Part shown: in pieces, positions 1 to 64,000 of the stretch | How the letters are laid out: each line of letters starts with the position of its first letter | Position numbering within the stretch: the first letter of the stretch is position 1 | IMG/VR virus record: IMGVR_UViG_3300033070_001497 | Coordinates: 1-64,000 of that record | DNA: 64,000 bases | Direction: 5' to 3' (one strand) | DNA from: a virus | Taxonomy: Duplodnaviria > Caudoviricetes | The notes under the pieces: generated by a model | Database searches by the model: none | The model's input: the letters and a program-made list of their open reading frames with translations, nothing else | What the model was told of the DNA's origin: nothing | Program-made: the position numbers and the translations under genes

Positions 1-120
1 CATAGTAGGGCCGTCATGCTCACGGAACCGAAGAAGCTCAGCAGGTATTTGGGCACCTTCTATAGCAAGCTCGAGAGGATTGGTCTTGACCTAGCGAAGG
101 ATGAAATCACCGAACGATGA
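1..120 (+). CDS. hypothetical protein (short, or 3' part of a gene entering the window)
   Basis: Frame is open from base 1, with ATG at 16. TGA 118-120 overlaps the next ATG (ATGA coupling). Confidence 0.45.
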   Translation, partial: HSRAVMLTEPKKLSRYLGTFYSKLERIGLDLAKDEITER

Positions 121-395
121 TGGAACACGAGGCTTATCTGGACGAAGAGAGGATCGAGGCTGAGGGCGGATCGATCTACGATAGCGCCGAACTGAGCACA
201 CATGGGCTGGAGCGTGTGAGCTACTGCGCTGGGTACTTGGACGGCTACTACTCGGCGTTCGAGGACGCGTGGCGCCACCATAAGCCATGGTACCTGAAGG
301 ACAGGTTCGGCTGGCCGATCGAGTTCATCGAAGGCCGCTCGAAGCTCTACCGCATCGCCAGGATTCTCTGGATCAACCTGAGCAAGTTCGTCTGA
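117..395 (+). CDS. hypothetical protein
   Basis: 92-aa ORF with codon usage like the rest of the window; coupled to the upstream ORF. Confidence 0.6.
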   Translation: MMEHEAYLDEERIEAEGGSIYDSAELSTHGLERVSYCAGYLDGYYSAFEDAWRHHKPWYLKDRFGWPIEFIEGRSKLYRIARILWINLSKFV

Positions 396-404
396 TAGGC
401 GATA

Positions 405-2084
405 TCAGTAGACAGCCAGTTTGGCCGTCTTGTTCCTGGAATTGAAATCCTTCTCGAGCTCAGCCTTCGTCGAAGAGTGGATCCATGTGTAGTTCTTGTT
501 GAACCACTCGGCCACCTTGGCCATGTACTCCTTTTGGGCGTCGTCCTTTGGCACACTCTCCTTGTCCCAAACTAGATCCCTGGGTAGGGTCATCGCGTAC
601 TTGAAATTCAGCGCATCGTTCTGGATCATCTGGAACATGCACAGCCCGCCGATCCTTGCGCTGTATGGCAGGTTGAGAGGGCCGATCTCTTTCACCATCC
701 TGTCTCTGATCGGATCGGATCCATAGGATTCGATGTTCCAGAAGAACTCGATGTCGACCGTCTTTGGATCAGCCATGGACACTGGCCAAACGTGCCTGTA
801 CCTGAACGAGAGGCCCTTGAGGCCAACGAGCAGCGAGAATAGGATCTTGCGCTGGTCCGAGTAATTCTTCCAGGAGGTGTAACCTGCGATCTTTGTCCGG
901 CAGTGGTCCTCGACCTCACCAACTGTCCAGTCCTTCATCGTCTTCCACTCGTACTTCAGGTTCCTAGGGACATCGATGTCCCAGTTATCGAAGAGCCTGA
1001 GCATCATCTCGTCGCGGCTCATGCCCCACGCGCCACCGTTGTGCGATGAGTTCTGGTCCATGAACCTGTCAGCTGAACTCTCACCGTGCTTCTTGTCTGG
1101 CTCAGGAGCGAATATCGCCTCGATTGTGTAGTCCTTGGCCGCTGGATCCACGATCAGCTCCTGTTGGTTCCAGAACGTGCCATTGATGTTCCTCAGGTCC
1201 GCGATCACGTACTGTGGGTCGACCTTCCACCTGAAGAGAACATGGAACCCTTCCTTCTCGTTCTTGATGAAGTCCTGTGCGACCATGAACTGCGCAGCGA
1301 CGTCCTTGGACGAGGACCATGAGGTAGCCTTGCCCTGTGAGGAACCTGGCATCGAGCCGACTTTCCATTTCTTCAGGAACTTCTCCCTGTCCTTCACCTT
1401 AGCTCCATCCACGAAGATGCCTCGGTAGACGTACTCTGGCAACTCGTTCACATCGACTGTCAACGATTTCAGGGCCGGCCAGATCTCCTTCGGAAGCTGT
1501 TTCCTGGAAGATGACGTGTACCGCTGGATCCATCCGATGGCCGCATCGTAGTCACGAGCGGTGAGTCCGCGCATCCTAGCTTCCTTCGCGATCCTGTTCT
1601 GGACCCAATTCTTGGACTCGTACTCGAGGCGCCTGAGGCGGTAGAGCCTGTCTCGTATGGTGTCCCAGTTCTTGGCTAGCCATGCCAGTGCCGGTTGATC
1701 AACATAATTGAACGCCTTGTTGGACTTGGCCTTGTCCCAAGGAAGCTTGTAGATCTCGAACGTTTCGAACCTGTACGAATAGCCGCTGATCAGGTAGTCC
1801 CATAGCACATTATAGGTGTCAACCTTGATCGACCTCATCTGCTCGGCCATGCCGTTAGACTCGAGCCACTTCTTCAGCTCCTCCCTGTACTCGTTCGCTT
1901 TCTCCTTGACAGGGTTCTGCCGCTCATACGTCCTCTCGAGCCATTCGCCGAACTCGTCAGACCTGGCTGGAAGGACCATGTCGCCGAACTTCTGGACCTT
2001 GTCTGGGTGCTCGCGGTAGTAGGCTGCTAGCCTGTTCTCCTCGTTGAGGATGAGGTGTTCCTCGTAGGTTGGAAGGTGGCGCAT
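405..2084 (-). CDS. putative virion-packaged mono-ADP-ribosyltransferase (R-S-E clade, Alt/VIP2-like)
   Basis: Motifs YVYRG, ATSWSSSKDVAAQF and NQQELIV. Start moved to ATG 2084 (MRHLPTYEEHLILNEE), just downstream of an AATAGATA box. Confidence 0.7.
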   Translation of the reverse strand: MRHLPTYEEHLILNEENRLAAYYREHPDKVQKFGDMVLPARSDEFGEWLERTYERQNPVKEKANEYREELKKWLESNGMAEQMRSIKVDTYNVLWDYLISGYSYRFETFEIYKLPWDKAKSNKAFNYVDQPALAWLAKNWDTIRDRLYRLRRLEYESKNWVQNRIAKEARMRGLTARDYDAAIGWIQRYTSSSRKQLPKEIWPALKSLTVDVNELPEYVYRGIFVDGAKVKDREKFLKKWKVGSMPGSSQGKATSWSSSKDVAAQFMVAQDFIKNEKEGFHVLFRWKVDPQYVIADLRNINGTFWNQQELIVDPAAKDYTIEAIFAPEPDKKHGESSADRFMDQNSSHNGGAWGMSRDEMMLRLFDNWDIDVPRNLKYEWKTMKDWTVGEVEDHCRTKIAGYTSWKNYSDQRKILFSLLVGLKGLSFRYRHVWPVSMADPKTVDIEFFWNIESYGSDPIRDRMVKEIGPLNLPYSARIGGLCMFQMIQNDALNFKYAMTLPRDLVWDKESVPKDDAQKEYMAKVAEWFNKNYTWIHSSTKAELEKDFNSRNKTAKLAVY

Positions 2085-2129
2085 CCCAGTATCTATTGGG
2101 ATTTGGTACTCCGCTTGGCCAGAAATTGT

Positions 2130-2137
2130 TACGTTTG
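2130..2137 (+). promoter_or_regulatory. Bacteroidota-type sigma70 -7 element (TACGTTTG)
   Basis: Matches TAnnTTTG. Also found at 3082, 9599, 14625, 22830, 23651 and 32876, always intergenic. Confidence 0.65.
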
Positions 2138-2160
2138 CCACGTCGATACATAGAAGTACC

Positions 2161-2586
2161 ATGCGGTAGATACACCACAAGCTGACATCGGTCTCACGGA
2201 GAGACCTCACCCCTGGGTACCAGGCGGTTCAATCGGCACATGCACTCATCGATTTCGGCTTCCAACACCCGGAAGCTTACACTGAGTGGCACCGATCCAA
2301 CTACATCGCGATGCTCTCAGTTGCCAATGAGTCAGAACTCCTGGCACTCTTGGATAAGGCCCAGGCGAGAGGCCTCCGGGCCACTGGCTTCCATGAGCCT
2401 GACCTGGACGGGCAACTCACAGCCATCTGCATAGAGCCTTGCGAAGCAACTTCGAAGCTCGTCTCGAATCTCCCACTGCTCCTTCGTGAGCCCAAACCGG
2501 TCCATTCGTCTAGCGGTAAGGCGGCGCTCTCTAAAAGCGAAAACACGGGTTCGAATCCCGTATGGGCCTCAGACTCAAACCCATGA
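2161..2586 (+). CDS. peptidyl-tRNA hydrolase, Pth2-like, with in-frame TAG at codon 3
   Basis: ATG CGG TAG ATA CAC CAC AAG CTG... reads MR*IHHKLTSVSRRDLTPGYQAVQSAHA...FHEPDLDGQLTAICIEP...LVSNLPLL, a Pth2 signature. The track ORF from 2311 lacks the RRDL..G..AVQSAHA segment. Confidence 0.8.
2499..2569 (+). tRNA. amber suppressor tRNA (anticodon CTA) on a Glu/Gln-like body
   Basis: Acceptor GGTCCAT/ATGGGCC, D-stem GTCT/AGGC, anticodon arm CGCT-CTCTAAA-AGCG (CTA at 2531-2533), T-arm ACGGG-TTCGAAT-CCCGT. Confidence 0.88.
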
Positions 2587-2590
2587 TGCC

Positions 2591-2617
2591 ATGACACACT
2601 AGATCCGTCCGCCATAA
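2591..2617 (+). promoter_or_regulatory. putative amber-interrupted uORF MTH*IRPP*
   Basis: ATG ACA CAC TAG ATC CGT CCG CCA TAA, in frame with the ATG at 2666. Confidence 0.45.
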
Positions 2618-2665
2618 AGGTTCGTTGCCTTTCGATCAACAATTCACCAAACAAACAACGAACCA

Positions 2666-3049
2666 ATGAACACTCAGAACATCCAACTGGAAATCGACCA
2701 GGCCAACATCGAATTGGCAATCGATAGGATCAACGAAATGGCGGCCAAGCGAGGCCTCGTCCTCACTGGAGTCCCAAATGCATCGATCCCAGAATTCCCA
2801 TCTAAGGCTCAGTCAAAGAAGTTCAGGCGAAGAATGTCTCGTGTGATCAAGCACGCGACAATGCGCACGAGCAACTGCTTCCTCAGGTATTTCGGGGATG
2901 CAAGGGTCGACCACTCGGACAAGGAGAAGGCGATCATGTCCGCCAGAAAGACTTTCCGTGAACAGCTCAAACTCGCGATGGAACTCCGATCGAAGTACCT
3001 CGAGGAGAAGAGCGACTTCTACCGTGGACAGATGTCCAAAAGTATTTGA
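2666..3049 (+). CDS. hypothetical basic protein
   Basis: 127-aa ORF with an A-rich leader. Confidence 0.7.
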   Translation: MNTQNIQLEIDQANIELAIDRINEMAAKRGLVLTGVPNASIPEFPSKAQSKKFRRRMSRVIKHATMRTSNCFLRYFGDARVDHSDKEKAIMSARKTFREQLKLAMELRSKYLEEKSDFYRGQMSKSI

Positions 3050-3256
3050 GCCGTCAGGTCGCCCAGTTAACCGCAAAAGGGTACGTTTGCGCACATCGAT
3101 GGCCACAACACCGCCATCGATTGACGGGAACATCGGACCCCTATAAACAGAAAGCGGCTTAAATGTGCCATGCAATTAGAACACAGATGGAGAAGAAACG
3201 AAGTCGGGCCCGAGAGGCTGGCCACCGATGCGCTTCGTGGATGCTCCATCTGGCTC

Positions 3257-3330
3257 GGTCCCGTGGCGCAACTGGATAGCGCAGTGCCGTCCTAAGGCAA
3301 TGGTTGCAGGTTCGACTCCTGCCGGGATCA
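3257..3330 (+). tRNA. tRNA-Arg(CCT)
   Basis: Cloverleaf GGTCCCG...CGGGATC-A, anticodon loop GTCCTAA, T-loop TTCGACT. Confidence 0.88.
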
Positions 3331-3359
3331 CGAAACTCATGCTCTATCCGATAGAAACC

Positions 3360-3758
3360 ATGTCCATTCAAAGGCGAATTTCCTCTGCACACGTCGAGGC
3401 GATAAAGGCGAAGGACCAGATCGCGAAGACGATCCTCTCGGTTGTCAAGGGCGAGTTCCAGAACGCCTCGAAGGCGTTCGTAGCCGACGAGCTCCCAGAC
3501 GATGAGGCCACCAAGATCCTTACGAAGATCGCGAAGTCGCTGCGAGAGACGATCTCCCTGAGCGGCGACGAAGAGAGCAAGGCACAGCTCCTGATAGTGG
3601 AGGCCTACCTGCCCAAACAGATTGGCCGAGCCGAGATCGAGGAGAGGATCGGGTCCATGAGAGCACTTGGCCCGCTCACCATCGGCGATGCGATGAAGGC
3701 TTTCGCTGGACAGAACGTCGACCGAAAGCTCGTCCAGGAGGTCTACAACGCCGGCTGA
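3360..3758 (+). CDS. GatB/YqeY domain protein
   Basis: AIKAKD...ILSVVKGE...DDEA.KIL...IVEAYLPKQ. Start moved downstream of the tRNA. Confidence 0.8.
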   Translation: MSIQRRISSAHVEAIKAKDQIAKTILSVVKGEFQNASKAFVADELPDDEATKILTKIAKSLRETISLSGDEESKAQLLIVEAYLPKQIGRAEIEERIGSMRALGPLTIGDAMKAFAGQNVDRKLVQEVYNAG

Positions 3759-3761
3759 GAC

Positions 3762-4271
3762 ATGGAACAGCACACCGAACACAAGCCCGACGAGGTCTCC
3801 AGGGCCCAACACAAGGTCGAGACGATGCTCTCTTCCTCGAAGTGGCTGCTCGTGATCTTCTCTGCCGGGCTGATAGTCGCTCTGGTCGTCTATGCGATCT
3901 TCTTCTGTGGCAAGACGATGGAGCTCGTCTCGTTCGTCAACCCATGGTCGGAGCACACCGAGCACGGAGAGGAGGACCTGTTGCTCGGAGTTCTGAGCCT
4001 GGTAGACATCGCGATGATCGCGTTCCTCATCTACATGATCATCACTGGCCTCTTCGTCGGCAAGGCGAGCGGCAACTCCGGAGCCCTCAAGGTGAAGATG
4101 GCGATGTCGCTCGTCGGCGTATCATCGATCCACCTTCTCAAGACCTTCATAGACGCAAACAACAGCAGTTGGGACCTGATCTGGAAGCAGGGCGCCATCC
4201 ACGGCATGTTCGTGGTAGGCGTCATCGTCATGGCTCTCACTGACAAGATCATGCACTCGAACAAACACTGA
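3762..4271 (+). CDS. YqhA/UPF0114 family membrane protein
   Basis: LGVLSLVDIAMIA...LKVKMAMSLVGVSSIHLLKTF and several hydrophobic helices. Confidence 0.75.
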   Translation: MEQHTEHKPDEVSRAQHKVETMLSSSKWLLVIFSAGLIVALVVYAIFFCGKTMELVSFVNPWSEHTEHGEEDLLLGVLSLVDIAMIAFLIYMIITGLFVGKASGNSGALKVKMAMSLVGVSSIHLLKTFIDANNSSWDLIWKQGAIHGMFVVGVIVMALTDKIMHSNKH

Positions 4272-4272
4272 C

Positions 4273-6333
4273 ATGGAAGACACACTGGTGAAAGTCCGGA
4301 GATTCTCTAACCTGAACGAGCTCAGGCTCTCCGATCTACCCGCGTACAGATACGTGCTGATCAATCCATCGGAATCGCCGACGTGCATCTACAAGGCCAT
4401 ACCTGGCATCGAGAAGGTCGCCCGGTTCGTGGCCAGGATCAACAACTGGAACAGGACTCCGTCTCTTGACATCGACCTCTGGTTGCTGGACGATGATGGG
4501 ATGATCAGGTCAGCGACCGGCGGGCCCATCGAGCTCGATCTCCCGAAATTCACGATGCTCTTCGATCCGAGGGACAAACGCACGAGCAGCCATGTGATCA
4601 GGATAGTCGAAGGCTCGACCGACTTCGACGTTGATCTGTTAGGCAGCTTCATCGAGAAGATGCCGATCAAGGAGACCGCATTCGGCGATTTCTACGTCGA
4701 TGTCTTCGGTTGGAGGATCGATGTGCCCAAGTTCCTTGCCAGCGGTAAGCTGGTCGATTCGTTGCGCTCGTTCTTTGAGATCAGCGGCAAGTGGCAGGAC
4801 CAAGAGCAGATCAGTCGGTACCTCGGTCCGATCCTGATGCCACCGATCAAACCGGATCCGAAGGCTGGGATCACGAAGGCCCTGCTTGCGCTCGAGAAGT
4901 TCTACCAGGCCGAGAAGAGTTCAAGCTCCAAGATCGCTTACAGGGTACTCGTGGATGCCGCGAAGAGGACCATCGGTGGGCTGAAGATCTCGGTCTGCTT
5001 CAATTCGATCTTCTCCCAGGTCACAACACAGGAGCAGTTCAGCGAGAAATGCTCGGAGCTGTCAAAGCTCCTGTTCATGGGTGGCCGGCAGTACTACTGG
5101 ACCGCGGATCAATTCCTGACCAGGGTGGTCGATTCCGATTCGCTCAAGGACGTCAAGAAGTCCGCCATCAAACGCAGGCAGACCGGAGCCTTCAACAAGA
5201 TCATGGCCGACCTCGACTTCATCGAGATCGACAGGGACAAATACCCAAAGACACACGAGGCCGTCTACAACGGCGACATCCCAGTCGGCACCTTCTTCAG
5301 GAAGACCGGCGAGACATACTTCGCCTACAACGACAGCTGGGACCTCTGGGAGGAGATGCTCACGTACCACCATGACATCGCCATCCAGATCGCCAAGGAG
5401 GCCTCATCAAGGAGCACGTACGAGAAGGACCTCCTGTCCTACTTCCAGTTCACCCTCCACACGCTGCCGGAGTACCTTGCCAAGCACACTGGCAAGCCTT
5501 GGACTGGGATACCGAAGGTGGTGAAGAGCGCGAACGAACTTGAGCCGCCAAGTGAGGATCGGCCCGGCACTACCAAGACACGCAGCGCGCTGACTCCGAT
5601 AGTCGACAACGAGAACAACACCGTCACCGTCCCTTACGTGACCATGTCGGTCTACGGCAGGAACACGACCTACTGTTATGGTCTGGACTTCAACGTCCTG
5701 AGGCGAGGCTTCTCTTTCGAAGGAAGCGCAGTGACAAAGGACGTCGAGGAGAAGCTCAACGGCCGTGACGATTATGGCCTCATGTTCTACACGCTGACCG
5801 GATCTGACAGCAACACCGGTTACCCGACCTTCCTCATCATCTTCGAGAGGCTCCATGACTCAACTCGCGTCCACTTCCACAGGACCCACTCGATGAGGTC
5901 CAAACAGGGCGAGAACAACCCAGTCCACAACTGGACCAGGTCAGGGTACAAATGGATGGTCGGCAACGTGGCCTTTGACCGGATCAAGGCCCAACAAGGA
6001 GACCTCGCTTTCGTGGAAATCGACAAAGTGCCAGATCCCGATCCGGACAGGAAGACAGTCGCGTTCGATCCCAACGACGAGAACTACATCGATCCGCGAC
6101 CGCGGTACGTCAACAGCTACGACAGCCACACCTTCGGTGAGAAGGTGCTCTTCTTCCCGTACCTCAAGAAGGACAAACAGAATGTGCTCGGATACGTTAC
6201 GCTGCCGCATGCTGTAGGGCTCACACACAAGGAGCACATGGCCCGCGCCATACCTGCAGGAACGTATGAGATCAGGCAGTGCAAGTCATGGGAAGCCAAC
6301 CCACGAGGCATCTGGAGCTACAGGATCGACTGA
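4273..6333 (+). CDS. large hypothetical protein with a C-terminal QQGD...H..H...IPAGTYEIR (cupin-like) domain
   Basis: 686-aa ORF; C-terminal motif of a small, widespread phage domain. Confidence 0.7.
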   Translation: MEDTLVKVRRFSNLNELRLSDLPAYRYVLINPSESPTCIYKAIPGIEKVARFVARINNWNRTPSLDIDLWLLDDDGMIRSATGGPIELDLPKFTMLFDPRDKRTSSHVIRIVEGSTDFDVDLLGSFIEKMPIKETAFGDFYVDVFGWRIDVPKFLASGKLVDSLRSFFEISGKWQDQEQISRYLGPILMPPIKPDPKAGITKALLALEKFYQAEKSSSSKIAYRVLVDAAKRTIGGLKISVCFNSIFSQVTTQEQFSEKCSELSKLLFMGGRQYYWTADQFLTRVVDSDSLKDVKKSAIKRRQTGAFNKIMADLDFIEIDRDKYPKTHEAVYNGDIPVGTFFRKTGETYFAYNDSWDLWEEMLTYHHDIAIQIAKEASSRSTYEKDLLSYFQFTLHTLPEYLAKHTGKPWTGIPKVVKSANELEPPSEDRPGTTKTRSALTPIVDNENNTVTVPYVTMSVYGRNTTYCYGLDFNVLRRGFSFEGSAVTKDVEEKLNGRDDYGLMFYTLTGSDSNTGYPTFLIIFERLHDSTRVHFHRTHSMRSKQGENNPVHNWTRSGYKWMVGNVAFDRIKAQQGDLAFVEIDKVPDPDPDRKTVAFDPNDENYIDPRPRYVNSYDSHTFGEKVLFFPYLKKDKQNVLGYVTLPHAVGLTHKEHMARAIPAGTYEIRQCKSWEANPRGIWSYRID

Positions 6334-6381
6334 TCCAGCGACATAAGATCAACCCAAACACTCAACCCAAAACGACCAAAC

Positions 6382-6858
6382 ATGCGTAGACTCCTCATGC
6401 CCTTTGCGATCATCGCGGCGATGCTGATCGCGTCGTGTGCTAGCCCACACCGGCACTCACGGTCAACTATTGTGCATTGTTACCACAGCGACGCCGATTT
6501 CCTGTGGTGGTACATGATCAACACCAACAACGGGTGCTACTACTACAGTTCCGCATCCCCAGTGACCAATTTCAACCAGACGATCAACTGGACCTATTCG
6601 GCCACGCCACCATCCCAGGTCGCTGGATTGCAGGAGCAACCGACGATGGAAGCTGACATGGCCACACTTGAGCCCGAAGTTGCACAAGACGTGGATGTCG
6701 AGTCAGTAGAGATGGCGTCTGAGCTCGAGCCGGAAGTGGATTTCGACGCCGATGGTGAAGCTGACGCCAGCGATGGCAGCTCGGATGGTGGTAGCTCTGA
6801 CGGTGGAGGCGGAGGTGATGGAGGCGGTGGCGGAGATGGCGGTGGCGGAGGCGACTAG
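6382..6858 (+). CDS. putative lipoprotein with acidic Gly-rich tail
   Basis: Signal peptide ending LIASC; C-terminal GGGGD repeats. Confidence 0.7.
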   Translation: MRRLLMPFAIIAAMLIASCASPHRHSRSTIVHCYHSDADFLWWYMINTNNGCYYYSSASPVTNFNQTINWTYSATPPSQVAGLQEQPTMEADMATLEPEVAQDVDVESVEMASELEPEVDFDADGEADASDGSSDGGSSDGGGGGDGGGGGDGGGGGD

Positions 6859-6894
6859 GCATTTGAACGAACAACCCAAACACAACAACACGAC

Positions 6895-7260
6895 ATGGAA
6901 AACGTAACAACAGACACCGCTCCTTCGCTGGATATGCCGGGAGCATTCGCGGAGACGCTCCGCAGGAGCAACCGTAAGATCCGTGATGACAGGGCCCAAG
7001 CCATCGTCGAGACAACGGAGCTCATCTACAAGCGGACCGTCGAGGACATCGAGACCGAGATCAAGCAGCTCAAGCGGAGGCGCGAGAACAAGCTCGACCT
7101 GAGCCCGACAACGGCCGACTCGCTGACGCTCGCCGACAATTTCGACGCGGCGGGCTTCGTGTCCGAGGACATCAAGATCGGCCTTTCGCTCCGCGAGCTG
7201 GAGATCAAGCTTCAAGTGGCCACTGAGCGCTACAACAAGCTCTTCAAAGCCAGCGTCTGA
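6895..7260 (+). CDS. coiled-coil hypothetical protein
   Basis: 121-aa ORF coupled to the vWA gene. Confidence 0.75.
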   Translation: MENVTTDTAPSLDMPGAFAETLRRSNRKIRDDRAQAIVETTELIYKRTVEDIETEIKQLKRRRENKLDLSPTTADSLTLADNFDAAGFVSEDIKIGLSLRELEIKLQVATERYNKLFKASV

Positions 7261-8174
7261 TGGGCAACGCCAGCTATTCCTTCAGTTCTCGCTCGCTAAG
7301 GGCGAGCACTGAGGGATACCATACGAAGTCGATGGATGCGACTTTCGTCCAACAGAAGGAACGGAAGATCCACCCAGAGATGCTGCCATCGAAGGCCCTG
7401 CTCCGTGAGTGCAGGGACTCCGAAACCCATCCTAAGGCGATCCCTGTGGAGCTCTGGCTCGATCTGACCGGGAGCATGCATGAGATCCCGATGCTCCTCA
7501 TCAAGGATGGCATGCCGACGATCGTGAGCAAGCTCCAACAGAACGGACTCGAGGACGGCGCTTTCCTCTTCGGAGGAGTCGGTGACCACGTCTACGACAA
7601 GGCTCCGTTGCAAGTCGGCCAATTCGAGTCCGGCGACGCTGAGCTTGACATGTGGCTGACGCGAACGTTCATCGAACGTGGCGGCGGCGGAAACAACGGC
7701 GAAAGCTACCTGCTAGCATGGTACTTCGGCGCCTACCACGTCAAGTCCGACGCCATGGAGAAGCGCAACCGTAAGGGCTATCGGTTCACCATCGGCGATG
7801 AGCCGTGTTTGGAATCGATCCCTCTGTCAGCCCTGAACGAGATCATGGGCGGTAAGGCGATCGGCCAGGGCCAGTACACCCGAGGGCAATTGCTCAAGGC
7901 CTCGATGGAGAACGCCTACACGTACCACATCCACGTGAAGCACAACGCTGGAGTGAGCTCCAAGGTCGACGGCTGGTGGGCCGAGGCGTTCGGCCAGAAC
8001 TTGATCGTCGTCGACGACTACACGACGATCCCACAGGTGATCTCTGACACGATCATCGCGAACGAACAGCGGATCTCCGATTCCGTGAGCGACGATCGGG
8101 ATTCGGCCCTAGGGACGGCGACCCGAGACGGCAAGAGCGGCGTTGATCTCAGTGACATCAAAGTCACGCTCTGA
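7260..8174 (+). CDS. vWA-domain protein
   Basis: MIDAS-like LDLTGSM, GGGGNNGESY, FTIGDEP. Confidence 0.8.
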   Translation: MGNASYSFSSRSLRASTEGYHTKSMDATFVQQKERKIHPEMLPSKALLRECRDSETHPKAIPVELWLDLTGSMHEIPMLLIKDGMPTIVSKLQQNGLEDGAFLFGGVGDHVYDKAPLQVGQFESGDAELDMWLTRTFIERGGGGNNGESYLLAWYFGAYHVKSDAMEKRNRKGYRFTIGDEPCLESIPLSALNEIMGGKAIGQGQYTRGQLLKASMENAYTYHIHVKHNAGVSSKVDGWWAEAFGQNLIVVDDYTTIPQVISDTIIANEQRISDSVSDDRDSALGTATRDGKSGVDLSDIKVTL

Positions 8175-9271
8175 TGAAAGTGGTGGTTGGGACTGGCTTC
8201 GGGGATGAGGGAAAAGGCCTCACGACCGATTTCCTCTGCTCCGAAGCCCTGTCCCAAGGCCTCAAGCCCGTGGTTTTCAGGTTCAACGGTGGCCATCAGG
8301 CTGGACACACTGTCCAGCTCGATGGCCGTCGGCACGTGTTCTCTAACTTCGGCTCCGGCACGCTTCGAAAGGTGCCGACGGTGTGGGGCCAGCATTGCAC
8401 GTTCTATCCAACTTCCTTCCTCGAGGAGCTCGAGCTGCTCAGGGATCTCGAGCCAGATTTCTACGCCCATCCAGTGTGCCCTCTCGTCACGCCATTGGAC
8501 GTGATGGCAGGGCAGAACCGCGAGAGGAAGCTCAACCACGGCTCTGTCGGCGTTGGGTTCGGAGCGACGCTCCAGAGGAACGAGGACCACTGCAACGTCT
8601 TTGTGCAGGACATCTTCTATCCGGCCATCCTCAGGATCAAGCTTGAGCTCGTCTGCAAGTACTACGAGCTCCAATGGAGCGAGGAGATGGAGATGTTCTT
8701 CAACGACTGCATGGCGTGTCGCGAACACATCAAGCTCGCACAGGAACTCAGGATCGGCAGCGATTTTGCGCCGGTGTTCGAGGGAGCGCAAGGCCTCATG
8801 CTCGATCAGAAGTTCGGATTCTTTCCTCATGTGACAAGGTCCAACTGTGGATCCAGGAATGCGTTCATCATGAGCAGGCTGGCGAATGGCCGGGACCCGA
8901 AGCTCAACGAGGTCTGGTACGTCACGCGCACCTACTCGACCAGGCACGGCAATGGCCCTCTCCCAGGCGAGGGCGAGCGCATCAAGATCACGAACAACGA
9001 GAACGAGTCCAACGTCGAGAACGAGTTCCAACGGAACTTCAGGGTCGCACCGCTGAGTGCAGATGTGCTCAACTACGCTATCCATTCCGATGCGTTGTAC
9101 GTACCAAGCAATTTCAAGCGTTGCCTCATGGTGACTTGCAACGACCAACATCCGATCGACATCGGCCAACTGCTAGACTCCTTCAGCTTCAAGTTCGAGA
9201 GGGTCTGTCTTTCGTTCGGCCCTTCGGCAGTCGATGTAAAACAGTACACAGCCCTAAAGCTTCCAGCATGA
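8174..9271 (+). CDS. purA: adenylosuccinate synthetase-like protein
   Basis: GFGDEGKG, RFNGGHQAGHTV, FEGAQGLMLD, FPHVTRS, TRHGNGP. Confidence 0.8.
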   Translation: MKVVVGTGFGDEGKGLTTDFLCSEALSQGLKPVVFRFNGGHQAGHTVQLDGRRHVFSNFGSGTLRKVPTVWGQHCTFYPTSFLEELELLRDLEPDFYAHPVCPLVTPLDVMAGQNRERKLNHGSVGVGFGATLQRNEDHCNVFVQDIFYPAILRIKLELVCKYYELQWSEEMEMFFNDCMACREHIKLAQELRIGSDFAPVFEGAQGLMLDQKFGFFPHVTRSNCGSRNAFIMSRLANGRDPKLNEVWYVTRTYSTRHGNGPLPGEGERIKITNNENESNVENEFQRNFRVAPLSADVLNYAIHSDALYVPSNFKRCLMVTCNDQHPIDIGQLLDSFSFKFERVCLSFGPSAVDVKQYTALKLPA

Positions 9272-9567
9272 AAAGGTGTGGTTCATGCGTTCACTGGAAG
9301 AACCACCAGCGAGAGACCAACTATTTCGAGGATGTTGGATTCTGCCTGTGTCCGGCCATGAATTTCAACTTCAACGATGGACGATTGGTTGGAGTCGTCG
9401 ATTTGGCAAACCCGATCGATAGGTCGAAGGTCAGCGGCGAGGCCTTCCATGATTTCGAATCACAGGTCCGCCCAACAGAGATCAAGCATGGCCGGTATCT
9501 CCTGACGACCAATGTGAAGTTCGGTTGCATCCTGCACGAGTCCCAGGAGCCAAAGGCAAAAAAGTGA
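9268..9567 (+). CDS. Cys-rich hypothetical protein
   Basis: MKRCGSCVHW...GCILH; ATGA-coupled to the purA-like gene. Confidence 0.65.
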   Translation: MKRCGSCVHWKNHQRETNYFEDVGFCLCPAMNFNFNDGRLVGVVDLANPIDRSKVSGEAFHDFESQVRPTEIKHGRYLLTTNVKFGCILHESQEPKAKK

Positions 9568-9707
9568 CTTCGCCGTTTCACGGATTCGGCCGAAGTGTTA
9601 TGTTTGTCGTCCTAAACTAGTAAATGGCATCGTTCCTTGGGTCACTAAGCAGATAGACATAAAAGGTGGACATGTCTGCTGCTATCTATCCACTAACACA
9701 AACCAGC

Positions 9708-10982
9708 ATGAAAGAGGTAAAGTTGATCTGTGTCACGGAGGAAAATAACAACAAGATCTACAACATGAAAGAGGATCCTGGTGGATCCACGTTCACGGCC
9801 CAATGGGGCCGGGTCGGAGGCACGCTAGCCAGCAAGCAATATCCCATGCGCGAATGGGACAAGATCTACAACGAGAAGACCGGAAAGATCCGGAACGGGT
9901 ACATCTACAAGGACATGACCCATCTCTTCGCAGTCGAGGCGCCCGCTGCCGATGGAAGCCCATCGGCTCCAACCGTCAGGCAGATGATCGCGAGCGGGAG
10001 GCACTCGACTGTGAAGGACATCATGACACGGCTCCTGGCATTCGCCAAGAAGTCGATCCAGATGAACTACACCGTCAGCTCCGAAGCGGTCACACAGGCA
10101 CAGGTAGACGAGGCACAGCGCCAACTCGATGAGATCGCTAAGCTCGGTTACAAGGATCAGACCGTGCAGGAGATCAACCGCAAGCTGGTTGACTTCTTCC
10201 AGGTGGTGCCTCGGAAGATGAAGAAGGTGAGCGATCACCTGATCCCATTGGACGGCGAGGATCACTCCAAGCTATTCGATGACATCATCATGGAGGAGCA
10301 GAACACCCTGGACGTTATGGCCGGCCAGGTGACCATGCAAGACAAGGACAAGAAGGCGGCCAACGAGCCCAAGGCGGTCACACAAGCAGACATCCTCGAC
10401 CAGATGGGCCTCGAGATGGAGCCTGTCACAGACCCGAAGGCGATCGCGGAGATCAAAGCCCAGATGCAATCCAAGGCCAAGATGTTCAAACAAGCCTTCC
10501 GGGTGGTCAATAAGCGCACCAGCAAGGTCTACGAGGAACACATCAACAAGGCCCCGGTCAAGAAGAGCGAGCTCTTCTGGCACGGCTCACGCTCGGAGAA
10601 CTGGACCTCCATCATGGAGAAAGGTCTCCTCATCCGGCCATCTGGCGCGGCTTACACTGGATCGATGTTCGGCGACGGCATCTACTTCGCATCGGAGTTC
10701 GACAAGTCGCTCGGTTACACATCGATCAACTCCTCGAGATGGGCAGGCGGCAACTCAAACGTGGCTTTCCTCGCCCTCTACCGTGTGCACATCGGCAAGC
10801 AGTATGTGACGCAGAACTCTGACGGTTCGCTGTGTCATTCGAAGCTCCAGAAGCTCGGTGGGTATGACTCAACCCATGGCAAGAAAGGCAGCTGGTTGGC
10901 ACGCGACGAGTACATCGTCTACACCCCACAGCAATGCACCATCGAGTACCTCGTTGAGGTGGAAGGCAGCCAATACTCATGA
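9708..10982 (+). CDS. poly(ADP-ribose) polymerase with WGR, regulatory and catalytic domains
   Basis: NNNKIY...AQWGRVG (WGR), FFQVVPRK (regulatory), FWHGSR, GSMFGDGIYFA, KSLGY, DEYIVY (H-Y-E triad). Confidence 0.88.
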   Translation: MKEVKLICVTEENNNKIYNMKEDPGGSTFTAQWGRVGGTLASKQYPMREWDKIYNEKTGKIRNGYIYKDMTHLFAVEAPAADGSPSAPTVRQMIASGRHSTVKDIMTRLLAFAKKSIQMNYTVSSEAVTQAQVDEAQRQLDEIAKLGYKDQTVQEINRKLVDFFQVVPRKMKKVSDHLIPLDGEDHSKLFDDIIMEEQNTLDVMAGQVTMQDKDKKAANEPKAVTQADILDQMGLEMEPVTDPKAIAEIKAQMQSKAKMFKQAFRVVNKRTSKVYEEHINKAPVKKSELFWHGSRSENWTSIMEKGLLIRPSGAAYTGSMFGDGIYFASEFDKSLGYTSINSSRWAGGNSNVAFLALYRVHIGKQYVTQNSDGSLCHSKLQKLGGYDSTHGKKGSWLARDEYIVYTPQQCTIEYLVEVEGSQYS

Positions 10983-11350
10983 TCATGACGCAACAGCTAG
11001 AAGAGATCGTGTTCGAGATCGTAGCCGAGCGAAAGCGAGCGGTCGAAAAGCACGGCGAGCTCCACCTCCCATCCGTCTGTGAGGTTCTGCTGAACAGACA
11101 AGGCGGATCCACTCCCGAGAGGATGTGCGAGGAGTACGAACTCCCGAGCGAGAGCCGAGCGAAGTTCAAGACCGAGCTCGCAAGGGATCGGAACGAGCTC
11201 ACATGGGCACATGTCGCCACCGAGGAGCTCAGCGAGGCAGTCTCGGCCAAAAGCGATAAGGAGAGGAGAGAGGAACTGTTGCAGCTGGCCGGAGTAATCC
11301 TGGTGTGGATCCAGGACATTGACAGAAACCAAACACCCTCAATTTCATGA
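10979..11350 (+). CDS. MazG-like all-alpha NTP pyrophosphohydrolase
   Basis: TWAHVATEELSEAV...RREELLQLAGV..WIQDID. Confidence 0.65.
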   Translation: MIMTQQLEEIVFEIVAERKRAVEKHGELHLPSVCEVLLNRQGGSTPERMCEEYELPSESRAKFKTELARDRNELTWAHVATEELSEAVSAKSDKERREELLQLAGVILVWIQDIDRNQTPSIS

Positions 11351-11916
11351 ACGCGATCACGAAGAAAGACGTGCAACGTGCGGCCGAGCTCTCGCTCTCC
11401 GCCAATGGCAGGACAACGACCCTCGAGGTCAAACTCGCACTCCGAATGCTCGGTTTCCAAGCCTTCCAATCCGAGGTGAGCGGCTTCATGGACGAGCTCT
11501 TCAACGAGGAGGTGTTCGACCGTGAGATGAACACGAGCGGCAAACACTGGGACTATATCCCGACCGTGCCTGACTCGGTGGTCGATGCTGTCATCGACGA
11601 TGGCGATGCCACCGCACAGATCGGTGCTGGCACCCAGCCAGCCATCGGTTCCGGCACACAAGCTCAGGTGGCCACCGCTCCAGCAGCAATCGGCCGGGCC
11701 ATCCACTTCCCAGACGACGTCGCCTCGATGAACAAGCAGGACATGGCCCGGCGCTTCGACGCTGACGACTGGGTGGCCTTCGACGAGGTGAGCGGCCAGC
11801 GGTTGGCCTTCCCGAAGTCTTACACGCGTGACAAGTGCCGTGCGGCCTTCCAACGCCACACCGGCATCCCATACAACAACGTGCGCTGCCAGACGATCGG
11901 CTGGTACACACGCTGA
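11347..11916 (+). CDS. hypothetical protein
   Basis: 189-aa ORF, ATGA-coupled. Confidence 0.7.
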   Translation: MNAITKKDVQRAAELSLSANGRTTTLEVKLALRMLGFQAFQSEVSGFMDELFNEEVFDREMNTSGKHWDYIPTVPDSVVDAVIDDGDATAQIGAGTQPAIGSGTQAQVATAPAAIGRAIHFPDDVASMNKQDMARRFDADDWVAFDEVSGQRLAFPKSYTRDKCRAAFQRHTGIPYNNVRCQTIGWYTR

Positions 11917-11989
11917 ACCAACCCAGTGAATCCGAGGAGGCGATCTGATGGTCGCCTCTTCGAGGGTTGCAGCGTTGCATAGGATCAAC

Positions 11990-12427
11990 ATGTTTGATCC
12001 TGAGAGCCCAATACACAGCGTAGATTGGTCAGCTGGCATCAGAGACCAGTTGGCCGATGGCACCATCTCCTCGATCACCGAATCGAACGTTTCGTTCCAC
12101 ACCGAACTCACGCTGGAGGAGCTTGGACTCCCACAGGAAAAGATGGAGTTCATGTCGATGGTGGACGACGAGGGCAAGGTGCTTTCGGCCTACTCTAGGA
12201 TGCTCCGCATCGATAGGAAAACGAACGTGAATCTAGAGTTCCAGAAACTGGACGAACTCTCGAAAGCGAATCTCAGCGAGGCTATAGCCGACAGCCTATC
12301 GGAGTACACTCATATCTGGAAGATCATCGAGGCTAGAAACCCGTACTTCATCGCTGGCTACGTCGAGAATCGGGTCCGTTACATCGTCTATGGCGTGAAG
12401 TCCGGCTGGCGTAAAAAGGCCGCATAG
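11990..12427 (+). CDS. hypothetical protein
   Basis: Start placed at the ATG after the GCATAGGA motif at 11977. Confidence 0.6.
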   Translation: MFDPESPIHSVDWSAGIRDQLADGTISSITESNVSFHTELTLEELGLPQEKMEFMSMVDDEGKVLSAYSRMLRIDRKTNVNLEFQKLDELSKANLSEAIADSLSEYTHIWKIIEARNPYFIAGYVENRVRYIVYGVKSGWRKKAA

Positions 12428-12433
12428 GAAACC

Positions 12434-14446
12434 ATGGAAAGACCGTACCTGATGGGCCTCAACGAGGCCCAACTCGAGGCTGTGCTCAACACCGAAGGGC
12501 CAAACATGGTCATAGCTGGCCCGGGCTCAGGCAAGACGCGTGTTCTCACGACGCGCATCGCACACCTCGTGGCAGAGGGCGTGGACCCGTTCAGGATCCT
12601 GGCCCTGACATTCACGAACAAGGCTGCCAAGGAGATGAAGTCGAGGATCTCGAAGCTTCTAGAAGGATCGACGAGCTCTGACTCCGTGTGGGCCGGCACG
12701 TTCCACAGCGTCTTCGCTAGGGCCCTGCGCCTGAACGCTGAGCGCATCGGCTACACCCCAGATTTCTCGATCTACGACTCAGACGACACTCGGTCGTTGA
12801 TCAAATCGGTTGTCAAGTCGATGAGGTTGGACGAGAAGCTCTACAAGCCCGCACTCATCCAGAACAGGATAAGCCAGGCCAAGAACGCGATGATAGGGCC
12901 GTTGGAGTACGCCGAGAATGAGCGCAGGACTGGGTTCGACGAAGAGAGCGGCAGGCCAAGGATCGCCGACATCTACGAGGAGTATGCGTTCCGTTGCTTC
13001 AAGTCGAACGCCATGGACTTCGATGACCTGCTCTTCAACATGGCCCTCATGCTCAGGGACCACGACGACATCCGAGAGCAGTACCAACAGAGGTTCAGCC
13101 ATGTCCTAGTCGATGAGTACCAGGACACGAACGCTGCCCAGTTCGACATCGTGCGCCAGCTAGTCGAGAAGCACAGGAACATCACCGTAGTTGGAGACGA
13201 CAGCCAGAGCATCTACTCCTTCCGAGGAGCCAAGGTCGGCAACATGCTCCGCTTCCTGGAGGATTACCCAGACCACAAGCTGCTCAAGCTCGAGCAGAAC
13301 TACCGCAGCATCGGCGCCATCGTAGACGCGGCCAACTCCGTCATCACGAACAACAAGGACCGGATCGATAAGACCATCTGGACCGAGAATTCGGCTGGTG
13401 ATAGGATCTCGATACACCTCGCGAACAGCGAACAGGACGAGGCCGACTACGTAGCGCGCTGCATAGCAGCCATCGCGAAGGGAAAGGGAGCCAAGCCGTC
13501 TGAATTCGCCGTCCTCTACCGCACGAACGCACAGAGCCGCTCGATAGAGACAGCCCTCTCAGCCAAGGCCATCCCTTACCGGGTGTACGGCGGCATCAGC
13601 TTCTACCAGCGCAAGGAGGTGAAGGACCTCATCGCGTACATGCGGCTCGCTTGCAACCCGAACGACGAGGAGGCTCTGAAACGAGTGATCAACTACCCAA
13701 CACGAGGCATCGGCAATTCGACCGTCGATCGGCTGTTGGCCATAAGCGGCACGCGGAAACTCGGGATCTGGGACGCCATGGACCAGCACCTATTCGACGC
13801 TGGCCTGGGAGATTCCACCCTGAAGAAAGTGAGCGACTTCATCGCGAAGATCAAGGGCTTCCAGGCCGTGGCCAAGGGCCCAGCTTCGGATGCAGTCGAC
13901 CACATCGCCGATTCGTCTGGCGTGATGTCCGAGCTCGGATCTGACCTCAGCCCTGAGGGCCAGGAAAGGCACGACAACGCACAGCAGCTCGTATCGGCCG
14001 CCAAGGAGTTCAATGAGCGGAGGCCAAGCGCGCCTCTCGCAGATTTCCTTGCTGAGATCGCTCTTGTGACCGGATCGGATTCCTCGGACGATGGAACGGT
14101 CAGCCTCATGACGGCCCATGCATCCAAGGGACTGGAATTCCCGTACGTCTTCATCATCGGTCTCGAGGAAGGGCTCTTCCCGAACTCGCTTGGGATGTCT
14201 ACCCGAGAGGACCTCGAGGAGGAGCGCCGGCTCTTCTACGTCGCATTGACCAGGGCCGAGCGCTACGTCTCGCTCGTCCACTCGCAGTCCAGGTTCCGTT
14301 GGGGCCAGGTCGATTACCCTGCGCCGAGCAGGTTCCTCCGTGAAGTGGGCGACGGCGTCACCCGGACACAGAGCCCTCCGAGGCCCAAGCCAGCTACCAC
14401 GCCTCCCTGGGCCCGAGCATTGAAGGACAGAGATGATTCTTTCTGA
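12434..14446 (+). CDS. uvrD: UvrD/PcrA superfamily-1 DNA helicase
   Basis: AGPGSGKT, LTFTNKAA, VDEYQDTN, VGDDSQSIYSFRGA, LEQNYRS, TAHASKGLEF, EERRLFYVALTRA. Confidence 0.93.
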   Translation: MERPYLMGLNEAQLEAVLNTEGPNMVIAGPGSGKTRVLTTRIAHLVAEGVDPFRILALTFTNKAAKEMKSRISKLLEGSTSSDSVWAGTFHSVFARALRLNAERIGYTPDFSIYDSDDTRSLIKSVVKSMRLDEKLYKPALIQNRISQAKNAMIGPLEYAENERRTGFDEESGRPRIADIYEEYAFRCFKSNAMDFDDLLFNMALMLRDHDDIREQYQQRFSHVLVDEYQDTNAAQFDIVRQLVEKHRNITVVGDDSQSIYSFRGAKVGNMLRFLEDYPDHKLLKLEQNYRSIGAIVDAANSVITNNKDRIDKTIWTENSAGDRISIHLANSEQDEADYVARCIAAIAKGKGAKPSEFAVLYRTNAQSRSIETALSAKAIPYRVYGGISFYQRKEVKDLIAYMRLACNPNDEEALKRVINYPTRGIGNSTVDRLLAISGTRKLGIWDAMDQHLFDAGLGDSTLKKVSDFIAKIKGFQAVAKGPASDAVDHIADSSGVMSELGSDLSPEGQERHDNAQQLVSAAKEFNERRPSAPLADFLAEIALVTGSDSSDDGTVSLMTAHASKGLEFPYVFIIGLEEGLFPNSLGMSTREDLEEERRLFYVALTRAERYVSLVHSQSRFRWGQVDYPAPSRFLREVGDGVTRTQSPPRPKPATTPPWARALKDRDDSF

Positions 14447-14664
14447 AGCGACCTACAAGAAATGTGAGTGCTGTGGCAGCATCGGTGAGCAGAAGTCCAC
14501 GGTTGCGATCACTGCAAGGAGGAGTTCAGGCTCGGCGAGTCTGACAACCCGCTCAGAATGTCCGTGTTCTACGAGCTCGGGCGCAAAAGTTTTCGCCTAG
14601 CGGTACCAAGTTCGAAAGAATTGTTACATTTGCACCCTCAACGACCAAGATACATAGAAACCAA

Positions 14665-14800
14665 GTGAAGAACCAGACGACATACACCTTGCCAATGGGA
14701 CCGCGCGACCTCGGTTGCCTGGATCCCGAGAAGGCCGTCTGAAGAAGCACTAACACATAGCACTTCGGACGGCTTCCCAAACAAGGAAGCCGTTCGGCTT
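14665..14800 (+). promoter_or_regulatory. leader peptide (GTG 14665 to TGA 14742) with terminator/antiterminator attenuator
   Basis: Hairpin CGGACGGCTTCC/GGAAGCCGTTCG (14766-14796). Its 5' arm can instead pair with GCCGTCTGAAG, which spans the leader stop codon. Confidence 0.6.
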
Positions 14801-14811
14801 TAGTAACGTTC

Positions 14812-14824
14812 GTTCATTGACATA
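14812..14824 (+). promoter_or_regulatory. boxA-like antitermination element
   Basis: GTTCATTGACATA just before the first tRNA; resembles rrn boxA. Confidence 0.55.
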
Positions 14825-14835
14825 CTGTCTCGCAA

Positions 14836-14907
14836 GGCCTGATAGTTTAACTGGTAGAACGCTCGCATCGTAAGCGAGTGGTGTCGATTCAACTTCGACT
14901 CTGGCCT
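14836..14907 (+). tRNA. tRNA-Thr(CGT)
   Basis: Anticodon arm CTCGC-ATCGTAA-GCGAG; one acceptor mismatch. Confidence 0.75.
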
Positions 14908-14943
14908 CACAGTAACTTGGATACATAGGTTCAAACCGGTATC

Positions 14944-15603
14944 ATGTTACGGCAATTGATCTGTTCGAAGTGTAATTCCTTGTTTGAGATTGATGTGAAG
15001 GAATCGGCATGGCGGTTCGGAGATTACCGTAGGACATGTTCATCGAAATGTGCTAGAAGCAGAATGCTTTCGTCAGAATCGAAAGAGAAGAAACGGAAGT
15101 CAATGACCAAGAATCTTGGTCCCTATTGTCGGCTCAGTTCGATGGCAAAAAAGTGCAAGTGGTGTAAAAGACCGCATCGATCAGCAGATCGAAAATACTG
15201 CAGCGATCAGTGCTTGCTGAAAGCACAGAGTAAATCTGCAACAGATATTAACCTTGGTGGAAATCGAAACCGTTATGCTAAAGGCTGGTATGATTCACCG
15301 ATCGCCGGTAAAGTCTACTTGGAAAGCTCTTGGGAACTTGAATTAGCTAAGATTCTTGATGAGCTGGTCATTCAATGGATTCGTCCAGATTCAATGAATT
15401 GGATCGATGACAATGGAGTCACACATAAGTATTTTGCTGACTTCTATCTGATGGAATCTAATCTCTACCTGGATCCTAAAGCACCAGCTTTCCAAGCCAG
15501 AGACTCAAGAAAAATAGAATTGGTATCATCACAGAACAATGTCATAGTTCTTGTTCTAGGAAAGGATCAAATCACCAAGGAGTATATTCGAACGATAGCG
15601 TGA
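14944..15603 (+). mobile_element. free-standing PD-(D/E)xK (TnsA-like) homing endonuclease with Zn-finger N-terminus
   Basis: ESSWE...YFADFYL...YLDPK and CxxC motifs; visibly AT-richer than its flanks; inserted in the tRNA array. Confidence 0.65.
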
Positions 15604-15834
15604 GGGAAAGAGGACCCACCGCTGTTGGCTCGTCCAACAGAGGAAGTTCGCGGCATCCATCTAGGAGGAAGGAGACGCAAGTCGCTCGCACTTCCGCAAC
15701 ATGGGATGCAACCGAAACAGTGGCTAGGCTGGGTGCCTAGAGGCCGGAAAACGCCGCAAGGCGAAACAGCCACGGGTACGGGCTCAGACAAATGGTGGGA
15801 TAAACCAGAACCGCGGCTACGCTCGCCCTCGCGC
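15598..15834 (+). ncRNA. rnpB: minimal RNase P RNA
   Basis: P1 GCGTGAGGG/CCCTCGCGC, P2 CCCACCG/TGGTGGG, P3 CTGTTGG/CCAACAG, GAGGAA-G(T)TCGCGG pairing with AGAA-CCGCGGCT (P4 with bulged U), AGACAAATG, and L15 GGTA. Confidence 0.8.
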
Positions 15835-15847
15835 ATATTACAATACC

Positions 15848-16388
15848 AAGGGGTCACACTGCACGACCAACTACGGATAAACATGGACGTCGAAAGACGC
15901 GAATGGAGTGGGATTCGAAGCCCACAAAACCGACCCCTGACAAGGTGCCCAACTGCAACACAAACCAGCTCTTCCAAAGCAGAGGTCCGGTGTTCGAATC
16001 CCGGTGGGTCCGCTACTAAACAAACGGACTCATAGTGTAATGGCTAGCACGCTTAAAGCGGCACCTGCCCACAAGGTACTCAACCGCATTCAACTTGTCC
16101 CGCCACAACTGGGACAAAACAGATGGGTACCTGACAAGGCGTCACACAGCAATCCAAACGCAACATTGAGATGCAAACCCATGACGCCTGATAAGGTGAC
16201 AATCAGCAAGACACGCAACGAAAACGAGGAGTTCTAGGTCCGAATCCTGGCTGGCCCACTAAAAACGTCAATGGGCCGGTGGAGTAACGGTAACTCGCCC
16301 CGATGCAAAAGTCACCTGACAGGGCATCTAACAGCAGTTCTATCTTGACCGCGGCTTCGGCCGTTGATGAGACCAAAACAGATGCCCG
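15848..16388 (+). repeat. array of six stem-closed RNA units (AGG-stem...CAGCA/CTGCA...AAA-stem-CCTG)
   Basis: Units at 15848-15939, 15942-16067, 16073-16133, 16136-16190, 16193-16318 and 16321-16388, with covarying closing stems. Confidence 0.75.
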
Positions 16389-16393
16389 TATTC

Positions 16394-16466
16394 GCTTCCA
16401 TAGTTCAGTAGGTGAGAACAGGTCCTTGGTAAGGATCAGACAAGAGTTCGATTCTCTTTGGGAGCT
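16394..16466 (+). tRNA. tRNA-Thr(GGT)
   Basis: GGTCC-TTGGTAA-GGATC; canonical arms. Confidence 0.88.
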
Positions 16467-16469
16467 CAA

Positions 16470-16682
16470 ATGAAACTAGTCAACGAATTACCGAATCTGT
16501 TCGAACGAGCACAGTTCTTTGTTCGGGCTCTTCGAGATGACACTCGATTGTCGAACGAGGAGATCGAGATGGAAGCTGTCTCTGAAATCTGTGACGAGCT
16601 GCTAGATTCGATCGATCTGACAGATCGTAAAGAGCTCAAGAGAGCTCTACGGAACATGTACTTCCTAGGCCAACTCAAATGA
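16470..16682 (+). CDS. hypothetical protein
   Basis: 70-aa ORF between the tRNA and the SLOG gene. Confidence 0.6.
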   Translation: MKLVNELPNLFERAQFFVRALRDDTRLSNEEIEMEAVSEICDELLDSIDLTDRKELKRALRNMYFLGQLK

Positions 16683-17035
16683 AGCTCATAGTCGCTGGTG
16701 GTCGGGATTTCAACGATTGGGATCTGCTGAACAGAACACTGACGAAGATCCTCGAGAGGACCCAGATCAAAGAGGTGATCAGTGGAAAGGCCAAGGGAGC
16801 TGACACGCTGGGTGAGAGATTCGCTTCGGAGAATGGGATCCCAGTGAAGGAATTTCCAGCGGACTGGATCAAATACGGCAAACGGGCTGGGTACCTCAGG
16901 AACAAACAGATGGCCAATCACGGAGAAGCGTTGGTGGCCTTCTGGGATGGCAAGAGCCCAGGAACAAAGATGATGATCGACCTCGCCAAGGAGCTTGGTC
17001 TCAAGGTGCTGGTGGTAAAATACATGGCTGGGTAG
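16679..17035 (+). CDS. SLOG-superfamily (DUF2493/YspA-like) protein
   Basis: IVAGGRDF, ISGKAKGADTLG, AGYLRNKQM, AFWDGKSPGT. Confidence 0.8.
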   Translation: MKLIVAGGRDFNDWDLLNRTLTKILERTQIKEVISGKAKGADTLGERFASENGIPVKEFPADWIKYGKRAGYLRNKQMANHGEALVAFWDGKSPGTKMMIDLAKELGLKVLVVKYMAG

Positions 17036-17112
17036 CTCAAGCTTAATGAGAGCGACTTGCGGAAGGTACCCTCTACTGCAAGGAGATGTCCGAGAGTGGC
17101 GGACCCTGGCCC
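17026..17112 (+). ncRNA. tRNA-like RNA with extended anticodon arm and aberrant T-loop
   Basis: Acceptor GGCTGGG/CCTGGCC, D-stem GCTC/GAGC, CTTGCGG/CTGCAAG arm, GTCCG-AGAGTGG-CGGAC. Confidence 0.5.
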
Positions 17113-17119
17113 ACCGAAT

Positions 17120-17191
17120 TCCAGGTTAGTTTAGTCGGTAGAACTCCGCCCTTGTAACGCGGAAGCGACAGTTCGATTCTGTCACTTGGAT
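17120..17191 (+). tRNA. tRNA-Thr(TGT)
   Basis: Loop CTTGTAA; acceptor TCCAGGT/ACTTGGA; C-C mismatch at the base of the anticodon stem. Confidence 0.7.
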
Positions 17192-17201
17192 CAAGAAGAA
17201 T

Positions 17202-17272
17202 GCTTCGGTAGTATAGTGGTAGTACGCTAGATTGCCAGTCTAGGGGTGAGGGTTCGATTCCCTTCCGGAGCT
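17202..17272 (+). tRNA. tRNA-Gly(GCC)
   Basis: CTAGA-TTGCCAG-TCTAG. Confidence 0.88.
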
Positions 17273-17277
17273 CAAAT

Positions 17278-17351
17278 GGTGACGTGTCCGAGTGGTCTAA
17301 GGACTGTGTCTGCAAAACACATGCTCAGCGGTTCGAATCCGCTCGTCACCT
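17278..17351 (+). tRNA. tRNA-Cys(GCA)
   Basis: TGTGT-CTGCAAA-ACACA. Confidence 0.88.
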
Positions 17352-17356
17352 CAACA

Positions 17357-17526
17357 TCGTCGGTAAGGAAACTGGGTACAACCCGCGGATAGGTGACCGT
17401 CGCTGGGAACGTAACAACGGAAATCGTGCGAAATCATTTGGGCAAAGTCGACTCACCCCATTTGGTAGTACCACGGCTCACCGAAAGCAAGCGCCAGCTA
17501 GGATCGTTCGATTCGATCACCGACGA
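17357..17526 (+). ncRNA. 170-nt RNA closed by a tRNA acceptor/T-arm minihelix
   Basis: TCGTCGGT/ACCGACGA plus GATCG-TTCGATT-CGATC. Confidence 0.5.
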
Positions 17527-17643
17527 CGATTAGGAGAGCGATGCCCTAACAAGGTTCGGGATGTGGATTGGCTTTGGGGTTAACGACAGGGACCTCCACA
17601 TTCGATCAGATCCGATGAGATACGACATCGGAACGTCGCAAAC

Positions 17644-17717
17644 GCTCTGGTGGCGAAACTGGAAAACGCTCTCCCCTTAAAGCGGAGCTACTGTCGGTTC
17701 GAATCCGGCTCAGAGTA
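17644..17717 (+). tRNA. tRNA-Leu(TAA)-like, short variable arm
   Basis: Leu-type D-loop GGCGAAACTGGAAAACGC; loop centred on TAA; no long variable arm. Confidence 0.65.
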
Positions 17718-17722
17718 CAAAT

Positions 17723-17807
17723 GCCCAGCTGGTGAAATGGAAGCCACGTGCGCCTTAGGAGCGCATGCCTCGGAAGAGGCGTCTCGGTTCGAGTCCGAGG
17801 TTGGGTA
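17723..17807 (+). tRNA. tRNA-Leu(TAG)
   Basis: TGCGC-CTTAGGA-GCGCA; long variable arm. Confidence 0.88.
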
Positions 17808-17832
17808 CCGCTGTTAGGGATACATAGCCTCA

Positions 17833-18486
17833 ATGGCTTACAAAGATCCCAAGAAGAGGTTCTGCTTCGTCTACAAGACAACGAACCTCATCAACCAGAA
17901 GTACTACATCGGATGTCATTGTACGTACAAACTCGATGATGGGTACTTAGGAAGTGGAATGAGAATTCGAAGATCGATCAAAAAGTACGGCAAGCAAAAT
18001 TTCAAGCTTGAAGTTCTTGAATTCTTCGAAAGCCGAGAAGAAGCATTGGCTCGAGAGAAAGAATTGATCACTGAAGAGATCTTAAAAGATCCCTTGAACA
18101 TGAACATCCATCCTGGCGGATTAGGCGGTGGCGGATTTGCACTAATGTCAATTGAAAAACGGCGTGAGGCTAATAAACGTGGAGCTCAGACTCAACTAAA
18201 GAAACGTTGGTCTAATCCAGCATCACATCAAGCTCAAAGCCAGTTAATGACCAAGCTCTTGACATCGGGTAAAATTAAAAGGATCGATTGGACTGGCAAG
18301 AAACATTCAAACCAAACGAAAGACAAAATACGAAGCTCTGTTCTTGGAAAGCAAAGTGGATCCATGAACTCACAGTTTGGAAGTTGTTGGATAACCAAAG
18401 ACAAACAGTCGATGAAGATCCGGAAAGACGATATCCAGTCCTATTTAGATCTTGGTTGGCAATTGGGTCGTAAGATGAAACAGTAA
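17833..18486 (+). mobile_element. GIY-YIG (Seg-like) homing endonuclease with NUMOD3 tail
   Basis: FVYKTTNLINQKYYIG..H...DGYLGSG; GKKHS...; AT-richer; located in the tRNA array. Confidence 0.85.
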
Positions 18487-18488
18487 GC

Positions 18489-18572
18489 GGGGCTATGGAG
18501 GAACTGGTAGACTCAAACGGCTGAGAACCGTTGCACTTAATGTGCGTCCGGGTTCGAGTCCCGGTAGCCCTA
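18489..18572 (+). tRNA. tRNA-Leu(GAG)
   Basis: AACGG-CTGAGAA-CCGTT; long variable arm. Confidence 0.88.
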
Positions 18573-18595
18573 CAAAGAATCTGGTAGTGGAAGAC

Positions 18596-18664
18596 TTGGC
18601 AGTAGCTTAACCAAGAGCGCCGGCCTACGAAGCCAGAGGTACGGAGTTGATTCCGTCTGTCAGA
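18596..18664 (+). tRNA. degenerate tRNA-Arg(ACG)
   Basis: CCGGC-CTACGAA-GCCAG; D-loop lacks GG; T-loop non-canonical. Confidence 0.5.
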
Positions 18665-18717
18665 GTTGAAGCGATCAGATTAACTCGATCCGAGGTTCGA
18701 AACTCGATCGAGACCTT

Positions 18718-18789
18718 GGCCGGTTGGTGTAATGGATAGCATCCGACGCTTCGAACGTCGGGATACGGGTTCGAGTCCTGTACTGGTCA
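18718..18789 (+). tRNA. tRNA-Arg(TCG)
   Basis: CGACG-CTTCGAA-CGTCG. Confidence 0.88.
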
Positions 18790-18795
18790 CAACAT

Positions 18796-18869
18796 CGAGG
18801 AGTAGCTTAATGGAGAGCTCTCGCCCTGGAAGCGAGAAGGCGTCCGTTCGACCCGGATCTCCTCGACCA
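18796..18869 (+). tRNA. tRNA-Pro(TGG), C33
   Basis: CTCGC-CCTGGAA-GCGAG; encoded CCA. Confidence 0.82.
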
Positions 18870-18873
18870 ATTT

Positions 18874-18947
18874 CGGAGAGTAGCTTAATTGGCGAAAGTC
18901 CTTGACCGGGAGTCAAGTGGATGTGCGTTCGACTCGCATCTCTCCGA
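18874..18947 (+). tRNA. tRNA-Pro(GGG), C33
   Basis: CTTGA-CCGGGAG-TCAAG. Confidence 0.8.
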
Positions 18948-18952
18948 CGAAT

Positions 18953-19024
18953 GCCGACGTGGTCCAATGGCCAAGACACGTCCCTCATAAGGATGAGACA
19001 ACAGTTCGATTCTGTTCGTCGGTA
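18953..19024 (+). tRNA. tRNA with CAT anticodon (elongator Met or Ile2)
   Basis: CGTCC-CTCATAA-GGATG; lacks the initiator GGG/CCC stem. Confidence 0.82.
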
Positions 19025-19032
19025 CGAACTTT

Positions 19033-19108
19033 GGTCCCGGAAGCTGCTGTTCGTGGCTGCCCGACTGTCTATCGGGTGAGGTGGGTTAGATTCCCATCGG
19101 GACCGCCA
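19033..19108 (+). tRNA. tRNA-Asp(GTC), atypical D-arm
   Basis: CCCGA-CTGTCTA-TCGGG; GCCA end. Confidence 0.65.
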
Positions 19109-19122
19109 AAGGTGAAGTCAAG

Positions 19123-19237
19123 TCACAGGTTTTGCGACGCTGAGAAGCGATAGCGGAAATAGTTCAACCCGGCCAGAACGCCGGCCAGAATGCCGGAAAC
19201 CGCGGTTCAAATCCCGATCTGCGAGTGGAACCTGTGA
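19123..19237 (+). ncRNA. tRNA-like module nested in an outer stem
   Basis: TCACAGGTT/AACCTGTGA encloses a D-arm, a CCGGC-CAGAAT-GCCGG arm (6-nt loop) and a TTCAAAT T-loop. Confidence 0.45.
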
Positions 19238-19282
19238 TGAGATGGAGCGCCGGTCTGTGGTCGCGAACTCAGGTCGGAATAC

Positions 19283-19354
19283 GGCTCATTGGTATAGTGG
19301 TTAACATATCGCACTGTCACTGCGAAGTCTCGGGTTCGATTCCCGAATGAGCCG
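19283..19354 (+). tRNA. tRNA-Asp(GTC)
   Basis: TCGCA-CTGTCAC-TGCGA. Confidence 0.88.
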
Positions 19355-19399
19355 CCGTCCTAGTACCCATGATACAGTTGAACAGCAAAGAACACGATC

Positions 19400-19650
19400 C
19401 ATAGCAGCTGGAAATGCTAGCGGCAGAGGCGAGCCGATCCAGCAAAAAATGAAAGCCCATCAAGATCGAGGATCTACCAGATTCAAACGCTTGCATGCTC
19501 AAGGCAAGATCAAGTACAACACATTCGCTGGCCGAAAGCACAATCCAGAAGCCATTGAACGAATGAAATTGGCTCATGCCGGCCAACAAACAGAATCCAG
19601 AAATTCCCAGTTTGGATCCTGTTGGGTACAGAAGGATGGCACTTCAAAAT
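19400..19650 (+). pseudogene. remnant of a GIY-YIG/NUMOD3 homing endonuclease C-terminus
   Basis: GKIKYNTFAGRKH...NSQFGSCWVQKDG parallels GKIKRIDWTGKKH...NSQFGSCWITKD of 17833-18486; no nuclease domain. Boundaries approximate. Confidence 0.65.
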
Positions 19651-19651
19651 T

Positions 19652-19722
19652 GCCTTGCAGGTGTTTTGGCTGCATGTCTGCCTTCCAAGCAGAGGGAACC
19701 GGTTCGATTCCGGTGCAGGGCT
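19652..19722 (+). tRNA. tRNA-Gly(TCC)
   Basis: TCTGC-CTTCCAA-GCAGA. Confidence 0.82.
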
Positions 19723-19736
19723 TTCATGACGAAATT

Positions 19737-19821
19737 GCCCAGGTGGCGGAATGGCAGACGCGTGCGTTTCAGGAACGCATGTCCTAGCGGCGTGAGGGTT
19801 TGAGTCTCTCCTTGGGCACCA
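19737..19821 (+). tRNA. tRNA-Leu(CAG)
   Basis: TGCGT-TTCAGGA-ACGCA; encoded CCA. Confidence 0.88.
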
Positions 19822-19844
19822 GGTGGCGGTGAATAGATACCGCC

Positions 19845-20186
19845 ATGAAAGACATCCTCTCGTTCAACGACTTCAAGGCTGAGCGCCTGAACGAATCGGT
19901 GACCCTCAGCAAGAGGAGCGCACCGCGCGACATTACCAAGGACAGCAAATCCATCGCCGGACGGGTCAAGAACCTGATCGGCGAGATGGGCCAGATGTCC
20001 TATGAGGACCTCAAGAATGCGTTCAGGAACATCGTCACCGACGAGGAAGGGACGAATGCCTCGCCTGAGACCCGCGCAAAGTGGATCCAAGCCCTGGCAA
20101 AGTCCACCGGCAAGGTGAGCCTGATGCAGACCATCACGAACATCTACCTCGGTGGCGCCGGCTGGAAGCTGGACCGAGGAGCCTAA
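19845..20186 (+). CDS. hypothetical protein, putative internal head protein
   Basis: AATAGATA box upstream; N-terminus MKDILSFNDFKAERLNES. Confidence 0.7.
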   Translation: MKDILSFNDFKAERLNESVTLSKRSAPRDITKDSKSIAGRVKNLIGEMGQMSYEDLKNAFRNIVTDEEGTNASPETRAKWIQALAKSTGKVSLMQTITNIYLGGAGWKLDRGA

Positions 20187-20187
20187 A

Positions 20188-20272
20188 GCCCGGGTGGCGA
20201 AAAGGTAGACGCGTCGGTTTCAAAAACCGATGCCACGAAAGTGGCGTGTGGGTTCGAGTCCCACTTCGGGCA
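20188..20272 (+). tRNA. tRNA-Leu(CAA)
   Basis: TCGGT-TTCAAAA-ACCGA; long variable arm. Confidence 0.88.
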
Positions 20273-20336
20273 CAATGTGATCTGGCAAGCCACGGCCAAC
20301 CTCGTTGAATTCTGGCATAGGATCTGAGAGCCGTTT

Positions 20337-20726
20337 ATGGCAGCATCAGACATGAAGACCGAAGTCAAGAGGAGCAAACTTGGTGGCCGAGGAGTGTTCG
20401 CCACGAAGGACATCAGGAAAGGCGAGGTGATCGAGAGGGCCGAGATCATCAGGTTCAAGCGCGGCGATAACAAGCACCTCGAACAGACGGCCATCCTCGA
20501 CTACTACTTCGACGATGGCAAGCGCGGCACCTACCTGGCATTGGGCAACGGTTCCCTGTACAACCACGCCGATGATCCGAACTGCTTCGTTCTGATGAAC
20601 ACGGATTCCAAGGATCGGTTGGTCTACATGGCCAGGAAGCCGATCAAGAAGGGCGAGGAGATCACATTCCACTACTACGGCTTGCCTGGCACCAAGTCAG
20701 AGATGTGGTTCAAGAAGAAGGAGTAG
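20337..20726 (+). CDS. SET-domain lysine methyltransferase
   Basis: GRGVFATKDIRKGE...SLYNHADDPN...ARKPIKKGEEITFHY. Confidence 0.88.
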   Translation: MAASDMKTEVKRSKLGGRGVFATKDIRKGEVIERAEIIRFKRGDNKHLEQTAILDYYFDDGKRGTYLALGNGSLYNHADDPNCFVLMNTDSKDRLVYMARKPIKKGEEITFHYYGLPGTKSEMWFKKKE

Positions 20727-20798
20727 CGAGGTGTAGCTTAATGGCAGAGCGCACGCTTCGGGAGCGTGTAGGCGTCCGTTCGACCCGGATCACCTCGA
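20727..20798 (+). tRNA. tRNA-Pro(CGG)
   Basis: CACGC-TTCGGGA-GCGTG. Confidence 0.85.
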
Positions 20799-20806
20799 CT
20801 GATTAT

Positions 20807-20878
20807 GGTTCCATAGTTCAATGGATAGAATAGTGGCCCGCGAAGCCTCTGATTCGGGTTCGAATCCCGATGGAACTT
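20807..20878 (+). tRNA. tRNA-Arg(GCG), C33
   Basis: GTGGC-CCGCGAA-GCCTC; A20-type D-loop GGATA. Confidence 0.72.
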
Positions 20879-20980
20879 CAAATGCGAGACAGTATGTCCC
20901 TGAAAATAGATAGGAGACATGAGATAACCAGGGCATAGAGTCGTAGGATCTGCGCCAGAAACGAAGCAACAGGAAGCGCC

Positions 20981-21445
20981 ATGAAAAACAGGAAGTTCAA
21001 ATCCCTTGGCACGTACAAGGAAGTGGACCTGATCCCTTACCTCAAGGAGAAACTCGCCGAGAGGGACGACATCAAGCTCTACATCGGCACCGACAGCCAG
21101 AACGTGAAGCGCAAGACGGTCTACGCCGTCGTGATCGTGCTGCACTACGGCAACAACGGTGGCCACGTCATCTACTCGAGGATCGAGGTCCCACGGATCC
21201 GCGACATGTTCACTAAGCTCTGGAGGGAAGTCGAGGACTCGATCGCCCTCGCAAAGTACCTCGTCGAGAACGGGATCATGGAGCCGACCTACATCGACAT
21301 CGACTTCAACCCTGACCCGAAGTACGATTCCAACACGATCCTGAGGGCAGCCCTCGGTTACGTCGAGGCATCTGGCTTCAAGCCTAGGTCGAAGCCTGAC
21401 GCTATGGCCGCTTCACACGTCGCTGACCACATCGTGAACTCGTAG
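20981..21445 (+). CDS. RNase H-like YkuK (DUF458) protein
   Basis: LYIGTDSQ...KLWREVEDS...IDID...KPDAMAASHVAD. Confidence 0.8.
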   Translation: MKNRKFKSLGTYKEVDLIPYLKEKLAERDDIKLYIGTDSQNVKRKTVYAVVIVLHYGNNGGHVIYSRIEVPRIRDMFTKLWREVEDSIALAKYLVENGIMEPTYIDIDFNPDPKYDSNTILRAALGYVEASGFKPRSKPDAMAASHVADHIVNS

Positions 21446-21497
21446 GAACGATAAATCTGTCGTCTGGAGTCCACAGTTCGTTAACCATACCTATCGC

Positions 21498-22193
21498 ATC
21501 AAAATCATTAGCAGCTTTCGGGACTACTACGATCGGCATGAGCTGAACGATCCGGTCTACGTGCGTGAGACGGTGGAGGTCAAGGATATCCCAACGCTCA
21601 GGGCCCATGAGCACTGGCTCGAGAAGTTGCGTGGCGAGTTGAAGTACTTCTTCCCTAACAAGAAGACTGGCTCGAGCGGAGGTTTCGTCGACGTAATGCC
21701 GAGCATGCTCGCTTTTTGTGGCAAAGCTTTCGTCTGGTACGAGTGCCACAGGAAGGAGCTCTTGTTCGACGACCACGATTCGCTCATGGAATTCGTCGGA
21801 AAGGAAAAATGGAACTATTGGCGCAAGGAGCAGAACCAATCTCGGGCCGAATGGGAGAGGCTGCAATTGGTCGGCGCTATCGAGCTCAACCACCTCCACT
21901 CAAGCCCAATAGTGCTGGTTACCAAGACCAAGCTGGCAAGGTTCTCCTATGGCAACCGGGTCGATTCGGCTGTCTCGGTCACTATCAACCCTAACCTGAA
22001 AGGCCTCGGGTTCAACCGTTACATGGGCGCCGATCAATGCCACCAGGAGATCGAGATGTTCATAGGCGGCGTGCTTGCGGCAAAGGAGAATACGAGCAAC
22101 TCAATGAACGACAAGGAGAAGATCCTGTCACATGGCATGGATCTACGCTGGTCGTTCAGGAACCCAGAACCACCGAAACGCAAACGCAAATGA
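21498..22193 (+). CDS. hypothetical protein (possible ATC start)
   Basis: The frame extends 21 codons upstream of GTG 21561 as (I)KIISSFRDYYD. Confidence 0.65.
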   Translation: MKIISSFRDYYDRHELNDPVYVRETVEVKDIPTLRAHEHWLEKLRGELKYFFPNKKTGSSGGFVDVMPSMLAFCGKAFVWYECHRKELLFDDHDSLMEFVGKEKWNYWRKEQNQSRAEWERLQLVGAIELNHLHSSPIVLVTKTKLARFSYGNRVDSAVSVTINPNLKGLGFNRYMGADQCHQEIEMFIGGVLAAKENTSNSMNDKEKILSHGMDLRWSFRNPEPPKRKRK

Positions 22194-22363
22194 GGAAGAA
22201 GCGGTGCACGAAATGCGGAACACTGACCCACGATTGGGAGGATGCCGGAGGAATCCGATGTTGGCCATGTGGCCGCCAAGCTAGGATCCAAGAAAATCCA
22301 ACCATAGCATTCAACCCACATGAGAGTTCTTTTCCTCGACATCGACGGAGTTCTCAACAGTGA
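22190..22363 (+). CDS. small Zn-ribbon protein
   Basis: MRKKRCTKCG...CWPC; ATGA-coupled. Confidence 0.5.
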   Translation: MRKKRCTKCGTLTHDWEDAGGIRCWPCGRQARIQENPTIAFNPHESSFPRHRRSSQQ

Positions 22364-22829
22364 TGATTGGGACGATCGTCTCCGTGACGACCGTGCCAAG
22401 CCGATCATCGATCAGTACCCTTATTGTCTGTTCGATCCAGACGCCATCTCGAGGCTCAACAGGATCCATGCTGAAACCAGCTGCTTGCTCGTTGTCTCAA
22501 GCATGTGGAGGACCGGGCACACAGAAACACAGCTCCAGGGCATCTTCGACCGGGTAGGAATCATTCCAAGGATCCACTCATACACTCCAATCGGACAGTT
22601 CCAACACCCATCTGGCCTCTGGTCAGCCGGGACCAGGGGAGAGGAGATCGCGGCTTGGCAACGCGAGAACGAGTTCAACTACGCCAACAACCGCTACGTC
22701 ATCTTGGACGATCTTAAGGACGAGTGGCTGGAGTGCCAGCTTCCGTACCTTGTACAGACCGATTTCGACTCTGGGCTCACCGATGAGTTGACCGATCGGG
22801 CAATAGCGATCCTGCTCGCGGCAAAGTAG
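22320..22829 (+). CDS. HAD-domain protein (RNA-repair 'Swiss army knife' type)
   Basis: LFLDIDGVLN, VVSSMWR, RGEEI..W, YVILDD. Confidence 0.8.
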   Translation: MRVLFLDIDGVLNSDDWDDRLRDDRAKPIIDQYPYCLFDPDAISRLNRIHAETSCLLVVSSMWRTGHTETQLQGIFDRVGIIPRIHSYTPIGQFQHPSGLWSAGTRGEEIAAWQRENEFNYANNRYVILDDLKDEWLECQLPYLVQTDFDSGLTDELTDRAIAILLAAK

Positions 22830-22841
22830 TATTTTTGCCGC

Positions 22842-23645
22842 ATGCATTACATCATCCAGGAGAACCTCTTCAGGGAGCCGAACTACGACATGCTGGTCTC
22901 GATCCTTGAGAGGCTGCGATCGACACAGGGCCCAGACGGAGGATTCCAGGTGGTGAAGATCGTGCCGTTCACGAGGGAGATCGTGTTCGAGCGCACGCCG
23001 CCCACGAGCAACGTCTTCTGCTTCGGTTCGGTCAAGATGGCGAGGATCGCTTCCGACTATGGTTGGACACCCGGCTCGTTCATGAACGAGAACCACGACT
23101 ATCGTGTCTACAGCGAGCGGTACGGAAAGGACCAACTCCTCAATGGAGATTCCATCGTATGTAGATTCGCCGACAGTTTCGCTCCGCCAGGGCACATCTT
23201 CTTCGCGCGGCCATGCGAGGACACCAAGACCTTCTCTGGGCAGCTCTTCATCAAGGACTCATGGGATGAGTTCGTGAAGAACAGCCTCGGCAGCGGACAC
23301 ACGACCACACTGAACGCCGACACCGCGATCCAGATCGCCTCGCTCAAGGAGATCCAACGCGAGGTGAGGGTCTGGATAGTGAAAGGACAGGTAGTCACTG
23401 CATCCCAGTACAGGCTTGGCACCCAGGTCATCTACTCCGAGTGCACCGAGCCCTACATCCTCGACTACGCTAGGGAGATGGCAAAGGTCTACCAGCCAGC
23501 GGAGGCCTTCGTCCTGGACGTCGCGATGACGGACAAGGGCCCAAGGATCATAGAGGTCAGCTGCATCAACTGTGTCGGCTTCTACAGGGCCGACATGTCG
23601 AAGCTGATCAATTCCCTTGAAGAGGCTTTCACCGTTCAGCCGTAA
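22842..23645 (+). CDS. ATP-grasp domain protein (DUF4343/R2K-like)
   Basis: FARPCEDTKTFSG, REVRVWIVKG..VTASQY, FVLDVA...IIEV. Confidence 0.75.
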   Translation: MHYIIQENLFREPNYDMLVSILERLRSTQGPDGGFQVVKIVPFTREIVFERTPPTSNVFCFGSVKMARIASDYGWTPGSFMNENHDYRVYSERYGKDQLLNGDSIVCRFADSFAPPGHIFFARPCEDTKTFSGQLFIKDSWDEFVKNSLGSGHTTTLNADTAIQIASLKEIQREVRVWIVKGQVVTASQYRLGTQVIYSECTEPYILDYAREMAKVYQPAEAFVLDVAMTDKGPRIIEVSCINCVGFYRADMSKLINSLEEAFTVQP

Positions 23646-23663
23646 GTTGTTATCTTTGCATCC

Positions 23664-24572
23664 ATGAAGAGGATCCCACAGACCACTTTCACGATTGGCG
23701 TCCCAGGGTCTGGGAAGTCCACTTTCGCCCTCAAGCTGATCAAGTCCGATGCGCGATACGTCCGTGTCAACCGTGATGACATCCGGAAGATGATCAAGGA
23801 TGCTCCTCTGTTGGAGCCTAAGCTCGAGGATCTCGTCACACAGATCCAGAACGATGCGATGGTGAATGCGCTCGTGACTGGCAACAATGTGATCGTCGAC
23901 AACACGCATTGCCGCCTCGAGCACCTCGAGGAAGCAGTCGAGCTCGCGAGGCAGTATTCTAACGTGGACTTCAAGTACTTCCCGATCGAGGTGGACTTGG
24001 CAGTGGAGCGCGATGCGGCAAGGCCCAATCCGGTCGGCCGAGCGGTCATCGAGCGGATGCATAAGCGGCTCTCCGGATGGATAGGAAACTTCGATCACCG
24101 AGGAGGCCTGGCTGCCAAGCCGAGGCCGATCATCCTCGGCGGCGGCAACCCTGAGCTGCCGGAAGCAGTCATGTTCGACATCGACGGTACCCTCGCGCAC
24201 ATGCAAGGGAGGAGCCCATTCGATTGGCAACGTGTGTTTGAGGATGCACCTAACCCGATCGTCATCGAGCAGGCGAAGTACCACAAGGAGAAGGGCCGTC
24301 GGCTGATCCTCCTCTCTGGCCGAGATGAGGAGTGCCGGCAGATCACATTGGACTGGATGGAATTCCATGGCATCGTGCCAGACGACCTCTTCATGCGACC
24401 ACGTGGCAGCTTTGAGAAGGATTCGATCGTCAAGCGTCGGATCTACGAGACTGAGATCCTTGGAAAGTACAACGTCATGGCGGTCTACGACGACAGACTC
24501 CAGGTCATCGAGATGTGGAACAAGCTTGGGCTCTTCGTCTTCAACGTCAACCAAGGAAACATCCGATTCTGA
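23664..24572 (+). CDS. pseT: polynucleotide 5'-kinase/3'-phosphatase (T4 PseT-like)
   Basis: GVPGSGKST, NRDDIR, FDIDGTLA, LSGR, YDDR. Confidence 0.9.
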   Translation: MKRIPQTTFTIGVPGSGKSTFALKLIKSDARYVRVNRDDIRKMIKDAPLLEPKLEDLVTQIQNDAMVNALVTGNNVIVDNTHCRLEHLEEAVELARQYSNVDFKYFPIEVDLAVERDAARPNPVGRAVIERMHKRLSGWIGNFDHRGGLAAKPRPIILGGGNPELPEAVMFDIDGTLAHMQGRSPFDWQRVFEDAPNPIVIEQAKYHKEKGRRLILLSGRDEECRQITLDWMEFHGIVPDDLFMRPRGSFEKDSIVKRRIYETEILGKYNVMAVYDDRLQVIEMWNKLGLFVFNVNQGNIRF

Positions 24573-25231
24573 TGAAGACCATCGAGGCCCAACTCATCGA
24601 CTTCAAGAAAGACATCGTCGAGTTCAGGCCTCGGCCTGGCCTCTTCACGAGTGACACCTTCAGGTACGCGGACGGGAAGTGGATCCCAGACGATGGCGAG
24701 TACGACACCGCGTTCATCTGCATGAATGCCAAGCTCGTCGAGAACAAAGGGTACAAGGTCTGTCTCTACTTCGAGCCTCCTTACCGGAAGAACATCAGGT
24801 GGTCCTGGTGCGATGGGCACTGGAGCGCGACCGATGAGCGACACCCAGATGGCAACGCTTGGCATTACATGCTTGTGCCAGGCACGAACGTTTGGGGCGA
24901 ATGGGAACGACACCGCCATCCGAACGAGGTCGCCAAAGAATCCGGCTTTGAGTGGATGCGTGGTAATGGTGGCTGCAATGGAGTTGCAATCTGTCTCAAA
25001 CCGACCGATCAGCACATCCAGGAAGGTCTCGCTCGCATCAAAGGTTCTGGACATGTGATCGCGCCACCGGCCAAACCGGTCTGCATGTACTGCTCGAGCC
25101 CTAAACAACTCGCTAGCGGATTAGATCAGATCGCGTGCCTCGTCAAGCGGCACATCATGAATAGCCCACACAGGCCAGACGCTGAAGACGAGCTCAGGGT
25201 TCTGGTGAATCGGGCGATAAAGGAAGCGTGA
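24572..25231 (+). CDS. hypothetical protein
   Basis: Start at ATG 24572, coupled to the PNK stop. Confidence 0.65.
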   Translation: MKTIEAQLIDFKKDIVEFRPRPGLFTSDTFRYADGKWIPDDGEYDTAFICMNAKLVENKGYKVCLYFEPPYRKNIRWSWCDGHWSATDERHPDGNAWHYMLVPGTNVWGEWERHRHPNEVAKESGFEWMRGNGGCNGVAICLKPTDQHIQEGLARIKGSGHVIAPPAKPVCMYCSSPKQLASGLDQIACLVKRHIMNSPHRPDAEDELRVLVNRAIKEA

Positions 25232-25613
25232 TGGAACCGATAGCCAGAGTCTCGAACCGTGTCATCCGTTGGGGTTCGACCGGTTCAAGGGCGCCAAGGG
25301 GTCAGAGCGATGGAGTGGAAGCCGTTACCGATGAGATCGGAAGGTCACGCTATCTCATCTCTGATGGCATGTCGACTGTAGATGGCTACCAGTTCATCAA
25401 GATCATCGGTGCCAGGGCAGAGATCCTGTCAGGCGCAAAACCGACTCGGATTGTAGGGGCAGTTGGCACTGTCGTGGATCGATCTGTTCTCAGACCCACA
25501 ACGGTGAAGTGGTCCAGTTATCCGTCAAACTCGATGGACACAAGGACTTCGGCCACGGAGAGGGCACCTATACGGTCGAACAGTGGAAGGTCCGCCTGAC
25601 CCAGGCCGAATGA
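25228..25613 (+). CDS. hypothetical protein, possibly frameshifted
   Basis: The track ORF ends at 25599, but a -1 frame from about 25490 ends at TGA 25613, coupled to the next ATG. Confidence 0.45.
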
Positions 25614-26014
25614 TAGGCCGGATCTCTTCCGATTTGATAACCGAGCTCAGGCCAGGCGAGATCTTCGTGTTCGGCAGCAACCTTGCTGGCAGGCACGGGA
25701 AGGGCGCGGCCAGGCAGGCCCTCAAATGGGGCGCGAAGTGGGGCCAGGCCTCTGGCCTACAGGGTCGCACATACGGGATCCCTACCAAGGACAGGTCGGT
25801 GACGAGGGTGCTCTCGCTCGCTGAGATCAGGCCGTTCGTTCTCCAATTCATCGAGTTCGCAAAGTCCAGGCCCGAGCTCACGTTCCTGGTCACCGAGATC
25901 GGGTGCGGGCTGTCCAAGATGTCTCCGAAGGATATCGCTCCGATGTTCGAAGGGGCCGCCCACGTGGTGAACATCCACCTCCCTGCCAGGTTCTGGCGTA
26001 GATTGGAATCGTAG
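25610..26014 (+). CDS. A1S_2505-family phage protein (macro-like fold suspected)
   Basis: EIFVFGSNLAGRHGKGAA...TYGIPT...FLVTEIGCGL. Confidence 0.75.
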   Translation: MIGRISSDLITELRPGEIFVFGSNLAGRHGKGAARQALKWGAKWGQASGLQGRTYGIPTKDRSVTRVLSLAEIRPFVLQFIEFAKSRPELTFLVTEIGCGLSKMSPKDIAPMFEGAAHVVNIHLPARFWRRLES

Positions 26015-26035
26015 CCTAGCATAGGATGGAGGCCA

Positions 26036-26248
26036 ATGAGCTTCCACCGCCGCAAGATCACCATGGAATCGATCATCATGAGGGCGAACTCCACTTTTGA
26101 GGAGTTCGATCGCTACATGATGGCCGAAGCGTGCGTGTTCGCGGAGGATGGATCACATGTGATCTGGGAGACTTATAGGGCATCAGGGACAGACGAACGA
26201 ATCAACCTACATGCAACCTTCAGAACCAAAGCCAATAGTAAGCCTTGA
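26036..26248 (+). CDS. hypothetical protein
   Basis: Follows a GCATAGGA motif. Confidence 0.5.
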   Translation: MSFHRRKITMESIIMRANSTFEEFDRYMMAEACVFAEDGSHVIWETYRASGTDERINLHATFRTKANSKP

Positions 26249-26972
26249 CCTCGAGACCACTGGGCTCTCGACGTCCACCGATCGAATCGTGTCGATCTAC
26301 CTCCTGAAGACCCATCCAGACGGTCGCAAGGAGTCCATGGACCTTGTCCTGGACCCTGGGATCCACATCCCAGAGGAGACGGCGAGGATCCACGGCATCG
26401 ACGACGAGAAGGTACAGGGCTGCCCAAGGTTCGCGGACAAGGCGGATGACATCCTCGCTTTCATCGCCGGATGCGACCTCTCTGGCTACAACATCCGGTT
26501 CTTCGACCTCCCGTTCCTGTTCGAGGAGTTCAGTCGGGCCAAGAAGATCTTCAGGTACATGGACCACCGGATCATCGACTCGATGACGATCTGGTCGAAG
26601 AAGGAGCCACGCACCCTGACCGGCGCGGTCAAGCGCTACCTCGGCGAGGAGCTCATCGACGCCCACCAGGCCAAGGCGGACACCGAGGCCCAAGCAAGGG
26701 TGCTCGAGGCCCAACTCAAGGAGTACGATCTCACGATAGAGGAAGCCCATGCGCTCATGGAGCAAGAGCGCATGGTCGACCTCTCTGGCCGCTTCGCGTT
26801 CGACAAGGAAGGCGAAGCGGTGTACACGTTCGGGAAGAACAAGGGCAAGCAGGTCAAGGAAGTCGATCCGAGCTATCTCCAGTGGATGATCAATGAGGCC
26901 ACCATGCCCATCGATTCCAAGATCTTCGCACGCAAGTTCCTCAACTCCATCACCACAACACAGAAGGCCTGA
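26211..26972 (+). CDS. DEDDh 3'-5' exonuclease (DNA polymerase III epsilon-like)
   Basis: DLETTG, GYNIRFFDLPFL, AHQAKADT; C-terminal FGKNKGK...SYLQWM. Confidence 0.88.
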   Translation: MQPSEPKPIVSLDLETTGLSTSTDRIVSIYLLKTHPDGRKESMDLVLDPGIHIPEETARIHGIDDEKVQGCPRFADKADDILAFIAGCDLSGYNIRFFDLPFLFEEFSRAKKIFRYMDHRIIDSMTIWSKKEPRTLTGAVKRYLGEELIDAHQAKADTEAQARVLEAQLKEYDLTIEEAHALMEQERMVDLSGRFAFDKEGEAVYTFGKNKGKQVKEVDPSYLQWMINEATMPIDSKIFARKFLNSITTTQKA

Positions 26973-27436
26973 TGCTCGGCGACAAGCGCGTCTCTTTTGT
27001 CTGTGTGCTAGATAGCAACAACCGGTCGTACAAGGACCTCTCGAGGAGGGTCATGCACCACCAGGAAACCGTGACCCGGTTGATCAAGGAGTCGAACTGC
27101 CTTGTCGGGAGGAAGACACAGGAGATGTCCGGATGGAAGGGCAAGGGGCTTTGGGTCCTGACACGGGACAAGAAATGGAGAAGGAACCAGGTCAACGTCA
27201 CACACAGCCTGGACGATGCAAGGCTGCACATCCCTGGCGAGGAGTTGCACGTTCTCGGTGGGATCTCGTTGTTCAAACAGCTCGAGAGGCATGTCGACGA
27301 GTTCCTGATGTGGAACATCCACAAGAGCGATGGCAACGAGGATTGGATCGACCTGAACATGTCTGTGTGGGCGCCAGTGGGTTACCGCTCCCAAGAGAAT
27401 TGGGCCTACGCTAAGCTAGAACGGATCAGAAAATGA
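26972..27436 (+). CDS. divergent dihydrofolate reductase-like protein
   Basis: LVGRKT, WVLTRD, HSLDDA, HVLGGISLF; N-terminal active-site region is degenerate. Confidence 0.6.
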   Translation: MLGDKRVSFVCVLDSNNRSYKDLSRRVMHHQETVTRLIKESNCLVGRKTQEMSGWKGKGLWVLTRDKKWRRNQVNVTHSLDDARLHIPGEELHVLGGISLFKQLERHVDEFLMWNIHKSDGNEDWIDLNMSVWAPVGYRSQENWAYAKLERIRK

Positions 27437-27929
27437 AAGACTGGAAGAAATACACGATCGAGAAAGGGCACCACGTCAGCGAACCGACGACGATAGGTTT
27501 CCATGTTGGAACGTATCCATACCGGATGACGCGGACTGTCATGTTCGAAAGGAGCTGCGCATACGACCTTGGCAATACAGATCAGCTCGACACCAACAAG
27601 CTGTATGGGTTCTCTCACTGGAATCACATGCAGACCTCATTCCGATTCGGTTGGAGGTATGATTGCGCTAAGAAGTCGATCGAGGTGATGCCGTACATCA
27701 GGTTCTTCGGCAAGGAATACCACAACGCTTCGCTGTTCTTCGCCGAATTCGACTATGCCTATGAGACATCCATCTTCGTAGAAAGAGGATGGTGCACCTT
27801 TGGGTTTGGATCGGCCGAGACAGCAGTCCGAATCCCTGACATGAGCCGATTCAGGGTCGGCTATTTTCTGCGGCCGTACTTCGGCGGGAATGAGACGGCG
27901 CCACACAGCATGGAGATGTACATCAGGAA

Positions 27930-27933
<4 letters not shown>
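27433..27933 (+). CDS. hypothetical protein
   Basis: 166-aa ORF ending PYFGGNETAPH. Confidence 0.7.
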
Positions 27934-30664
<2,731 letters not shown>

Positions 30665-30997
30665 TTAGGTGATTTCTACTCCGAACGCAGAGAAACTGAC
30701 ATCGCCTACATCGCTATAACATCTCAGCACGTCGGTAGGTCCGAGTGTGAATCCAGTCGTCATCGAAAAAACGTCGTTTGGCATCAGTGGAAGATCGTAG
30801 TAGATGTACTGACTCGGGTCGTCTGCGGCGCCAGCAACGGCGACGCTCAATCGGAAGTTCGATGCGGTCGCTCCACAGTTACAGACCTGGATGGTGCTCA
30901 CTACCGCTTGGGTTGTGCCTCCTGGTACAATGTAAAGCGGCTGAAGAGATGCAGCGCTTGGGCTCAGCTGTCCTAATACCTTTCGTTGCTCTGGCAT
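30665..30997 (-). CDS. small virion/fibre-associated protein
   Basis: AATAGATA box at 31004-31011; KVLGQ..P...FSAFGVEIT. Confidence 0.75.
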
Positions 30998-31016
30998 TCG
31001 GCTTATCTATTGGTTA

Positions 31017-31526
31017 TCAGCCACCCATGAGCATGAGGACAGGCCAAACCATGAACTCTGAAGTGCCGGCTCCATTAGCACCAGTTGGGCCCTGGATTCC
31101 GGTAGCACCAGTCGCACCGGTCGCACCGGTCGAACCGGTCGAACCAGTTGGACCAGTCGAACCAGTTCCGCCAGGCCCAGTAACCCCAGTTGGGCCCGTC
31201 TCACCTTGTGGACCTGGAGGCCCAGTGTCGCCGGATGATCCAGTAACCCCAGTTGGGCCCGTCTCACCTTGTGGACCTGGAGGCCCAGCGTCGCCGGATG
31301 ATCTTGTTCCTGGATCTCCCTGCGCCCCAGTCTCTCCCTGTGGGCCCGTAGGGCCTGTTGGTCCAGCTCCTGCGGTCGCGCCTGGAAATTGGCCACTCTG
31401 GACATAGAAATAGAGCGAGTTCAACCAATCCAATGGTTGGCCAACCTCATCATAGAACCTGCCTTCCCAATACAGGACTACCCGACCTATTCCATGTAAT
31501 GGCACTCCGTATGTATTGGCGTGCAT
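31017..31526 (-). CDS. short collagen-like protein
   Basis: G-X-Y repeats; start uncertain. Confidence 0.7.
31177..31302. repeat. 63-bp tandem duplication
   Basis: 31177-31239 versus 31240-31302, one mismatch. Confidence 0.85.
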
Positions 31527-31535
31527 AGAAATCCC

Positions 31536-32027
31536 ATGAGCCACCAACACAATAGGATAGTCCTAGCAGGAAAGGCTGCGAGCGGAAAGGACCACCTTCG
31601 AAAGAGGATGGAATCCCGAGGCTTCGTCTACGGGCCATCCTGGACCACAAGGCCAATGAGGCCTGGGGAAGTCGATGGAGTGGATTACCACTTCATCGAG
31701 CCAGATACTTTCCAGGCCATGATCGAGACCGGCCAATTCTATGAGTGGGTCACTTTCAATGGATGGCACTATGGCACTTCGAACGACCAGTGGTATGGCG
31801 AATGCAATCTGTTCATCATGACCCCACATGGGGTCTCGAAGATCAAACCGGAAGACAGACCAACCACTTTCATCATCTTCACTGACATCGATCAGGAGAT
31901 CAGGAGGGAAAGGCTTTTGGCGAGGAACGACAACAACGATAAGATCGAGAGAAGGATCCAGGCAGACGAAATCGACTTTGCCAACTTCACGGACTTCGAT
32001 CTTCGAATCAAGGATCCAAACTTTTGA
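31536..32027 (+). CDS. gmk: guanylate kinase-like protein
   Basis: [30 protein letters not shown]. Confidence 0.88.
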
Positions 32028-32031
32028 CAGG

Positions 32032-32430
32032 ATGAGGAAATCAAGCGGAGTGAGAATCGGTAGCGAATGGGATGCGATCATCCTCAGGCCTATCATGATC
32101 GGATGGAACGTCGAAGAACAGATCACGAATTCCAGGACGTCGACGACGACCTTCGTGAAGATGGGCAAGATCCACCACAGGGCCGAGCCGTCGAAGATCT
32201 ACATCACGTTCTACGAGTTCAACAGGCGCACCATGCCCAGCGAACCGAGGTTCCGAGTGAAAGCTGGCAGGAACGTGCAGCCATGTGAGGGTCTCCACTC
32301 TTTCAACGACCTGAAATCGGCCACTGACTACATCACGTACCTGGCCGATTCGACAGATCGTTGGATCGAGAAAGTGAACTCCGACGAGACGGTCACCGCG
32401 TACGAGAAACGATTCCCGCTCGAACAGTGA
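32032..32430 (+). CDS. hypothetical protein
   Basis: Start placed at ATG 32032, after gmk. Confidence 0.6.
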   Translation: MRKSSGVRIGSEWDAIILRPIMIGWNVEEQITNSRTSTTTFVKMGKIHHRAEPSKIYITFYEFNRRTMPSEPRFRVKAGRNVQPCEGLHSFNDLKSATDYITYLADSTDRWIEKVNSDETVTAYEKRFPLEQ

Positions 32431-32864
32431 TCATCTACCAAGGGACTCCACAGGGCCATAACGCATGGATCGCTGGCTTATTGGCCAGCGAGCTTGGGTG
32501 CGAGCAGAGGAACATCGCTGATGGCCCAAAATGGGCGGCAGAGAACCCCAAGAGGGTGATCATGATCGTGCCGGAATGGAACGGATCCTTTCCATTCACG
32601 TTCAAGCAGATGATCGATGAATCCGGGTACCCATCGTTCTTCAGTGGGATGGGATTCGCAATAGTAGGAACGTCGTCCTCGCCATTGGGCAACATGGTCG
32701 GGATCTCACACCTGAGCCACATACTTCAGTTCGTTGGAGCGCTGCCGTTCCACAAGTGTATCGCGCTGCCTGACGTCAGCTCGGAATCGCCGAAGCTCGC
32801 CAACTTCGCTTCCTACTCCGGTCAGACCCTGGCCGAGTCGCTCAAAAAGAGTTTCCTCGGATAG
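32427..32864 (+). CDS. NAD(P)H-dependent FMN reductase-like flavodoxin
   Basis: IVPEWNGSFPFTFKQMID, IVGTSS..LG. Confidence 0.7.
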   Translation: MIIYQGTPQGHNAWIAGLLASELGCEQRNIADGPKWAAENPKRVIMIVPEWNGSFPFTFKQMIDESGYPSFFSGMGFAIVGTSSSPLGNMVGISHLSHILQFVGALPFHKCIALPDVSSESPKLANFASYSGQTLAESLKKSFLG

Positions 32865-32888
32865 CCAGAAAGGTGTAGATTTGCACCC

Positions 32889-34775
32889 ATGGCAGAAGCA
32901 ACCGCAGTCTCGCACCTCGAGAAGCTCGAGGGCGAGTACCTTCAGGCCAAACAGGCCTACTACAACGGTGCTCCGATCATGACGGACGCCGAGTTCGACG
33001 AGCTCGAGGATCAGCTTGTGGCTCTCAATTCCACAGTCACCACGAAAGTAGGTGCGGTCGGAAGCTACGACCGCAAGCACCCTTCGCCGATGCTCTCGCT
33101 CTCGAAGATCATGGTGATGGAAGACGACAAGCTGCCGATCGAGCAGTTCGAGAAATGGGCGTCCAAGGTGCCCGGGCCCACGCAATTCGAATACACACCC
33201 AAGCTGGATGGCTCATCGTGCAACTTGGTCTACATCAACGGCCAACTCGATTCAGCCATAACTCGAGGAGACGGCATCCATGGCACGGACATCACCGCCA
33301 AGATGCGGATGATCGTGCCGCACTCGATCTCGTGCACCGACCGAGTGGAGATCCGAGGCGAGGTGGTCATCAGGTCTGACATCTTCGCTCTGAAGTACCA
33401 GAAGGATTACAAGAACCCAAGGAACTTTGTGGCCGGTGTGTTGGGCCGCAAGGAGGACTTCGACGAGGCGAAGGACTTCACCTTCATCGCCTTCGAGGCG
33501 AGGATCCACAAGGATGGTGAGATCCAGTATGTGAAGATCGAAAGCGTCGATGGGAACGGCAACGTCGGAAGCTCCAATTTCAACCTCCCATACAGCTTCA
33601 TCGCGACGGCCAATGAATTCGATAAGGCATATCGGACGATGCTCTCGCATCGCATCGATTCATCCCTATTCCAGCTCGATGGATTCGTCGTCAAGTATCC
33701 ATACATCCATCGGGCCGATCTCGGAGAAAATGACCACGACCCAAACTGGGCAGTGGCCATCAAATTCCCACCGAAGGAAGCGATCACCGACGTGATCGGG
33801 CTCGAGTGGAACGTTGGATCCACATCAGAACTCTGCCCAGTGGCGGTGCTGAGGCCGGTGTTCCTCGATGGAACCGAGGTCTCACGGGTGTCAGTCTACA
33901 ACTACGGCAATGTCTCCAAGCTCGGCCTCTATCCGGGTGCAAGAGTGGCCATTGCCAAGTCTGGCGACATCATCCCGATCGTCAAGCGTGTGATCACACC
34001 GAGCACCAATGGGTCGGCGCCAGCCAGGTGCACATGTGGATCCGTCACAGAGATCGATGGCATCCACGTCTATTGCACAGGCGACACATGCGGAGATCGT
34101 GACCTGGTCAAGATCCGTCGAGGCCTCACTCTCCTCGGCGTCAAGAACTTCGGCGACAGCACGGTAGAGCGCCTGATGCAAGCCGGGATCAAGCGCATCC
34201 AGGACTACTTCGACGCTTCGAAGTTCAACAAGCTGGCGCTCATCAACAGCGGTCTCTTCAAGCCAGGACGCTCGCTCGACATCATTTTCGATTCCTTCAA
34301 CGAGCGCAAGCCACTCACACTTGACCTCGCTATCGTGATCCTCCAGTTCGACGGCGTCGGTCGAACGATCTCGAAGGCCATCGCCCAGCACATGGTCGGC
34401 GGCACACCTGACTTCAGTGGTATGACCAAGGAGGTGCTCGCAAGGATGCTGAGCCCGATCTCGGAAGAATCTCGAGCGGTGCGCGCGTTCCTCACTTTGC
34501 TCTCCGACAACGGGCACAAGGTCGAGAACCCCAAGAAGGTGAGCGCAGATGCCATCAAGATCGAGATGACCGGTTCACCGAAACCGCACTGGAACACGAA
34601 AGACGCGCTCATGGCCGAGCTCGCTGCCAAGAATGTGATCCACCATGGCCTCAAGCCAGACACCACCTACCTGGTCACAGACGACAAGAACTCCACTTCA
34701 TCCAAGATGGCCAAAGCCGCCAAACTCGGAGTCAAGGTGATCACCTACGCTGAGCTCAAATCCATCATCGCATAG
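32889..34775 (+). CDS. ligA: NAD-dependent DNA ligase
   Basis: AYYNG...DAEFD, PKLDG, TRGDG, EIRGE, DGFVVK, AIKF, SGDIIP, C-terminal BRCT. Confidence 0.93.
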   Translation: MAEATAVSHLEKLEGEYLQAKQAYYNGAPIMTDAEFDELEDQLVALNSTVTTKVGAVGSYDRKHPSPMLSLSKIMVMEDDKLPIEQFEKWASKVPGPTQFEYTPKLDGSSCNLVYINGQLDSAITRGDGIHGTDITAKMRMIVPHSISCTDRVEIRGEVVIRSDIFALKYQKDYKNPRNFVAGVLGRKEDFDEAKDFTFIAFEARIHKDGEIQYVKIESVDGNGNVGSSNFNLPYSFIATANEFDKAYRTMLSHRIDSSLFQLDGFVVKYPYIHRADLGENDHDPNWAVAIKFPPKEAITDVIGLEWNVGSTSELCPVAVLRPVFLDGTEVSRVSVYNYGNVSKLGLYPGARVAIAKSGDIIPIVKRVITPSTNGSAPARCTCGSVTEIDGIHVYCTGDTCGDRDLVKIRRGLTLLGVKNFGDSTVERLMQAGIKRIQDYFDASKFNKLALINSGLFKPGRSLDIIFDSFNERKPLTLDLAIVILQFDGVGRTISKAIAQHMVGGTPDFSGMTKEVLARMLSPISEESRAVRAFLTLLSDNGHKVENPKKVSADAIKIEMTGSPKPHWNTKDALMAELAAKNVIHHGLKPDTTYLVTDDKNSTSSKMAKAAKLGVKVITYAELKSIIA

Positions 34776-34778
34776 CAC

Positions 34779-35351
34779 TTGAAAGGGAAGAGAATCGTGA
34801 AGGTGTGGACCACTGCTGATCTGAAAATCATCAGGGACAACTGGAGAACGCAAACCGACGACGAGTTAGCGGTTGCGCTTGGAGTATCCTATAAAGCGCT
34901 ACAGGCTCAGAGGTTGCGGATCGGCATCAACAGGCCACCCAACTGTTCAGGCCTTGTCAGGGCCAAAATGGCTCCCAAGAAACCGTCACCTAAGAAGGGA
35001 AAGCCTTTCACTTCCACCAGAAAGGGGAGAAAGATGAGGATGATCAGCGTCTTCTATCCTGACGGAACGAAGAAGACCATGACCTATGGGAAGTACCTGT
35101 GGATCAGAGAGAATGGTCCGCTTTCGGAAGGCAAAGAGCTGATGTTCCTGGACGGAAACGCTCTCAACACGAAAATGAGCAACCTGGCTCCGATGACTCG
35201 CAGCGAGGGAGCCCGGTACACACAGCTCAGAAGATCCACTGAGGAGAGGAGAGCCGCAGCGGCAAGGATGGTGGCGAAGCAAAAAAAGGCTAAGATGCTA
35301 CGGCTGTATCTCGAACACAAGCCCTACGAGTTCAAAAGAGAAGCCGCTTGA
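34779..35351 (+). CDS. basic DNA-binding protein with degenerate HNH motif
   Basis: WTTAD...LA..LG helix-turn-helix; FLDGNALNTKMSNL. Confidence 0.6.
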   Translation: MKGKRIVKVWTTADLKIIRDNWRTQTDDELAVALGVSYKALQAQRLRIGINRPPNCSGLVRAKMAPKKPSPKKGKPFTSTRKGRKMRMISVFYPDGTKKTMTYGKYLWIRENGPLSEGKELMFLDGNALNTKMSNLAPMTRSEGARYTQLRRSTEERRAAAARMVAKQKKAKMLRLYLEHKPYEFKREAA

Positions 35352-35425
35352 TCAGAAGTTGATCTGGGAGATCGGTTTTTGCTTCGATGAATGGCGCTTC
35401 AAGGATTGGAACGTATCGATCCCAA

Positions 35426-35860
35426 TCAATTGTCTGCTAGCTCATCCAGCTTCTTGTCAGAGATCACGATGTTGTCGGTCGGCTTGCCGTTGACAGTGGC
35501 CGAGAAGTAAGCGAAGAGGAAAGTCTTCGTCTGGTACACCTCGACCGTGATGTTCTTACCGGCGTGGCAAGGATCCGACAGGTCGAACTTCTTGATGCGA
35601 TCCGCCTTCTCCTTGTCGATGAGTTCCATGAACATACCGATCCCGTCCTCATCGTTCAGGTTATTGGCGTGTGCGAGCTCCTCTGGCTTGAGGTGTAGAG
35701 CCTTAGAGATCGAGTTCATGATCGCCTCACTCTTGGCCTTGTCTCCTCCCTCAAACACCTCATCGGTCGCTTCCTTCAAGTCAGTCCACTGACGGAGCGC
35801 GATGTCGGCAAATGATTCGTTGAGCTTGCGGTATTCGTCCAACCTGAGGAGGCGTCCCAT
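35426..35860 (-). CDS. hypothetical protein, putative internal head protein
   Basis: MGRLLRLDEYRKLNES; GATAGATA box upstream. Confidence 0.7.
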   Translation of the reverse strand: MGRLLRLDEYRKLNESFADIALRQWTDLKEATDEVFEGGDKAKSEAIMNSISKALHLKPEELAHANNLNDEDGIGMFMELIDKEKADRIKKFDLSDPCHAGKNITVEVYQTKTFLFAYFSATVNGKPTDNIVISDKKLDELADN

Positions 35861-35947
35861 GGCAGTAAGGTGTTTGGTTCGTAAGTCCGATATCTATCGC
35901 CAGCTGGATTCTACTGGCATAGGATAGCTGTAAACATAGCAATTTGC

Positions 35948-36760
35948 ATGACACGGAGAAAATCCTTCAGTGGGGTCAGCTATGACCACCTCTACCATGA
36001 GATCCTGGACGAGATCGATCGCAATCCCGAGTACTCTGGCGAGGCCAGGGGCAAGGGCTTCAAGGAGATCAGCAACCTGTCCTTCGAGCTCCTGAACCCA
36101 GTCGACCACTACCAGGTCTTCAATCGAGAGAGGAACTTCAATCTCGGATTCGCCGAGAAGTTCTTCGCGTGGATGATGTCCGGCGATTCCGATATCACGA
36201 AGCTCACTGGGGTTAACCCGAACGCCAAGAACTACATGGCAGAAGGCGAGCTCCCAGACAACTTCAACACGGCGTATGGACCGAGGATAGTTCGCCAGCT
36301 CCCAAGGGTCATCCAGCTCCTGAAAGAGGACCCAGGGACCAGGAGGGCAGTGATCCACATCCTCGAGGAAGGCGACAAGGTGATCTGGGACGTGGAGACC
36401 AAGCTCGAATACCCTTGCACACACGCTTACCAGTTCATGATCAGGGATGGGGCCCTCAACCTCTATGTCCTGATGCGATCGAACAACATGGTCCTGACCG
36501 TGTGCTACGATGTGTGGAATACGGCCAAGCTGCTGCAACACGTCGCGAAGGAGGTTGGTGTCGATGTGGGCACGCTCAACTTCAATTGCACGTCGGCCCA
36601 CTTCTTCTCTGACGAACAGGAGCTCGTGACGAAGGTCCTGCGATCATGGCGAGCTGAACAAAAATACTACGGTGTACAGGCCGAAAGGCTGGCAGCTGAC
36701 ATAGATTCCCAGATCCTTTCTGACATGCTTAAAGAAATCCAAGACGAAACCCAACAATGA
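35948..36760 (+). CDS. thymidylate-synthase-fold dCMP hydroxymethylase-like enzyme
   Basis: AYGPRI, TRRAV, YPCT...QFMIR..L...MRSNN...CYDV (Asp at the base-specificity position), SAHF. Confidence 0.75.
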   Translation: MTRRKSFSGVSYDHLYHEILDEIDRNPEYSGEARGKGFKEISNLSFELLNPVDHYQVFNRERNFNLGFAEKFFAWMMSGDSDITKLTGVNPNAKNYMAEGELPDNFNTAYGPRIVRQLPRVIQLLKEDPGTRRAVIHILEEGDKVIWDVETKLEYPCTHAYQFMIRDGALNLYVLMRSNNMVLTVCYDVWNTAKLLQHVAKEVGVDVGTLNFNCTSAHFFSDEQELVTKVLRSWRAEQKYYGVQAERLAADIDSQILSDMLKEIQDETQQ

Positions 36761-38049
36761 AGATCTTCTACGCTGTCCAGATGTCCAACTTCACGTTGGA
36801 CAACGGCACTCCCAAGTGGCTCATGCGCAACGATGCTTGTGTCAACATCTGTGTCGGCATCGTCTCGACGCTGCTCGAGCGGTACCCAGACTTCAGCTTT
36901 CTCATCAAGCTGCCACCGGCAGCTGATACCTCCGATGTGAAGAACCTCGATGACCTGTTCGAGGCAAAATACCTCAGCAGGATCGAGTTCTATCGGGAGA
37001 CGATCCCAGTCTCGCCGGTCACGAGCAGGTTCAACTTTGACTTCGGCTTCCACCAGAAGCACGCAACCGAGTTCAAGGACGTGGACGTGATGATCAATGA
37101 CGAGAACACTCTCGCGAAGAACTGGCGACACTTCTTCAAGTCCATCGGCAAGGACATCCCGATGGTGACTACCAACTACTTCCTAGACTCGCCGATCCTA
37201 CCGAAGAGCGAGTTCAAGCTCAGGTACTATGAGCGCCAGGTGGAGTCCATGTTCTGCTCAGAAGCGTTTGCGTTCCCAGTCGAGGCAGCTATGAAGGATG
37301 CTCTCGAGGCCATCGATCTCCTCTATCGGAACAGGGATGGCATGGGCAAGCCCTTGGTCTGGGGAATCGGCGCTTACTACGGTGAGGTGGCGAAGTACCA
37401 CTCACCAAAGAGGAAGGAGCGTCCCATCATCTACTTCGGCAACAGGATCACGGATTCCGTCAACCGGTACACGAACTGGCACTCGTTCGCTGAGGCTATC
37501 GGTAAGCTCTCCGAACTAGTCGATCCGAGCACGTTCGAGGCGGTGATGCTCAACCCAACCAGGAAGGCCACGAACTCACAGCTGAAGGAGATCAACTACC
37601 TCTCGAAGGGACATGTCAGGGTCATCTCCAACGAAGACGCTGGGTTCACACGAGAGCAGTACCTCAAGTTCATCAACGAGGCCAGCATCTCGTGCAACAT
37701 CTTCACAGGCGAGGTCCATGGCGGGTGCACACACATCGAGGCGATGATGGCTCGCAACATCATGGTGGCTCCAGCGATCAACGACTACCTCCATAAGTAC
37801 AAGGACAGCGGTAAGCTCGATGGTTACCCATTCCTGTTCGAGTGCGATGGGAAGACGATCGACACCGATCTCATGGCACAGAAGCTCCAATTGGCGCTCG
37901 AGGTGGTCAATACTGACGGCGCAAGCACATTACCGTTCTTCGGCCAACTGAACGAGAAGCTCGCGATCGAGTACGAGTCCTATGAGCGCTTCGCTGAGAA
38001 GATCGGTCAGGATTTGTTAGATTTGGTGCCAATGAAAGCGTTGGCCTGA
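36757..38049 (+). CDS. GT-B fold glycosyltransferase (putative DNA glycosyltransferase)
   Basis: IYFGNRI...YTNW, REQYLKFI, EVHGGCTHIEAM; coupled to the hydroxymethylase-like gene. Confidence 0.65.
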   Translation: MKIFYAVQMSNFTLDNGTPKWLMRNDACVNICVGIVSTLLERYPDFSFLIKLPPAADTSDVKNLDDLFEAKYLSRIEFYRETIPVSPVTSRFNFDFGFHQKHATEFKDVDVMINDENTLAKNWRHFFKSIGKDIPMVTTNYFLDSPILPKSEFKLRYYERQVESMFCSEAFAFPVEAAMKDALEAIDLLYRNRDGMGKPLVWGIGAYYGEVAKYHSPKRKERPIIYFGNRITDSVNRYTNWHSFAEAIGKLSELVDPSTFEAVMLNPTRKATNSQLKEINYLSKGHVRVISNEDAGFTREQYLKFINEASISCNIFTGEVHGGCTHIEAMMARNIMVAPAINDYLHKYKDSGKLDGYPFLFECDGKTIDTDLMAQKLQLALEVVNTDGASTLPFFGQLNEKLAIEYESYERFAEKIGQDLLDLVPMKALA

Positions 38050-38564
38050 TGGCAAGGATCATCATACTCGACGGTCCTAGCAGGACCGGTAAGAGCACGA
38101 TCACAGATTACCTGTGCAACACCTTCGGGTGGAAGCACGTTCAGATCGAGGAGCGTAGGCCTAAGGGCTACGACCTGAGGTCATTCTACAAGGGCATCTG
38201 GGACGCGACGGTGTCCGTGCTGAACCAGTTCAACGACGAGACGTTCGTGATGGACAGGTTCATCTTCACTGAGCTGGCCTATGCCAAGGTCCTCAACCGT
38301 GAACCTTGCATCACAAGGGATGATGTCTTGGGCGTGCTCATCAACCACGAAGTCAAGGTGTTCTACCTGACCAACACGTACGACGAGTACAGGCAACGCT
38401 CGCCCAAGGAAGGCTACACCAGGAAACAGCACGACGACCTGCTGAAAGCGTTCGAGGACCTGTTCTTCGAGTTCAACGTGGAGCCGATAAGGATAGCGAC
38501 TTCTGGGGTTGGCATCGACCAAATTCGGGAGCGCATAGAAGACGAACTTGTAGCAAGCGAATGA
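38049..38564 (+). CDS. dNMP (thymidylate-like) kinase
   Basis: IILDGPSRTGKST, MDRFIFTELAY. Confidence 0.8.
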   Translation: MARIIILDGPSRTGKSTITDYLCNTFGWKHVQIEERRPKGYDLRSFYKGIWDATVSVLNQFNDETFVMDRFIFTELAYAKVLNREPCITRDDVLGVLINHEVKVFYLTNTYDEYRQRSPKEGYTRKQHDDLLKAFEDLFFEFNVEPIRIATSGVGIDQIRERIEDELVASE

Positions 38565-38971
38565 GAGCAACGATCATCTATGGAGCGGATGTGCCAGGAA
38601 TCGGCATGTCGATGGTAAGGAACGCCATTTCCCGTGGCAGCTACGTCTTTGGCATCCAAGGGTTGGAGAACCCAGAGCCGATCATCGACGATGAGAACTA
38701 CAACTGCCTTAGCATCGAGCTCGATGATACCGAGACGATGATCCATGCCATGAAATCGATCTGCGATGATGCATCGGTCAAGGTGGAAGAGGTAGTCTAC
38801 GTCGAGACTGGCAAACCGATGGCAGACAACGCTCTCAAGGCGATCTTCAAGAGCTACTGCGACTCTTACCTCGAAGGAGCGGCATTCTTGGACTCTTCAC
38901 ACCCAATCGCTAGGGCGCATGGCGATCCTGTCGGTCTAACAGGGCCAAATGGCCCTTCTGGCAAGGAGTAG
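38561..38971 (+). CDS. truncated SDR/Rossmann-like protein
   Basis: IIYGADVPGIG.....ISRGSYVFG N-terminus. Confidence 0.45.
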   Translation: MRATIIYGADVPGIGMSMVRNAISRGSYVFGIQGLENPEPIIDDENYNCLSIELDDTETMIHAMKSICDDASVKVEEVVYVETGKPMADNALKAIFKSYCDSYLEGAAFLDSSHPIARAHGDPVGLTGPNGPSGKE

Positions 38972-39014
38972 TTCTCGGTTTGAGGGGTGGGTGTTACATT
39001 AGCGCCCAAGGCGC

Positions 39015-39641
39015 ATGAACATCTTCGTACTCGATAGGAACGCGATCACCGCTGCTGAGCAGCACTGCGACAAACACGTCCGCAAGATGGTGATCGAGTC
39101 AGCCCAGATGCTGACCACTGCATACTACTTTGGCGCTGGGATCAAAAGCAACAAAGCGGCCGATGCCAGGCGTTCGGACATCCATGACATCTTCGGTGGT
39201 TTTCCACGAGTGGACGACCAGGGCAAGCCTCTCCCATACAGGATCAGCCACCCTGGGCACCCGTGCACCGTATGGACCAGCAAAAGCTTCAACAACTTCG
39301 CCTGGCACCTGCTCCTAGCATCGGCCCTTTCCGAGGAATTCCAGCGGCGTTGGGGCAAGGAGCACGCGGTCAAACCCATACTCGGCTGGATGGCTAAACA
39401 CCCGCCTCCGAGCTCATACGCGTTTGACGAAAGTTTCAACCTCACGCCCTTCGCACAGGCCATGCCAGAATGCTTCAGGGGCCCAGACCCAGTGGAGGCC
39501 TACCGGAGGCTATACCACCACAAAGCCTCGCTATTCGACGTCACATGGAAAGCTCCAAGCACAGCGCCAGATTGGTTCTCGTTTGGCGGTGTACATTCAG
39601 CTAAAGCTACGTTTGCCCTCTCTAACCGAGTTGACCCATGA
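39015..39641 (+). CDS. pyrimidine-dimer DNA glycosylase/endonuclease V-like family protein
   Basis: MNIFVLD...CDKHVRKMVIESAQML...HPGHPCTVW...FAQAMP...AYR. Confidence 0.75.
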   Translation: MNIFVLDRNAITAAEQHCDKHVRKMVIESAQMLTTAYYFGAGIKSNKAADARRSDIHDIFGGFPRVDDQGKPLPYRISHPGHPCTVWTSKSFNNFAWHLLLASALSEEFQRRWGKEHAVKPILGWMAKHPPPSSYAFDESFNLTPFAQAMPECFRGPDPVEAYRRLYHHKASLFDVTWKAPSTAPDWFSFGGVHSAKATFALSNRVDP

Positions 39642-40024
39642 TCATCCAAGAGGAGTTCGGCGACGACGCGTGGAAACTCCTCGTAGGTTGCATCCTGCTC
39701 AACCAGACCAGCAACGTGCAGGTAAGGAGAGTGATCTACTCGCTGTTCGACCGTTGGCCAACTCCTGAGGCGATGAGCAAAGCGGAACCTAAGGAATTGG
39801 CCGATCACATCAGGACGCTAGGGTTCTACAACCGAAGGGCCAAATCGTTGATCCGTTTCTCCACAGAATACATAGCGAAAGACTTCGAGACCGCATCAGA
39901 ATTGCATGCGATCGGGAAATACGGAGACGATTCATTCCAGATGTTCATCAGAGGCAATATGGAAGTGCAGCCGACGGATCGGATCCTTTCGGCTTGGCTC
40001 AAGGGAGAACCTATCCCACAATGA
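39638..40024 (+). CDS. MBD4-like HhH DNA glycosylase
   Basis: WKLLVGCILLNQT...WPTPE...LGFYNRRA...LHAIGKYGDDS. Confidence 0.8.
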   Translation: MIIQEEFGDDAWKLLVGCILLNQTSNVQVRRVIYSLFDRWPTPEAMSKAEPKELADHIRTLGFYNRRAKSLIRFSTEYIAKDFETASELHAIGKYGDDSFQMFIRGNMEVQPTDRILSAWLKGEPIPQ

Positions 40025-40518
40025 AAGACATCATCTCCTACGGCGATTTTCTTGAGGGCAGGAACAATGGGGTGCCGAACCAAATCTCGATCGTGATCGA
40101 ATGCGAACGCTTGGCGAAGGCGTTGGGTCAAATCGAACCTTACATCGTTGTAGCGTCTAACTCGAAGGGCCTTGGAATTCCAGAGACCATGACTGTGTTA
40201 GCCAGGATCAGGGACGGCTACCTCGCTTCCAATTCGATCAGGCTTTCGAACCCTGCTTCCATCGATGGCGGCTCACATGATCTCGTGGTCTTCGAAGCGC
40301 ATGTCCAATCAGAAGAATTGGTTAGTGCGCTGAACGAGAGCTTCGGATCTTCCACTCAGAAGCTGATGGCGATCGTGAAGGCGGTCGAACTTGGCTCTGG
40401 GGATACATACGTCTCAAAGCTCAAACAGTCTGGGTTAACCGACATCAGCGCAAAGGCATCGATGTTCAGCTACACCAAATTGAATGGGCACAAATCCTAT
40501 CTCTTCATCAACGCATGA
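40021..40518 (+). CDS. hypothetical protein, putative internal head protein
   Basis: MKDIISYGDFLE N-terminus. Confidence 0.65.
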   Translation: MKDIISYGDFLEGRNNGVPNQISIVIECERLAKALGQIEPYIVVASNSKGLGIPETMTVLARIRDGYLASNSIRLSNPASIDGGSHDLVVFEAHVQSEELVSALNESFGSSTQKLMAIVKAVELGSGDTYVSKLKQSGLTDISAKASMFSYTKLNGHKSYLFINA

Positions 40519-40748
40519 AAAAGCTGTCAGAGATCCTCGCTAACAAGGCTAAGCCAGAGGAGCCGATCAAAGTGAACACCGAAGCGAGCGCTCCACCGGT
40601 GTTGGAGAGCGAATCCATTCCAAACAGCGAGTACACCAAGCGGTACATGTCTCTGCTAGAGGGATTCGGAGCGAAGTCGATCCTTGATCTCGATGAGAAG
40701 CAGTTCGATCAGTTCCACACCGAGGTGTTGAAGATCATCAACGAGTAA
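40515..40748 (+). CDS. hypothetical protein
   Basis: 77-aa coupled ORF. Confidence 0.6.
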   Translation: MKKLSEILANKAKPEEPIKVNTEASAPPVLESESIPNSEYTKRYMSLLEGFGAKSILDLDEKQFDQFHTEVLKIINE

Positions 40749-40818
40749 CATCTCCAACGCTGAACCCGTTGGACCACTGAGGGCCTCGAAAGAGGCCCTC
40801 TTTGCATAGAATAGGACC

Positions 40819-41844
40819 ATGCACACGCACGTCTTCGACATCGATGACACCCTGGTTCTCACCGACGGTAAGATAAAGGTCGTCAACCCATTGAATGGGG
40901 TCAGGCTACTTTCGGCCAAGGAATTCACCAAGTACCAACAGCACCCTCACGATTCGTTCGACTTCTCCGAGTTCAACGACGTGGATAAGCTGATGAACGG
41001 CACGCTAGTGAAGGACGTGTGCATGATCATCAGGGATTGCCATGACGCTGGGGAACGGATAGCCGTGATCACCGCAAGGGAGCAGGTGTGGCAGATCGTG
41101 CACTTCCTGAAGGAACGTATTGGAGTGACTATTCCACCGGAGATGGTCCTTGCGGTCAACGAGAAGCCGCGGAGGTTCTTCGGCGACAACGTCCCAGAGA
41201 TGAAGAGGCAGGCCATCAAGCGCCTGATCGAGTCTGGATCATCCAAGATCGACTTCTACGACGATGATCCGATGAACCTAGAGCTGGCTGCGATCGAGTC
41301 TGCCAAGCACGGAATCCCATTCCGAGCCATCCATGTCGATGACAAGTGGCATCGAACTAGCCTTCCGAAGAGGAGGATCGATGAGAAGATCGATGGGTTC
41401 TCTGGCATCCTGAAGCTGATCACTGGGATGTCGAACGCATCCACTTCCAAGGTCGGCTGTCTTGCCCTGAACAAGGACTTTCGGAACATCGCCGCATTCG
41501 GTTGGAACGGTTCGTATTCAGGAGCGCCGACGAACCCAGAGACCGGGGCAGAGGAGGAGTCCCTCGAACCAGGCATGAGCGGATTCATCCACGCCGAGGT
41601 CAACATGATCGCCAAGTTCAGGGAGCCGGATCCACAGAACTACATCGTCCTGTGCAGCCTGTCCCCTTGTGCGATGTGCACGAAGATCCTGGTCAATTCA
41701 GGGTTCAAGATGGTGTACTGGATAGACACCTATAGGGAGACCAATCACCTCCGGATCTTCCAGGAATGTGGAGTCATGTGCGGAAACATCGATGACCTCA
41801 AGAACCGAATCAACGAGATCCAGGGCAAACCCGGTCATAGATAA
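40819..41844 (+). CDS. HAD phosphatase / dCMP deaminase fusion
   Basis: FDIDDTL, ITAR, FYDD in the N-half; KVGC, GWNG, HAEVN, SPCAMC in the C-half. Confidence 0.82.
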   Translation: MHTHVFDIDDTLVLTDGKIKVVNPLNGVRLLSAKEFTKYQQHPHDSFDFSEFNDVDKLMNGTLVKDVCMIIRDCHDAGERIAVITAREQVWQIVHFLKERIGVTIPPEMVLAVNEKPRRFFGDNVPEMKRQAIKRLIESGSSKIDFYDDDPMNLELAAIESAKHGIPFRAIHVDDKWHRTSLPKRRIDEKIDGFSGILKLITGMSNASTSKVGCLALNKDFRNIAAFGWNGSYSGAPTNPETGAEEESLEPGMSGFIHAEVNMIAKFREPDPQNYIVLCSLSPCAMCTKILVNSGFKMVYWIDTYRETNHLRIFQECGVMCGNIDDLKNRINEIQGKPGHR

Positions 41845-41847
41845 GCC

Positions 41848-42348
41848 ATGGATGGACTTCTTCTTAGGATCGCCAGGGACCTGATCGTGGATTTCCAACG
41901 CAATGGATTAGACGTTGGTAGGGTGAGGATCAAGATCTTCCCAAGGGACAAGGCTAACCCAAAGTTCATCTTCCGAGGATACCAAACCGGGGAGCAATTC
42001 ATCTCTGCTTTCGACTCGGTGCTCACTAGCCCGAACTACCTCTGCTCGGCCGGTTCGTTACCGGTCATCGAGAACATCGAGCTCAACAACACAAACCTCT
42101 CGTTCTACAACTCTTACAGTTGGACGAACATACTGGATCGCAAGACGTTGGCAGAAAAGCTGGCCGCCGATTTCATCCGAGACGATGCTAGAGCCAAGGA
42201 GGCCGATCGGTACAAGGCGTACATGTCAAACAGGATCGACCAATACGTCTCGGATGCGAACTCCGCGGTGAACGTCAGGATAGAATCCTACGTGGATCCA
42301 TGCTACGTAGACGCGGGCTATGTTTCTCCGCAATCCGAGGTGTATTGA
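41848..42348 (+). CDS. hypothetical late protein
   Basis: ATAGATA upstream; C-terminal YVDPCYVDAGYV. Confidence 0.65.
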   Translation: MDGLLLRIARDLIVDFQRNGLDVGRVRIKIFPRDKANPKFIFRGYQTGEQFISAFDSVLTSPNYLCSAGSLPVIENIELNNTNLSFYNSYSWTNILDRKTLAEKLAADFIRDDARAKEADRYKAYMSNRIDQYVSDANSAVNVRIESYVDPCYVDAGYVSPQSEVY

Positions 42349-42381
42349 AGATCGCCTCTGTTGGGTTCCATCGGCGAATAG

Positions 42382-45093
<2,712 letters not shown>

Positions 45094-45094
45094 C

Positions 45095-47554
45095 ATGAAC
45101 GGACACATCTACGCATCGAGCATGAGCGCGTCGTCGACTATTCTGACGGCGAACACCATTCTCAGCGACAATTCCACGTACTACATCATAGCACAATCAG
45201 CGTGCTTGTCGATCACGCTGCCAACTCTTGTCCTGAGCGCTAGCAGCACAGTGGTCAACGCTAACCGGATCTTCTTCATCAAGAACGAGACCTCAAGCGT
45301 ATTGACTGTAGCTGCTGCCGGTGGACAGACATTCGAAGGCGGCTCATCGTCGATCACAATCCTACCAAACCGGTGGCTGATGGTCCATGGCCAGAACTCG
45401 TTGCTCAGGTGGAACGTTTACCGCGTGGCTGACCTTACAGCAACCGGCGTGAACGATGTGACGTACGCACAGCTGATCTCGATGCTCGGCACCACTGGAG
45501 CCAGCTCAGCTACAGCTGGCTTCTATCGAGTCACGGACTTCAGGACCGCGGCTTACATCCTAGGGAGCTCAGGCGGATCGTCCTACGTCGGGACCTTGGA
45601 GCCGCTTATAGTGAACGTGTATTATGGCCAAGGGATGACTGCCTCCGTTCCAAAATTGGACCAAAGGGCCTTCTCTCCGCTTTGGCCTCAGGACATCATC
45701 TGGTACGATCCATACCCAGCAAATTGGATATACGACCGATCCTTCTGCAACACATTTGATGCGACGTCGATGGTGCCTAACTTCAAGGGCGTCATCTACC
45801 GAAGGCATGACATCAAGAAGGACATCCTTGGAGCCTATGACTGGAGAAACGTGTTGATCAGGAGATGGACATTCGACGCGGCTTCTAACGGTGGAAATTT
45901 CAGTGGAGCCATAGCTTATGACTTCGGAGACAGGGTCCTCGGTGGGATGTCGCTCATGTATGGCCCATCTGGATCGCTGAACGTGAACCAGTGGGCCTCG
46001 GTGTTCATGAATGGCATCTGTGCGATCGACCCAGATGACAACCCGAACTACTCACCCGCTGGAACGGTCACACAGGAACTATGCGTTGGGCCCACTGCCA
46101 ACTCCGCGACTGCCAGCACATGCGCCACTCTCACATGGACTGTCACCGGTTATCTGGACAGGCTCACGTTTGGCACGTACGGAGATCCAAATTCCGTCGA
46201 TCCATACTGCCGAGCGATCGATCTAGGAGGATATCAGTGGTACCCTGCCGCTGTGACCGGTGGAACAGGTGGTCCAACAGCCGCGTACAATTCGATCGTA
46301 AACTGCAACGTCTTAACTGCTACAACTACCGGTGGCATCAATTCCAACAGGCTCAACAACGTTAAGCTCCCAAGAAGGGCTTTCGGTAACAGCATCTACT
46401 CTGCTGGATACGAAGAAGACAACGATGTGAACAACATCCAGGGCGATGAGATGATGATCAACGTCAATCTCAACCCATACCCGGTAGTACCTGATTCGCC
46501 TTCATTCCCAGGTATCAACATCCGACGCGGCATCCGAAACATGAGGTTCAGCCGAGCCAAGAACGTCTACATCACCAGGGCTAGCAGCGACTGTGAGTTC
46601 GGACCCATCAAGGATTGCGCCTTTGAGAGCGTGCATGGAATCAAGATGGGTTACAACACGAACATGGTTGCCGCAACTGGAGCATCCAACAACGGGTGGT
46701 CGACTGGGAATGTCATCGTCAGGAGCGAGATGCTGGAGTTCAATGGAGTGAGCAATAGCCTCATATCCCGTTGCTATCGGACCAAGTTCGCTAGGTCGAT
46801 CTCGAAGCTGTACATCCACAACAACCAAGGTAACAGCAACATCGTCGATAGCCAATTCAGTGGAGATGTGAGCGATTGCAGCTTCATCAACTCCAGAGTC
46901 GATAACATACACGTCCTTGCGGCCTTCAAGAACAACCTGATCGAAGGATCCACGCTTAGGGCAACCAGATTCGGTGCAACTGCGACGACGGTGGTCATCG
47001 GCCCTACTTCGAACGTCACCGAATGCTCGTTCGATGGGGCTTTCACTTCTAGCCTCATCCAAGGATCGGTATCGAACACGAGATCGGCCGGCACGATCAC
47101 CACGCTCAGGATCGTCGGTGGCGCGACCGTGGCCAACACCAACTTCCACACCGCTCTGTCTGCTGTCACAGTGGATAAGACGCTGGGCACGAACGCGCAG
47201 ATCCTTGGATCATCCTTCCATGGTCAATCCATGGCCGGTTGCACTTTCGCTGGCCAGGTGCTGAATTGTGAGTTCTACGGCAACCTTTCCACGAACTACT
47301 TCCCATCGAATCTGTCAAGCAGCATTTTCATGGGTGGCCTCACTGGATCCACTGGCCTTGGGGTCGGCGGCACTTTCACTGGCGCACTCGTTATGGGAGG
47401 AGCGATCAATGGGCTCAACATGTCGGCAGCCACTGAATCAATAGCCAACCGTGGCAAGCTCTACATGCTCTCGAACGGCCAAAATCCTTACGTCCTGATG
47501 ATCAATGAGGCCGGCGGTTCGGCCACACCCATCGTGTTGGGCGCCACGGCCTGA
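45095..47554 (+). CDS. tail fibre/spike protein with beta-helix-like C-terminus
   Basis: TYAQL...FYRVTDFRT...EPLIV...DIIWYD...FKGVIYRRHD...YDWRN, followed by Asn/Ser-rich repeats. Confidence 0.72.
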   Translation: MNGHIYASSMSASSTILTANTILSDNSTYYIIAQSACLSITLPTLVLSASSTVVNANRIFFIKNETSSVLTVAAAGGQTFEGGSSSITILPNRWLMVHGQNSLLRWNVYRVADLTATGVNDVTYAQLISMLGTTGASSATAGFYRVTDFRTAAYILGSSGGSSYVGTLEPLIVNVYYGQGMTASVPKLDQRAFSPLWPQDIIWYDPYPANWIYDRSFCNTFDATSMVPNFKGVIYRRHDIKKDILGAYDWRNVLIRRWTFDAASNGGNFSGAIAYDFGDRVLGGMSLMYGPSGSLNVNQWASVFMNGICAIDPDDNPNYSPAGTVTQELCVGPTANSATASTCATLTWTVTGYLDRLTFGTYGDPNSVDPYCRAIDLGGYQWYPAAVTGGTGGPTAAYNSIVNCNVLTATTTGGINSNRLNNVKLPRRAFGNSIYSAGYEEDNDVNNIQGDEMMINVNLNPYPVVPDSPSFPGINIRRGIRNMRFSRAKNVYITRASSDCEFGPIKDCAFESVHGIKMGYNTNMVAATGASNNGWSTGNVIVRSEMLEFNGVSNSLISRCYRTKFARSISKLYIHNNQGNSNIVDSQFSGDVSDCSFINSRVDNIHVLAAFKNNLIEGSTLRATRFGATATTVVIGPTSNVTECSFDGAFTSSLIQGSVSNTRSAGTITTLRIVGGATVANTNFHTALSAVTVDKTLGTNAQILGSSFHGQSMAGCTFAGQVLNCEFYGNLSTNYFPSNLSSSIFMGGLTGSTGLGVGGTFTGALVMGGAINGLNMSAATESIANRGKLYMLSNGQNPYVLMINEAGGSATPIVLGATA

Positions 47555-47573
47555 TAGAGTGCATAGGATTGCC

Positions 47574-48218
47574 ATGAGCCAAGACAGGTTCAAGGGCAGA
47601 GTTTTCCAGTGGATCAAGGGCGACCTTGAGGGCCAAGCCGAATTCGTGACGGAATCGAAGGATGGCAAAGTCTTCTTTGACAGCGGCAACAGCATCTTCA
47701 TCAAGGAGATCAGGGAGTTCATGGTCGAGATGGGCGTGCCTGGACTGGAGACGCTACGCATAGATCCGATCACCGGAAGCACAGCGGTTGGAGACATCCC
47801 AGGACTGAACACTCCAATAGACGCGCCGGCTCCAGCGGCTGAGCCGCAACCGATAGGAGAGGAAGCGATCATACTGAACCTGCTAGAAAAGCAGCGCAAG
47901 TCCTCATACATCAAGTTCGATCGCTCCATCTCTGTGCCGGTGCCGACTCCAGAGGCGTACGATTTCCTCAGGTCGACGTTCGACTCGGAGGTCATCACGA
48001 GCGCCATCATGAAGAAGGCACAGAAGGACATCGAAAGGGAGCTCAAAGAGGTGGCCGATTTCATCAGGTTCAACCTCCAATCAGCATTGGAACTCAAATA
48101 CGGAAACGATGGGAATGTCGGAATCGAGGAAACAGAGAAGGGAGTACGAGAAGTGGCTCAAGAAGTCAGACCCAAAGGCGTACAAGGCGTGGAAAGCGGA
48201 GAAGATCGAACGCGGTAA
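47574..48218 (+). CDS. hypothetical protein
   Basis: Start at the ATG after GCATAGGA 47561. Confidence 0.7.
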   Translation: MSQDRFKGRVFQWIKGDLEGQAEFVTESKDGKVFFDSGNSIFIKEIREFMVEMGVPGLETLRIDPITGSTAVGDIPGLNTPIDAPAPAAEPQPIGEEAIILNLLEKQRKSSYIKFDRSISVPVPTPEAYDFLRSTFDSEVITSAIMKKAQKDIERELKEVADFIRFNLQSALELKYGNDGNVGIEETEKGVREVAQEVRPKGVQGVESGEDRTR

Positions 48219-48381
48219 CGCGTTCCATCAATCCCACGTGGAAACCCAGCGGATTCTCCAGAGCGAAAGGCTCGAGGCCAAGCAGAAGGAGATCATCCAA
48301 AGCCTCAGGGCTGCCGGAAAAACCGATGCCCAGATCGATGAGTTCATCGAGAGCTGGGTCGAAGGCATCAGCCCGATCTGA
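48109..48381 (+). CDS. hypothetical protein
   Basis: 90-aa ORF coupled to the next gene. Confidence 0.6.
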   Translation: MGMSESRKQRREYEKWLKKSDPKAYKAWKAEKIERGNAFHQSHVETQRILQSERLEAKQKEIIQSLRAAGKTDAQIDEFIESWVEGISPI

Positions 48382-48731
48382 TGGTGAAGGTAGTCCTCGA
48401 GAACGCCTCGAACGGTGTCATCAAGAGAGTGAAGGATGACAACCACAATGGATCAGGGATGTACTTCACCCTGACCAAGCTGTATGAGATCGATCGAGAC
48501 AGCGAATACGCATCCCTACAATCGTTCCAACTGCTCGGCGACATCATCAACGATTTGGACCTGGACCTCGGGAATGAGCAACACGCTGAGGTACTCAACA
48601 TCAATAGCCGTTGGGGCGAGAAATACATGCCAACCCCAGCACAGATCAAGGCGAAGATCAAGGAGCTTCGGAGCGAAATAGATCAGCTCAAGGAGCTCAT
48701 GGTGATCTCCGAACAGGCGCAGAAGAAATGA
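48381..48731 (+). CDS. hypothetical protein
   Basis: Coupled ORF. Confidence 0.7.
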   Translation: MVKVVLENASNGVIKRVKDDNHNGSGMYFTLTKLYEIDRDSEYASLQSFQLLGDIINDLDLDLGNEQHAEVLNINSRWGEKYMPTPAQIKAKIKELRSEIDQLKELMVISEQAQKK

Positions 48732-49123
48732 CCGAGACCGATCCACAGAAGAACATCTTCTTCGTCCATTGCGATCTGGACTTCTTCAGGGAGAACTTCG
48801 TCAAGAAGCGCAACTCCGAGATCATCGTGTTCAGCGACATCGAGAAAAAGCTGACATCGAGGGAGATCGCGAAGACCAAACCGAGCCTTGAAACCATCCA
48901 GTTCAACATCTCGAAGAGGATCTCTGCTTTCCTGAGTTCCAGCAAGACGGAGTTCCTCTACTACTACCTGGACTCGATCAAGAAGGAGACCATCCTCAAG
49001 ATCAACAAGTTCGAGAAGCGTGAGGGCCTGTCGGTCTTCCTGATGCTAGAGGACAAGAAGCTGTTCGATCGGTACAAGAAGAGCGTGAGCAGCGCTATCC
49101 TGATCGAGGAGGCCCTTAGATGA
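48728..49123 (+). CDS. hypothetical protein
   Basis: ATGA-coupled start at 48728. Confidence 0.65.
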   Translation: MTETDPQKNIFFVHCDLDFFRENFVKKRNSEIIVFSDIEKKLTSREIAKTKPSLETIQFNISKRISAFLSSSKTEFLYYYLDSIKKETILKINKFEKREGLSVFLMLEDKKLFDRYKKSVSSAILIEEALR

Positions 49124-49689
49124 CAGACATCGAGCTCCTGCCAGTGGGCTCGATGTGCCATGCTGTCATGTACGCCGTCGATGACCCAGAGATCCTCTTC
49201 CCAGTCAAGGTAGAGATCACCTCGGCCGACATCGGCAGCAATTTCATGCTGCCGTCGTACAACGTTCGGATCGTCTGGTTCTACGACAACATCCTATTCC
49301 TGAGGAGCAACCTCGCGAACTGTTCGCTGAGGCTCAAATCTGGGGCCAATCGGATCATCAAGGTGTCGATGAAGCACTTCAAGACGCAGGAATCGATCTC
49401 TGAGTTCTTCGCGAACAGCGCGGAGCGTTACAAGATCGAGCACTTCTTCGTCCGTAAGAGAAGGATCGATATGGAGGAGCTCTTCACCAAACTCCAGAGG
49501 TACCTCATCAACAACCAGCTCAGGAAACTGGCCACATCGATGAACAGGAAGACTTACGGTGACAACGGTGGTGAGTTCTACGTCGTGAACCGTTCGGAGT
49601 TCCTGGAGAGACTCAGACGTGGCTTCGGTGACAAATTCAAGGATGACGAGAGCTTCAAAAGGTACACCAGCTATCTCTATGGGGTCTGA
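49120..49689 (+). CDS. hypothetical protein
   Basis: Coupled ORF. Confidence 0.7.
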   Translation: MTDIELLPVGSMCHAVMYAVDDPEILFPVKVEITSADIGSNFMLPSYNVRIVWFYDNILFLRSNLANCSLRLKSGANRIIKVSMKHFKTQESISEFFANSAERYKIEHFFVRKRRIDMEELFTKLQRYLINNQLRKLATSMNRKTYGDNGGEFYVVNRSEFLERLRRGFGDKFKDDESFKRYTSYLYGV

Positions 49690-49711
49690 CAGCTCCAATA
49701 GATAGCCGGAG

Positions 49712-51460
49712 ATGCCCAACGAATTCTCCAACGAGTACATCCAGTCACAGGGAGCCCAAGGCGGATCGGCCGGCTTCAACGCGATCATCGGCGAGCTGTA
49801 CACCCAGCCTGATGGGAATTGGCCAGCGCCTCCAGCGATAACCGATCCACAGAATGGCGAATCGATCCAATACGCTGGCTCGAGGGCCGGCGCTAAGCCG
49901 TCGATCTTCAACCGGTACTCGATCTTCTTCTTCAACAACAGGACATCGAACTCGACCACCCCAGAGGACTACTTCGATAAGCCAGAGAAGTATGGGATCC
50001 GGGCACAGAACGACATGGCCACGACGGTGATCAGTCATCCGTCAGCGACGAACATCATCAAGTGGTCCAAGACTGGACAGACGAACGCAGTCGAATATGA
50101 TTGGCCAGACTTCACTTGGTGCAAGCACTACGGCGACGTGCCAAACAACTACATGGTCACTCTTCGTAGGTTCCCGATGCCATGTGCGGATGACCTGTTC
50201 GACAACTCGAAGAACCCAGCCCCTGATATCGGTAGGATGATCACCTGGGTCGACAACTCGATGAACAGCTTCGAGTCTGTTGGGATGAAGTTCAGCCATG
50301 GGATGACATGGAAGAAGCTGACAGCCGACATCCAAGAGGTCGAGTACCAAGGCGCATACCAGAACGAAGGACTGGGACTCCAGAACGATTACGCTGGAGG
50401 CGGATACAAGGGAACCATAGCCAGATCAGCTAACACTGTAGGTAAAGCGATAGTAGCCGCATCCGCAGCAACACAGGAAGGGTTCGGGAAGAATAACCTC
50501 GCTAACCCGAACATGGACACGTACAACCCGTACGGCGAGAACAGGAACGTCACATTCGGACCAGTGGACATCATCCGCGAGATGTACATCCGTGAGAAAG
50601 GGCTCGAGTTCACGCAGGAATTCTCGCTGAAATTCGAGTATGAGCTCAGATCGATCGATGGCATCAATCCGAAGGTCGCGTTCATGGATCTTCTTTCGAA
50701 CATACTCATCTGCACCGCGAACAAGGGCAGCTTCTGGGGCGGAGAGGTGAGGCACTACGGTGGTTACGCCAGGAAGGTCAAACCTTTGGGAGACCCCAGT
50801 ATGCTCGAGAAGGGCAATTTCCAGGGATACGTCAAATCGATTCTCCAAAAGCTCATGGGCCGGCTCAGCAGTCTGACAGATGGACAGGGTTTCTCTTTGG
50901 CTGGCCTAGGAAACGCCGCAAAGACCATTGGTTCGAACATCCTAGGAAACGTGCTGGGTGGATCGCTCGACAACATGGGCCGGCCACAAATCCATGGGCT
51001 GAATGCCCTGCTGACCGGCGAGGACACTGGCGAGTGGCATGTGACCGTCGGGAACCCTGCCAATCCGATGATCTCTGTTGGCAACCTTATCCTGGAGAGC
51101 ACGGACATTGCGTTCGATGGATCATTGGGCATCGACGACTTCCCATCGAGGATGATCGTCGAGTGCAAGCTCAAGCCAGCCAGGCCTAGGGACAGAAACG
51201 ACATCATGGCGATGTTCAGCCGCCATGGTCGAATGTACATCACGGATCCGCCGACCGCTTCAAAGTACGCCGGCGTCTTGGAAAAGGGCGGCCTTAACCC
51301 ACACGCGAGCAACGACATCTCTGGAGCTGGAGCCGACAAGGGCAAGTATTTCAACGAGGACAGCCTAAAGCAGATCAGGGAAAGCGGGGTCGCTTCCAGA
51401 TTCCCGAACCACATGAAGGACCCTGGATTGCTGACACAGGCTGCCAGGGGCATCGATTGA
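49712..51460 (+). CDS. putative baseplate/tail-tube-initiator protein
   Basis: Late box; GEWHVTVGNP.NP...GNL...DDFP...LKPARPRD; heads the baseplate cluster. Confidence 0.6.
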   Translation: MPNEFSNEYIQSQGAQGGSAGFNAIIGELYTQPDGNWPAPPAITDPQNGESIQYAGSRAGAKPSIFNRYSIFFFNNRTSNSTTPEDYFDKPEKYGIRAQNDMATTVISHPSATNIIKWSKTGQTNAVEYDWPDFTWCKHYGDVPNNYMVTLRRFPMPCADDLFDNSKNPAPDIGRMITWVDNSMNSFESVGMKFSHGMTWKKLTADIQEVEYQGAYQNEGLGLQNDYAGGGYKGTIARSANTVGKAIVAASAATQEGFGKNNLANPNMDTYNPYGENRNVTFGPVDIIREMYIREKGLEFTQEFSLKFEYELRSIDGINPKVAFMDLLSNILICTANKGSFWGGEVRHYGGYARKVKPLGDPSMLEKGNFQGYVKSILQKLMGRLSSLTDGQGFSLAGLGNAAKTIGSNILGNVLGGSLDNMGRPQIHGLNALLTGEDTGEWHVTVGNPANPMISVGNLILESTDIAFDGSLGIDDFPSRMIVECKLKPARPRDRNDIMAMFSRHGRMYITDPPTASKYAGVLEKGGLNPHASNDISGAGADKGKYFNEDSLKQIRESGVASRFPNHMKDPGLLTQAARGID

Positions 51461-51473
51461 CAATACATAACGC

Positions 51474-52004
51474 ATGCAGATCGCTCTATTGGACCTTAAG
51501 GCCACGATGGATCGTGATGGTGTGAAGATGATCGACTTCCTGGACAACAACTTCACTGTGAATTACCTGTCCCCAGACTTCCAGGTCATGCGGATCGTCA
51601 AGGTGGAGGAACACCACCTCTGCAGGATCGACCTGATCGCGTTCGAGGCCTATGGATCAGTGGATCAGGTGGACGCTGTTCTCAAGTTCAACATGATCAC
51701 TAACCCATTCTCGATGGAGATCGGCGACATCCTAGTCATTCCTTCCCTATCATCGGTCAGCAGCTTCTTCAAGCGATCGGCCCAGGCCCAATCACACACG
51801 ATCCTGGACACGAAGTCGATATTCATCGACACCAGTAGGGCCAGCAAAAAAGACGCCGCTAGGCTCGAGCAGTTGGCTCGGATCGCTTCCAAGAGGAAGA
51901 ACGGCGCATCGGAGATCAAGCCGACTAACTTGCTCAGGAACGGTGAGGTTCCATTCGCGACAACCGGCGGAGCCCTGAGGCTGGCCCCTAACGCGACCAA
52001 GTGA
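51474..52004 (+). CDS. baseplate wedge protein (gp53/LysM-like)
   Basis: RIDLIAFEAYG...LKFNMITNPF..EIGDILVIP. Confidence 0.7.
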   Translation: MQIALLDLKATMDRDGVKMIDFLDNNFTVNYLSPDFQVMRIVKVEEHHLCRIDLIAFEAYGSVDQVDAVLKFNMITNPFSMEIGDILVIPSLSSVSSFFKRSAQAQSHTILDTKSIFIDTSRASKKDAARLEQLARIASKRKNGASEIKPTNLLRNGEVPFATTGGALRLAPNATK

Positions 52005-53536
52005 GCACCGAAAGGACCATACTTCCTCTGTTGGATCCGACCATCAAGGTCGATCCACTCATGATCGAGGACCAGGAATCCGACGAGGCCAGGGCCTCGC
52101 TTGCGGGTGGAGTAGACCCAGACCTTCTGAACGAGAACTCCGCTAGGGCCGGCGCATGGATGCCCATGGTCGCAGTCAGGTCGATCATGTTCGATAAGAC
52201 GGAGATCAAATACCTCAATGTGAGCCTTGGGTCGAAGATCCCAAGGGTGACTCTCACGATCAAGGACTCTGCGCAGAAGTTCAACATCAACTTTCCTCTC
52301 GATGGAGATGTGATCTCGGTCTACCTGCGCCCTCCGGACAAGGACAATCAGCGGCCGATAAGGATCGACTTCGACATACTCTCGATCAACTCCTCGCCAA
52401 GCACACAGAGCTACACGTTCAGCGGCATCATGAAGATCCCTGGATTCTTCGGCGAGGTGTGCCGCTCGTTTCCATCTGCAAGCAGCTTCGACCACCTGAT
52501 GGATGTCTGTGAATCGGTCGGCCTTGGATTCGCATCGAACGAGACGACCATGGACGATGCGATGAAGAGGATCTGTGCGTTCGAGACATACGAGACGTTC
52601 GTCTCACAGTCCGTCCAGAACTGCTTCAAGAACGATGACAGTTTCTTCACTTGGTTCATTGATCCATACTACTACCTCTGTCTGGTCAACGTCAACAAGC
52701 AGTTCTCGCTCGAGGACAAGCTGGATGAGATCAACCTGAGCTATTCGGTGCCATTGGCTGGCATCGAGGGCCAGCAGGGCACCCAAGACACCATCAAAGG
52801 GTCGTTGGTCCTAACCAACAAGCTCGAGATGAATGGAATGAACACCTTCATCGAGCAGTTCTCGCTCGAGAACAAGAGCGCAAATGTGTGGATCGAGAAT
52901 GGTTACAAGCGGCAAGTCCAGTACTACGACATGGAGGCCGACGATCCTACCTACGTCAGGAACTTCATCGATCCATTGACGACACCAGGATCTGAGAACG
53001 AACAGATCCTGATGAAGGGCAGGAGGGACGAGGACACGTACAAGCGATCGATCAAGTACAAATGGATCGGCAACCAGTTCTCTAACACCAACGGCGGCCA
53101 CGTCCATGACAACTACATCTTCGCCAGGGTGCTCAATTTCCAGAACCTGATGGAAGTCGAGAAGATGTCGCTCAAGGTCAATCTGGCTGGCATGAACTTC
53201 TACCTTTCGAAGTACGCTCGAGTGCCGGTATTGATCTACCAATCTGGCCAAAACTCCAAGAACGCCCAACTCCTGAAAAAGAGGGACGAGGACCTCGGTG
53301 AGACACACGATTCTGACCCAAACAAGACGCAAGCTTTCAACGCTGCATCCTCGGTTGGGCCTGATGGATCACAGGATGGCCTGAACCCAACCGATCAGGT
53401 CAAGAACGAGTTCCTGTCTGGGTACTACGTGATCAGTTCGATCGACTATAAATACACGCCGCCTGGGCCAGTCAAGCAGTCGCTGGTGTTGGTAAGAAGG
53501 GAATGGCCGATCCCAGCTAGGAACAAGGATGTCTAA
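52001..53536 (+). CDS. baseplate hub protein (gp27-like)
   Basis: Position; FLSGYYVISSIDYKY...LVRREWP. Confidence 0.6.
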   Translation: MSTERTILPLLDPTIKVDPLMIEDQESDEARASLAGGVDPDLLNENSARAGAWMPMVAVRSIMFDKTEIKYLNVSLGSKIPRVTLTIKDSAQKFNINFPLDGDVISVYLRPPDKDNQRPIRIDFDILSINSSPSTQSYTFSGIMKIPGFFGEVCRSFPSASSFDHLMDVCESVGLGFASNETTMDDAMKRICAFETYETFVSQSVQNCFKNDDSFFTWFIDPYYYLCLVNVNKQFSLEDKLDEINLSYSVPLAGIEGQQGTQDTIKGSLVLTNKLEMNGMNTFIEQFSLENKSANVWIENGYKRQVQYYDMEADDPTYVRNFIDPLTTPGSENEQILMKGRRDEDTYKRSIKYKWIGNQFSNTNGGHVHDNYIFARVLNFQNLMEVEKMSLKVNLAGMNFYLSKYARVPVLIYQSGQNSKNAQLLKKRDEDLGETHDSDPNKTQAFNAASSVGPDGSQDGLNPTDQVKNEFLSGYYVISSIDYKYTPPGPVKQSLVLVRREWPIPARNKDV

Positions 53537-56066
53537 CCAAGGATTCATAGACGGAGCCCTAAACAGGTTCGCGAAGACGAACTTGGCCTATGAGAACAAC
53601 CCTCTCATAGCCATCCAGGACCCAACTTACCTTGGGTTCAAGCTCATGTTCCTTTTCGACCAGCCGATGAGCGGGCTTCTGTCGACGGTCGACCACCCTA
53701 ACACCGCGATGGGTTACCTCTCAAGGATTGGGGACGACAACCGTGCGTACTACCTCTCACAGTTCGTGGATACCCTGAGAAGGATCAATGGCCATTGCCC
53801 ATGGTTCTTCCAATCGATCAGTGGATTAGATGAGGCATGGAAGCGTGGGTTCCATGAGGAAGAATTCAAATCTAGGCTGATCGATCGGAAGATCACGATC
53901 GGATGCCTTGAGAGCATCGACCTCAGGATGACTGCCCTGATGGATCTCTACCGGAAGGCCTGTTTCGATTGGAATTACTACCGCCAGGTTGTGCCATGGA
54001 ACCTAAGGACCTTCAGTGTCTATGTCTATGTCTATGAGTCGAGGACGATCAACCGAACAGGCACGCCCACCCGCGAAGTTGAGGGCCCGCCTTCTCCTAA
54101 TCCATCGATGACAGAGAGGATGCTCGGCAAGGAGATCCTTTCCGATTTCGATGATCCATCCCAGATCAACAACACCACGAATCGACTGCTTTTCAGGTTC
54201 GATCAGTGTGAGCTCATCCCAGACGATTCCTCAGGGATGCTCGAAAAGGTCGGCAACGATAAGATGGAGATGGCTTCTCAGAAGTTCAGCTTCTCCTACC
54301 GCCGCGTCTATGAGGAGAACCTGTACAACTTGTTCTCCGATCGGTTGCTATCTGATGAGATGATAGGCAACCTCGATAAGGCTGCGTTGGATGACTCTGA
54401 GATCATAGGCGGTTACGCCCTCAACTCTCCTGACAACCCTACGCCTGGCAAGATAGATCCGAAGACATTCAAGGACAAGCTCAAGGAACAGGTCGATAAG
54501 TTCAAGGAGAAGGCTAAAGCGAAGTTGGATGCTTTGGGCAACGTGTTCGATCAGGACACAGTCCTTAAGACAGTGGAGGATCAGCTTCTTGCAAGGGCCA
54601 AGAACTTGGTCGGTAGCCAAGTCGGTAAAGCTATACTAGGCAATGTGTATGGTTTCTCCCCAGGAGGAATCGTTGCAGCCGCTGGCGCTGGGATCGATGG
54701 GCTTGTACAGCAAGCGATCACCACCGCTGGTGGGCCTGGCGCATCGTTCACGAACACGATCGATAAGCCTAGCGGACAGTACTTCGATGAGGTCACGAAC
54801 AATCAGGTCACCACGCCTAACGGCAATGTGGCTACTGGCCCATCGCTCAATAACGTCCTTGAGATCGCGAACGGTGAATCGAATGGCGGCGCCTCGTTGG
54901 CCAACGTGCTAGAACAGGCCAGCGGTGAGCTGACAGATGGACCATCAGCCGATAACATCGAAGGCTCTGCCACCGGCGAGATCCAGGAAGGAGAATCGCC
55001 TTCAAACGTCAACATGGATCCGCCTCCTGGCTCTCTTACAGGAGAATCAGCCGCAAATACCGAGGGCGAACCCGCTGGAGAGGTCGGTGGCGGCCCGTCG
55101 ACCTCTAACACCGAAGGAATACCTACTGGTACCGTTGGAGGCGGCGAATCACTCTCTAACATCACCGAGGAGGCCTCTGGCAGGATCCAGGACGGTCAAA
55201 GCGTCGGCAATAAGACCACCCTTGCTGGAGGCAAGATCCAGGAAGGACAGTCTGTTGGCAACTCGCTTACTGACGCATCCGGTAAGATCCAGGATGGCCA
55301 ATCGGCCTCGAATGTCGAGCAGGAACCGGCTTCGAGCGGCTACTCTGGCGTATCGGCTGAATCCGGAAAGGCAAGCGGAAGCATCCAACCCGGCCAATCG
55401 GTCGGAAACGTAGAACAGGAGCCTACCCCATCTGACTACTCGGGCGCATCCACAGAGAACAAAGAGAGGGATGCCTCGGGACAAATCCAAGACGGACAAT
55501 CCGTTTCGAACCGCAATGGCATCCCAGATCCAAGCCCAATCCATGGCGAATCGGTCAAAAACACCGTACAACAAGGAGGAGGACAGATCTATGAGGGAAG
55601 CAGCACATCGAATCAGCTCACCGAAGCGAACGGCGAATTGCCTGACGGCCCATCGCGCCTGAATAGGACAGACGAGGATCCTATCGGCAAATCCCAGACT
55701 GGTGCATCTCTGGAGAACAAGATCGGGTTGGCGCATGGAAGCGTCGCCACTGGGCCTTCACTATCCAACCAGGACGTTTTCCATTCGAAGGCCAATCTCA
55801 ACGACGCGGAAGGCATCCCAGGCGGCAACCCAGTCAAGGATCGGTTCGAGCCATCTATGAACAACAAGACTGAGGATCTTCTCAGGTCATCGATCCAGGA
55901 TGGCCCTTCTGGACTCAACCGTCTTTCGGAAAGAGGCTTGACCGACAAAGGCGGAGATCAACCGTCGGAAGCCAATGGCACCGAATCGATCAATGAACGG
56001 ATAGCAGACGGTCCATCGAAAGGAAACTCGTTGGGGCCTCCTCCACATGAGAACGTGAACCGCTGA
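53529..56066 (+). CDS. tail-tube-like protein with a long repetitive acidic C-terminus
   Basis: DPTYLGF...PWFFQSISGLD...CLESIDLR N-domain; ~18-aa G.IQDGQS..N repeats. Confidence 0.65.
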   Translation: MSNQGFIDGALNRFAKTNLAYENNPLIAIQDPTYLGFKLMFLFDQPMSGLLSTVDHPNTAMGYLSRIGDDNRAYYLSQFVDTLRRINGHCPWFFQSISGLDEAWKRGFHEEEFKSRLIDRKITIGCLESIDLRMTALMDLYRKACFDWNYYRQVVPWNLRTFSVYVYVYESRTINRTGTPTREVEGPPSPNPSMTERMLGKEILSDFDDPSQINNTTNRLLFRFDQCELIPDDSSGMLEKVGNDKMEMASQKFSFSYRRVYEENLYNLFSDRLLSDEMIGNLDKAALDDSEIIGGYALNSPDNPTPGKIDPKTFKDKLKEQVDKFKEKAKAKLDALGNVFDQDTVLKTVEDQLLARAKNLVGSQVGKAILGNVYGFSPGGIVAAAGAGIDGLVQQAITTAGGPGASFTNTIDKPSGQYFDEVTNNQVTTPNGNVATGPSLNNVLEIANGESNGGASLANVLEQASGELTDGPSADNIEGSATGEIQEGESPSNVNMDPPPGSLTGESAANTEGEPAGEVGGGPSTSNTEGIPTGTVGGGESLSNITEEASGRIQDGQSVGNKTTLAGGKIQEGQSVGNSLTDASGKIQDGQSASNVEQEPASSGYSGVSAESGKASGSIQPGQSVGNVEQEPTPSDYSGASTENKERDASGQIQDGQSVSNRNGIPDPSPIHGESVKNTVQQGGGQIYEGSSTSNQLTEANGELPDGPSRLNRTDEDPIGKSQTGASLENKIGLAHGSVATGPSLSNQDVFHSKANLNDAEGIPGGNPVKDRFEPSMNNKTEDLLRSSIQDGPSGLNRLSERGLTDKGGDQPSEANGTESINERIADGPSKGNSLGPPPHENVNR

Positions 56067-56824
56067 TGGAAACCTACCGCGATAACCTACACACGACATC
56101 TTGGCTAGGGGAGGTAGTTGATGTCAACGACCCGCTGAAGATCGGACGAATCAGGGCCAAGGTCTTTGGAAAGTTCGACGAGCTGAACACTGAGGACATC
56201 CCATGGGCCACCCCTGCGACGTCATGGTCAGGTGGCAGCGGCACAGGAGGCGGCTCATTCTCGGTCCCAAAGAAAGGATCGATCGTCGCGATCCAATTCA
56301 ACAATGGTGACCTATACCATCCGGAGTATAGGTTCAACCAGAACCTATCGAAAGAGGTCAAAGATCTGATCAAGGATTCGTACACGAATGCCCATGTCGT
56401 GGTCTATGACACCGTAACCGACGGTGGCATGAAGGTCTACTTCACGGAGAAAGATGGGCTGATGATCGATTACAAGTCGACGAAGCTGAACATCAAGCCG
56501 GACAATTCTATCAGCATAAAGAACCCGAATGGCGATGAGGTCGAGATGAAGAACAACGGCAACATCACGATCAACGTCGAAAAGACCGCGAAGATCAAGT
56601 GCATGGATGCTAAGATTGTAGCACAGAACTCGATCCATTTGGACTGTTCGAAAGCCGCATCCATCAAGCTGGGATCAGTTGCTACCAATTCGATCATCCT
56701 AGGAGAACCTTTCCTTGCTCTGTTCAACGCACACGTCCATGTAGGCAACCTCATGTACCCTACTAGCCCTCCTATAACGCCAGCACCAGCATCTCTTCTC
56801 AGTCTGGTTTCAAAGACCCAATGA
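56066..56824 (+). CDS. baseplate central spike (gp5 OB-fold)
   Basis: WLGEVVDVNDPLKIGRIRAKVFG...IPWA...SVPKKGS.V.I.F.NGD..HP; C-terminal HVHVG. Confidence 0.85.
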   Translation: METYRDNLHTTSWLGEVVDVNDPLKIGRIRAKVFGKFDELNTEDIPWATPATSWSGGSGTGGGSFSVPKKGSIVAIQFNNGDLYHPEYRFNQNLSKEVKDLIKDSYTNAHVVVYDTVTDGGMKVYFTEKDGLMIDYKSTKLNIKPDNSISIKNPNGDEVEMKNNGNITINVEKTAKIKCMDAKIVAQNSIHLDCSKAASIKLGSVATNSIILGEPFLALFNAHVHVGNLMYPTSPPITPAPASLLSLVSKTQ

Positions 56825-56825
56825 C

Positions 56826-57287
56826 ATGCCGCTAGACAAAGACCAACTGAAAGAGAGCATCAAAACCGACCTCTCGACGACGATCGCCCAGAGCTTGACC
56901 GAAACACAGGAAGCGCTGTCAATTGCACTGAAAGACTCCGATGGTGGTTTCTATTCTGCGCTTACTAACATCAAGAATCGGGCCGAAGCGTTGGCTGGAA
57001 CCGATGTTTCACAATTCGTTCCAGCAGTTCAACTGATCGTTTCAGAGGAGTTCGCAAAGACCATCTCAAAGAAGATCGTCGAGGCTCTCAATTCAACTTG
57101 GGTAGAAAAGGTCAGTGAAGCCTTAGCGAAGTGCATATCGACTCGGATAGACGAGTACATCAAGAGCGCAGAAATCAGGGTACCTCCTGGCGCATCAGTC
57201 TATGTTCCTCCTCCATCAACTGGAGTCGGTGCAAGCGCAGGCCAAGCCTATGTCCAAGGAATTTCGAACCCTGCGACTATTAGGTGA
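56826..57287 (+). CDS. hypothetical baseplate-region protein
   Basis: MPLDKDQLK...IDEYIKSAEI. Confidence 0.7.
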   Translation: MPLDKDQLKESIKTDLSTTIAQSLTETQEALSIALKDSDGGFYSALTNIKNRAEALAGTDVSQFVPAVQLIVSEEFAKTISKKIVEALNSTWVEKVSEALAKCISTRIDEYIKSAEIRVPPGASVYVPPPSTGVGASAGQAYVQGISNPATIR

Positions 57288-57319
57288 GATAGATACTTAC
57301 CACTTCTAAAGGGAACTAC

Positions 57320-58552
57320 ATGAATCGTCCGGCAATCCGGAAATCGACGGCTCCACAACTAGAGAGCCTCCTGGCCAGCTACAAGGTCAAGCTTGAAACT
57401 ACCGAGAATCCAATGTTGCCACCGGCAATAGACTGGGATGCGTTAAGCGCCCAATCTGGGAAGAGGCTGGCCAACAACGTGAGGGTCAAGCGTCACAGAG
57501 GAGATGAGAAGACCCAGATCTTCTGCCATGAGCCTTACGCCCAGGAGCTGTACGAAGCTTACTTCGGTGAGCTCGTTGGCCTAGTGGAACCGAAGGTCAA
57601 CGCAGTAGTCAAGGGAAAGGTCATCTCTTGCAACGCCAAGACCGCATCGATCGACATCGGATGGCGTGAGGAAGCGATGATCGATCTTGGCCGCGAGGAC
57701 AAGTCGTACCTTCCTTACATCGAAACAGGGAACGAGTTCGAGGTCATCGTGGAAAAGGTAGATCCGAACGGAAAGAAGCCGGTGATCGTCTCGCTCACGA
57801 AGATGGTGAAGCGACGCAACGAAGAGGAGCTGATGAATTCCATCGGAAGCCGTGTCGCTTTCCCTGGCAAGGTCGAAAGCATGATCCAGAACGCCGGCTA
57901 CTACGTCGACATCTCTGGGATCAGGTGCTTCATGCCAGGATCGTTGGGTGGCATGAACAAGATCGTCAACTTCGAATCCCTCGTCGGCAAGGAGCTCTAC
58001 GTAGTTCCTATCGTCTATTCGAAGGAGAAGGAGTGCATCGTTGTCTCACACCGCAAATACCTGGAATCGTTGATTCCGGGTGAAGTCGAGAAACTCATCG
58101 TGGGCCAACGCTACGACGGGTTCGTGACTGGCACCAGCGTGCATGGCATCTTCGTCGAGTTCAATGGCTGCCTCACTGGCCTGATCTCAAAGTCAGACAT
58201 GTCAGAAGAGGTCACGGAGCTCTTCAGCAATGGCAGGATCAAACCAGGTGACACCATCAATTTCTTCCTGAAGGAGATATTGGAAGACAATCGATTGGTT
58301 CTCTCGATCAACCCAGTTGAACCGTCTCCTTGGGAGACGATCGAGGACCGGCTGAAGCTCAACACGAAAGTGAGCGGAAAGGTCAAGAAGATCACCAAGT
58401 TCGGTGTGTTCATCGAGCTCGAGCCTAAGATCGTTGGCCTTTTGCACCGGTCTTACCTCGATGAGGCGGATGTGTTCGAGGTCGGCCAGACCGCTGACGC
58501 GGTCGTGGTCAAGATCGATGTTCCAGGCAAGAAAGTATACCTGGCAAGCTGA
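57320..58552 (+). CDS. ribosomal protein S1-like protein (four S1 domains)
   Basis: CFMPGSL...IVVSHRKYL, HGIFVEFNGCLTGLI, KFGVFIELEPKIVGLLH. Confidence 0.82.
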   Translation: MNRPAIRKSTAPQLESLLASYKVKLETTENPMLPPAIDWDALSAQSGKRLANNVRVKRHRGDEKTQIFCHEPYAQELYEAYFGELVGLVEPKVNAVVKGKVISCNAKTASIDIGWREEAMIDLGREDKSYLPYIETGNEFEVIVEKVDPNGKKPVIVSLTKMVKRRNEEELMNSIGSRVAFPGKVESMIQNAGYYVDISGIRCFMPGSLGGMNKIVNFESLVGKELYVVPIVYSKEKECIVVSHRKYLESLIPGEVEKLIVGQRYDGFVTGTSVHGIFVEFNGCLTGLISKSDMSEEVTELFSNGRIKPGDTINFFLKEILEDNRLVLSINPVEPSPWETIEDRLKLNTKVSGKVKKITKFGVFIELEPKIVGLLHRSYLDEADVFEVGQTADAVVVKIDVPGKKVYLAS

Positions 58553-58650
58553 TGGTAGTAGCATCATTCATCCTGGGCGCAATCCTAGGAGCGGCTGTGA
58601 TCGGGTATGTCATCATCCGGTTGATCAACGAACAGGGTCCGAATTTCTGA
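58552..58650 (+). CDS. 32-aa single-pass membrane peptide
   Basis: MVVASFILGAILGAAVIGYVIIRLINEQGPNF, coupled to the S1 stop. Confidence 0.45.
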   Translation: MVVASFILGAILGAAVIGYVIIRLINEQGPNF

Positions 58651-58664
58651 TCAATAGATAGCCG

Positions 58665-59915
58665 GTGAACACCCGGCCATCCCCAATCGATTTTACCGAT
58701 CCAAGGATCGTTTTCAGGTTCTCATGTGAGTTTCTGCATGGCGATCCGCTCGTGGGTCGAATCACGGAAGCCATCGGCCTCCATGTCATCAAGCAGGGCC
58801 AGCCCAACCCATACCAAGCCAGGCTCACCAAGTTAGGCAAGGAGCGGTGGAAACTCAGCACCGGTTTCATGGATTACTCCCACGGGAGGCTTAGCATGAT
58901 CAACACGATGAGGTGGTTGGCCGAGTCATCGAAGACCGATAGCCACTGTGGGATGGTCCTCGATTTCAGCGCGTTCGATGGAAAGAACAACGTCACGTAT
59001 CGCGTCGATCCTATGAAAACAGTGCTAGGGTTCGATGATCGGTTGGCGCTCGAATCGTTCTCGGAGACGAGCCATGCTCCACAATCGATGAGGACTGCGA
59101 TCGATCGCCTCAACATGAGCCAATCGTCGCCGATCTATGGATGCGGAATTTCCCTTGGGTCAGAACATGGAACGGACTTCACAAGGGTCAAGGATGGATA
59201 TGTCAGGGTGAAGTACATCGGCGGCGAATCTTACCCACAGAAGCTTTCTGAGGGGTTGGCCATCGTCGAGAGCATCGCTAAGTGCATATCCGAAGGATAC
59301 CGATCCCCGGGCGTATACAACGAGTCTGAGAGGTCAACGTTCATCAGGATGGTGAGCGAATCGACTTCGATCAAGGGATCCTGTGCGGATTACCAGACTT
59401 TCAGGCAACGGTACCCGGAGATGAGACTCCGAACCAACATGTCAGACAACCCAAGGGAGCTGTCGGCGATGTTCAACCGGTTCAAGCCTTTGCTCATTTC
59501 GCTGTTGGAAGGATGCGAGATCGATGGCAATGAAGCGGAGATAAACTACGACAGCGATCGTGGGATGCTACAGATCAAAGAGGCCAAGCTCACCGTCAAA
59601 TCGATCGAAAGGATAGACCTTCTAGATTGCACGATCAAAGGTGGCAGGCTCCACAAATGCCAACTGTTCGAGTGTGAGTGCAAGTCATCCACGCTGAGCT
59701 GTTGCTACACGAAAGAAACGTCGGTCAAGAACTGCACAGCGGTCGATTGCTACCTGGACCTATTCAGTGAGATCAACGAATCGATCATCGATGGCCGCAT
59801 CACCGAGATCAAATGCTCGGTCGAGAAGTCTGCGATCAGGAACGGCCGGATCGGAAAGAGAGCCAAGATCGATGCGCTCACTGAGATCTACGAAAATGTG
59901 ACCAAGGAACAATGA
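58665..59915 (+). CDS. degenerate amidoligase-like protein with beta-helix tail
   Basis: TDSHCGMVLDFS, VKYIGGESY; Cys/Ile-rich repeats. Confidence 0.55.
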   Translation: MNTRPSPIDFTDPRIVFRFSCEFLHGDPLVGRITEAIGLHVIKQGQPNPYQARLTKLGKERWKLSTGFMDYSHGRLSMINTMRWLAESSKTDSHCGMVLDFSAFDGKNNVTYRVDPMKTVLGFDDRLALESFSETSHAPQSMRTAIDRLNMSQSSPIYGCGISLGSEHGTDFTRVKDGYVRVKYIGGESYPQKLSEGLAIVESIAKCISEGYRSPGVYNESERSTFIRMVSESTSIKGSCADYQTFRQRYPEMRLRTNMSDNPRELSAMFNRFKPLLISLLEGCEIDGNEAEINYDSDRGMLQIKEAKLTVKSIERIDLLDCTIKGGRLHKCQLFECECKSSTLSCCYTKETSVKNCTAVDCYLDLFSEINESIIDGRITEIKCSVEKSAIRNGRIGKRAKIDALTEIYENVTKEQ

Positions 59916-60670
59916 CACTCACGCCGACAACCCAAGAATTCATCGAGAGGGTCAAGCAGGAGCTGACTGTCGCTTGTGCGGTGCCGTTCGATCTCAAGGC
60001 CAAGGAGATCACTAGGCTGATCGAAGATGCGTATGGGTGGTTCACTTACTCATACGAGGATTCGGTTGAGGATCGGCTCTACGTCATACCAGTCTCGTCT
60101 TTCTCGGTCCCTCTGTTCAAGGCTAAGCGAGTCCTGCCGCTGCCCACCTGTGTGGTGGCTGTGAATGGGGTAAAGAAGCTTCGGGAGGATTTCCTGCCAT
60201 CCTTCTCGTTCGATGGCACCACGGACATCACGGCCGAGAAAGTGATCTTCAAGGATTCTGCCAACCTTGGCTATGGATCGGAATCCCTGATGTACTACGC
60301 GCTCAACCTCTATTGGATCGATCTGGCATCCCACATCCTCAACCACACGGTCTCCTGGACGTTCAACAAGAACACCGGGCTGCTCTTCTTCGGTGGAGAG
60401 ACGCCTAACCGGGACATCGTGGTCCAGTGCCAAACCAAGATCCCGCTGGATGATCTGATGAAGGACCATCTTTTCTACCGCTATGTGGTGGCCAAGGCCA
60501 AGATCCAGCTCTCCAGGATGATAGGAACGTTCGATTTCTCACTCGTCGGCAACGTGAAGATCAACTACGAGCTCGTAAGGGAAGAGGGCAAGGAGGAGCT
60601 ACAGGAGGTCAAGGATCGGATCAAGGGCGACAACGCCATGGACTTCTTCTTTACCAGTGGCGGCGGTTGA
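59912..60670 (+). CDS. neck/head-completion protein (T4 gp13-like)
   Basis: YRYVVAKAKIQL...LVGNVKINYE...EGKEEL. Confidence 0.7.
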   Translation: MTLTPTTQEFIERVKQELTVACAVPFDLKAKEITRLIEDAYGWFTYSYEDSVEDRLYVIPVSSFSVPLFKAKRVLPLPTCVVAVNGVKKLREDFLPSFSFDGTTDITAEKVIFKDSANLGYGSESLMYYALNLYWIDLASHILNHTVSWTFNKNTGLLFFGGETPNRDIVVQCQTKIPLDDLMKDHLFYRYVVAKAKIQLSRMIGTFDFSLVGNVKINYELVREEGKEELQEVKDRIKGDNAMDFFFTSGGG

Positions 60671-60688
60671 TTGTCCAATAGATAGGAC

Positions 60689-61057
60689 GTGCCAATCGAT
60701 TTCTATTTCAGGATGCCAGAGGATCCTAACTACTCGAGCTACGAGACGGAGGTGGCCGAGGAGCTGGACCAATTCTTGCAGCAGGTCGAGATGATCCTGA
60801 CCACCCGGAAGGGCCAGGTCCTTGGAGAGCCGAAGTTCGGGGCCAACCTCGAGGATTTCCTGTGGAACTACAGGGCCTCGTCTTACCAGATCGAGAACGA
60901 GGTCAAGTCCCAGATCGAAACTTGGTGCAGCGAGCTCGGACAGAAGTTCAGCTACAAAGTCGAGGCAAGCTTCATCCCAGGTGACATAAGCGACTCGATC
61001 CTCGTCGATATCACCATCGACGGAACAAAAGTCCTAGGGATAGGAGTGAGACCATGA
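60689..61057 (+). CDS. baseplate wedge gp25-like protein
   Basis: ILTTRKGQVLGEPKFGANLEDFLW. Confidence 0.82.
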   Translation: MPIDFYFRMPEDPNYSSYETEVAEELDQFLQQVEMILTTRKGQVLGEPKFGANLEDFLWNYRASSYQIENEVKSQIETWCSELGQKFSYKVEASFIPGDISDSILVDITIDGTKVLGIGVRP

Positions 61058-62820
61058 ACATCCTGAACCCGCACAGAATAAAATACTCCGAGGTAGAGTC
61101 GGACGTGCATGGCTACCTTGGCAAGACTTACGCCCAGAAGCGATCGGTTTTCTCCGTCGCTTCCGTGTACGGCCAGATCCTGAAGGTGCTCAAGTCATTC
61201 TGGCAGCTGCTCATGCTCATGTTAGAAGACTCGATCGTCGAGAACAACATCTACACCGCTTCAAAGCAGAGGGCGATCTATGGCCTTTCCAGGCTAGCTG
61301 GCCACAACCCCACCAGGGCTCTGTCGGCCCAAGGCACGATAAGGATGAAGATCAAGGCGAGCGCCCTGGCTGATCTGAACGCCTCTTACATCGATATCGT
61401 CGATCGGACAACTCTCAAGTGCACAGACAACGGCCTCCCTTATTTCATCCAGCTCGGAGAATCCCTGGACTCGATCAGGATCAACATCTCTGACAGGGAA
61501 TTTCACCGAGTGACGATCGTCCAGGGCAAGGTGGAATCACAATCCCTGATCGGCACCGGACAGGCACTGCAATCGTTCAACATCAAGGCCAAGAAACCGA
61601 TAGAGAATGAGCTAGTCTTCGTCAAGGTGAACGGCGTGCCCTATGAGGTGGTCGATTCTCTCTACGACATGAGGAAGGGAGAGAACCTTTGTATAGTCAA
61701 GACCAGCGTCATCGATGGAATTGACCTGACATTTGGAAACGAGGACTATGGAGTCATCCCTCCATTGGGCTCGCTGATCACCGTCGAATACGTGACATCG
61801 GATGGTTTCGAAGGCAACATCTACAGCAAATCCGATAGGATCGAATTCAAGTGGGATGGCGAAGCGATCACCGACACCGGCGAACAGGTTGACCTGAACG
61901 AGGTCCTCGACGTTTTCATCGATAAGCCGATCGTCCTAGGCGCTGACAACGAGCCAATCGAACTCACAAAGCTCATTGCACCGAAGACATCGAGGTCTTA
62001 CGTTCTGGCTAACCCAGACAACTATGTGAATCTCCTCTCCAGGTTCAACTACTCGTATGTCGATGCTTACACGACGTTCGACGACGATTACCTGGACGAT
62101 GACAACGTCGTCTACCTTTTCCTGATCCCTGACCTGTCAAGACGGCTGGAAAAGAACACTGACTACTACACCACGCCATTGACTTCGTTCTATCTCGACA
62201 CAGACGAGAAGGATGCGCTGGTCTCGTGGATCCACCAATCCGGTAGGATGATCGCTTCGACTGAGCTCCAGATCGTAGACCCGATCGTCAAGAAGTATGC
62301 ACTCAACATCTTCCTACGGATCTTCGATTGGGCAGATGCTTCGACGGCGAGGTCAATGGCGATCTCCAAGGTGACTGACTACATGCTCACGGTCAACCGC
62401 CGAGACAAGATCCCGAAGTCAGACCTCATCGCCATCCTCGAGGGAATCAAGGGAATCGATTCGGTGCACGTCAATTTTGTCTCTGAGGAGAACGAAAAGG
62501 CGATCATCGATGGGTGGTACACGAAGCGAAGCTACCAGACTGATCGGATCCGTGGGCTCAAGACGTTGGTGGAGACCAGAGTCAATCTGACAGATGGAGA
62601 TGACCCAAGGCTTGGACTGGATGATTTTGGCGACATCAAGATCGGACTAAACGAGATGCCGCTCTTCCGAGGAGGATGGTACGATCGATTCGGCGCCTAC
62701 TACGACGATGGACTCACCGACCACAACAGCTGTTCCGTCAATGTGGTCATCAAGGAAGTGATACAGGACAGCGTGGCTAAGAGGATCGCGGCGAAGAACA
62801 AGGAAGCGCTCAAGAGATGA
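61054..62820 (+). CDS. baseplate wedge gp6-like protein
   Basis: TASKQRAIYGL.RL.GHNP, FGNEDYGVIPP.GS.ITVEY..SDG..GN, GAD.E. Confidence 0.78.
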   Translation: MNILNPHRIKYSEVESDVHGYLGKTYAQKRSVFSVASVYGQILKVLKSFWQLLMLMLEDSIVENNIYTASKQRAIYGLSRLAGHNPTRALSAQGTIRMKIKASALADLNASYIDIVDRTTLKCTDNGLPYFIQLGESLDSIRINISDREFHRVTIVQGKVESQSLIGTGQALQSFNIKAKKPIENELVFVKVNGVPYEVVDSLYDMRKGENLCIVKTSVIDGIDLTFGNEDYGVIPPLGSLITVEYVTSDGFEGNIYSKSDRIEFKWDGEAITDTGEQVDLNEVLDVFIDKPIVLGADNEPIELTKLIAPKTSRSYVLANPDNYVNLLSRFNYSYVDAYTTFDDDYLDDDNVVYLFLIPDLSRRLEKNTDYYTTPLTSFYLDTDEKDALVSWIHQSGRMIASTELQIVDPIVKKYALNIFLRIFDWADASTARSMAISKVTDYMLTVNRRDKIPKSDLIAILEGIKGIDSVHVNFVSEENEKAIIDGWYTKRSYQTDRIRGLKTLVETRVNLTDGDDPRLGLDDFGDIKIGLNEMPLFRGGWYDRFGAYYDDGLTDHNSCSVNVVIKEVIQDSVAKRIAAKNKEALKR

Positions 62821-63056
62821 CAACTGATTCATTCTACCGCAAAATGCTTGCCCGAGAGAGGGTCAATATGGGATTCGACTATTCGAACGGAATGCTGTCC
62901 AAATTCGTGTCTCCTAGGTTGTATGGGAACCCGATGCTCGCTGAATTTCTCAACCGGATAGACAAGGTGATCGTCGACATGGCCGAATCAATCAAGCGCG
63001 TCCAATTCTACTTCGCGTTCACAATCGATAAGAACGATCTAAGCATCAACCAGTGA
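62817..63056 (+). CDS. hypothetical baseplate-region protein
   Basis: Coupled 79-aa ORF. Confidence 0.65.
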   Translation: MTTDSFYRKMLARERVNMGFDYSNGMLSKFVSPRLYGNPMLAEFLNRIDKVIVDMAESIKRVQFYFAFTIDKNDLSINQ

Positions 63057-64000
63057 GCTACAAGTACTACAACTTCTACAACAAGAGAGGCGAGTACCTG
63101 AACCTCGATTACGACGCTGACTCTGATTGCTGGACCGGTAGGATCCAACACGGAGTCATCTCTGAGGGGCTGGTCGAGGACGCACAGATCTACATCCTAG
63201 AACAGGTCTACAACCAAACTTCTGGGCTAGTGGAGAGCGCGTTTCCTGTGGGCTCCCCAGTGGTCTGTGATGGAGGAATCGTCTTGCAGGGAGCTGGATC
63301 GTCTGGCATCGATGGCACGTATTGTCCTGATGGCACCAGTGAAACCTTTCCAATGTGGACCCAGGTCGGAGGTACCACTTTCCAGGATAGCATCTACTAC
63401 ATCTACGTAGGAGGTGGCATCTATTTGTGGGTGATCACCAGCGGAGGATCATACTCCCAATCCCCGTTCTACGCAAAATACGCTGCCTACAACGTAGATG
63501 GGACTTTGCCGTTGCCCTCGGATTTCTTTGTGACCTCTGGTGGATTACCAGAAGTTCCTAGTTTCGGTTCAGTAGAGCTCATGGGTGCCGGTCCATTCCT
63601 AAACGTCTACTTTTCGCCGACTGGCGCATCCGAACACTTCCAATATGGATTCTCTGCTAACCCTACCGCTGATAACTGGCTCGTGAAGGAGCGCCAAAAG
63701 AACTATGGTCTGGAGATCAATAGTTTCACGATAGTTGGTGTGACTGGCAACGATCCAGGAATGAAGATAGTAGATGAGGTTAGGTCGGAAGCTCTTCAAA
63801 TCAACATCGGGTTCCAGCCATCCACCGAGGCCAATTACAGCAATTGGCTCACGATCGAAGACGGCTTGGGCCATGTCATCGCTAGGATAGAAGTCTATGG
63901 CGAGGGAGAGAACGAGGACGAGAGGCTCAAGGACATCCTCCAGAACTTCGGACACGACATCCTCAGTGAGGACATGCCAGTGTTCGACAAGACGGACATC
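63053..64000 (+). CDS. virion structural protein (partial, runs off the window)
   Basis: GTG 63053 reads MSYKYYNFYNKRGE...; the frame appears open to the window end (...YGEGENEDERL...FDKTDI). Confidence 0.7.
   Translation, partial: MSYKYYNFYNKRGEYLNLDYDADSDCWTGRIQHGVISEGLVEDAQIYILEQVYNQTSGLVESAFPVGSPVVCDGGIVLQGAGSSGIDGTYCPDGTSETFPMWTQVGGTTFQDSIYYIYVGGGIYLWVITSGGSYSQSPFYAKYAAYNVDGTLPLPSDFFVTSGGLPEVPSFGSVELMGAGPFLNVYFSPTGASEHFQYGFSANPTADNWLVKERQKNYGLEINSFTIVGVTGNDPGMKIVDEVRSEALQINIGFQPSTEANYSNWLTIEDGLGHVIARIEVYGEGENEDERLKDILQNFGHDILSEDMPVFDKTDI

What the first reader, a model, noticed from the sequence alone, without database searches (positions are those of the whole stretch)
15942..16318. 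Two circularly permuted tRNA modules (Y-RNA/YrlA-like tRNA mimics) inside the array
Seen: unit 2 reads anticodon arm GCT-CTTCCAA-AGC, T-arm (TTCGAAT), acceptor 3' strand TGGGTCCG, linker, acceptor 5' strand CGGACTCA, then D-arm GTGT-AATGGCTA-GCAC. Unit 5 reads T-arm CTAGG-TCCGAAT-CCTGG, CTGGCCCA-loop-TGGGCCGG, then D-arm GAGT-AACGGTA-ACTC. In both, the 3' half precedes the 5' half. Known: bacterial YrlA Y RNAs have this T-arm, closed acceptor, D-arm order. Inference: these are tRNA decoys (for example for anticodon nucleases) or permuted precursors; unit 2 still has a Gly(TCC)-like loop. The canonical Ro-binding sequence is not evident, so this may be a distinct class.
Basis: partly seen in the sequence, partly recalled or inferred. 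Interest (0 to 1): 0.82.

Follow-up and report, generated by a model that had tools for sequence, protein, structure and literature searches.

The report
Two sealed tRNA mimics in phage
A large phage that probably infects Flavobacteria encodes, inside its tRNA operon, two small RNA modules folded like tRNAs written back to front with the amino-acid end sealed by a loop; they are real, kept by selection, almost certainly cannot be charged, and look like an uncatalogued phage cousin of the tRNA-mimicking Y RNAs of bacteria.

Summary
Confirmed. Unit 2 (15942-16068) and unit 5 (16193-16319) each read T arm, loop-sealed acceptor stem, D arm. ARAGORN calls the re-permuted unit 2 tRNA-Gly(UCC), and calls the unit 5 body a tRNA once a loop is supplied.

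A syntenic relative (L042; UvrD 62% identical) has both modules. Between the two phages there are 9 two-sided and 5 one-sided compensatory changes against 2 lost pairs.

They are not decaying tRNA pieces and almost certainly not working tRNA genes. The sealing loop is free to vary (12-13 nt here, UUCG or AAU in the relative), and unit 5 has no anticodon loop.

Each module sits on a 7-bp clamp helix followed by an ACAGCAA-like box. I found the same handle, with the same permuted tRNA cargo, in Salmonella phage Felix O1 beside a DUF2828 gene.

The modules fail the Rfam YrlA model. No Ro60-type gene lies in the 109 kb available (about 38% of the genome). Here the array follows an RNase P-like RNA.

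Best reading: non-chargeable, YrlA-like tRNA mimics. Partner and target are unknown.

This scan has noted the same RNA family before on other phage DNA. I found no paper describing it.

The parts
15943..15949 (+). Unit 2 clamp helix, 5' strand (AGGUGCC)
   Evidence: Pairs with 16060-16066. Predicted in every fold. Identical in L042.
15951..15958 (+). Unit 2 handle box AACUGCAA (AACAGCAA in L042)
   Evidence: Follows the clamp in all 10 cassettes of the window and L042. Same position as TACAGCAA in the Felix O1 RNAs.
15966..15982 (+). Unit 2 anticodon arm: 5-bp stem with one A.A mismatch, loop CUUCCAA (Gly UCC, anticodon 15973-15975)
   Evidence: The L042 loop is CUGCCAA (Gly GCC), with 3 two-sided compensatory changes in the stem.
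15987..16004 (+). Unit 2 T arm, CCGG(U)G UUCGAAU CCCGG
16005..16032 (+). Unit 2 sealed acceptor: 3' strand 16005-16012, 12-nt loop 16013-16024, 5' strand 16025-16032
   Evidence: 8 bp. Predicted in all folds. Two two-sided and one one-sided change against L042.
16035..16050 (+). Unit 2 D arm, GUGU AAUGGCUA GCAC
16060..16066 (+). Unit 2 clamp helix, 3' strand (GGCACCU)
16194..16209 (+). Unit 5 clamp 5' strand (AGGUGAC, 16194-16200) and handle box AAUCAGCAA (16201-16209)
   Evidence: A 19-nt run is identical in L042.
16225..16229 (+). Unit 5 anticodon-stem 3' strand (CGAGG)
   Evidence: Pairs with 16298-16302. G-C changes to U-A and C.A changes to U-A in L042. In L095, C.A changes to U-A.
16234..16250 (+). 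Unit 5 T arm, CUAGG UCCGAAU CCUGG
16251..16279 (+). Unit 5 sealed acceptor: 3' strand 16251-16258, 13-nt loop 16259-16271, 5' strand 16272-16279
   Evidence: 8 bp. Two two-sided and two one-sided changes against L042. The loop holds 6 of the 12 differences from the 98.6%-identical relatives.
16282..16296 (+). Unit 5 D arm, GAGU AACGGUA ACUC
16298..16302 (+). Unit 5 anticodon-stem 5' strand (CCCCG); the handle takes the place of the anticodon loop
16311..16317 (+). Unit 5 clamp helix, 3' strand (GUCACCU)
15849..16390 (+). Whole array of six clamp-closed cassettes (units 1-6), joined by short GAYA-type linkers (longer after unit 2), that holds the two modules
   Evidence: L042 has units 1, 2, 5, 4 in that order.
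15604..15828 (+). RNase P-like RNA directly upstream (context, not part of the modules)
   Evidence: RF00373 31.8 bits, E 3.5e-7. L042 copy 43.1 bits. Both are below the gathering score.

Best explanation
Units 2 and 5 are two non-chargeable tRNA mimics. Each is an L-shaped tRNA body (T arm, D arm, acceptor stem) whose acceptor end is sealed by a loop. The RNA ends lie at the other side of the body and are held together by a 7-bp clamp helix followed by an ACAGCAA-type box, here called the handle.

Unit 5 is opened in the anticodon stem, the exact YrlA topology. Unit 2 is opened at the 26/27 hinge and still displays a complete Gly anticodon arm.

They are made as part of one long tRNA-operon transcript, as two of six handle-bearing cassettes. 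They are probably cut out at the short linkers.

By analogy with YrlA and with the handle RNAs beside DUF2828 (reported Ro60-like) genes in other phages, the handle most likely docks a protein. The tRNA-shaped cargo would then engage something that recognises tRNA shape, such as a processing, repair or modification enzyme or a nuclease.

Shown: the fold, its conservation, the sealed and freely varying acceptor loop, and the shared design with Felix O1.
Inferred: co-transcription, excision, protein docking, and the target.
For: Fold and tRNA likeness:
- ARAGORN recognises the re-permuted sequences.
- The elbow nucleotides are kept.

Selection on the fold:
- Window against L042: unit 2 has 6 two-sided and 2 one-sided compensatory changes with 1 loss. 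Unit 5 has 3 two-sided and 3 one-sided with 1 loss.
- In the 98.6%-identical relatives, the two changes inside unit 5 helices repair or keep pairs.

Not chargeable:
- The sealing loop is 12-13 nt here, UUCG on a 6-bp stem and AAU on a 7-bp stem in L042, and AGGU in Felix O1.
- It takes 6 of the 12 differences among close relatives.
- Unit 5 has no anticodon loop.
- Unit 2 has G2-C71, A3-U70 and G73 where this phage's own Gly tRNAs have C2-G71 and U73. Bacterial Gly identity rules are from my own knowledge.

Handle family:
- All 10 cassettes share clamp, A[ACU]C[ACU]GCA box, A-rich 3' segment and CCUG.
- Unit 4 hits Rfam RF01414 at 20.4 bits. So do four RNAs just downstream of the Felix O1 DUF2828 gene, at 13-20 bits.
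- Felix O1 RNA no. 4 carries hairpin, T arm, sealed acceptor and D arm on that handle, the design of unit 2.
- A distant AT-rich phage has three such RNAs between its tRNAs and its DUF2828 gene.

Operon: no + strand terminator-like site between 14400 and 21500.
Against: - No TROVE, DUF2828 or RtcB gene in the 109 kb held. The record is only about 38% of the genome, so this is inconclusive.
- TROVE was found in only 3 of 151 sampled Flavobacteriales genomes, so a host Ro60 partner is not an easy way out.
- The Rfam YrlA model does not match.
- The link to the handle family rests on a short motif, weak RF01414 scores and shared architecture, not on a significant model hit.
- Only two independent lineages of this array were found.
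- There are no expression, end-mapping or binding data.
- The long sealing loops in this window (12-13 nt on 8 bp) could still be cut by RNase P, as happens in M. smegmatis YrlA (PMC4201824).
Confidence: 0.55

Rival explanations
1. Decoys for host tRNA-targeting defences. The sealed mimics, especially unit 2 with its Gly anticodon arm, soak up an anticodon nuclease or another tRNA-directed toxin and so protect real tRNAs. No dedicated protein partner is needed.
For: - A canonical 7-nt anticodon loop C-U-N-C-C-A-A is kept in both lineages, while the stem below it changed at three pairs.
- The wobble base differs (UCC against GCC) but Gly identity is kept.
- The phage invests heavily in tRNAs: 21 in the window.
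- No Ro60-like gene was seen.
Against: - Unit 5 and most cassettes show no anticodon loop.
- The Felix O1 counterpart hairpin has no canonical 7-nt anticodon loop.
- No Gly-specific nuclease is implicated.
- The conserved handle is not explained by a pure decoy role.
Confidence: 0.2
2. RNase P-linked elements. The modules work with the RNase P-like RNA encoded directly upstream, as uncleavable substrate mimics that regulate or titrate RNase P, or as fold-defining punctuation that guides processing of the array.
For: - The RNase P-like RNA and the array are adjacent in both lineages.
- tRNA-shaped domains with an acceptor/T-arm stack are what RNase P recognises. M. smegmatis YrlA is cut by RNase P (PMC4201824).
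Against: - The whole operon is syntenic between the two phages, so adjacency carries little weight.
- Felix O1 and four other DUF2828 phage records have the handle RNAs or the partner gene but no RNase P-like RNA.
- The 3-4 nt sealing loops in L042 leave no leader to cut.
Confidence: 0.13
3. True circularly permuted or split tRNA genes. The sealing loop is removed by RNase P and a 3' nuclease, CCA is added, and a two-piece or re-ligated tRNA-Gly decodes.
For: - The re-permuted unit 2 is called tRNA-Gly(UCC) by ARAGORN.
- The 8-bp stems with 12-13 nt loops in this window resemble the cleavable M. smegmatis YrlA acceptor (PMC4201824).
Against: - L042 seals the same stems with UUCG or AAU.
- The loop is the fastest-changing spot.
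- Unit 5 has no anticodon loop.
- Unit 2 lacks the acceptor and discriminator pattern of the phage's own Gly tRNAs.
- No bulge-helix-bulge at the clamp, and no RtcB.
- Canonical tRNA-Gly(UCC) and tRNA-Gly(GCC) genes are already present.
Confidence: 0.06
4. Functionless remnants of tandem tRNA duplications that are simply decaying.
For: - A 3' half, spacer and 5' half is what a truncated tandem duplication would leave.
- The junction of two neighbouring Pro tRNAs also passes my loose descriptor.
Against: - Nine two-sided compensatory changes keep the helices.
- Both modules persist at 62% UvrD identity, while two of the other cassettes (units 3 and 6) are absent from L042 and the rest are reordered.
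- The outer clamp helix and box are conserved.
- An independent phage lineage has the same design.
Confidence: 0.03

Closest known systems
YrlA, the tRNA-like Y RNA bound by Rsr/Ro60 in bacteria and mycobacteriophages (Rfam RF02553; Chen et al. 2014, PMC4201824; Wang et al. 2018, bioRxiv 10.1101/312249)
   Same: Order T arm, loop-closed acceptor-like stem, D arm. RNA ends on the anticodon side, joined by a helix that serves as a protein-binding module. Unit 5 has exactly this topology. A phage setting is known for YrlA.
   Different: No match to the YrlA covariance model. No conserved GNCGAAN0-1G motif. A different handle (clamp plus ACAGCAA-type box). No TROVE gene in the 109 kb held. Arranged as a six-cassette array inside a tRNA operon behind an RNase P-like RNA. 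Unit 2 keeps a full anticodon arm and is opened at the 26/27 hinge.
Clamp-helix plus ACAGCAA small RNAs next to DUF2828 genes in phages, e.g. Salmonella phage Felix O1 (AF320576, 23873-24705). Found in no paper searched; noted repeatedly by this scan.
   Same: Clamp helix, (N)ACAGCAA box right after its 5' strand, A-rich segment before the 3' strand, then YUG. Location among tRNA genes. Felix O1 RNA no. 4 carries hairpin, T arm, sealed 7-bp acceptor and D arm, like unit 2. A second lineage is in L084.
   Different: No DUF2828 gene is seen here. The box is degenerate in some cassettes (CUGCAA in unit 2). The cassettes are fused head to tail by 4-nt linkers instead of being scattered among tRNAs. 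An RNase P-like RNA precedes the array.
Dictyostelium Class I RNAs (Rfam RF01414; Kjellin et al. 2021, PMC7919456)
   Same: A short terminal stem followed by ...ACAGCAA, and an A-rich segment before the 3' strand. Cassette 4 of this array scores 20.4 bits on the model.
   Different: The score is far below the gathering threshold (41.5 bits). Those are eukaryotic nuclear genes, with no tRNA-like cargo described. The resemblance may be convergent.
Circularly permuted tRNA genes of Cyanidioschyzon merolae and other algae (Soma et al. 2007; from my own knowledge)
   Same: The 3' half lies upstream of the 5' half in the gene, and the acceptor strands are joined by an intervening sequence.
   Different: Those mature through a bulge-helix-bulge cut, circularisation, then RNase P/Z cuts to give normal chargeable tRNAs. 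Here there is no bulge-helix-bulge, no ligase, the relative has tetraloop-sealed acceptors, and one module has no anticodon loop.
Two-piece (permuted) tmRNA of alpha-proteobacteria and some cyanobacteria (from my own knowledge)
   Same: Gene order T arm, acceptor 3' strand, intervening segment, acceptor 5' strand.
   Different: ARAGORN finds no tmRNA. There is no tag reading frame, a full D arm is present, and the modules are only about 125 nt.

Membership tests
YrlA (Rfam RF02553) | Scores on the Rfam covariance model (gathering score 69 bits) | tested here: not met
   No hit at E<=10 anywhere in 15500-16500 or at the modules in a whole-record search. The best hit in the record is 13 bits, elsewhere.
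YrlA (Rfam RF02553) | tRNA-like domain in the order T arm, closed acceptor-like stem, D arm | tested here: met
YrlA (Rfam RF02553) | Encoded next to an Rsr/Ro60 (TROVE) gene | tested here: inconclusive
   No TROVE match in the 109-kb record. The record is estimated to be 38% complete.
YrlA (Rfam RF02553) | Conserved GNCGAAN0-1G motif in the Ro60-binding module (PMC4201824) | tested here: not met
   Absent from units 2 and 5, from the whole L042 array and from Felix O1 RNA no. 4. The one occurrence in the window is a GAAA-tetraloop hairpin in unit 1.
Phage clamp + ACAGCAA handle RNAs (uncatalogued; Felix O1 type) | Terminal clamp helix followed within 1-2 nt by an ACAGCAA-type box, an A-rich 3' segment, and YUG after the clamp | tested here: met
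   Seen in all 10 cassettes of the window and L042. CAGCAA is exact in unit 5 and in L042 units 2, 5 and 4; unit 2 here has CUGCAA. Compare Felix O1 and L084.
Phage clamp + ACAGCAA handle RNAs (uncatalogued; Felix O1 type) | Lies within or beside a phage tRNA cluster | tested here: met
Phage clamp + ACAGCAA handle RNAs (uncatalogued; Felix O1 type) | A DUF2828 gene (reported Ro60-like) nearby | tested here: inconclusive
   Not found by Pfam PF11443, by a custom HMM and tblastn from six phage members, or by hhalign against all 63 ORFs of 250 aa or more. About 62% of the genome is missing.
Phage clamp + ACAGCAA handle RNAs (uncatalogued; Felix O1 type) | A significant hit by one shared covariance model | tested here: inconclusive
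   RF01414 gives 20.4 bits for cassette 4 and 13-20 bits for the four Felix O1 RNAs, all below gathering. The cargo-bearing units 2 and 5 are too long for that model. I built no model of my own.
Circularly permuted tRNA genes (C. merolae type) | Bulge-helix-bulge at the joined termini, with a splicing endonuclease and ligase | tested here: not met
   The clamp is a plain 7-bp helix flanked by 8-16 nt single strands. No RtcB.
Circularly permuted tRNA genes (C. merolae type) | A complete tRNA with a removable intervening sequence at the acceptor | tested here: not met
   Unit 5 lacks an anticodon loop. L042 closes the acceptors with UUCG or AAU.
Permuted tmRNA | Detected as tmRNA with a tag peptide | tested here: not met
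   ARAGORN finds 21 tRNAs and no tmRNA. Rfam finds none.

The most novel reading that the evidence does not exclude
These sealed tRNA mimics work without any Ro60-type protein. Together with the RNase P-like RNA transcribed just ahead of them, they would form a phage RNA-only or new-partner system. It would present tRNA shapes, one with a live Gly anticodon loop, to host tRNA-directed enzymes or defence nucleases, as decoys or regulators. That would be a class of viral tRNA-mimic small RNA not described so far.
Probability: 0.2. Interest if true: 0.8.

Novelty: new variant of a known kind. Interest (0 to 1): 0.6.

Why it matters
tRNA mimicry by Y RNAs is known from a handful of bacteria and mycobacteriophages, always with Ro60, and what the tRNA-shaped domain does is still unknown.

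These modules show the same design on a different handle, in a T4-like jumbo phage that probably infects Flavobacteria. They sit inside the tRNA operon, with no Ro60-type gene in view and behind a phage RNase P-like RNA.

One module keeps a readable Gly anticodon loop. That gives a concrete handle for asking what such mimics bind: anticodon-directed enzymes, or enzymes that recognise the tRNA elbow.

If the wider handle family is what it seems, phages carry a common, uncatalogued class of small RNAs that display tRNA parts. That bears on the arms race over tRNA cleavage and repair.

Tried and rejected
Searches for relatives that found nothing useful:
- blastn of the region against 50,697 phage records: no match.
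- The upstream 219-aa ORF in IMG/VR: no relatives.
- The YAcAr gene in IMG/VR: two loci without tRNAs or the array.
- 22 UvrD-related IMG/VR loci (42% identity or less): no linker motif clusters.
- Linker pattern CCTGACAAGG..CCTGAYAAGG in IMG/VR: 16 hits. The two I read (a tandem repeat in L028, hairpins in L034) are unrelated, and none of the 16 lies in a tRNA cluster.
- A 20-mer of the RNase P-like RNA in IMG/VR and in JGI metagenomes: nothing.
- The contigs holding the 67%-identical YAcAr relative P0123 (L103-L108) are a different phage without the array.

Partner search:
- TROVE, RtcB, DUF2828, a custom DUF2828 HMM, tblastn and hhalign all found nothing in the 109 kb.
- The 686-aa orphan ORF 4273-6333 gave nothing in the PDB sequence search or the Atlas.
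- 23 distant related virus records have no DUF2828.

Method limits:
- My simple handle descriptor was too loose (0.8 hits per 10 kb in control loci) and missed Felix O1, so I did not use it.
- MAFFT misaligns the acceptor 3' strand when the sealing loops differ in length. I therefore counted pairs on a hand-anchored structural alignment in a script rather than building a covariance model.
- Thermodynamic folding alone is weak evidence: z = -1.2 for the window modules, and -3.6 and -2.7 for the L042 modules.

Origin: the re-permuted unit 2 is only 71% identical to the phage tRNA-Gly(UCC), barely above other tRNAs, so a recent copy is rejected.

Full report
**Setting.** The window is the first 64 kb of a 109-kb IMG/VR virus record, estimated to be 38% complete. 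It carries T4-type replication genes and 21 tRNA genes.
- Its UvrD helicase is closest (about 55%) to those of Flavobacteriales, so the host is probably a flavobacterium.
- Between tRNA-Thr(CGT) at 14836 and tRNA-Thr(GGT) at 16394 lie two things. One is a 219-aa endonuclease ORF with HNH/endonuclease PHROG hits. The other is an 800-nt stretch that folds as RNA rather than reading as a gene.
- That stretch begins with an RNase P-like RNA at 15604-15828 (RF00373, 31.8 bits, E 3.5e-7, below gathering). Six stem-closed cassettes follow, at 15849-16390.
- No + strand terminator-like site lies between 14400 and 21500, which fits one long transcript.

**The observation.**
- Unit 2 reads: clamp strand, AACUGCAA box, anticodon arm (loop CUUCCAA), T arm (UUCGAAU), acceptor 3' strand, 12-nt loop, acceptor 5' strand, U8-A9, D arm, G26, clamp strand.
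- Unit 5 reads: clamp strand, AAUCAGCAA box, anticodon-stem 3' strand, T arm (UCCGAAU), acceptor 3' strand, 13-nt loop, acceptor 5' strand, U8-G9, D arm, G26, anticodon-stem 5' strand, clamp strand.
- When the halves are swapped back, ARAGORN calls unit 2 tRNA-Gly(tcc). It accepts the unit 5 body once a loop is supplied.
- A loose descriptor for this layout gives 0.66 hits per shuffled window. In the real window it finds the two modules, one junction of neighbouring Pro tRNAs and one spurious site.

**Relatives.** DNA and pattern searches of phage, IMG/VR and JGI collections found nothing. Protein look-ups did.
- The nearest UvrD (62% identity) lies on a Logan contig, L042, with the same gene order. 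Downstream of it come tRNA-Thr(CGT), the RNase P-like RNA (43.1 bits), cassettes 1, 2, 5 and 4, then tRNA-Thr(GGT).
- The endonuclease ORF is absent there, so it is an insertion in the window's lineage.
- Three contigs 98.6% identical to the window over the array (L095-L097), and two near-copies of L042 (L099, L101), came from the YAcAr neighbour gene.

**Selection on the fold.** I anchored every helix by its sequence and counted pairs.
- Unit 2, window against L042: 16 pairs unchanged, 6 changed on both sides and kept, 2 changed on one side and kept, 1 lost, 1 gained.
- Unit 5: 19 unchanged, 3 two-sided, 3 one-sided, 1 lost, 1 gained.
- The anticodon stem of unit 2 changed at three consecutive pairs, while its loop stayed C-U-N-C-C-A-A (UCC here, GCC there).
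- In the 98.6% relatives, the two substitutions that fall in unit 5 helices turn C.A into U-A and C-G into U-G.
- RNAalifold and single-sequence folds recover the clamp and acceptor helices every time, and the T and D arms in part.
- These are therefore maintained structures.

**Why they are not working tRNAs.**
- The loop that seals the acceptor is 12-13 nt here. In L042 it is a UUCG tetraloop on 6 bp (unit 2) and AAU on 7 bp (unit 5).
- Among near-identical relatives it absorbs 6 of the 12 differences. It behaves as a mere closure, not as a processed spacer.
- Unit 5 has no anticodon loop.
- Unit 2 lacks the C2-G71 and U73 pattern of the phage's own two Gly tRNAs. Bacterial Gly identity rules are from my own knowledge.
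- There is no bulge-helix-bulge and no RtcB.
- M. smegmatis YrlA is cut by RNase P and receives CCA (PMC4201824). Cleavage of the longer loops in this window therefore cannot be excluded, but it cannot be the conserved function.

**The handle.** All ten cassettes of the two lineages begin (Y)AAGG + 3-5 variable bp + N + A[ACU]C[ACU]GCA. They end with an A-rich stretch, the complementary strand and CCUG.
- The clamp covaries between cassettes. Most cassettes are joined by only four bases, GAYA.
- Earlier notes of this scan pointed to a clamp-plus-ACAGCAA RNA family beside DUF2828 genes in phages, a protein family those notes describe as Ro60-like. I treated this as a lead and tested it.
- Felix O1 has a DUF2828 gene at 22118-23533 (69 bits). 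Four weak RF01414 hits follow within 1.2 kb, in its tRNA cluster. The same model gives 20.4 bits for cassette 4 here.
- Reading the Felix O1 sequence shows GACCNNN-UACAGCAA ... NNNGGUC-UGG handles. RNA no. 4 carries a hairpin, a T arm, a 7-bp acceptor sealed by AGGU, and a D arm. This is the design of unit 2.
- My descriptor finds that module at the same relative place in 22 of the 27 Felix-like loci, against one hit in 588 kb of control loci. Those loci are close kin, so they count as one lineage.
- A distant AT-rich phage (DUF2828 30% identical) has three clamp-UUACAGCAA RNAs between its tRNAs and the gene.

**What is missing here.**
- No TROVE, DUF2828 or RtcB is found in the 109 kb by Pfam, by a custom HMM, by tblastn or by hhalign. 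With 62% of the genome unseen this is inconclusive.
- TROVE is rare in sampled Flavobacteriales (3 of 151), so borrowing a host Ro60 is not an obvious answer.
- Felix O1 and four other DUF2828 phage records have no RNase P-like RNA. The RNase P adjacency is therefore particular to this lineage.

**Comparison with the known.**
- The modules work like YrlA in architecture; unit 5 matches it exactly. They fail membership: no hit on the Rfam model, no GNCGAAN0-1G motif, no Rsr gene in view.
- The literature searched knows phage TROVE proteins with tRNA-like partners (PMC4201824, PMC7824862, PMC12135203). I found nothing on DUF2828-linked RNAs or this handle.
- I class the finding as a new variant of a known kind.

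**Verdict.**
- Most likely these are non-chargeable tRNA mimics on a protein-docking handle, excised from the tRNA operon transcript. Partner and target are unknown.
- The decoy, RNase P-linked and true-tRNA readings remain as ranked rivals.

Noticed in passing
window 15604-15828; L042 11896-12097: A phage-encoded RNase P-like RNA of about 225 nt. It scores 31.8 and 43.1 bits on RF00373 (below gathering) and shares a 34-nt identical run between the two phages. One hairpin is present only in the window. It was not found in Felix O1 or in four other DUF2828 phage records.
   Followed up: partly
window 14944-15603: A 219-aa ORF with HNH/endonuclease PHROG hits sits between tRNA-Thr(CGT) and the RNase P-like RNA. 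It is absent at that spot in L042, so it is probably a homing-endonuclease insertion.
   Followed up: partly
window 15849-15941 (unit 1); L042 12114-12199: Cassette 1 carries a lone T-arm-like hairpin with an 8-nt loop NUUCGAAN. Its stem covaries between the phages (GUGGG/CCCAC against GCCGG/CCGGU).
   Followed up: partly
window 16259-16271: The 13-nt loop sealing the unit 5 acceptor holds half of all differences (6 of 12 in 877 nt) between the window and three 98.6%-identical metagenomic relatives.
   Followed up: yes
window 17357-17526, 18596-18664, 19123-19237: Further odd tRNA-like elements lie in the same operon: a 170-nt RNA closed by an acceptor/T-arm minihelix, a weak tRNA hit (34 bits), and a tRNA-like body inside an outer stem. 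The two I read (17357-17526, 19123-19237) show no ACAGCAA-type box; I did not read 18596-18664.
   Followed up: no
window 2499-2570: A tRNA with anticodon CUA (amber suppressor; ARAGORN labels it Pyl) is present in the phage.
   Followed up: no
L084 about 2680-2900: An AT-rich phage has three clamp + UUACAGCAA small RNAs in a row, between a four-tRNA cluster and its DUF2828 gene.
   Followed up: partly
window 9672-10982 and 12434-14446; L042 6813-8102: A PARP-domain gene lies upstream of UvrD in L042 (Pfam call). The window UvrD is closest to Flavobacteriales UvrD (about 55%).
   Followed up: no
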